Source: a virus
Lineage: Duplodnaviria > Caudoviricetes
Direction: 5' to 3' (one strand)
Length of the DNA stretch: 33,297 nucleotides
Virus record (IMG/VR): IMGVR_UViG_3300032329_000042
Location: 1-33,297 of that record
Shown here: positions 1 through 33,297 of the stretch, in pieces
How the letters are laid out: each line of letters begins with the position of its first letter
Position numbering within the stretch: the stretch's first letter is position 1
Program-made: the position numbers and the translations under genes
The notes under the pieces: model-generated
Seen by the model: the letters and a program-made list of their open reading frames with translations, nothing else
Told to the model about the DNA's origin: nothing
The model's database searches: none

Positions 1-2
1 AA

Positions 3-125
3 GCCGAAATGGATGAAAAAAATGGCTGGGTTCGATATAATCCAGACACGCCTTCTGAACCTGAAGCGGCTCCCGTAAACGTGCTGGAAGTTAAACGCCG
101 TAGAAAAACCACTGCTGAGGTTTAA
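3..125 (+). CDS. 3' end of a small hypothetical protein (5'-truncated by the window)
   Basis: Open frame AEMDEKNGWVRYNPDTPSEPEAAPVNVLEVKRRRKTTAEV* ends 2 nt before the ATG at 128. Confidence 0.6.
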   Translation, partial: AEMDEKNGWVRYNPDTPSEPEAAPVNVLEVKRRRKTTAEV

Positions 126-127
126 AC

Positions 128-841
128 ATGACAACGTACACCGCTGGCCAACAAATTGAACGCGCTCTTAGGCTTCTCGGTGTGCTTGCTGAAGGTGAGA
201 CGCCTTCTGCGGCTACGTCTCAAGACGCCTTGATGGCGCTCAATCAAATGATTGATTCGTGGAATACTGAGCGTCTTTCTACATTTGTTACCCAAGATCA
301 AGTTTACTCATGGCCTGCTGGCGAAATTAGCCGCACACTTGGCCCAACTGGTGACTTTGTAGGTAACCGCCCAATTCTGATGGACGATGCAACGTATTAC
401 AAAGCGCCTAATGGCGTGTCGTATGGCATTAAGTTTATCAACCAACAACAATACGACGGCATCGCCGTTAAAAATGTCACATCCACATACCCGCAAGTTT
501 GCTGGGTTAACATGGGCTTTCCTGACATTACGCTGACTGTTTACCCCAAACCTACTCAGGTTTTGGAATGGCATATGATTTCGGTGGAAGAACTTGATCG
601 CCCTGCTGACTTGTCCACAGTCATGTATTACCCACCAGGCTATCTGCGTGCGTTTACATACAACTTGGCCATGGAGTTCGCCCCTGAGTTTGGCGTTGAA
701 CCAAGCCCACAAGTGCAGCGCATCGCAATGACTTCTAAGCGCGACTTGAAGCGCATCAACAACCCTGATGATGTGATGGCACTGCCTTACGCATTGGTGG
801 CCAACCGCCAGCGTTTCAACATCTATGCCGGTAACTACTAA
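128..841 (+). CDS. Head-tail adaptor / packaged-DNA stabilization protein (P22 gp4-like)
   Basis: N-terminus TAGQQIERALRLLGV...DALMALNQMIDSW resembles P22 gp4 (T.GDLVRAALRKLGV...DAVDDLEAMMAEW); lies directly before a gp10-like gene. Confidence 0.8.
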   Translation: MTTYTAGQQIERALRLLGVLAEGETPSAATSQDALMALNQMIDSWNTERLSTFVTQDQVYSWPAGEISRTLGPTGDFVGNRPILMDDATYYKAPNGVSYGIKFINQQQYDGIAVKNVTSTYPQVCWVNMGFPDITLTVYPKPTQVLEWHMISVEELDRPADLSTVMYYPPGYLRAFTYNLAMEFAPEFGVEPSPQVQRIAMTSKRDLKRINNPDDVMALPYALVANRQRFNIYAGNY

Positions 842-2280
842 TGAAGACGCCGATTCTTGGCTCTACTTATGTCACCCGAAGCGTCAATGCAGCAGACGCT
901 CGGATGGTCAATCTGTTTCCAGAGATTGTTCCCGAGGCCGGTAAAGAGCCTGCGTTTTTAAACCGCGCACCTGGCCTTAAATTGCTCAACACTGTTGGCC
1001 TTGGCCCGATTCGTGGCCTGTGGGCGTTCTCGTCCGATGACGGCGTTGGCTTTGTTGTTTCTGGCACGCAGCTGTACAAGATCAACAATGCCTACGCAGC
1101 CACGTTAATCGGCTCTGTAAGCGGCACTGGCCCAGTGAGCATGTCTGACAACGGCACGCAATTGTTTATCGCTTGCAATGGCCCCAGTTACATCTACAAC
1201 AACACGACTGGCGGTTTCGGCCAGATCACTGACCCTGACTTCCCAGGCGCGGTGACTGTCTGCTATCTGGACGGTTATTTTGTGTTCAATGAGCCAAACA
1301 GCCAAAAAATGTGGATTACCGCGTTGCTTGATGGCACATCTATTGATCCACTTGAGTTTGCCAGCACTGAAGGCTCGCCTGACGGTTTGATCGCCGTAGC
1401 GTCCAACTTCCGCGAAGTATGGGCGTTTGGCACAAACTCGATTGAAGTTTGGTACGACTCTGGCGCAACAGACTTCCCTTTGCAACGTATTCAAGGCGCG
1501 TTTAACGAGCTTGGTTTGGCCGCGCCTTACTCTGTTGCCAAGATGGACAACGGCCTGTTCTGGCTTGGCCGCGACCGCCGTGGTCAAGGTATTGTCTACC
1601 GCGCTAATGGCTATACGGGCATTCGCATTTCCACCCACGCTGTTGAGTGGCAGATCCAGCAGTACACTGACATGTCGGACGCGATTGGCTACACCTATCA
1701 ACAAGACGGCCACAGCTTTTATGTACTGGTTTTTCCTACTGCCAATACGACTTGGGTATACGACGCCGCAACGCAGGCATGGCATGAGCGTGCAGGCTTT
1801 GTCGATGGCGCGTTTACTCGTCATCGTGGCAACTGCCAGATGGCGTTTAACAACAAAATTCTGATTGGCGACTTTGAGAATGGCAACGTCTACGCTTTTG
1901 ATCTGGACGACTTTAGCGACAACGGCAGCATCCAAAAATGGTTGCGCTCATGGCGTGCTTTGCCAACTGGCCAAAACAATTTGCACCGCACAGCTCAGCA
2001 CATGATGCAGCTCGATTGCGAGTCTGGCGTTGGTATCAACTTAGGCCAAGGCGACGATCCTCAAGTTATGTTGCGCTTTTCAGATGACGGTGGCCACACA
2101 TGGTCAAACGAGCATTGGGCGTCTATGGGCAAAATCGGCCAGTATTACAAACGTGTAATCTGGCGGCGTCTGGGCATGACCACCAAGTTGCGTGACCGTG
2201 TTTATGAAATATCTGGCACTGACCCTGTGAAAATTGCCATCATGGGCGCAGAACTTATTCTGAGTCCAACAAATGCCTAG
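841..2280 (+). CDS. Tail hub / DNA stabilization protein (P22 gp10-like)
   Basis: 479 aa, beta-rich; motifs VCYLDGYFVF, FASTEGSPDGL, WAFGTNSIEVW, FSDDGGHTWSNE, VIWRRLG typical of the gp10 family; TAATG coupling to the previous gene. Confidence 0.88.
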   Translation: MKTPILGSTYVTRSVNAADARMVNLFPEIVPEAGKEPAFLNRAPGLKLLNTVGLGPIRGLWAFSSDDGVGFVVSGTQLYKINNAYAATLIGSVSGTGPVSMSDNGTQLFIACNGPSYIYNNTTGGFGQITDPDFPGAVTVCYLDGYFVFNEPNSQKMWITALLDGTSIDPLEFASTEGSPDGLIAVASNFREVWAFGTNSIEVWYDSGATDFPLQRIQGAFNELGLAAPYSVAKMDNGLFWLGRDRRGQGIVYRANGYTGIRISTHAVEWQIQQYTDMSDAIGYTYQQDGHSFYVLVFPTANTTWVYDAATQAWHERAGFVDGAFTRHRGNCQMAFNNKILIGDFENGNVYAFDLDDFSDNGSIQKWLRSWRALPTGQNNLHRTAQHMMQLDCESGVGINLGQGDDPQVMLRFSDDGGHTWSNEHWASMGKIGQYYKRVIWRRLGMTTKLRDRVYEISGTDPVKIAIMGAELILSPTNA

Positions 2281-3526
2281 CCCTAACGCTACGCCAACGC
2301 CAGTCACGCCACCCCGAGTGCCGCTGATTGACCCGCGCACGGGCTTGATTGACCGCGCTTGGTATTTGTTTTTTGTGTCGTTGATGAATGCGGCCACGGT
2401 TGTCTATGACGATCAAGCGCTTGCCCCAAGCCCAGAATCCTTAATCGCGTCTTACGATGCGGCGTTGCAAGCCTTGGCGCAAGAAGTTGAAACCCAGCCG
2501 CCGCCAGTTGATCTAAGCGCTGAGTTAATTAAACAGATTGAAGCAGCAGGACTTGTTGATTGTTGTTCTGGATTGTTGTCTCAAGTTGCTGAGTTACAAA
2601 AGCAAATTGAAGCGCTTAATTTGTTGCCTCCACCATCACAAGGCACAGTAACTGCTGTGACGGCCACAGCGCCAGTGGTGTCATCTGGCGGCACTGCGCC
2701 CGACATTAGTATGCCTGCGGCCACCACATCAGTAAGCGGTTACCTGACGTCAACTGACTGGAACACATTTAATAGCAAAGCGCCAGCAACTAGCGGCACG
2801 TCTATTCTGTACGGCAACGGCTCTGGCGGTTTTAGCAATGTCACGATTGGCTCTGGCGTCAGCTTTGCAGGCGGCACACTGTCAGCGACTGGCTCAGGCG
2901 GTACTGTTACGTCAGTGACTGGCACCGCGCCTATCGCGTCCTCGGGCGGCACAACACCCGCAATTAGCATTTCTCAGGCTAGTACTTCTACTAATGGTTA
3001 TTTGTCCAGTACTGATTGGAATACGTTTAACAACAAAGGTTCTGGCACAGTCACTAGCACTTCTGTTGTGTCGGCCAATGGCTTTGCAGGCACTGTGGCC
3101 ACGGCCACCACCACACCAGCAATTACACTGACCACCACGATTACGGGGTTGCTTAAAGGCAATAGCACGGCAATTTCTGCCGCCACAGCCAATACAGACT
3201 ACATGGGCGTTGCCGCACCAGTCACCAAAACTGCTGATTTTACTGTTGCCAACGGTGAGATTTGGTACATCAACAACAAGTCAGGCTCGACTTGCACCGT
3301 GACTTTGCCTGCGGCGGCGTCATGGACTGGCCGCACTTTGACTTTTAAAAACATGCAGGCTCAGACTTTGGTGTCTGCATCTAGCAATGTTGTGCCAATT
3401 GACAGCACCAGTGCTGGCACAGCAATCCTCTTGGCAGTTGTAGGAAATTGGGCGACAATGGTGTCTGACGGCACAAATTGGGTCATCATGCAACAAGCCG
3501 CTAATAACTGCCTCTTATTGGAGTAA
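2273..3526 (+). CDS. Tail-associated virion protein at the needle (gp26) position, coiled coil plus S/T/G-rich repeats
   Basis: N-terminal PLIDPRTG.IDRAWYLFF, heptad segment LLSQVAELQKQIEAL, duplicated GTVT...GYL.STDWNTFN.K units, C-terminal beta domain; position after gp10-like. Confidence 0.6.
   Translation: MPSPNATPTPVTPPRVPLIDPRTGLIDRAWYLFFVSLMNAATVVYDDQALAPSPESLIASYDAALQALAQEVETQPPPVDLSAELIKQIEAAGLVDCCSGLLSQVAELQKQIEALNLLPPPSQGTVTAVTATAPVVSSGGTAPDISMPAATTSVSGYLTSTDWNTFNSKAPATSGTSILYGNGSGGFSNVTIGSGVSFAGGTLSATGSGGTVTSVTGTAPIASSGGTTPAISISQASTSTNGYLSSTDWNTFNNKGSGTVTSTSVVSANGFAGTVATATTTPAITLTTTITGLLKGNSTAISAATANTDYMGVAAPVTKTADFTVANGEIWYINNKSGSTCTVTLPAAASWTGRTLTFKNMQAQTLVSASSNVVPIDSTSAGTAILLAVVGNWATMVSDGTNWVIMQQAANNCLLLE
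2642..3037 (+). repeat. Intragenic duplication of a 46-aa unit (about 2642-2779 and 2900-3037)
   Basis: GTVTAVTATAPVVSSGGTAPDISMPAATTSVSGYLTSTDWNTFNSK vs GTVTSVTGTAPIASSGGTTPAISISQASTSTNGYLSSTDWNTFNNK; a third degenerate GTVTS unit follows. Confidence 0.85.
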
Positions 3527-3529
3527 ACC

Positions 3530-3865
3530 ATGACAGTCACCGTCAAAGTCCTCGTACCGGCAAAATATGCCGAGAACGCCCAAACAACCCAGTACACAGC
3601 GACTGGCGTTACGGCCATCATCGACAAGTTCACCGCGACCAACATCAGCGGCTCTGCCGCCACGATCAGCGTGAACTTGGTCACCGTGACTGGCTCGGCC
3701 GGCAACACCAACTTGATTACCAAAACCAAGACCTTGCAAGCGTCTGAGGTCTATACGTTCCCTGAATTGGTAGGCCAAGTTCTTGGCGCCGGTGACTTTA
3801 TCAGTACAATCGCAGGCACAGCCAGCGCAATCAACATTCGCGTTTCTGGACGTGAGGTGACCTGA
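3530..3865 (+). CDS. Small beta-rich putative virion protein
   Basis: 111 aa, T/A/V-rich, GGAG SD upstream, inside the tail operon. Confidence 0.7.
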   Translation: MTVTVKVLVPAKYAENAQTTQYTATGVTAIIDKFTATNISGSAATISVNLVTVTGSAGNTNLITKTKTLQASEVYTFPELVGQVLGAGDFISTIAGTASAINIRVSGREVT

Positions 3866-4224
3866 TGACAACTCAATTGGTAGACGATCGTGAGACAGCG
3901 CTTCGCGTTGGTTACGAAGCTACTGATTGGAGCGCGCCAATATCGTTTGAGGACTATCGCACATCGGTAAAAGATTGGATAATCAAGGCCATCAAACGTG
4001 ACGATAAAGTTATTGGCGCGGTGTATTGCAAAGATGATGAGTTACATGTTTCCATTCTTCCTGAATGGCGTCGCATTTGGGTTACAAAAGGTTTGCTACG
4101 ACAACTTTTTAGCGGATCAAAAGTAACTACAAAAGTTACGCAAGGACATGATTACATGTACGATATATTGAAACGGCTTGGGTTTAAAGAAACTGACGGC
4201 GGTATGCTAGTCAAGGAGAATTGA
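3865..4224 (+). CDS. Hypothetical protein, possible GNAT-like fold (P22 gp14 position)
   Basis: ELHVSILPEWRRIW and ILKRLGFKE resemble GNAT motifs A/B; sits immediately before the ejection proteins, like P22 gene 14. Confidence 0.55.
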   Translation: MTTQLVDDRETALRVGYEATDWSAPISFEDYRTSVKDWIIKAIKRDDKVIGAVYCKDDELHVSILPEWRRIWVTKGLLRQLFSGSKVTTKVTQGHDYMYDILKRLGFKETDGGMLVKEN

Positions 4225-4225
4225 A

Positions 4226-5002
4226 ATGGGTATTGAAACAGCAATTTTAGGCAGCGCCGTATTAGGCGCTTTTGGCGCTAATAAAGCTGCCAAAACGCAA
4301 TCTCAAGCAGCTACTCAAGCCGCAGATGTGCAAAAGCAAGTTGCTGATGAACAAACCGCATTACAGCGTGAGATGTTTCAAGCGCAACAGCAACAGCAAG
4401 CGCCTTACCGCGAAGCTGGTGTTAATGCGCTTAATAAATTGCAAGGTTTGGCCGATTACAAAATGTTTGGCCCTGAACAATTTAGCGCAGACCCAGGCTA
4501 TGGATTCCGTTTGGCTGAAGGTCAAAAAACTTTAGACCGCAGTGCTGCAGCCCGTGGTGGTTTGATCTCTGGCAGCGCTTTGAAGGCCGCCACTCGTTAT
4601 GGCCAAGACATGGGTTCACAAGAATACCAAAACGCATTTAACCGTTATCAGATTGAACGTAATGCGCAACTTGCACCACTTCAATCATTGGCTGGTGTTG
4701 GCCAAACTGCAACCAATCAAATCGGTCAAGCCGGCCAAAACTATGCAACTAGTGTTGGTAACGCATTAGGTTCATACGGTTCAAACGTAGGCAATTTAAT
4801 TACTGGCGCTGGCGCGGCTAACGCTGCTGGCCAAGTTGGTATGACCAACGCAATTAATAGCGGTTTGGGTACTTATTTAAATTACACAAACAACAATGCT
4901 TTGCTTAATGCATTGCGTGGTGGTGGTAGCGGTTATGGTGGTTATACAGCACCACAAACTAGTTTTACTGGCGCAGACTATAGTCTTAGCGGCAAACTGT
5001 AA
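4226..5002 (+). CDS. DNA ejection/transfer protein (P22 gp7-like)
   Basis: Hydrophobic G/A N-terminus, QAPYREAGVNAL, DPGYGF, AAARGGLISGSALKA motifs; A/G/Q/N-rich. Confidence 0.78.
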   Translation: MGIETAILGSAVLGAFGANKAAKTQSQAATQAADVQKQVADEQTALQREMFQAQQQQQAPYREAGVNALNKLQGLADYKMFGPEQFSADPGYGFRLAEGQKTLDRSAAARGGLISGSALKAATRYGQDMGSQEYQNAFNRYQIERNAQLAPLQSLAGVGQTATNQIGQAGQNYATSVGNALGSYGSNVGNLITGAGAANAAGQVGMTNAINSGLGTYLNYTNNNALLNALRGGGSGYGGYTAPQTSFTGADYSLSGKL

Positions 5003-5011
5003 GGAACAAAA

Positions 5012-6466
5012 ATGGCGCTCGATCCAAACATTGCTCTTAACATTAGACCACTTGAAGTTCCAAATCAGTTGGCACAATATGGCCAACTTGCGGCCATTCA
5101 AAACGCACAAAATCAAAACGCTTTGGCGCAGTATCAATTAAGTTCTGCACAACGCCAAGATTTGGCACAAAATGCTTTGTCTGAAGCATATAGAAAGTCA
5201 ATTAATCCTGAAACTAATGCTATTGATAGTCAAACATTAATAAAAAATTTAGCTGCTTCTGATGCTGCACATTTAATTCCTGATGTACAAACAAAATTGT
5301 TGGCTGCTGAAAAAGAACGAGGCTTGATTAAAAAGACCGGCGTTGAAACAGCTGAGAAAGAATTAAAACTAAAAAATGATCAGCTTAATTTTGCTTGGAA
5401 TGCAGTTGGTTCTGCATTAACACCGCAAGCGGCTATCGACAAAATAACTGAAGGTGTTAAAAACGGTCATTTTGATTTAAAAACTGCATCAACAGACATT
5501 CAGCAACTTCAAAACATGACGCCTGAACAGTATCAACAATACAGAGTTCAGAAAGTTATGGGCATTTTGGATGCCAAAGACAAACTTGGTTTTATGTTGC
5601 CTAAAGTTTCTCGCCAAGATATTGGTGGAAATGTTGTCAGCATTCAAGACAACCCTGCATTGCCAGGCTACGGACTGCCAGTCGCTGGTATGAACATCGC
5701 TAAAACTGCAACAATTGCAGATAAATTAGCGCGTGAGAAATTTAATTGGGAACAATCTAACCCTGGCTTTGAACTTAAAGAAGGCGACAATGGCGCTTAT
5801 TATGGTGTCAACAAACGCACCCTTCAAGCGTTCCCTGTCAACATGGGCGGCACACCTCCTATGGCTGCCGCAGCTCAAAACGGTATGCCTGGGCCAAGAG
5901 TTGCAGCGCCAGTGCAAGCTATTCCTGGCATGACTAGCGTGTTAGATCAACAGACCGCTGCGCAAACTGCGCCTGCGGCTGGTACTCCATTTATCGGCAA
6001 AGGCACTGCATTGACCGAAAGCCAAGGAAATGCTGCGGCTTATGGCATGAGAATGAAAGAAGCTGATGCTATTTTGGAGCAAATGGCCAAAAAAGGAACT
6101 CTTAGAGGCGCCAACATTGAAGCCGTTCCATTTGTGGGCGAAGGATTGGGCAAAATATTGCCTAGCGTTCTTGGTGGAACTAGTGAGTCACAACAACAAG
6201 TTAACCAAGCAAAGGCAAACTTTGTTACTGCCGTGCTTCGCAAAGAGTCTGGCGCTTCTATTTCAGATTCTGAATTCCAAAGAGAAGATAAAAAATATTT
6301 TCCTCAAGTTGGTGATGACGCAAAAACCATCAAACAAAAAGCTGATGCCAGAAAATTGGCAATTAAAGCTATGGAAATTCAAGCCGGCCCAGGCGCTAAA
6401 AACATTCAGCAATATCAGCCAAGCGTTGGTGGTGGTGTAGATACATCAAACCCTTTGTTGAGATAA
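5012..6466 (+). CDS. DNA ejection protein (gp20 position)
   Basis: 484 aa, Q/A-rich, helical; C-terminal AVLRKESGASISDSEF..EDKKYFPQVGD; second of three large genes after gp7-like. Confidence 0.6.
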   Translation: MALDPNIALNIRPLEVPNQLAQYGQLAAIQNAQNQNALAQYQLSSAQRQDLAQNALSEAYRKSINPETNAIDSQTLIKNLAASDAAHLIPDVQTKLLAAEKERGLIKKTGVETAEKELKLKNDQLNFAWNAVGSALTPQAAIDKITEGVKNGHFDLKTASTDIQQLQNMTPEQYQQYRVQKVMGILDAKDKLGFMLPKVSRQDIGGNVVSIQDNPALPGYGLPVAGMNIAKTATIADKLAREKFNWEQSNPGFELKEGDNGAYYGVNKRTLQAFPVNMGGTPPMAAAAQNGMPGPRVAAPVQAIPGMTSVLDQQTAAQTAPAAGTPFIGKGTALTESQGNAAAYGMRMKEADAILEQMAKKGTLRGANIEAVPFVGEGLGKILPSVLGGTSESQQQVNQAKANFVTAVLRKESGASISDSEFQREDKKYFPQVGDDAKTIKQKADARKLAIKAMEIQAGPGAKNIQQYQPSVGGGVDTSNPLLR

Positions 6467-6476
6467 AAGGACAAAC

Positions 6477-8369
6477 ATGGCCGATTTATCCTCGATCTTG
6501 AATGATCCGAATTATGTCAATGCTAATGCTGAGACTAAAGCGGCCATTTTTGATAAATTTTCTGCACAAGACAAAAACTTTACTGGCGCCAATTCAGAAA
6601 CTCAACAAGCCATTCGCGTTAAATTTGGTTTAGTGCCGCCTGCTGCACCAGAAATGTCTATGCGTGAGCGCATTATGGGCGCAATTGAAACGCCATTGGC
6701 GCTTGGCGCTACATTGGGAGGCGCTGCAATTGCACCACTTGTTGGTGTTGTTGGAACTTTGGCCAGTGGCAAATATGGCACGCAAGAAGGCATTCGTGCT
6801 GGCGAAGAAGCCATGAAGGCTGTGCAATATCAACCACGCACACAAATGGCTAGAGAAGCCTTGGGCGCTGTTGGTGAGTTCTTGCAACCAGTTACAAGTG
6901 CTTTGCCCCCAACCCTTGGCTCTGTTGGCACAACTCTTAATGCTTTGGCGCCTGCTGCCATGATGCAAGCCAATGCAATGGCTCGTCCTGCTATTGTTCA
7001 AGCAACTGCACCAGTTCGTAATGCTTTGGCCAATGTAATGACACGCGAACAACAACCAGCTATGGCCGGTATGGGCGCGGCTAACACTGCTGAAGATTTA
7101 ATGCGTCAACAACGACTGGAGCAATTTGGCATTCGTGCAACAGCTGGTGAACGTGAAAAGAATTTGGCAAAACAACAGTTTGAGTCAGATGTTCAGCGTG
7201 GTGCTTTGCCTGGCGTTTCTGAAGAAGCCAAAGCCGAATTAGGCAGACAATACGGCGCATTTAAAACTGGTCAAAAGCAAGACATTCTCAACCAGTTTGA
7301 ACGCATGACTGAAGAAGTTGGCGGAACAATTGACCGCAGTACGCCTCGGGCAGTTGGCACTGTTGTTGATAAAGCCTTGGTAAAACAGTATCAAGACAAG
7401 GTTAAAAAAGTCGATGAGGCTTATCAGGCCGCTAGAGATTCTGGTGAAACAAAACAAATAGTTGACACGGCTCAATTAGAAAAATGGTTGGCAGACAACG
7501 CGCCAGAAGCCATTTCTGTGCCGCAAATTCAAACCATTGGCGCCAAATTAGATGCGCTTAAAAAGATAACTGGCAATCAAGTAACCATTGATGACTTGGA
7601 AAACATTTACAAGTCTGCTGGTAATTTGGCAGAAGGCAATCCGTCTGCGGCAAGGTTTATGGGTCAAGTCAAAGGTGTCATCAATGACATGACCGAAGGA
7701 GCTGGCGGTGATCTGTACCGCGCAGCCAGTACAGAGCGCAAGCAATTAGCCAAACAATTTGAAGACGTCAATCGAGTTGACCAGCTGTTAAGCACCAAGG
7801 CCGGCAAGACAGATCGCAAAGTGGCGCTTGATGATGTGTACAACCACATTGTGACTGATGGTTCATTGGAAGAAATGAGAACCGTCACATCGTTGCTTAA
7901 AAAGACACCAGAAGGTCAACAAGCCTACAAAGAATTGCAAGGTTATACCTTGCAAAAAATGAAAGACTTGTTGCTCAAACAAGGCGATGAAACAGACAAC
8001 ATCCGATTGAATAACTTTAACAACTTTGTTACTCAGCTTGATCGAGAAGACAAACTTGCTTATATGTTTGGCAAGACTGGTCGAGACACACTTCTTGATT
8101 TAAAGAAAACAATTGGTGATGTGATGGTCAAAGAGCCAGGCGCGGTTAACTATCCCAACACCGCTGGTGCTGTCTTGCGTGGTCTTGAAGCCTTGCAAAA
8201 ATTGCCGTTTAAGATTCCTGGCACTAAAACGGCTGCTGAGTTTGCGCGTGAAAGACAATACAAAAAACAACTTGCAGAATCTTTAAATCAACCAAATCAA
8301 TTGGCGCCAACACAAACCAATAAAAATGCGTTGATTCCAAAAATTGATTTAACAGGCATGGCCGAATAA
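6477..8369 (+). CDS. DNA ejection protein (gp16 position)
   Basis: 630 aa, helical, with a hydrophobic G/A-rich segment; last gene before the lysis cluster; AAGGA SD. Confidence 0.6.
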   Translation: MADLSSILNDPNYVNANAETKAAIFDKFSAQDKNFTGANSETQQAIRVKFGLVPPAAPEMSMRERIMGAIETPLALGATLGGAAIAPLVGVVGTLASGKYGTQEGIRAGEEAMKAVQYQPRTQMAREALGAVGEFLQPVTSALPPTLGSVGTTLNALAPAAMMQANAMARPAIVQATAPVRNALANVMTREQQPAMAGMGAANTAEDLMRQQRLEQFGIRATAGEREKNLAKQQFESDVQRGALPGVSEEAKAELGRQYGAFKTGQKQDILNQFERMTEEVGGTIDRSTPRAVGTVVDKALVKQYQDKVKKVDEAYQAARDSGETKQIVDTAQLEKWLADNAPEAISVPQIQTIGAKLDALKKITGNQVTIDDLENIYKSAGNLAEGNPSAARFMGQVKGVINDMTEGAGGDLYRAASTERKQLAKQFEDVNRVDQLLSTKAGKTDRKVALDDVYNHIVTDGSLEEMRTVTSLLKKTPEGQQAYKELQGYTLQKMKDLLLKQGDETDNIRLNNFNNFVTQLDREDKLAYMFGKTGRDTLLDLKKTIGDVMVKEPGAVNYPNTAGAVLRGLEALQKLPFKIPGTKTAAEFARERQYKKQLAESLNQPNQLAPTQTNKNALIPKIDLTGMAE

Positions 8370-8590
8370 TGGACTATCAAGTTTTATTTAACATCGCCGT
8401 GGCCATTGCTGGCTTTTTCGGCGGCTGGACATTAAACCGCATCTACTTGGCCATTGACCGGCTTGATGGCGATGTGCGTAACATGCCACTGAATTACGTC
8501 ACCCGCGATGACTACCGTTCTGACATGCGAGACATCAAAGACATGCTCGGCAAAATCTTTGACAAACTTGACGGTAAGGTTGACAAATGA
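8369..8590 (+). CDS. Small membrane protein, putative holin/antiholin-like
   Basis: One N-terminal TM segment (VLFNIAVAIAGFFGGWTL) plus charged coiled-coil tail; first gene of the lysis cluster. Confidence 0.6.
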   Translation: MDYQVLFNIAVAIAGFFGGWTLNRIYLAIDRLDGDVRNMPLNYVTRDDYRSDMRDIKDMLGKIFDKLDGKVDK

Positions 8591-8875
8591 ATGCGCGTGC
8601 TGCTTTTTCTACTGCTGTTGCTACTGTCAAGGGCTACGGCCAAAGAAGCCTGCATCATCTCCGACTTCTATGGGCTAAGCTGGCTCGGAAACCCGAGTGA
8701 GCGCCACCAGCGTTTGTCTGAATGGCTGACCACCAACGGCAACGCTTGTAGTTCGGAACAACTGGTAGGTATTTGGAATAACTTGGCGCTGTGGGCAGGC
8801 GTTGCGGATAGTTCAGAATTAAGGAGCAAAGTTCTGTATTATTACGCCAAAGCAGTTGAAAGGGAGCGCAAGTGA
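8591..8875 (+). CDS. Hypothetical exported protein
   Basis: MRVLLFLLLLLLSRATA signal-peptide-like N-terminus with an A-x-A site; two Cys in the mature part. Confidence 0.65.
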   Translation: MRVLLFLLLLLLSRATAKEACIISDFYGLSWLGNPSERHQRLSEWLTTNGNACSSEQLVGIWNNLALWAGVADSSELRSKVLYYYAKAVERERK

Positions 8876-9111
8876 AAGTCAGCTTTGACAAATGGTATCC
8901 CGTAGTTCAACCGCAAGCTATGGTGCAACAAGAAGCGTTTATCAAAAAGGTGGAAAAGCGAAACGCAGAATACGCTTTGCAAGTGCAGATTGACCACACG
9001 GTGAAGAAGTTTCACCAGTATGAATATGAGATTTACGAGTATCGTATGCGTCAGATCACGCTGAACATCCAGATCAATAATTTCAAACGCGACATTGACC
9101 AATTGGTGTAG
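8872..9111 (+). CDS. Hypothetical protein
   Basis: 79 aa, GTG start overlapping the previous stop (GTGA), GGGAG SD. Confidence 0.6.
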   Translation: MKVSFDKWYPVVQPQAMVQQEAFIKKVEKRNAEYALQVQIDHTVKKFHQYEYEIYEYRMRQITLNIQINNFKRDIDQLV

Positions 9112-9119
9112 GAGTAAAC

Positions 9120-9356
9120 ATGAGTGATTTAAGAGAAAAACTTACATTTTCAGTTACTTTGATGGTCACTGCGACTCTGTGCCTAGTCATGCTGGGCATC
9201 ATCTTTGCCCTGCTCATGGGTTTGTACTCTGCTGATGTGGACAACGCTGAAATCTTTAAAGAGATTACGCCAGTCTTGCAGACCATCACTGGTGGTTTTA
9301 TTGGCCTCTTAGCGGGTATCAAGCTATCACAGTCATTTGACAAGTCTGAGGAATAA
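9120..9356 (+). CDS. Two-TM membrane protein
   Basis: Two hydrophobic segments (FSVTLMV...LMGLY; PVLQTITGGFIGLLAGI); AGGAG SD. Confidence 0.7.
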   Translation: MSDLREKLTFSVTLMVTATLCLVMLGIIFALLMGLYSADVDNAEIFKEITPVLQTITGGFIGLLAGIKLSQSFDKSEE

Positions 9357-9357
9357 C

Positions 9358-9771
9358 ATGAACTTGAGCGACTTAAACCCACTGGTAGCCATAGGCGGGA
9401 AGATTCTGGACAGAGTGTTGCCAGACCCTGCGGCGGCTGCTGCGGCAAAGGCAGAGTTATCCAAAATGGAGCAAGAGGGTGAGTTGGCAAAGATGGCTAA
9501 CGAAACCAAGCTCTACGAGACTGAGCAGAACAACCTCACACAGCGTGTTCAAGCAGACATGGCTAGTGACTCTTGGCTGTCCAAAAATATACGCCCTATG
9601 ACGCTTATATTCCTTTTGATTGCTTATTCTGGCTTTGCCATCGCGTCCATCTTTGAATACGAAACGCGCGGCGCATACGTAGAATTACTAGGTCAATGGG
9701 GCATGCTCGTAATGTCGTTTTATTTCGGTGGCCGCACCATGGAAAAAATTGCAGATAGGGTGAAAAAATGA
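9358..9771 (+). CDS. Holin (GTA 3TM-holin-like family)
   Basis: GGKILDRVLPDP...ADMASDSWLSKNIRPMTL...SFYFGGRTMEK pattern; start reassigned to ATG 9358 behind GAGG; ATGA-coupled to the endolysin. Confidence 0.8.
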   Translation: MNLSDLNPLVAIGGKILDRVLPDPAAAAAAKAELSKMEQEGELAKMANETKLYETEQNNLTQRVQADMASDSWLSKNIRPMTLIFLLIAYSGFAIASIFEYETRGAYVELLGQWGMLVMSFYFGGRTMEKIADRVKK

Positions 9772-10196
9772 ATCTTTCAACACACTTTACTCTTGAAGAA
9801 CTGACACATACAGATCACAGAGAATATGACAATACACCGAATGATGTGGAACTTGAGAACATTAAACGCCTGGCAAACTTTCTTGAAGAAGTCAAAACAG
9901 TATTGGGCGGCAAGCCTATCATGGTCAATTCAGCTTTTAGGTCTAAACAAGTCAATGACGCTGTGGGTTCTAAAGACAGCTCTCAGCATCGGATCGGCTG
10001 TGCTGCTGACATTCGTGTTCCCTCTATGACCCCCGATGAAGTTGTCAGAGCAATTATTGCTTCAGGGATTGGCTACGACCAAATCATCCGTGAGTTTGAC
10101 CGCTGGACACACATCAGCGTGCCCAACATCGCTGGCGCCGAACCGCGCAAGCAAGCTCTGATCATTGACAAGGCGGGGACTCGGGCATTTGCATAG
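9768..10196 (+). CDS. Endolysin, peptidase M15 family Zn-peptidase
   Basis: LSTHFTLEEL, VNSAFRS..VN.AVG....SQH..GCAAD, DQIIREF...WTHIS: SxHxxGxAxD plus downstream His Zn ligands. Confidence 0.9.
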   Translation: MNLSTHFTLEELTHTDHREYDNTPNDVELENIKRLANFLEEVKTVLGGKPIMVNSAFRSKQVNDAVGSKDSSQHRIGCAADIRVPSMTPDEVVRAIIASGIGYDQIIREFDRWTHISVPNIAGAEPRKQALIIDKAGTRAFA

Positions 10197-10377
10197 TCAA
10201 GGCACGGTAAGCCTCAATGGCCGTTTTAAGGTCACATTGCAACTGCTGAATAATGTCGTCCTGCTCACACAGTTTGACATACGCTTCGCCTGCAAAATCA
10301 ACCAGGCTTTCGCGTTCCCACATGTCAAATTTTGGCATTTGAATTTGGCGTTTACGCCATCCGCTTTTGTTAGTCAT
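10162..10377 (-). CDS. Hypothetical coiled-coil protein (end of the early operon)
   Basis: 71 aa, overlaps the upstream gene's stop; converges on and overlaps the endolysin end by 35 nt. Start could be the internal MPKF. Confidence 0.55.
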   Translation of the reverse strand: MTNKSGWRKRQIQMPKFDMWERESLVDFAGEAYVKLCEQDDIIQQLQCDLKTAIEAYRALTMQMPESPPCQ

Positions 10378-10561
10378 TGATTTCTTTTTTTGACGGCGCG
10401 TCTATTTCGCGGCGGTAATACTTGGCAGGCATTTTGGCTTTTTTATCCAATTGATTGCGCAGCCATTCGGCGCCGCCAAGTTCTTGCAAAATCATCCAGT
10501 GTCTGTCTGACATTCGGATCTGTCTTCCGAGTAAAGGTTCAGGTGGTTTTGGGCGTGGCAT
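10370..10561 (-). CDS. Small basic putative DNA-binding protein (ribbon-helix-helix-like)
   Basis: 63 aa, MPRPKPPEPLLGRQIRMSDRHWMILQELGGAEWLRNQLD; start reassigned to ATG at 10561. Confidence 0.6.
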   Translation of the reverse strand: MPRPKPPEPLLGRQIRMSDRHWMILQELGGAEWLRNQLDKKAKMPAKYYRREIDAPSKKEIND

Positions 10562-10784
10562 TTTTTGTCTTTGTAAGTGCTTCATGTAAGCCAGCCAGAC
10601 CGCCAACGCGCTGGCCATCAATAAAAATCTGCGGCATCTGGCGTGCGCTTTCTGGCAGATCACTAAGCAATGCAGGGTTTGACTCAATGTCAATCTCAAC
10701 ATACCTAATGTTTTCAGCCCTCAAGATCATCTTGGCTGTCACGCAGTTAGGGCATTTGCGTTTGGTGTAGATTAAGATTTCCAT
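10539..10784 (-). CDS. grx: Glutaredoxin
   Basis: IYTKRKCPNC (CxxC), ARQMPQIFIDGQRVGG: canonical Grx motifs. Confidence 0.92.
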   Translation of the reverse strand: MEILIYTKRKCPNCVTAKMILRAENIRYVEIDIESNPALLSDLPESARQMPQIFIDGQRVGGLAGLHEALTKTKNATPKTT

Positions 10785-11026
10785 TATGTTTTCATTCCTC
10801 TGATGGCTTTTGCAATGTGGTCTGTAATGATTCCGTGATGATTTTCATATCCAAATTTCTCACACATTTGGGCGCATTCTTCAATCACTTGATTGCGCTG
10901 TGATGGCGACACATACACGTCAAAGTAATACGGCTGCCCCAAGTCACGCAGTATCTGTTTGCCAAGGTTGCTTTGTTTTTCAACCTCGTTAAAGGCTTCG
11001 TCTTCCTCTTTTGTCCAATCAGTCAT
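10784..11026 (-). CDS. Hypothetical protein
   Basis: 80 aa, AGGAG SD, TAATG coupling to grx; RNQVIEECAQMCE...IAKAIRGMK pattern common in small phage ORFs. Confidence 0.7.
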   Translation of the reverse strand: MTDWTKEEDEAFNEVEKQSNLGKQILRDLGQPYYFDVYVSPSQRNQVIEECAQMCEKFGYENHHGIITDHIAKAIRGMKT

Positions 11027-11035
11027 GCTTGTCTC

Positions 11036-11236
11036 CTAAAAAGGTATTTGATCCCATTCCCAATGTTCGCACTCAACTGTGCCATGTATCCACTCTGCTG
11101 GTGGTTTGGCTTCAAATTGTCTGCAAATGCCTGTGCTGAAGTTGTTGCAATGTAGGCAATTCACTTCGATGTTGCTGATCTGTTTGACCTGGCCATCCAG
11201 ATGTCTCTTGATTGCGTTCAGTTCTATCAAATTCAT
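11036..11236 (-). CDS. Small Cys-rich putative Zn-binding protein
   Basis: 66 aa, CLHC...C...C, ends DQIPF; GAGG upstream. Confidence 0.65.
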   Translation of the reverse strand: MNLIELNAIKRHLDGQVKQISNIEVNCLHCNNFSTGICRQFEAKPPAEWIHGTVECEHWEWDQIPF

Positions 11237-12842
11237 AATCTTTTACCTCTGTGTATTTTCCATTTTTGCGGGTTGCAATTCTGACTGGCTCACTGATTTT
11301 TCGTGATTGCAAGTAGTCAAGCGCCATTTGAGTGCCAGACGGCATGACCATCTTGTCGCGCTTTAACCACCAGTCTTGTGCTTTCTGCTTAGGATAACCA
11401 ACATGGTTAAAGCAGATCCATTCACTGGCCACGCGCAGCAGGCCACTGTAATAGTCAACCCTCATGCTGTCAGGCTTGCCTTCTTTTCTGTGCATGGCAT
11501 AACCTACCTTGGTGACTTCATGCCACACCAGCTCGGCCATGGCCGTCTGGCTTGACAAGAGCGCTGCATACGACACCTTGGCATCCATCGGCTTGGCTTC
11601 TTCTTCCCTGATCGTGCCACCGCAATGCACACACACCATGGCTGCCGGCAAGTTGCGCTCACCGCAGTCTGGGCAGATGCTGTAAGGCGCCTCTTGTGTG
11701 CCTGATTTTTTCTTAGCCCTGCCTTGGATGGTGTCCACCGGCCCCAAGCGCTCCACCGTGTCGGTAAAGTCAAGCACCAAGCAATCTGTCTTGCCATCTG
11801 CAATTCGAGTGCCTCGGCCCATGCCCTGCACATAAAGCACTGGCGACTTTGTTGGCCTGCACCAGACAATGCAGTCCACATCTGGCACATCAAAACCAAC
11901 TGACAGCGCCAGCACGGTGACCAGGCAGTGAATCTGGTGGTTCTTAAACTGGCGAATCAGGTCTTCGCGCTCTTGTTTTGGTGTTTCACCGCACACAACA
12001 GCACTGCTGATGCCAAGTGCGTTTAGCTTGTCTGCAAGGCTTTCAGCATTATCGACACTCGGTGTAAAGGCGATCCATTTCTTGCGCTCTGAGGCAATCC
12101 TAGTGGCTTCTGTGGCCACTTTGGCAAGGTATTTTTCAACCTCGCGGGATAGTTCGCCAACTTTGTAGTCACCGTTGGAGATGCCAACATGGCTGGCATC
12201 AATGCGGGTGCTGATTCTTTCAGTCGGTGGAACCAGTGGCGCAATGAACTTTTGCTCAAGCAGCTCACCCATGGACACACGGCTTGCAATGCCGGTGAAC
12301 AATGGATCGTCACCGTCAGTCAACCAGACCTGATTGCCCCTGAACGGCGTGGCCGTCATGCCCACAGTCCTGAACTGGCACAGCTCACCGAGCTTAGACA
12401 AAAAGGTGCGGTACATGCCTGCATCGCCTGCCTTCTGGCTCACTAGATGAGCCTCGTCAATCACCACGGCCTTGATGTTGCCAAGCAAGTGCGCGGCCTT
12501 GTGAATGCTGCCAATGGTGGCCACAATCACATCGGCGTTGTACTTTTTTGTGCCCAGGCTGGCGCTCACAAAGCCAACGCTGATGGTGTGAGGCAGTAAG
12601 GCTCTGAGCTTGGCCGCATTCTGCTCGGCCAGTTCCTTGGATGGAACCAGCACCACAGTGCGCGGGTGATAGTCTGGCCACTGCTCCCACATCTGGCGCA
12701 CAATCTCAGCGCAGATCACCGATTTGCCGGCGGCAGTAGGCAACACCAAAAGAGGGATGTCGGCCTCCTCGGTGTGCTTTGTCCACCAGGCAAACAAGTC
12801 AGACACTGCACGTGATTGATATTCACGCAGGATCATCATCAC
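11112..12842 (-). CDS. Superfamily II DNA helicase (RadD/YejH-like) with Zn ribbon
   Basis: Q motif LREYQ, Walker A PTAAGKS, DEAH, TATP, LSVGFDVP, QGMGRGTR, then CPDC...CVHC. Confidence 0.92.
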   Translation of the reverse strand: MMMILREYQSRAVSDLFAWWTKHTEEADIPLLVLPTAAGKSVICAEIVRQMWEQWPDYHPRTVVLVPSKELAEQNAAKLRALLPHTISVGFVSASLGTKKYNADVIVATIGSIHKAAHLLGNIKAVVIDEAHLVSQKAGDAGMYRTFLSKLGELCQFRTVGMTATPFRGNQVWLTDGDDPLFTGIASRVSMGELLEQKFIAPLVPPTERISTRIDASHVGISNGDYKVGELSREVEKYLAKVATEATRIASERKKWIAFTPSVDNAESLADKLNALGISSAVVCGETPKQEREDLIRQFKNHQIHCLVTVLALSVGFDVPDVDCIVWCRPTKSPVLYVQGMGRGTRIADGKTDCLVLDFTDTVERLGPVDTIQGRAKKKSGTQEAPYSICPDCGERNLPAAMVCVHCGGTIREEEAKPMDAKVSYAALLSSQTAMAELVWHEVTKVGYAMHRKEGKPDSMRVDYYSGLLRVASEWICFNHVGYPKQKAQDWWLKRDKMVMPSGTQMALDYLQSRKISEPVRIATRKNGKYTEVKDYEFDRTERNQETSGWPGQTDQQHRSELPTLQQLQHRHLQTI

Positions 12843-12981
12843 GCTCCAAAAGCATCTTGTCAGCCATGGCGTAAGCGTTTTCTACGGCGCTTTTTCTGTC
12901 GCCATTGGCCAACAAGCCAGTCAAGGCGGCTGCGGCAAAGTAATCACGCAAGGTGATTTGGTCAATTGGTGGCGTGTTCAT
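12823..12981 (-). CDS. 52-aa conserved small phage protein (not in the ORF track)
   Basis: Hand-translated MNTPPIDQITLRDYFAAAALTGLLANGDRKSAVENAYAMADKMLLERDDDPA; TLRDYFAA...AY..AD.ML pattern is common in phages; ATGA-coupled to the nuclease. Confidence 0.8.
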   Translation of the reverse strand: MNTPPIDQITLRDYFAAAALTGLLANGDRKSAVENAYAMADKMLLERDDDPA

Positions 12982-14066
12982 ACGAACCTTCCGTTGTGTT
13001 GTTTGCGCAGCTCAAGCGCCCGTTCGTCTGTCAGCATGACTTTATCTTTGCAGGCATGGATTTCAGCGCTACTAACGTAGTTTGGGTTGATTTCTGGATC
13101 GCCATTGACAAACTGCTTACCGTCAGCCATCTGATAAACAACGCCATGGTCAGGCGTGCTGTCAACTGGCGTGGCCGTTTTGGATAACAGGATGGGAATG
13201 TAACGATGACGGCTGCAACCCAAGCGCTGTTCGTCCGTGGCCAGATCGATGCCGTGGCTGTCGCATGACCACCGGCCTTGGCCATCCATCTCTGGCGTGG
13301 CGTGGACGCATGACCGGCAAGTGGGCGCCGGTACGTCCGTGCCGTGGCAGATCGCCTGGTAATCGCAGAACTTGCACTCAAACCATGTTGGATCAGTCGA
13401 TATGCCAACTGGTGGCTCAACGCTGGTGATCACCGCCATGGCCTTGTCAACCAACTTCTGCGCCTCGTCAGCGTCAAACTCTAAGCGCTCAGTATAGATG
13501 TCGTCATTGTCTTTGTTGACCACCAGGTACAAAGCTCTGCGGCATCCGTCCTCGCCAAACTGGTCAATGCTCCACTTCATGTATATTTGCATCTGCGCGT
13601 AGTGTTCGGGCTTGGCCTTCTTTACGCCATTTTTTTGCATTTCTTTGTACATCTTGTCAGATGCTGTCTTTATCTCCAGTATGTGCGGAGACTTAGGGGC
13701 TTGCGGCAAGCCAGTAATGATGCCGTCAGCATTGCCTTGGAAGTGGTGGCCAGTCGATGGTTCGCTGAATGACCACTGCTTGCCAGTCGCTGGGTTGATC
13801 TGGTAAACCGTGCAGCCAATGCTTGCCAAATCTTGATAAACCCTTGGCTCTTGTAAATGGCCAGACTGAAAGACTCGGTAAAGCCGGCCAGAAAACTCGG
13901 CAGGCTTGGCCCATCTGAATGAGTACCAGTGCTGGCGCAGGCAGGGCTTACCAATGGCAGAAGCGCCAAGGTAAGGACGCTGCGCTTCCGCGCCATACTT
14001 TGCCTTGTAGTAGGCAAAGATGGCATCGGCCACAGGATCAGTAACTGATTGTGGTAGCAGAGCCAT
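12978..14066 (-). CDS. Cas4-like PD-(D/E)xK exonuclease
   Basis: Start reassigned to MALLP (ATG 14066, GGAAAGG SD); YLGASAIGKPC, GNADG, ILEIKT, HYAQMQIYM, CKFCDYQAIC (split four-Cys Fe-S pattern) plus further Cys residues. Confidence 0.85.
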   Translation of the reverse strand: MALLPQSVTDPVADAIFAYYKAKYGAEAQRPYLGASAIGKPCLRQHWYSFRWAKPAEFSGRLYRVFQSGHLQEPRVYQDLASIGCTVYQINPATGKQWSFSEPSTGHHFQGNADGIITGLPQAPKSPHILEIKTASDKMYKEMQKNGVKKAKPEHYAQMQIYMKWSIDQFGEDGCRRALYLVVNKDNDDIYTERLEFDADEAQKLVDKAMAVITSVEPPVGISTDPTWFECKFCDYQAICHGTDVPAPTCRSCVHATPEMDGQGRWSCDSHGIDLATDEQRLGCSRHRYIPILLSKTATPVDSTPDHGVVYQMADGKQFVNGDPEINPNYVSSAEIHACKDKVMLTDERALELRKQHNGRFV

Positions 14067-14067
14067 G

Positions 14068-14574
14068 TCAGCCTTTCCGTGCCCAAGCGGGTGCTTTGGA
14101 CTTGGCGGCTTCTTGCTCGGCTGTTGGCCATACAGGCGTCTCGGCAGCGGGTGCTGGTGCAGCAGCTGGTGCGCTAAAACCACCGGCAGACTCATAACCC
14201 TTAATGTTGTTGCTGGCCTTGTACTGGCCTTGTGCCTCACGCACAGTCACGCTGATGCGAACTGGCTTGAAGTGCAGGGCGGCAGTGTCCATCAACTTGA
14301 TCACATTCACGGCATGGCAAAGCGCAGACAACTGGCTTTGTGCAATGCGCTGGGTGTCTTCGTTGCTGTGGCGAATGTTCAGGTTTTCCCAAACCTTGCG
14401 GCCTTTGAACTGGCCATCAATGATTTCAAAAGTCAACTTCAAACCCTCACCGTTGCCAGACTTTAATGGCTGCACATCAGACTCGGTGATGTGTGCCAGG
14501 TATGTGCCGGCAGGCAGTGGGCCTGATGACTGTTGGGGGGCGACTTGGGATGCGTCAAAATTAAACTGAGCCAT
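14068..14574 (-). CDS. Single-stranded DNA-binding protein (DUF669-like)
   Basis: PLPAGTY.AHI..S......GNGEGLKLTFEIIDGQFKGRKVWENLN; flexible A/P tail ending APAW. Confidence 0.8.
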   Translation of the reverse strand: MAQFNFDASQVAPQQSSGPLPAGTYLAHITESDVQPLKSGNGEGLKLTFEIIDGQFKGRKVWENLNIRHSNEDTQRIAQSQLSALCHAVNVIKLMDTAALHFKPVRISVTVREAQGQYKASNNIKGYESAGGFSAPAAAPAPAAETPVWPTAEQEAAKSKAPAWARKG

Positions 14575-14613
14575 AATAAATTTCCTAAAAAGTTAAGTTA
14601 CGAACTGGGGTGA

Positions 14614-15360
14614 TCAAGACTGCGCCTGAGTAAGCGCTGCTTGGAATGCCGTCCAGTCAAGCGGCATATTCTGAAGGCCAAAGCGGTTGCCACCGCAGTG
14701 AGCCGGATGTGGTTCAACGTGCAAGATGCGCTCACCAGTCGTAGTGGCCTTGGTTTCTTTCTTAGAGAAGCCTGCGTCTGTCTTGCTCGTAAATATGCGG
14801 TAGCCTGCATAGCCAATCACATCAGCCCATTCTTGCACCAAGCCAGCGGCCTTGTCGTGCAGCTTTAGAACATGGCTGTCATAGCCTTCGGTCAATGGAT
14901 CTTCAATGCGCTTGATCTTGTCGTGCGCAATCAAGATGATGCCCATGCCTTTGGCAGAGCGCAAGACCTCAAGGCCAGACAGTAAGTTGCGCCATTCTTC
15001 AGCGGCGGCCACATAGCCTTTACCGAAGCCAGGCGCCTCAATGTTCTTCCAGTTGTTCTGCTTGCACACATACTCTTGGATCATGGGTTCGAGCCAATCA
15101 AGCGAGTCAATGAACAGCGTCTGAAAGTCATGCTCTTGGTTGATCAGCGTGTCGATGGCCGCATAAACCTCGGGCAGACTGGACGCCAGCGGGAAGGCGT
15201 TTGCGTCTACAGCGTCAGCGCCGTCTTCGGTCAAGATGCCAATGGCGTTGGGCGCCATGGCCGCAAAGGTTGTCTTGCCAATCTTGCCTTGGCCAACCAC
15301 AACAATCTTGGGTGAGCGTACACGTTTGGTCTTGGAAATGGAGGATAGATCGAATGCCAT
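14614..15360 (-). CDS. AAA_24 / Sak4-like ATPase (phage recombination)
   Basis: Walker A GQGKIGKTT, Walker B TLFIDSLDWLE, ILIAH, EWADVIGY; adjacent to SSB and nuclease. Confidence 0.85.
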   Translation of the reverse strand: MAFDLSSISKTKRVRSPKIVVVGQGKIGKTTFAAMAPNAIGILTEDGADAVDANAFPLASSLPEVYAAIDTLINQEHDFQTLFIDSLDWLEPMIQEYVCKQNNWKNIEAPGFGKGYVAAAEEWRNLLSGLEVLRSAKGMGIILIAHDKIKRIEDPLTEGYDSHVLKLHDKAAGLVQEWADVIGYAGYRIFTSKTDAGFSKKETKATTTGERILHVEPHPAHCGGNRFGLQNMPLDWTAFQAALTQAQS

Positions 15361-15361
15361 G

Positions 15362-15730
15362 TTAGTCTTTCAGTTCAATGGATGGTTTTGCGGGTTTGCT
15401 AGTGATGAACACGGCAGCCTTGTTGTAGGCGGCAGGGTCAATTTCGGAGAGTTGTCGAAGGTAAGCCAAGTTGACCTCGGCCTTCCATCTGAATGCACGC
15501 TGGGCGTTGTCAGGCAGATCGTCATAGTCAGCGGCCAAACGGTCAGTATCAACAGAACGGTTGAGCTTCCAAGTGATGCTGAAGTCTTCGTCATTGTGCG
15601 TGCCTTCATTGCTTTCGGGCTTGGCAAACTGCTCAGTGATCAAGCCCTCGATGCGCAGGCGTTCGGCCTTGGCTTCGTTCTCAGTTAATTTAGCTTGGCG
15701 CAGCTGTTCTACCAAATTAGTAATCGTCAT
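15362..15730 (-). CDS. Conserved hypothetical protein of the recombination module
   Basis: 122 aa from ATG 15730 (GAGGA SD); N-terminal coiled coil, AFRWKAEVN, KPAKPSI. Confidence 0.75.
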   Translation of the reverse strand: MTITNLVEQLRQAKLTENEAKAERLRIEGLITEQFAKPESNEGTHNDEDFSITWKLNRSVDTDRLAADYDDLPDNAQRAFRWKAEVNLAYLRQLSEIDPAAYNKAAVFITSKPAKPSIELKD

Positions 15731-15992
15731 TTTTAAAGTCCTCAAGTGCTGTGGTTGTGATGTGGTCTACAAGGTATTGCAAGAGCAAATGGCCAATGTC
15801 AACGTCTGTGCCTTTAACATAGGCGTTGACCAATTCCAGATTCTCGGATGTGCCAGGCTCATTAAGTAAGCCATAGCTGTCGCGTGAGCCTTCTTCTTCT
15901 GGCGTGTACTCCAAAAAGCAAACCAGATCGACACCTTCGACTTCGCATTCGTACTGAGTAAGGCCGTTGGGGCAGGCGGGTGTGGGTTTCAT
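15717..15992 (-). CDS. Acidic hypothetical protein
   Basis: 91 aa, AAGGAG SD, ATGA coupling. Confidence 0.75.
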   Translation of the reverse strand: MKPTPACPNGLTQYECEVEGVDLVCFLEYTPEEEGSRDSYGLLNEPGTSENLELVNAYVKGTDVDIGHLLLQYLVDHITTTALEDFKNDDY

Positions 15993-16105
15993 ATGTTCTT
16001 CTCCTTGAGTTTGGCAAAAATGTAATCAACGATACGAACGCAAACTACTGCAAAAATCCCAACGCCAATACCAATTAGCAAGGATTCAATATCAATCATT
16101 GCCAT
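15989..16105 (-). CDS. 38-aa single-TM micro-protein
   Basis: MAMIDIESLLIGIGVGIFAVVCVRIVDYIFAKLKEKNI; GGAGGT SD just upstream of ATG 16105. Confidence 0.65.
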   Translation of the reverse strand: MAMIDIESLLIGIGVGIFAVVCVRIVDYIFAKLKEKNI

Positions 16106-16283
16106 GGCGTACCTCCATCTCATTGATGAGTTCACCACATAGGCAACGGGCTTCATCATTGCCTCCCTTAACTGTGATAACCACGATGTCACCTTCAACG
16201 CGAACACCACGAATTAGTTTTGTCCAATGGTTGCGGTAAAACGCTTCAAGCATTTTATTTTCTTGTTTGGGTGTGAGTGTCAT
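16092..16283 (-). CDS. Hypothetical protein
   Basis: 63 aa, AAGGAG SD, ATGA coupling. Confidence 0.7.
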   Translation of the reverse strand: MTLTPKQENKMLEAFYRNHWTKLIRGVRVEGDIVVITVKGGNDEARCLCGELINEMEVRHGND

Positions 16284-16489
16284 GTGTTCTTCTCCTTGAG
16301 TTTGGCTTCAATTTGATTAATTGGAAACGGCCCATATTCTTCGGCTAATTCCACATATTCGTCGGCCGTCAGCCCTACCCATGTGCGCTGTGGCGCTTCT
16401 AGTGCGGCTTTAATAACGGTGATGGTATCTTCGTTTAGTTGCTTGCCAATCTCAGACATGATCTTGTTAAATGCTTCCATGTTGCTCAT
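16280..16489 (-). CDS. Hypothetical protein (WVGLT...IEAKLKEKNT type)
   Basis: 69 aa, PQRTWVGLTADE and IEAKLKEKNT; ATGA coupling at both ends. Confidence 0.75.
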   Translation of the reverse strand: MSNMEAFNKIMSEIGKQLNEDTITVIKAALEAPQRTWVGLTADEYVELAEEYGPFPINQIEAKLKEKNT

Positions 16490-16581
16490 ATCGGTGCATC
16501 CTCAAAGTTGTCAGGGTTGAACTTGGGTTGGCGTGGGTCTTTGTGCTTGGGGTTTGGAAATGGTGGGAATGGCCAGTTCAT
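16486..16581 (-). CDS. 31-aa proline-rich micro-protein (not in the ORF track)
   Basis: MNWPFPPFPNPKHKDPRQPKFNPDNFEDAPI; exact ATGA overlaps with both neighbours. Confidence 0.7.
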   Translation of the reverse strand: MNWPFPPFPNPKHKDPRQPKFNPDNFEDAPI

Positions 16582-16721
16582 GTTGACCACCATGCAACCA
16601 GTAGGACGGCCATGCCAACACCGATGGCCAGAACGGCCAGCAAGTCCATGATGGCTTCGCCACGGCTGTTGAGCTTGGCGTTCTTGACTTCGGGGTAGTG
16701 AAAGTATTTGCTGTGTTTCAT
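16578..16721 (-). CDS. 47-aa micro-protein with C-terminal TM segment (not in the ORF track)
   Basis: MKHSKYFHYPEVKNAKLNSRGEAIMDLLAVLAIGVGMAVLLVAWWST; GAAAG upstream; ATGA coupling downstream. Confidence 0.7.
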   Translation of the reverse strand: MKHSKYFHYPEVKNAKLNSRGEAIMDLLAVLAIGVGMAVLLVAWWST

Positions 16722-16733
16722 GTTGTGCTTTCG

Positions 16734-16747
16734 GGGGCCGAGGCCCC
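16734..16747. other. GC-rich hairpin between the first and second early genes
   Basis: GGGGC-CGAG-GCCCC; no U-tract on the transcribed (-) strand, so not a classical terminator. Confidence 0.45.
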
Positions 16748-16757
16748 GTGTTGTGGA

Positions 16758-17138
16758 TTAGGCTGCGGTTTTCTCGGCGAACAAGCGCTTGGCTTCTGTG
16801 CCTTGATCGACATACTCGTCAGAACCGTAAGCTGGATCGATTTCGTCCCAAAATGTGGGTGACAAAGATTTGCCGGCTTTGAGTGCCTGGTTAACGCGAA
16901 CGGCCAACTTATGCGCTTTAGAAATTGCTTGTTGGCGCAAATCGGGAAAGTAAGATTCGCCAGACTCAGGACAAACAACTTCCTGAGTACCATTGAAAAT
17001 GGCTTGATGACGGAAGCGACGGCCAGCTTCGTTTTCAATGATTACATAAAATTGTTCGGCGATGAAGGGACGACCATCGCAAGAGTAACCGGCGTTGTAC
17101 ATGTCACTCCAAGGGTAAGCTGTGTAAGTTGCGTTCAT
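16758..17138 (-). CDS. Hypothetical protein, first gene of the leftward operon
   Basis: 126 aa, AAGGAAA SD; no HTH or peptidase motif visible. Confidence 0.75.
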   Translation of the reverse strand: MNATYTAYPWSDMYNAGYSCDGRPFIAEQFYVIIENEAGRRFRHQAIFNGTQEVVCPESGESYFPDLRQQAISKAHKLAVRVNQALKAGKSLSPTFWDEIDPAYGSDEYVDQGTEAKRLFAEKTAA

Positions 17139-17201
17139 TTTTGTTTCCTTTATGGCCTTTCGGCGTGATGGTCAGAGAACCATTTCTTTGCCACGCTTTG
17201 A

Positions 17202-17229
17202 ATTCTAGCCGTTTGCTAGATGTTGTCAA
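17202..17229 (-). promoter_or_regulatory. Leftward sigma70-type early promoter
   Basis: Minus strand TTGACA (17229-17224) - 16 nt - TAGAAT (17207-17202). Confidence 0.75.
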
Positions 17230-17296
17230 GCCCCTTGCTAGAATTATTTTCATAGGTGTTTTCCCTATTGTTAAAAAACTCTATCAATGTGCTAGA
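17204..17296. promoter_or_regulatory. Three 17-bp operator-like sites, consensus TCTAGC-N5-GCTAGA
   Basis: TCTAGCcgtttGCTAGA 17204-17220; TCAAGCcccttGCTAGA 17226-17242; TCTATCaatgtGCTAGA 17280-17296. Confidence 0.8.
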
Positions 17297-17307
17297 GTCG
17301 ATGCCCT

Positions 17308-17526
17308 ATGAACACACAAATACCCCCAGATGAGCGCCGACAACTGGCAGAAAAAGTTGGCATAAACGAGCAATATCTTTACCAGTGCCTCACCGGCAGG
17401 CGTGAGATGTCAGCATGGGAGGCCGTCAGAGTGGAGCAGGCCAGCGATGGGCGGCTCACTCGCAAGATGGTGTGCCAGGGCAGCTGGCAGTCTATTTGGC
17501 CAGAGCTGGTGGAGGCAAAAGCATGA
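17308..17526 (+). CDS. Cro/YdaS-like HTH regulator
   Basis: RRQLAEKVGINEQYLYQCLTGRR HTH, RVEQASDGRLTR, WQSIWPEL; divergent from the early operon and ahead of the replication gene. Confidence 0.85.
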   Translation: MNTQIPPDERRQLAEKVGINEQYLYQCLTGRREMSAWEAVRVEQASDGRLTRKMVCQGSWQSIWPELVEAKA

Positions 17527-19583
17527 GCAATTTAACTTCTATTTTCCCCAACGGCTTCGCGGCCGCAACAGAAAGCCAAGACCTAATAAACCCAGAAGAA
17601 GCGTTTCGCCGTCATTGCGAGGCTGCTGGCTTGCTGATCAAAGACCAGATCATTGCTGACGGTGAAATTCATCGTGTATCACATGTATCGAGCAAGAAGG
17701 GTGCGCTTGACGGCTGGTACATCTTGCACACCAGCGGCAAAGTGCCAGTAGGCATTGCCGGCTGTTGGAAAGAACCAGTGTTTGAGAGCAAATGGATTGC
17801 AGATACTGGCCGTGCCATGTCGTTCACCGAGCGCTTTGAGCATGACAAGTGGGTGGCAGAAGTCAAAGCCAAGAAGGATGCTGATCGGTTGGCATCTCAG
17901 GCCGTGGCTGCTGAGCGTGCAGAGGATGAGGTGGGAACGTATGCAGATGCAAGCAATGACCATCCTTACCTTGTCAGAAAGCATGTCAGCGCCAACGGGA
18001 TCAAGATTGATCGGGCGGGGCGACTAGTTGTGCCGGTCATTAACCAGGCAGGGGAAATCCTCAGTTACCAGACCATTGATGCAGATGGCAACAAGCGGTT
18101 CCTCAAAGGCGGCAAGATCGAGGGCGGGTTCTACGAACTGCGCGGTAACCGTAAGATCGTGTTCATTGGTGAGGGCTTTGCCACATGCGCGTCAATCCAT
18201 GAGGCGACTGGCTACACCGTGTTGGTGGCATTTGATTGTGGCAATCTGGCCAAGGTGGCCAAGAGCGCCAAGGAGATGTTCCCAGGCTCAAAAATAGTGA
18301 TCGGCGCAGACAATGATCAGTTCACCGAGGGCAACCCTGGCGTCACCAAGGGCAGAGCAGCTGCGGCGCTTGTGTTTGGTGAGATTGTGTACCCATCGTT
18401 TTCAGATTCGGACATGGTGGACAACAAACCTACAGACTTCAATGACCTTCACTGCCTGCAAGGATTGGATGCCGTCAAAGAGCAGATCGAGCGCGTGGCA
18501 GGCCCAATGAAGGACAAACTAGCGTTTGAGTTCAGTCGGGCAGACAGCCTGCAACTCACGCAAATCAAGTGGATCGTGGATGACTACATTGAGGCAGACT
18601 CGCTGGCGCAAGTGTTTGGTGACCCAGGCGGCGGTAAGTCCTTCGTCAGCATCGACATTGCCTGCTGCGTGGCCACAGGCCGTGCCTGGCATGGCCATGA
18701 GGTTAAGCAAGGCTCAGTGTTCTACATTGCCGGTGAAGGCCACAATGGTTTGGCCAGACGTTTTAAGGCATGGCAGATTGGAAACGGCACGAGCTTAGAC
18801 GGTGCGCCATTGTACAAAAGTCACCGTGCGGCTCAGTTGTATGACGCGACTGAAGCTGCGGTGGTGGCCGAAAGCATCAAAGAGCTGTCTGCGCAGGCCG
18901 GAACAGTGCCCAGCCTAATCATCATTGACACTTTGGCGCGTAACCATGGGGGTGACGAGAACAGCACCCAAGATATGAATGCGTTCATTCAGCACCTTGA
19001 CACCTATTTGCGCCAACCATGGAACTGCTGCGTTCTGGTGGTGCATCACTCCGGCGTGGCTGACAAGGATAGGTCAAGGGGTAGCACAGCCCTAAAGGGC
19101 GCCTTGGATGCGGAATATCGATGCCAGTTGGATAGCGGGACAAAGACCATTGCGTTTGAGTCCAAGAAGATGAAGGATGCAGAGATGCCTGCGCCAAAGA
19201 ACTTTCAGATCACCCAAGTGGACTTGCCAATTCAAGACAAACACGGTCTGGCGGTCAAGGGTGCGTACCTGACGGCTGTTGACATTTCGGGCCTGATGGG
19301 CAACATCCAAAAGCGGGTGATCTTGTCAGGCAACCAGCGCATTGCGCTGAACTGCTTGGTGGCCATCGAAGCCAAGCGAGCAGCAGACGGCATTGAAGGT
19401 TTTGCGGCCATGGTGGACTATGACGAGTGGCGTGACTCGGCCAAAGAGCATGGCCTGAATGCTCGGCGATTCAAAGAATGCGTGGAAGCATTGGTCAAGA
19501 AAAACATGGCTTTGGAGAATTCAGACATGTACCGAACTGTACCGAAATGTACCGAAACCGGTACAGTCGGTACAGAGGCTTGA
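17523..19583 (+). CDS. Fused primase (TOPRIM)-helicase (RepA/AAA_25-like) replication protein
   Basis: Start at ATG 17523 (ATGA with cro, GGAGG SD); ADGEIHR, GWY, HPYL..K, IGEGFAT, VAFDCGNL, GADND, DFNDL; Walker A GDPGGGKS, IAGEG, IIIDTL, VHHSG, RGSTAL; possible C-terminal winged helix. Confidence 0.9.
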   Translation: MSNLTSIFPNGFAAATESQDLINPEEAFRRHCEAAGLLIKDQIIADGEIHRVSHVSSKKGALDGWYILHTSGKVPVGIAGCWKEPVFESKWIADTGRAMSFTERFEHDKWVAEVKAKKDADRLASQAVAAERAEDEVGTYADASNDHPYLVRKHVSANGIKIDRAGRLVVPVINQAGEILSYQTIDADGNKRFLKGGKIEGGFYELRGNRKIVFIGEGFATCASIHEATGYTVLVAFDCGNLAKVAKSAKEMFPGSKIVIGADNDQFTEGNPGVTKGRAAAALVFGEIVYPSFSDSDMVDNKPTDFNDLHCLQGLDAVKEQIERVAGPMKDKLAFEFSRADSLQLTQIKWIVDDYIEADSLAQVFGDPGGGKSFVSIDIACCVATGRAWHGHEVKQGSVFYIAGEGHNGLARRFKAWQIGNGTSLDGAPLYKSHRAAQLYDATEAAVVAESIKELSAQAGTVPSLIIIDTLARNHGGDENSTQDMNAFIQHLDTYLRQPWNCCVLVVHHSGVADKDRSRGSTALKGALDAEYRCQLDSGTKTIAFESKKMKDAEMPAPKNFQITQVDLPIQDKHGLAVKGAYLTAVDISGLMGNIQKRVILSGNQRIALNCLVAIEAKRAADGIEGFAAMVDYDEWRDSAKEHGLNARRFKECVEALVKKNMALENSDMYRTVPKCTETGTVGTEA

Positions 19584-19716
19584 TGTACCGATGCGTGTAC
19601 CGAAATGTACCGAAACGTACCGATTTGTACCGATGCAAACCCCCTGTGGTGTACCGAAACGTACCGAACGTGTCTATAGACACGTTCAGGTTCGGTACAA
19701 AAAGGGTTTCGGTACA
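19527..19716. repeat. Iteron array with central palindrome, putative replication origin
   Basis: GTACCGA direct at 19529, 19539, 19549, 19585, 19597, 19607, 19617, 19627, 19651, 19661; inverted TCGGTAC at 19567, 19692, 19709; perfect 22-bp palindrome GAACGTGTCTATAGACACGTTC at 19666-19687. Confidence 0.8.
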
Positions 19717-19761
19717 TGCCGGCGGTTTTTGGGTTGGTTTTGACAGGATTGGGGAGAGTCT

Positions 19762-20109
19762 GTGATTGAAGTAGAAATGGACATGAAGATCGTGTCAGTG
19801 GCCAACATGAGGTTGCATTGGGCGGCCAAAGCAAGGTTGACTAAAACCCAGCGGCAAAAGACAAGGATGGCCTTGGCAGCTGTTGCACAGTCCTATGGCG
19901 TTGAGATATTGCCAGTGACCGTGGTGTTGACCAGGGTGGCTCCAAGAAAGCTAGACGGCGACAACTTGCAGTCTGGGTTCAAAGCGGTAAGAGACGGGGT
20001 GGCTGACTGGCTTGGCGTTGATGATGGGAGCAGCATGATTGAGTGGCAGTACAACCAAAGGTCTGGTGGGCCGAAGGTGTACAAGGTTGAGATCGAGGTG
20101 ATAACATGA
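19762..20109 (+). CDS. rusA: RusA-like Holliday junction resolvase
   Basis: LDGDNLQSGFKAVRDGVADWLGVDDG matches DxDN-x3-K-x3-D...DD; SVAN..HW N-terminal motif; GTG start with GGGGAG SD. Confidence 0.75.
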   Translation: MIEVEMDMKIVSVANMRLHWAAKARLTKTQRQKTRMALAAVAQSYGVEILPVTVVLTRVAPRKLDGDNLQSGFKAVRDGVADWLGVDDGSSMIEWQYNQRSGGPKVYKVEIEVIT

Positions 20110-20255
20110 TGGCGTGCGCTACATGCAGTTGCCGCACTTTTCGTGAAGGCTGTTAAGCCAGCGCTCGAGGATGGTGATTTGCGGATTTTCTGGCTTTCTC
20201 CCGCAACTGGTCAAAACCCAAATCGAAGCCTTTACATTTTTTTAGGAGTTTACAA

Positions 20256-20756
20256 GTGACTGATAACTTGGCGGTGCAAAAGCACCCTGGCGGCCGGCCC
20301 GTCGTGTTTGGTATTGATAATCCGTGTTGGAAAACCATTTGCGAGCAAATATCTATTGGCAAAAGTTTAAGCACGGCGATTAAGGCAGAAGGGATGCCTT
20401 CGTACCATTGCGTGATGCTAATGATTAAGAACAACCCAGAGTTTCGTGGGATGTACGAAAAGGCCATTGAGAATCGCGCAGATCGCTTAGCTGAGGAAAT
20501 CCTTGAACTGGCGGACGAACAGATGCCAGAAGGCTTAGAAGGCCCGTTGGCGAGCGCTTGGGTACAACAGAAGCGGATGCAAGTCGATGCGCGTAAGTGG
20601 GTAGCTTCAAAGCTCAAGCCCAAGGTCTACGGTGATCGCATTGATGTGGCCGTTACAGACAATCGAATCAGCGTGATGGATGCCTTGAAAGAAGCCAAGC
20701 AACGCGTGTTGAAGGACGACAGCAATGTTGTTGATGCAGAGGTTAAAGAGGCGTAA
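20256..20756 (+). CDS. terS: Terminase small subunit (Sf6 gp1-like)
   Basis: GRP, ICEQISIGKSL, MPS, PEFRGMYEKA..NRADRLAEEILELAD, RMQVDARKWVASKLKPKVYGDR; GTG start with AGGAG SD. Confidence 0.85.
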   Translation: MTDNLAVQKHPGGRPVVFGIDNPCWKTICEQISIGKSLSTAIKAEGMPSYHCVMLMIKNNPEFRGMYEKAIENRADRLAEEILELADEQMPEGLEGPLASAWVQQKRMQVDARKWVASKLKPKVYGDRIDVAVTDNRISVMDALKEAKQRVLKDDSNVVDAEVKEA

Positions 20757-20816
20757 TTGGGAAGGGTTGGGCGCTTTTCGCAAAGATTTTCTGCAACTAC
20801 GCACGCGCGCGGCCAG

Positions 20817-20834
20817 CGTTGCGTAAACGCAACG
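20817..20834. other. 18-bp inverted repeat, possible protein-binding site
   Basis: CGTTGCGT-AA-ACGCAACG. Confidence 0.55.
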
Positions 20835-20868
20835 AAAAGAAAGCCAAACAACAAGAAAAGCATCGTCC

Positions 20869-20896
20869 GCTTTATACAATGACCATTATGTTAAGT
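20869..20896 (+). other. dif-like XerC/XerD recombination site
   Basis: GCTTTATACAA-TGACCA-TTATGTTAAGT: 11-6-11 layout; right arm matches the E. coli dif XerD arm TTATGTTAAAT at 10/11; left arm matches the reverse complement of the right arm at 7/11. Confidence 0.75.
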
Positions 20897-20906
20897 TGAC
20901 CCTGAG

Positions 20907-20995
20907 TTATCCACAGAAAAAATAGAACCAAAACATTACAGTTTGAGTTATGAACAGACAAATGTGGACAACTGTGGAAAAGTACCTGTGGACAA
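20907..20995. promoter_or_regulatory. Cluster of five DnaA-box-like 9-mers
   Basis: TTATCCACA 20907-20915 (perfect); TTATGAACA 20948-20956; reverse boxes TGTGGACAA 20963-20971, TGTGGAAAA 20973-20981, TGTGGACAA 20987-20995. Confidence 0.75.
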
Positions 20996-21028
20996 CGCCC
21001 ATGACCCTGCCCAACTGGCCGAGGGCAG

Positions 21029-21097
21029 GGGGGTAGGGCCGGCGCAAAGGGCCGAGGGAAAGGCTACCCCCGCGAACATTTTTTATTTTTATTTTTT
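21029..21097 (+). terminator. Possible terminator-like stem plus T-tract upstream of terL
   Basis: GGGGGTAG (21029-21036) can pair with CTACCCCC (21064-21071), inner GGCC/GGCC; the T-rich run starts 8 nt later (21079-21097), further than in a canonical terminator. Confidence 0.35.
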
Positions 21098-21123
21098 CAA
21101 AAAATCAATTACTATCCCCCCCA

Positions 21124-22650
21124 ATGCAAACCACAATCTACAAGCCCGAAGACGAACAAGAGTTGATGGCCACTCTGTGGACACCGGCGATTGCCGATGA
21201 CCCAGAGGCGTTTGTGCTGTTTGCTTTCCCTTGGGGCCAAGAGAACACGCCTTTGGCGAACTTCAAAGGCCCACGCAAATGGCAGCGCGAAGTCTTGCGC
21301 GAAATTGCCACCCACATCAAGCGCCAACAAGGCCGCATAGACTTTGAAACCCTTCGGCACGCCGTCAGTTCTGGCCGTGGTATTGGCAAGTCTGCCCTCG
21401 TGTCCTGGCTAACCATCTGGATGTTGTCTACCCGCATAGGCTCAACAACAATCATTTCGGCCAACTCAGAAGCCCAGCTGCGTGCAGTCACATGGGCCGA
21501 GATCACAAAGTGGTTGGCCATGAGCATCAACAGTCACTGGTTTGAGGTTGCGGCCACCAAGATCACGCCTGCGGCATGGCTCACTGAACTGGTTGAGAAA
21601 GACCTGAAAAAAGGCACACGGTATTGGGCTGTTGAAGGCCGCCTTTGGAGCGCAGAAAACCCAGATGCTTATGCGGGTGTCCACAACTTTGATGGTGTGA
21701 TGGTGATTTTTGATGAGGCCAGCGGTATTGACGACTCGATTTGGGCTGTGACGGCTGGTTTCTTTACCGAGAACACACCGAACCGCCTTTGGCTGGCTTT
21801 TTCCAATCCACGCCGCAACACTGGCTACTTTTATGAATGCTTTAACTCCAAGCGCGACTTTTGGAGCAACAAGGTGGTGGACGCACGCACAGTGGAAGGC
21901 ACAGACAAACAAGTCTACCAAAACATCATTGACGAATACGGCCCAGACTCAAGCCAGGCACACGTTGAGGTCTATGGCATGTTCCCATCTGAGGGTGATG
22001 ACCAGTTTATTCCGGCTGACATTGTGGATGAGGCCATGAGCAGGCCGAAATACAAGGATCAGACAGCGCCAATCATCATTGGTGTTGACCCTGCACGCTT
22101 TGGCGCTGACGCCACCGTCATTGCTATCAGACAAGGACGTGACATTGTGCGCATTGACCGCCATCGAGGTGATGACACCATGACGGTTGTTGGCCACATC
22201 ATTGAGGCCATTGAGGAATTCAGCCCAGCCCTAGTGGTCATTGACGAAGGTGGGCTTGGCGCTGGCATTGTTGACCGCCTCAAAGAGCAGCGCTACAAGA
22301 TCAAGGGTGTTAATTTTGGCAATAAGTCGGCAAATCCGATCATGTATGGCAATAAACGCGCAGAGATGTGGGGAAAAATGAAAGAATGGCTGCGCTCTGC
22401 CAGCATTCCTAAAGATAGGTTCTTGAAAACTGATTTGGTTTCGCCTATGATCAAGCCAGATTCGAGGGGCACTATATTTTTGGAGTCAAAGAAGGACATG
22501 AAGGCCCGTGGCCTTGCATCTCCTGACGCAGCTGACGCAATATGCGTTACATTTGCGTTTCCTGTGGCTCATAGGGAATATACTGCGAAGGAAAGAACCC
22601 GCGCATATTCTGACCGCGGTGCAGTTGCAACTTCATGGATGGGATCATAA
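21124..22650 (+). CDS. terL: Terminase large subunit
   Basis: WQREVL, Walker A SGRGIGKS, Walker B VIFDEASG, FSNP, nuclease IGVDPARFGAD, IDEGGLGAG, SPDAADA. Confidence 0.95.
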   Translation: MQTTIYKPEDEQELMATLWTPAIADDPEAFVLFAFPWGQENTPLANFKGPRKWQREVLREIATHIKRQQGRIDFETLRHAVSSGRGIGKSALVSWLTIWMLSTRIGSTTIISANSEAQLRAVTWAEITKWLAMSINSHWFEVAATKITPAAWLTELVEKDLKKGTRYWAVEGRLWSAENPDAYAGVHNFDGVMVIFDEASGIDDSIWAVTAGFFTENTPNRLWLAFSNPRRNTGYFYECFNSKRDFWSNKVVDARTVEGTDKQVYQNIIDEYGPDSSQAHVEVYGMFPSEGDDQFIPADIVDEAMSRPKYKDQTAPIIIGVDPARFGADATVIAIRQGRDIVRIDRHRGDDTMTVVGHIIEAIEEFSPALVVIDEGGLGAGIVDRLKEQRYKIKGVNFGNKSANPIMYGNKRAEMWGKMKEWLRSASIPKDRFLKTDLVSPMIKPDSRGTIFLESKKDMKARGLASPDAADAICVTFAFPVAHREYTAKERTRAYSDRGAVATSWMGS

Positions 22651-22805
22651 TGGCAACGAAACCTGGGCTTTATGCCAACATTCACGCCAAACAAGAGCGT
22701 ATCGCGCATGGCTCCAAGGAAAAGATGCGCTCCCCTGGCGATAAAGGCGCACCCACCGCCAAAGCGTTCAAGCAGTCGGCCAAGACGGCCAAGAAAGGTA
22801 AATAA
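22650..22805 (+). CDS. 51-aa basic protein (not in the ORF track)
   Basis: MATKPGLYANIHAKQERIAHGSKEKMRSPGDKGAPTAKAFKQSAKTAKKGK; TAATG overlaps at both ends. Confidence 0.8.
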   Translation: MATKPGLYANIHAKQERIAHGSKEKMRSPGDKGAPTAKAFKQSAKTAKKGK

Positions 22806-23233
22806 TGGCAAACCGTAAACCAATTGGCGTAGCGTACGAAGATCAAAATATTATCGGCGCGGATATTGTCCAAGCCACTACCATTGCTTGCACAGGCACG
22901 ATTGGTTATGCGTCAGGTGCTTACGACACCGTAACGCAACAAAATAACAAAACCACTGGCGTGACAATTAACACGCCTTCTGGTCAAATTGTTACGGCCA
23001 ACGCTCAATTGGCGCCTAGCGCTAACGCTGTGTTTGTAGTAACTTGCAGCACTGTTAGCACCAAAGATGTTGTGGTGATCAGCGTGGCTTCAGGCGGCAC
23101 TGTGGGTGCATACAATGTGTTTATTGCGGCCATCGCAGATGGTTCGTTTACCGTGGTGATTAAAAACATCACAAACAATGCTTATTCTGAGGCGTTGCAT
23201 TTAAATTACGCCATTTTCCACACTGCCTCATAA
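22805..23233 (+). CDS. Beta-rich putative virion protein
   Basis: 142 aa, T/V/A-rich, VTQ..NKTTGVTINTPSGQI. Confidence 0.7.
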   Translation: MANRKPIGVAYEDQNIIGADIVQATTIACTGTIGYASGAYDTVTQQNNKTTGVTINTPSGQIVTANAQLAPSANAVFVVTCSTVSTKDVVVISVASGGTVGAYNVFIAAIADGSFTVVIKNITNNAYSEALHLNYAIFHTAS

Positions 23234-23241
23234 GGACTGAT

Positions 23242-23394
23242 ATGCCACTGGTTAAATCAAAGTCTCCCGAAGCCTTCCGCAAAAATGTGAAAGCAGAAAT
23301 TGCCGCTGGCGCTCCTGTCAAGCAGGCTGTGGCGATTGCTTACTCCGTCAAGCGCGCTGCTGCAAAACCAGCACCAATGGCCAAGAAAAAATAA
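23242..23394 (+). CDS. 50-aa basic protein with KQAVAIAYS motif (not in the ORF track)
   Basis: MPLVKSKSPEAFRKNVKAEIAAGAPVKQAVAIAYSVKRAAAKPAPMAKKK; AAGGA SD; TAATG coupling. Confidence 0.8.
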   Translation: MPLVKSKSPEAFRKNVKAEIAAGAPVKQAVAIAYSVKRAAAKPAPMAKKK

Positions 23395-23816
23395 TGCCTA
23401 TAAACGCATTAGCCCCCGTGTCCATAAATATGTTGGGTGTAACGCCAGCTTATGCGGCTATTACGGACTTTAGCAAATACGCAAATTTAACAAGCGACAA
23501 CAAAAAGTTAAAAGTTGATTATCAGCCTTTAAATTTTGATGAATTATTAAAGGCGGGCGCGTTTAGGGTAACTCATCAAGGGCTAGACGATGGGTACAAT
23601 CCTGATCCTAAAGCTGGCTTTTCATTAGTATCTGCGTATAACGATGCAGTTGGCCCTGGCACAAGGGGTTGGAAAGATAACCCTCTTGCTTTGCCAGTGG
23701 TTAGAGAATTAATGACTCAACGGCCAGAAGATATGGGCGCACACAAATATATGCAAATTGTTCAATCAGCTAAGGACATGGGTTTGACGGATAGTCAAAT
23801 CTTTGGTACAAAATGA
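23394..23816 (+). CDS. Hypothetical protein
   Basis: 140 aa, coupled at both ends, visibly more AT-rich than its neighbours. Confidence 0.7.
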   Translation: MPINALAPVSINMLGVTPAYAAITDFSKYANLTSDNKKLKVDYQPLNFDELLKAGAFRVTHQGLDDGYNPDPKAGFSLVSAYNDAVGPGTRGWKDNPLALPVVRELMTQRPEDMGAHKYMQIVQSAKDMGLTDSQIFGTK

Positions 23817-24046
23817 AAGCACTGCAAGACTGCATCATCATTGAGCGCGACGTTGAGAAGCACGCGATGTTTGTTTTGCCGCCGGGCGAGAAGCTAGGCA
23901 CTGGTATTGCCATCGCTATTGGCCCAAAATGCCTAGACATCAAAGTTGGCGACCATGTATACTTCGACGTAGGGCAAGAATTTAAGTATGAGAACACAGA
24001 TTATGTTGTCATGCGTGAGCCTCACATTTTAGGGGTTTTGGAATGA
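23813..24046 (+). CDS. groES: GroES/Cpn10-like co-chaperonin
   Basis: MKALQDCIII, FVLP, GIAIAIGP, IKVGDHVYF, YVVMREPHILGVLE follow the GroES pattern (PL.DRV.., I.LP, G.V.AVG, VKVGD.V.F, Y.I.RE.DILA.VE). Confidence 0.85.
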   Translation: MKALQDCIIIERDVEKHAMFVLPPGEKLGTGIAIAIGPKCLDIKVGDHVYFDVGQEFKYENTDYVVMREPHILGVLE

Positions 24047-26235
24047 CTGATCCTACTGGTATTGTTGCAGCGGCTAACGTGGCGGCTGGCGGTAAGCCTG
24101 CAAAAAGTGCTTCAGATATATTGACAGTCGCCCGTGCGCGACTGGACATGGCCGTCTCTGCTTTAGCAGAATCACGCGAAGACGAAATTGACGATCTGCG
24201 CTTCTACGCAGGCTCACCCGACAACCATTGGCAATGGCCTGCTGACGTACTGGCCACTCGCGGTGCGGTGCAAGGTCAGACGATCAACGCACGCCCGACA
24301 TTAACGATTAACAAACTGCCGCAGCACGTTCGTCAAGTGACGAATGACATGCGACAGAACCGCCCAGGCGCCAAGGTCATTCCAGTCGATGACAACGCCG
24401 ATGTGGAAGTGGCCGACATCTTCAACGGCATGATTCGCCATATTGAGTATATCTCTGACGCTGACGTGGCATACGACACGGCCTGCGAGAATCAGGTGTC
24501 CTATGGTGAAGGTTACATCACGCTGTACACCGAGTACTGCGACGAAAACACATTCGATCAAGACATCAAAATTGGCCGTATCCGCAATAGTTTCTCGGTC
24601 TACATGGATCCTCTGATTCAAGACCCAACTGGCGCAGACGCCAAATGGTGTTTCATCACCGAAGACCTGACCAAAGCAGAATACGAGCGCCAGTACCCCG
24701 ATGCTGCGCCTATTTCTACGCTCCAGTCCCTCGGTGTAGGCGATCAGTCAATCAGCAACTGGCTTAACGAGGACACAGTTCGCATCGCTGGCTACTACTA
24801 CATTGACTACGACAAAACGACTCTGAATTTGTACCCCGGCAACCAGTCGGCCTTTGAAGGCACGCCCGAGGACAAGATGCTCAGAGACATGTTTGGCAAA
24901 CCAGTCAAAAATCGCATGTCTGAGCGCCCACGGGTCAAGTATTGCAAGATCAACGGTTACGAAATTCTTGAAGAAAAAGAGTGGGCTGGCAAATGGATTC
25001 CCGTAATCCGTGTTGTTGGTAACGAGTTTGAGGTCGATGGCCGTCTTTATGTGTCTGGTTTGGTGCGTAACGCCAAAGACGCCCAGCGCATGTACAACTA
25101 CTGGGTGTCTCAGGAAGCTGAGATGCTGGCTTTGGCTCCCAAGGCTCCGTTCATTGGCTACGGCGGCCAGTTCGAGGGCTACGAAGACAAGTGGAAGACA
25201 GCCAACACAAACAACTGGCCCTATTTGGAGGTCAATCCTGACGTTACAGACGGCCAAGGCGCAGTCTTGCCGCTACCCCAACGGGCACAGCCGCCAATGG
25301 CTTCCACGGGCCTGCTGCAAGCCAAATCTGGTGCTTCTGAGGACATCAAGTCCACAACCGGCCAATACAACGCTTCTTTGGGCATGGGAAGCAACGAGCG
25401 CTCTGGTAAAGCTATTCTGGCTCGCCAGCGTGAGGGTGACGTAGGTACTTACCACTACGGCGACAACCTGACCCGTGCCGTGCGCCATGTGGCTCGTCAG
25501 TTGGTGGACTTGATCCCCAAGATTTACGACACACAGCGCATCGCTCGAATTATTGGTGAAGACGGCGAAACAAAAATGGTCAAGATCAATCCTGACCAGC
25601 CGCAACCCGTCAACAAGATCGTCAATGAGCAAGGCATCGTCATTGAAAAGATCTACAACCCTGGCGTTGGCAAGTACGATGTGGTGGCCACAACTGGCCC
25701 AGGCTATGCAACCAAGCGCCAAGCAGCACTTGAAGCAATGGCGCAGCTGTTGCAGGGCAACCCACAACTGTGGTCTGTGGCTGGCGACTTGTTTGTCAAG
25801 AACATGGATTGGCCTGGCGCTCAAGAGATGGCCAAGCGCTTCCAGAAAACTATTGATCCCAAGTTCTTGTCTGACGGTGAAAACGATCCAGCATTGCAGG
25901 CAGCACAGCAACAGATTCAAGCCATGGGCGCTGAGATGGAGCAAATGCACGCAATGATCCAGAATGTCGGCAAATCAATTGAGATGCAGGACATGGAGCG
26001 CAAGGACTTTGAGGCTCAGGTCAAGGCTTATGACGCTGAAACCAAGCGTTTGGCGGCCGTGCAGGCGTCTATGTCGCCCGAGCAGATCCAAGATATTGTC
26101 ATGGGCACAGTCCACGGCATGATCACATCCGGTGATCTGGTGGGCGAGATGCCTGGCCGCGAGCCTAATGAGATGATGCCTGAAAGTGCTGAGTACGCTC
26201 CACAACCCGAACAACAGATGGGAATGCCACAATGA
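24043..26235 (+). CDS. Portal protein (P22 gp1-like)
   Basis: 730 aa; DDLRFY.G..QW, RPTLTINK, GLVRNAKDAQRMYNY, SGKAILARQ, long Q-rich helical C-terminal barrel. Confidence 0.95.
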   Translation: MTDPTGIVAAANVAAGGKPAKSASDILTVARARLDMAVSALAESREDEIDDLRFYAGSPDNHWQWPADVLATRGAVQGQTINARPTLTINKLPQHVRQVTNDMRQNRPGAKVIPVDDNADVEVADIFNGMIRHIEYISDADVAYDTACENQVSYGEGYITLYTEYCDENTFDQDIKIGRIRNSFSVYMDPLIQDPTGADAKWCFITEDLTKAEYERQYPDAAPISTLQSLGVGDQSISNWLNEDTVRIAGYYYIDYDKTTLNLYPGNQSAFEGTPEDKMLRDMFGKPVKNRMSERPRVKYCKINGYEILEEKEWAGKWIPVIRVVGNEFEVDGRLYVSGLVRNAKDAQRMYNYWVSQEAEMLALAPKAPFIGYGGQFEGYEDKWKTANTNNWPYLEVNPDVTDGQGAVLPLPQRAQPPMASTGLLQAKSGASEDIKSTTGQYNASLGMGSNERSGKAILARQREGDVGTYHYGDNLTRAVRHVARQLVDLIPKIYDTQRIARIIGEDGETKMVKINPDQPQPVNKIVNEQGIVIEKIYNPGVGKYDVVATTGPGYATKRQAALEAMAQLLQGNPQLWSVAGDLFVKNMDWPGAQEMAKRFQKTIDPKFLSDGENDPALQAAQQQIQAMGAEMEQMHAMIQNVGKSIEMQDMERKDFEAQVKAYDAETKRLAAVQASMSPEQIQDIVMGTVHGMITSGDLVGEMPGREPNEMMPESAEYAPQPEQQMGMPQ

Positions 26236-26594
26236 AAGCCGCAGACTTTATCGGAATCCTATTCCTAGCCCGTGATGTTACGCACAGTGTTCACCTGAAT
26301 ACCCGCAGTTTTAGCAAACACACGGCGCTCAACATTTTCTATGACCGCATCATTGACGCGGCTGACGATTTTGCTGAAAGTTATCAAGGTCGGCATGGTC
26401 TGATTGGCCCAATTACGCTACACTCTGCAAAGAAGACAACCAACATCATTGAATTCTTGGAAGACTCGCTCAAACAGATCGAAGACGCCAGATATGAAGT
26501 GGTTGACAAGACCGATATGTCCTTGCAACAATTGATCGACAATATCATTGAAATTTATCTGCGCACGCTGTACAAGCTCAAATTCTTGGCATAA
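26232..26594 (+). CDS. Ferritin/Dps-like four-helix protein (DUF5856-like)
   Basis: HSVHLNTRSFSKHTALNIFYD...DDFAESYQGRHG...TLYKLKFL: Dps-like H/H/D/E ligand spacing. Confidence 0.7.
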   Translation: MKAADFIGILFLARDVTHSVHLNTRSFSKHTALNIFYDRIIDAADDFAESYQGRHGLIGPITLHSAKKTTNIIEFLEDSLKQIEDARYEVVDKTDMSLQQLIDNIIEIYLRTLYKLKFLA

Positions 26595-26600
26595 GGAAAC

Positions 26601-26912
26601 ATGATGGAACTACTTAACCCGATGAGCAAAGCGGATTTTCCCGCTTACACCGCAACTGCTGGCGCAAGTGCAGGCAACACAACTGCATGGAACGCTGGCC
26701 CTCAAGGCGTTTTGGTTTGGTGCGAAGTGCCTTGCTACGTTGAAGTGGGTGTTGGTGCTGTTGCTACCAGCGCCAGCACACCAATCCCTGCTTACACGCC
26801 AATTCCTTTTGTTCTGACACTTAGCACAAGTGGCGCGCCTTGGCGCGTCAGTGTGCTGCGGATTGGCAGCAGCGACGGCACTGCGTACTGCAAACCAATC
26901 AATAAGCAATGA
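26601..26912 (+). CDS. Small beta-rich putative virion protein
   Basis: 103 aa, AAGGAAA SD, A/T/V-rich. Confidence 0.7.
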   Translation: MMELLNPMSKADFPAYTATAGASAGNTTAWNAGPQGVLVWCEVPCYVEVGVGAVATSASTPIPAYTPIPFVLTLSTSGAPWRVSVLRIGSSDGTAYCKPINKQ

Positions 26913-27073
26913 GCTTTGGTGTCGCCCTTCGCAATTCGGTGGCTATTGGCTTAGCCGGTATTGTCTCGCTGTTTTCAGGCACACTCGACAGTGGTGCTTC
27001 AGTGGGCAATTTGCTGTGCGAAAATGGTGACAACCTCGTCCAAGAGGACGGTGGACAAATTCTTTTGGAGTGA
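26909..27073 (+). CDS. 54-aa protein with acidic LLxEnGdxLvqEdGxxILLE tail (not in the ORF track)
   Basis: MSFGVALRNSVAIGLAGIVSLFSGTLDSGASVGNLLCENGDNLVQEDGGQILLE; ATGA coupling; fills the gap before the tailspike. Confidence 0.75.
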   Translation: MSFGVALRNSVAIGLAGIVSLFSGTLDSGASVGNLLCENGDNLVQEDGGQILLE

Positions 27074-27078
27074 CCTAA

Positions 27079-29136
27079 ATGGCCGTCAATCTTTCCCCCG
27101 TGGGCGGCGTTGCGGCCCAGTTCTTCACTAATACCGGCGCAGTTCTGACTGGCGGTAAGATTTATACCTACGCGGCTGGCACAACCACACCCGCAGTGAC
27201 ATACACATCGTCCAACGGTTCTGTTACACAACCAAATCCAATTGTTTTAGATGCTGCTGGCCGCGTACCTAATAGCGGCGAGATTTGGTTGACTGACGGC
27301 ATTAATTACAAATTTGTTTTAAAAGATACAAACGACGTATTAATTGCCACATACGATAACATTACTGGTATTAACTCTAATTCGGTAGCGTATACCAATC
27401 AACAGCAGATTGTCACAGCTACGGCTGGCCAAACGGTGTTTAATCTGTCAATTAGCTACCAAGTTGGTACTAATAGTTTGTCGGTGTTTGTTGACGGTGT
27501 TAACCAGTACGGCCCCGGCGCTCAATACGCCTACACCGAAACAAGTTCCACATCCGTGACGTTTACCAACGGTCTTCATGTTGGCGCGGTGGTTAAGTTC
27601 ACTTCAACTCAGCAACAAGGTGCTGGCGCTGTCAATGCTTCGCAAGTAGCGTACAACCCTGCTGGCACTGGAGCCGCGACTACCAATGTTCAAGCCAAGT
27701 TGCGTCAGACTGTCAGTGTTAACGATTTTGGCGCGAGTTCAACTGCCACATCTGCACAAAACAAAACAGCCATTCAAGCTGCCATCAACAGCGGCGCAAC
27801 GCGGATCTTTTTTCCTGACGCAACTTACAGCGTTGATCCTGGCTTAGAAGTCAATGTCAACGGTTTGTATTTGTATGGCAATTCATCCATTCATGGCACT
27901 GTTTTAAACTTTGCGCCAGGCGCGGTCGACGCATTGTGGGTAGGTAAAAGCGCAAATGTAAGTGGTTTTACACTTAGTGACATTGAATTTGTTGGTAATA
28001 GCGTTACACCAGGCACTCAAAACACAAATGGTTTGGTATTGGGTTCTGTAAGCCCGTATTATTATGTTACGGGCGTTGAAGTTGTAAATTGCTACATCCA
28101 CAACTTCTTAGCAACAGGCGCAGCCGCCATTTTGATGAACACTTGCTTTTGGGTAAATGTTCGTGGCAACAGCACTCTAAATGGTTGTACTTATAGCGTT
28201 CACATTCCTGCTGGTGGAAATGTAACAGCCACAACATTTAGTGAAAATACAAAAATGAGGGATTCATACATTGGATTCTTCAATGAATGTACTCTAAGCC
28301 AAGTTGACCAAATTACATTTAACAACTGTTCTTTCGAATACAACGCTTTAACTTCAATTTACAGCACATCGCCACAAACAAAGTATGCAATCATTGATTG
28401 TTATTTTGAGTTAGATGCGACAACACCAGGCACAAACGGAATCATTTTTATCACCAGTAGCGACACATCTGCGTATGGGTTTTCTACAGTAAACATCAAT
28501 GGTTGCCAACTTCATCGAGTAACATCACCGCCCACTCTTGGATTTGACATTAACTTAGGTTATTGCCAAAGATCAAGTGTTCAAAACCTTAATGGCGTAA
28601 ACAATTTTCTTCAAGCGGCTAACGCTGAAGTTTATTACTTTAACAACCGAGGTAATGGTGCTGGTGATCCACTTGCGCAATACAAAACTTTATCTGGGAC
28701 TGTAAATGCTGTTGAATATGATCCCTCAAGTGGTTATTTGGTTTCATACTCAAGTCTTGGCCAAGTAACTAGCGACACGCACATTTATTCACAGCAAAAA
28801 AGTACAGCACCTGTTGCAACGCTTGTTGGTAGCCCTGCAAATGCGTCAATTGCATTGGCGGCAAGATCAACTGACACTGCTGGTCAAGTTACAGTAACGA
28901 CAACTGGCGCAACAAGTTTGTCGCCTATTTTTAAATTGACTTTCAACAAAGCGTATATTTATGCGCCAATTGTTATTGTTACTCCAGCATCAACAGATGG
29001 CGGCGCTAAGTTTGTTGACAATAAAATGAGTGTTGCATCTACAACAACTTATTTTCAATTAAATACTGGATCTGCTGTTACAGCATCAGGGTTGAACATG
29101 GGTTTTAATTACATCGTTATCGGTGTGGTAAGTTAA
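27079..29136 (+). CDS. Tailspike 1 (virion-anchoring N-terminus plus pectate-lyase-like beta-helix)
   Basis: QFF..TG.VL.GGKIYTY.AGTTTP...NPIVLDAAGR anchor; VQAKLRQTVSVNDFGA...AIQAAI beta-helix entry; N/S/T/C-rich repeats. Confidence 0.85.
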   Translation: MAVNLSPVGGVAAQFFTNTGAVLTGGKIYTYAAGTTTPAVTYTSSNGSVTQPNPIVLDAAGRVPNSGEIWLTDGINYKFVLKDTNDVLIATYDNITGINSNSVAYTNQQQIVTATAGQTVFNLSISYQVGTNSLSVFVDGVNQYGPGAQYAYTETSSTSVTFTNGLHVGAVVKFTSTQQQGAGAVNASQVAYNPAGTGAATTNVQAKLRQTVSVNDFGASSTATSAQNKTAIQAAINSGATRIFFPDATYSVDPGLEVNVNGLYLYGNSSIHGTVLNFAPGAVDALWVGKSANVSGFTLSDIEFVGNSVTPGTQNTNGLVLGSVSPYYYVTGVEVVNCYIHNFLATGAAAILMNTCFWVNVRGNSTLNGCTYSVHIPAGGNVTATTFSENTKMRDSYIGFFNECTLSQVDQITFNNCSFEYNALTSIYSTSPQTKYAIIDCYFELDATTPGTNGIIFITSSDTSAYGFSTVNINGCQLHRVTSPPTLGFDINLGYCQRSSVQNLNGVNNFLQAANAEVYYFNNRGNGAGDPLAQYKTLSGTVNAVEYDPSSGYLVSYSSLGQVTSDTHIYSQQKSTAPVATLVGSPANASIALAARSTDTAGQVTVTTTGATSLSPIFKLTFNKAYIYAPIVIVTPASTDGGAKFVDNKMSVASTTTYFQLNTGSAVTASGLNMGFNYIVIGVVS

Positions 29137-29149
29137 CTGGAGATTTTAA

Positions 29150-30145
29150 ATGGCTGACAAGAAAATTTCTGCGCTAACTAGCGCAACCACCCCACTAGCG
29201 GGTACTGAGGTTCTTCCAATTGTTCAAAGCGGAACAACAGTAAAAGTTCCAGTAGCTAACTTAACTTCTGGTCGTGCGGTTGATATGTTGAGCTTAACTG
29301 CTGACACAACAACATTGGTTGTTGATTCAACTAATCATCGTGCAGGCGTGGGAACAGCGTCACCATCAAAGAAACTTAATGTTGTTATTGATGCTGTTGC
29401 AAGCCGTCAAAGTCTTGATGCTGTAGATCGTACATCACAAAACCTTTTGACGTTTACCAATCCTCAATACTCAACAGATGCCTCAATGGGCGTCTTGCTT
29501 CGCTCATTTCCTCAGTCTGATGCACGACAAGGCGCGGGTATTTTTTCATCTGGCGGCGGCACTAACAACACAACAGATTTAAATTTGTTTGTATCTGGTT
29601 TGGGCGGCGCAGATGTAGCTTATTCAGCCGTTTCGATTGACGGCAACGCTGGCGATGCGACTGTTCGTAAAGGCAACATCATTCAAGGCACAGCCGCTAA
29701 AGGTTTTAACTTTACCGCCAACACCCCCGCAGCGGGAATGACAAGCCAGTTGCTAAACTGGTATGAAGAAGGTACTTGGACACCATCTCTTAAATTTGGT
29801 GGTGCTAATACTGGTTGGGTTTTTTATGGCAATGCTGGTATTTATGGAAAATATACCCGTGTTGGAAATCTTGTTACTGTTACAGGCGGGATTGGTATTT
29901 TGACAGTTGGTAGCGCAACTGGCGCAGCTACTATTACTGGATTACCTTTTACATCATTAACAACTGGTGTAAGTTTTGGTGGTGGAATGAATGTAACACC
30001 TTTACTTTTAGCAACTAGCGCAACTTTTTACGTTTCTCCAAATACAACAACAATGATATTACAGAGTGGTGCTGGTGCAGCTTTAACTAACGCAAATTTT
30101 GGTGCATATACGGAACTTCATTTTTCGTTTTCGTATCAAGTTTAA
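29150..30145 (+). CDS. Tail fibre-like protein
   Basis: MADKKISALTSAT...PIVQSGTT N-terminus, GVGTASP, YEEGTWTP...GKYTRVGNLVTV...ITGLPF C-terminal domain. Confidence 0.8.
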   Translation: MADKKISALTSATTPLAGTEVLPIVQSGTTVKVPVANLTSGRAVDMLSLTADTTTLVVDSTNHRAGVGTASPSKKLNVVIDAVASRQSLDAVDRTSQNLLTFTNPQYSTDASMGVLLRSFPQSDARQGAGIFSSGGGTNNTTDLNLFVSGLGGADVAYSAVSIDGNAGDATVRKGNIIQGTAAKGFNFTANTPAAGMTSQLLNWYEEGTWTPSLKFGGANTGWVFYGNAGIYGKYTRVGNLVTVTGGIGILTVGSATGAATITGLPFTSLTTGVSFGGGMNVTPLLLATSATFYVSPNTTTMILQSGAGAALTNANFGAYTELHFSFSYQV

Positions 30146-30154
30146 AGGTCTATC

Positions 30155-31405
30155 ATGTCTCTTACAAAAGCAAGCTATGCAATGATTAACGGGGCTGCCG
30201 TTAATACAAAAGACTTTGGTGCGGTTGGGGATGGCGTTACAGATGACACTGCCGCAGTGCAAGCTGCGATTGACTATTGTTTGTCTACCACTACACCTTT
30301 GGTCAATGGGCAAAGTTTAATTCCTCAATTGCGTGTGTCTGGAATGTGCAAAATTACAGCACCCTTGACCATTGATAGGCCATCCAATCAAACAGGATTT
30401 TTTAGGATCATTGGCGATGGTGTTGTTGGCGGTTTTGTTGTTACCACCGCAACGTCTATTTTTAGCACTACAAATGCGTTTTACGCAACCCAACTTTCCA
30501 ATCAAGTATCGTTTGAAAATTTAACTTTTCAAGGCGTGGATGATGGCGGGACTATAGCTTGCTATGCCATCCAAGTGCATCGTTATGTAAGAACACAAAT
30601 TAAAGGTTGTTTCTTTAATTACATCAGGTTAAATGATGGCAGTGCATCAACTGCTTATGTTCAAAGTCTTTATATCAGCAACACATTTGTTCGTAGTTGC
30701 CCTGGCAAATGGTTTAATTGTTATTCTTATTTGGATGTTCATGTAGATCAATCTTTATTTGAAGGCATTAAAGGCCAAGTGTTTTACTGCGGTGGCAACA
30801 TGAATGTCTTTACTTTGCGTGACAGCGTATTGGAAGGAAATCTTAATAATGTTGTCGATGCCGCATTTATGAATGGTGTTGTAATTGATGGAAATTACAT
30901 TGAAGACAATGACGGTCATTTTGTAAATTGCGGAAGTTCAACTGGCGGCCTTACCGTCTCCAATAACAACATTGGAACAAAAGGTGCTAGTTCATCAGGC
31001 CCAGGCAATAGAGGCAACGTAAATTGGTACGAAATTATTGTCTCAGGTGATTGCAACAGTTTAATGGGCTTCGGTAATACTGGTTTACGCTTGTATTCAC
31101 TTAGCGGTACTATAAGAACTGCCACAATTGGTTTTGGCGATGTCGTAAAAACCATTAGCATTTATGATGCGCCAGCACAGCTTTGCAATGACATTACATT
31201 AGTCAATCAAACTATGTTTGGCAATGTAACTTTTCCAAATCCTATTACATTTGGAACAGTCACAATTCGATCTGGTAGCGGATCGCCCGAAGGTGTTATT
31301 ACTGCACCAATTGGTTCGTTATACACAAATACAGCGGGAAGCACTAGCACAACGCTTTATGTAAAAACTTCTGGTAGTGGAAACACTGGTTGGACTGCTA
31401 AATAA
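30155..31405 (+). CDS. Tailspike 2 / polysaccharide depolymerase-like beta-helix protein
   Basis: VNTKDFGAVGDGVTDDTAAVQAAID; C-terminal GSGSPEGVITAPIGSLY...LYVKTSGSGNTGW. Confidence 0.85.
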   Translation: MSLTKASYAMINGAAVNTKDFGAVGDGVTDDTAAVQAAIDYCLSTTTPLVNGQSLIPQLRVSGMCKITAPLTIDRPSNQTGFFRIIGDGVVGGFVVTTATSIFSTTNAFYATQLSNQVSFENLTFQGVDDGGTIACYAIQVHRYVRTQIKGCFFNYIRLNDGSASTAYVQSLYISNTFVRSCPGKWFNCYSYLDVHVDQSLFEGIKGQVFYCGGNMNVFTLRDSVLEGNLNNVVDAAFMNGVVIDGNYIEDNDGHFVNCGSSTGGLTVSNNNIGTKGASSSGPGNRGNVNWYEIIVSGDCNSLMGFGNTGLRLYSLSGTIRTATIGFGDVVKTISIYDAPAQLCNDITLVNQTMFGNVTFPNPITFGTVTIRSGSGSPEGVITAPIGSLYTNTAGSTSTTLYVKTSGSGNTGWTAK

Positions 31406-31421
31406 TCTCAAAGGAAACATC

Positions 31422-31787
31422 ATGGACTTCAAATGGACAATTCAAAAGTTACAAGTTGCTGAAGACAATTTAGTTGTCAAAGTTGATTTGGTAGTAACAG
31501 CTATTGATGAAGATAGCAAGTTATCTGCCTCCGCCGCTTACGTTCGTCAACTGACACGTGGAAGTTCTTTTATTCCCTACGAGCAATTGACTGAACAACA
31601 AGTGCTTGACTGGTGCTTTGAACCTGAAGTCATTACTTGGACTGATCGCGGCGATGTTGAGCAATCAATTACCAAACTTCTTAAAGACGAAGGCGAAGCA
31701 CAAGTTGCTGACCAGATCACACGCCAGTTAGCACAAAAACAATCTGAACCCGCTTTACCGTGGGCAGAAGTTGCACAGCCAGAGTAA
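31422..31787 (+). CDS. Tail-fibre-associated hypothetical protein
   Basis: Start reassigned to MDFKWTI (AAGGAAA SD); FIPYEQLTEQQVLDW and LPW motifs; follows the fibre genes. Confidence 0.7.
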   Translation: MDFKWTIQKLQVAEDNLVVKVDLVVTAIDEDSKLSASAAYVRQLTRGSSFIPYEQLTEQQVLDWCFEPEVITWTDRGDVEQSITKLLKDEGEAQVADQITRQLAQKQSEPALPWAEVAQPE

Positions 31788-31852
31788 TCTGGTGTAAGAT
31801 TAAAACAACTGTATCGGCCCAGTAGACCGAGGAATCTTAGGATTCATAAAAA

Positions 31853-32629
31853 ATGACTGAAGAAGTCCAAGCCCTAGCGGAAGTAGACTCCGCGCCAACC
31901 ACGGATGTGACGGCCACACCTGAAGTTGCTGAAAGTACGCCGGAAGTAGCTGAGACACAGCCTGCCAAGACATTCTCGCAAGAGGAACTTGACGCTGCTA
32001 TTGGCAAACGCCTCGCAAGAGAGCAACGTAAGTGGGAAAGAGAACAGCAACAACGATCTGCCGAAACGCAAATCGTAAAAGCAGCTCCGTCAGCATCCGT
32101 TGACCAGTTTGAAAGCCCTGAAGCCTATGCGGAAGCACTGGCCTATCAGAAAGCTGAAGAACTATTGGCCAAACGTGAAGCGGCAAAGCAGCAGTCGCAA
32201 GTTCTTGAGAGTTATCACGACTTGGAAGAAGAAGCTAGGACTAAGTACGACGACTTTGAACAAGTCGCCTACAACCCCAAGCTACCAATTACAAACGTGA
32301 TGGCCGAAACGATCCAGTCTTCGGACATTGGGCCTGAGTTAGCGTACTACCTTGGCTCAAATCCAAAAGAAGCAGATCGTATCTCACGCATGACGCCGCT
32401 CGGTCAGGCGAAGGAAATTGGGAAAATTGAAGCCAAATTGGCATCATCGCCCCCAATAAAGAAAACTACATCTGCGCCTGCGCCGATTTCTCCTGTTACT
32501 GCACGCTCCGCTGGAGCAGCAGTTTTAGACACTACAGACCCTCGCTCTGTTAAGAGCATGACGGCCTCGCAGTGGATTGAAGCTGAACGTGCAAGACAGA
32601 TTAAGAAGTTGCAAGCACAGACCCGCTAA
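31853..32629 (+). CDS. Capsid scaffolding protein
   Basis: 258 aa; acidic E/A/P N-terminus, coiled coil, GPELAYYLG.NP.EA.RI, EIGKIEAKL; immediately before the coat gene. Confidence 0.82.
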   Translation: MTEEVQALAEVDSAPTTDVTATPEVAESTPEVAETQPAKTFSQEELDAAIGKRLAREQRKWEREQQQRSAETQIVKAAPSASVDQFESPEAYAEALAYQKAEELLAKREAAKQQSQVLESYHDLEEEARTKYDDFEQVAYNPKLPITNVMAETIQSSDIGPELAYYLGSNPKEADRISRMTPLGQAKEIGKIEAKLASSPPIKKTTSAPAPISPVTARSAGAAVLDTTDPRSVKSMTASQWIEAERARQIKKLQAQTR

Positions 32630-32656
32630 AACTTTGACTTTTTTGAAAGGACTACC

Positions 32657-33297
32657 ATGTCTAATAGTATTTTGACGATTGACATGATTACCCGCAAATC
32701 GCTGGAAATCTTGGAAAACAACCTCGTTTTGACACGTAACGTGAACCGCCAGTACGACGACAGCTTTGCTGTTGAAGGTGCTAAGATTGGTTCAACCCTC
32801 CGTATCCGTTTGCCCGACCGCGCTCTGGTGACTGACGGCGCCGCCCTGCAAGTTCAAGACGACAACGAGCAGTACACAACCTTGACCGTTGCCAGCCAAA
32901 AGCACATCGGCGTCAACTTCACATCTGCTGAATTGACCATGCAATTGGATGACTTCGCTGAGCGTGTGTTGAAGCCTCGTATCAGCCAGTTGGCATCTTC
33001 TATTGATGCTGACGTTGCCAACTCATATTTGAGCATTGGTAACACTGTTGGTACACCTGGCACCACTCCTTCTACTTCTTTGGTCTTGCTCCAAGCCCAG
33101 CAGAAGCTGAACGAGAACGCAGCCGTGATGTCTCCACGTTACGCTACCGTGAACCCTGCTGCTAACGCTGGCTTGGTTGAAGGCATGAAAGGTCTGTTCA
33201 ATCCTACAGACACTATCAGCAAGCAATTCAAGAACGGCATGATGGGCACTGGTGTGTTGGGCTTTGACGAGATCAACATGTCTCAGTCTATCAAGCA
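32657..33297 (+). CDS. Major capsid protein (P22 coat-like), 3'-truncated by the window
   Basis: Hand-translated MSNSILTIDMITRKSLEILENNLVLTRNVNRQYDDSFAVEGAKIGSTLRIRLP...DDFAERVLKPRISQLASSIDADV; GAAAGGA SD; open to the window end. Confidence 0.92.
   Translation, partial: MSNSILTIDMITRKSLEILENNLVLTRNVNRQYDDSFAVEGAKIGSTLRIRLPDRALVTDGAALQVQDDNEQYTTLTVASQKHIGVNFTSAELTMQLDDFAERVLKPRISQLASSIDADVANSYLSIGNTVGTPGTTPSTSLVLLQAQQKLNENAAVMSPRYATVNPAANAGLVEGMKGLFNPTDTISKQFKNGMMGTGVLGFDEINMSQSIK

Follow-up and report, generated by a model that had tools for sequence, protein, structure and literature searches.

What use could a tailed phage have for a recombination site that resembles the chromosomal dif of its host, if it carries no integrase of its own? 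The question is raised by a locus between the terminase genes of the viral sequence analysed here (the window, 33,297 nucleotides), which from its gene content is a nearly complete P22-like podophage of 33.3 kb. Its structural genes are those for portal, coat, head closure and DNA ejection, and for replication and recombination it encodes an SF2 helicase, a Cas4-like exonuclease, an SSB, Sak4 and a Toprim-AAA_25 primase-helicase, with a weak match to a RusA-like Holliday junction resolvase at 19762..20109 (+ strand, phrog_9203, E 0.002). GroES-like, glutaredoxin and DUF5856 genes lie at 23813-24046, 10539-10784 and 26232-26594, respectively. The Sf6-like small terminase subunit gene terS (20256..20756, + strand; PF20901, E 3.5e-31; phrog_1482) and the large subunit gene terL (21124..22650, + strand; phrog_2, E 2.5e-43) leave a gap of 367 bp, from the end of terS at 20756 to the start of terL at 21124. 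Within it, a 28-bp dif-like Xer core site is found at 20869..20896 (+ strand), recognised by its match to the host dif arms and made up of an XerC arm (20869-20879), a 6-bp centre (20880-20885) and an XerD arm (20886-20896). Five DnaA boxes, scored against the consensus TTWTNCACA, follow on the XerD side. Box 1 (20907..20915, + strand) is exact and lies 10 bp from the XerD arm, box 2 (20948..20956, + strand, offset +51) has one mismatch in the window and is exact in most relatives, and boxes 3-5 (20963..20995, offsets 66, 76 and 90) are on the reverse strand, starting at 20963 (one mismatch), 20973 (exact) and 20987 (one mismatch). The gap, the dif-like site, the five boxes and four octamers discussed below are all where the original prediction had placed them.

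At least five DnaA boxes turned up in 20 of 5000 dinucleotide shuffles of the terS-terL gap, a cluster of five boxes in 90 bp has a probability of 0.0008 over the whole window, and a match to the host dif consensus with at most two mismatches was seen in 0/500 gap shuffles, the observed site having a single mismatch. The claim that the phage is devoid of an integrase, a partition gene and CI was confirmed in the 45 open reading frames scanned, which also lack a DNA polymerase; one Cro/YdaS-like HTH protein is encoded. An integrase or att system hidden in the missing part of the genome, which would have offered another explanation of the site, can be dismissed, as in complete relatives that part encodes just the remainder of the coat protein and small head proteins. 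Tyrosine recombinases were found in none of 28 related records, 17 of which are at least 90% complete, and a serine resolvase in none of 15 near-complete ones; these 15 relatives likewise showed no ParA, ParB or S24 repressor (LexA/CI-type).

In order to see whether the motifs are conserved together, as had been proposed for all three types, I scanned 11 of the 64 parts of IMG/VR for TerL relatives and took the best 80, picked regardless of motifs. The two-arm site is present in 27/27 of these TerL-selected loci with at least 87% identity covering the region, not counting one locus cut inside the site (L005) and four uninformative ones (L016, L025, L026, L061). In an alignment of 25 distinct TerL-selected sequences the unit is free of gaps over about 100 bp, and column conservation is 0.99 for the XerD arm, 0.87 for the XerC arm and 0.92-0.94 for boxes 1-2, versus 0.61-0.67 for the spacers. 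A second, pattern-based scan of IMG/VR for the XerD arm plus one box at 3-25 bp gave 119 loci (about 380 estimated), from which the XerC arm, although not selected for, was found at 102 unique sites. Box 1 is at +10 in 92/92 full pattern-selected sites, with 3-25 bp allowed, and in 22/24 TerL-selected sites, while the 10-bp spacer between core and box 1 occurs in 81 different sequences among 179 sites. Those 179 distinct phage sites include many close kin; identical sequences were collapsed before counting, and five loci without an XerC arm (L150, L155, L166, L303, L325), a host site (G049) and a phage contig in a bacterial assembly (G001) were dropped beforehand. Box 2 is at +51 in 72/101 sites, box 3 at 66 in 71/101 and at 65 in 22/101, box 4 at 76 in 29/101, and box 5 at 89/90 in 61/101. 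Thus, the box offsets (+10, +51, -66, -76, -90) are fixed while the spacer sequence drifts, and the spacing of the first pair is about whole helical turns. All 101 sites have 3-6 boxes on the XerD side, and 69 of them have none on the XerC side.

The carriers, lake phages of distantly related lineages, split into two TerL superclusters that are about 31% identical, and both orientations relative to terL occur in each of them, with 2/40 and 20/42 sites reversed. It is thus a unit that inverts en bloc, and neither a directional promoter nor a terminator or packaging signal. When the core was searched for by itself, with a different XerD-arm ending, 22 loci were obtained, 8 of them with box arrays. 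One (L570), with the arm type given for Burkholderia in PMC2731167, still shows the offsets +51, -66 and -90, whereas the other seven are from a lineage that has another terminase and boxes flanking the core on either side. The layout is therefore not universal, as the boxes flank both sides of the core in some lineages and are absent in others. Searching the cassette with blastn against GenBank phages and PLSDB plasmids gave chance matches only, and no RNA family was recognised at the cassette. The IHF consensus is found within one mismatch in 59/194 windows, a count without a control. In 22 phage pairs the box side is alike and the XerC side unlike, the reverse being seen in none, a pattern that faster drift of the XerC flank would also produce. 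A 68-kb metagenome contig with two cassettes resembles two cargo variants assembled in tandem. Several further loci (L496, L500/L512, L532, L535/L537, L538, L556-L576) show dif-like cores with DnaA boxes on one or both sides, the arm types in this L496-L576 group being those of other hosts.

The third motif type did not hold up as part of the cassette. The octamer GGGNAGGG, taken in the original prediction for KOPS, occurs at 20759 (+), 21005 (-), 21023 (+) and 21031 (+), two copies facing the dif-like site and two facing away, and at least three copies were seen in 0/5000 dinucleotide shuffles of the gap. It is polar in the one host chromosome examined (G006), its forward copies clustering on the dnaA-to-dif arm. 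Among 94 cassettes, however, 45 lack any octamer up to 300 bp away, in 35 all octamers there point away, in 10 all point towards the site and in 4 both directions occur, and two complete carrier genomes have no GGGNAGGG octamer anywhere. The octamers are neither co-conserved with the site nor oriented to it, and belong instead to a terL-linked G-rich element (21021..21078, + strand, with two GGGNAGGG octamers), which was delineated in an alignment of 13 sequences. In the same alignment this element and the T-tract that follows keep their orientation to terL and are common to four dif-less relatives; the G-rich element is likely a packaging or late-gene signal that is independent of the dif-box unit. 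FtsK may load at its octamers, outside the cassette. For comparison, KOPS are enriched in lambdoid prophages and have a low density in virulent phages, according to PMC3603311. Of the proposed co-option of XerCD, DnaA and FtsK, the conserved dif-box unit is consistent with the first two, for which the candidate hosts have the genes (see below), and the KOPS/FtsK part is not supported.

A -10-like hexamer 8 bp upstream of terL forms, with the T-tract, a candidate leaderless terL promoter (21079..21115, + strand), although a sigma-70 scan did not call it. Since in relatives, too, both are located between the site and terL, a split at the site would probably not cut terL off from transcription, contrary to what had been suggested. 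Neither is the wide gap unusual, as had been thought, because many relatives carry an additional gene of 370-800 aa there. This gene, which the window lacks, encodes 368-799 aa between the G-rich element and terL (in L001, L004, L006, L010, L014, L017-L019, L021, L024, L027-L029, L045 and L065). Its product is conserved at the N-terminus and variable at the C-terminus, has an LPD23 domain in L004, and resembles a polymorphic protein that is possibly injected; the gene is often followed by a small ORF of 62-69 aa on the opposite strand. Contig ends accumulate at the G-tract in lineage C, with 13 within 250 bp on the G-tract side and 1 on the other, and in lineages A and B they cluster weakly within terS. 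Genome ends and poly-G assembly breaks account for this pile-up equally well.

Which host the site is directed at can be approached from the arms. The XerD arm of the window equals the Rhodoferax dif arm in 11/11 positions and the XerC arm in 8/11, as listed in PMC2731167. Just one of 54 TerL loci from GTDB genomes is a carrier, on a phage contig of 16 kb belonging to a Limnohabitans MAG; phage genes flank the site there on both sides. The arm sequence and this one binned phage contig suggest a Limnohabitans-type host, and the window core has one mismatch to the arm consensus of this genus. A dif pattern with a free centre matched 65 of 139 genomes of the host genus, giving 65 host sites with two rows dropped; in two of the genomes (G006 and G038) the host dif is about half a chromosome from dnaA. 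All five candidate hosts encode DnaA, a PepA family protein and two XerC/D-like genes each, and ArgR was found in 0/5. Second dif-like sites in two single Limnohabitans-genus genomes (L261, on G001:C8, and G089) possibly reflect plasmids, islands or binning.

The phage arms are nearly identical to those of the chromosomal dif of the host, but the centre and XerC-arm position 10 differ systematically, and the host dif has no box array. The host centre is TGTATA or TGCATA in 63/65 host sites, whereas this type (TGYATA) occurs in 0/179 phage sites, which have 19 variants of the centre. Position 4 of the centre is A in 65/65 host sites versus 0/179 phage sites, and position 5 is C in 175 of the 179 phage sites. 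At position 10 of the XerC arm, G is found in 64/65 host sites versus 4/179 phage sites, 145/179 of the latter having A. The octamers set the cassette further apart from the chromosomal dif/KOPS arrangement, for in the phages they are neither co-conserved nor oriented to the site. I also considered that the cassette is captured DNA of the host terminus, and rejected this, since none of 27 host dif loci has a box array, just 0-2 scattered boxes with one mismatch each.

The most obvious function for such a site, integration at the host dif, was among the uses first proposed, and it is very improbable in the light of the following searches. The XerD arm together with a box was found in 0/401 sampled genomes of the family, and none of the 27 host dif loci matches the 18 window proteins tried. 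From 120 metagenome matches 118 full sites were obtained; the host centre occurs in 0/118, phage DNA is on every flank long enough to assess in 108, and the remaining 10 are unclassified, mostly with a short flank. A complete host site is present in just two viral contigs, both unrelated. Logan contigs from four runs, one of which may be the source of the window, do break off or branch at the site, with no host junction among the matches listed; such contigs cannot reveal genome ends. In addition, the phage centres never equal that of the host. When Watson-Crick matching to the host is considered, the XerD side of the centre fits in 0/179 and the XerC side in 62/179, and the window centre mismatches on both sides. 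Paired inverted att sites of the CTX type were not seen, as each record has one site, and a reading as a single-stranded DNA hairpin was discarded, the fold giving no signal (z 0.87).

Those 62 centres, which equal the three XerC-side bases of the host, could be taken for an attP of the VGJ type, at which XerC alone would swap one strand pair with the host dif and replication would complete the integration. In the attP of VGJ, too, it is the XerD side of the centre that departs from dif (PMC5357621), and an integrase is lacking here too. However, 117/179 centres, that of the window included, mismatch on the XerC side as well, no hybrid junction occurred in the genomes, metagenomes or viral contigs searched, and no CI-type repressor was found in the window or its near-complete relatives. 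This route into the chromosome is therefore very unlikely.

The deviation from dif has a parallel in plasmids. The psi core in the pSC101 record has an inner XerC arm CAA and a centre ending in CCA, and the four commonest CCA-ending phage centres resemble this end of the psi centre. The phage core thus departs from dif as psi does, in the inner XerC arm and the centre. A centre that is free and yet biased would be expected if the partner were another copy of the site and not the chromosome. The likeness to psi of pSC101 and cer of ColE1 extends to a dif-like core, accessory DNA of similar length and the absence of an element-encoded recombinase (for the mechanism, see bioRxiv 10.64898/2026.02.23.706985 and PMC5357621). 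It differs in that the cassette is on tailed phages and its accessory motifs are DnaA boxes instead of ArgR/ArcA sites, located on the XerD side. Control of Xer sites by a core plus accessory DNA is described in the same preprint and in PMC9226527.

I therefore propose, with a probability of about 0.45, that the 130-bp unit is a plasmid-type site for the host XerCD that recombines phage with phage, the DnaA boxes serving as accessory sequences. On this reading the unit, probably guided by DnaA, likely monomerises joined phage circles rather than inserts the phage into the chromosome; monomerisation is the best of the three uses originally offered. According to this proposal, the host XerC and XerD would bind the core arms and the host DnaA the boxes. 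The phages, being without a polymerase, would replicate as circles from the iteron array via the host polymerase, and their Sak4/exonuclease system would make multimers. DnaA on the helically phased boxes could then wrap or bridge two directly repeated sites and license strand exchange, a role parallel to that of PepA with ArgR or ArcA at cer and psi, while the psi-like centre would block a completed exchange with the host dif. Monomer circles would result, of use to early replication or to a partition-free carrier state with several copies. A further claim, that DnaA is an unrecognised Xer accessory protein and that in abundant freshwater tailed phages the XerCD and DnaA of the host keep the circles monomeric, with a plasmid-like carrier state tied to the host's replication initiation, is tentative, and I would put the odds against it; no precedent for DnaA in such a role was found in the literature.

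Some observations weigh against the plasmid-type reading. A purely lytic headful phage needs concatemers and not monomers, and a stable plasmid state is unsupported by the gene content, because ParA, ParB and an S24 repressor are missing. The likeness to psi is also weakened by the boxes being on the XerD side. In psi it is the XerC side that the accessory DNA occupies, and the side occupied determines the order in which strands are exchanged.

It is also conceivable that the unit does not recombine at all and is a platform on which bound XerCD and DnaA serve for titration of host initiation and segregation factors, for tethering to the membrane or septum at entry, as has been proposed for T5, or for the shedding of SMC-type complexes. 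The independence of orientation suits a binding role, six relatives from the clade with a phage PolA retain an exact XerD arm but no XerC arm, and a 66-kb phage (L503) has repeats of an XerD-arm-like word and DnaA boxes at about 2300-2750, just after terS. In T5-like phages, moreover, the injection-stop region contains DnaA boxes at precise spacings, according to a hypothesis paper (bioRxiv 10.1101/866236). Titration, on the other hand, requires neither a two-arm core nor a 10-bp phasing, and both arms are kept together with an exact 6-bp centre, the bias of which is as in psi. On the whole I regard a mere platform as unlikely.

The position next to terS suggests yet another possibility, namely a circularisation like that of P1, in which the site would be present twice in the terminal redundancy and the host XerCD would close the linear genome, with DnaA bridging the ends. 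In P1 this is mediated by Cre, and in P22 and Sf6 pac lies inside terS. The P1 record annotates pac within pacA (90804-90813) and lox 4 kb further on. In each of the three main lineages the site comes after terS, at a distance of about 30-180 bp, and the P22-like portal and coat imply headful packaging. In a fourth lineage (L564), though, the site is upstream of terS, two copies would be expected just in the early headfuls of a series, and for closing its genome the phage possesses Sak4 and an exonuclease, which makes this explanation clearly unlikely.

The gene content of the relatives bears on the role of the boxes. PolA is encoded by 0/24 cassette carriers versus 9/12 other TerL relatives, the latter without the site; this contrast rests on one clade and therefore counts as a single event. 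One relative examined in full (G167) has a portal 92% and a TerL 83% identical to those of the window, but its replication module is swapped for PolA and another primase type, and the cassette follows the replication module in this comparison. In six of six genomes checked an iteron-like repeat array follows the primase gene, separate from the boxes. In the window, where it is situated at the end of the primase-helicase gene (19528..19717), 1.2 kb from the cassette, it is made up of 11 inverted 8-9-mers and is likely the phage's own iteron origin. The iteron motifs vary between lineages, whereas the DnaA boxes do not. As a DnaA-type HTH (PF08299) was found in 0/28 records, the binder of these constant boxes is likely the host DnaA, and with a separate iteron array the boxes are unlikely to be a primary origin. 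A phage-encoded box binder was considered and rejected on the same count; a DnaA-type HTH is annotated in MW202483, which has no site.

The coincidence of the cassette with the absence of a phage DNA polymerase could also mean that the two halves have separate functions, the core resolving dimers in dependence on FtsK or PepA and the boxes acting as a DnaA-dependent origin or replication enhancer. The PolA clade has iteron-like arrays in the same interval, some of them DnaA-box-like, and a ParA/Rep element (L536) has a core next to boxes and iterons. Such a division is quite improbable, as the repeat array at the primase gene was present in all six genomes, the fixed 10-bp link and the joint inversion bind the boxes to the core, and no AT-rich unwinding tract is conserved in the spacers between the boxes (AT 0.52-0.62). 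The arrays of the PolA clade (L035, L043, L046, L049, L052, L059, L064) are found in the 500 bp before the G-rich element and consist of several different 9-mers, some of them DnaA-box-like (up to 15 copies).

With respect to known systems, the element is real and conserved, and a variant of Xer sites, not one shown to be an IMEX. It shares with the attP of the IMEX CTXphi, VGJphi, TLCphi and the non-tailed NO16 a phage-borne dif-like site without an integrase (PMC5357621, PMC9226527 and PMC9966536). The cassette differs from these in residing in a tailed double-stranded DNA phage, in its variable centre, in its DnaA-box array, and in that neither an integrated copy nor a hairpin was found; in contrast to TLC, its XerD arm is intact. 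With loxP/Cre of P1 it has in common that a headful phage carries a recombination site close to its terminase genes, and with plasmid prophages that have their own Xer-like recombinase the proposed resolution of phage-circle dimers (PMC8026635). The cassette phages, however, have no recombinase, Par system or CI, and their site is one for the host XerCD. Precisely spaced DnaA boxes away from an origin are also found in the T5 injection-stop region, datA, DARS and Bacillus subtilis clusters, but here they are phased to an Xer core, a link that is not described in the sections available of bioRxiv 10.1101/866236 and PMC13220808.

The known phages that exploit Xer are filamentous or tailless and integrate, and tailed plasmid-phages mostly carry their own recombinase. 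PMC9966536 and PMC8026635 agree with this, describing filamentous and tailless Xer-using phages and plasmid prophages that bring their own recombinase. No report of a tailed phage with a site for the host Xer and DnaA boxes was found in the literature, most subscription papers and supplements being outside the scope of the search, and to this extent the assertion that there is no characterised tailed-phage example stands. A non-coding site run by the host in hundreds of tailed-phage contigs would escape gene-based predictors of lifestyle, which would label the cassette phages strictly lytic. If DnaA controls the reaction, it would be a new accessory protein for Xer biology, and the 130 bp would offer a mutable handle on the carrier state or pseudolysogeny in lakes. 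Three Limnohabitans phages are described in PMC12195039, no such site being evident in the part of that paper at hand, and as it reports cultured Limnohabitans hosts, the element is directly testable.

Lastly, psi-like Xer cores also occur without boxes, beside G-tracts, in five loci (L557, L559, L561, L562, L577), in the four checked directly after O-like replication-initiator genes. In the ParA and Rep element mentioned above (L536, about 700-2330), iterons, DnaA boxes and a psi-like core lie side by side.
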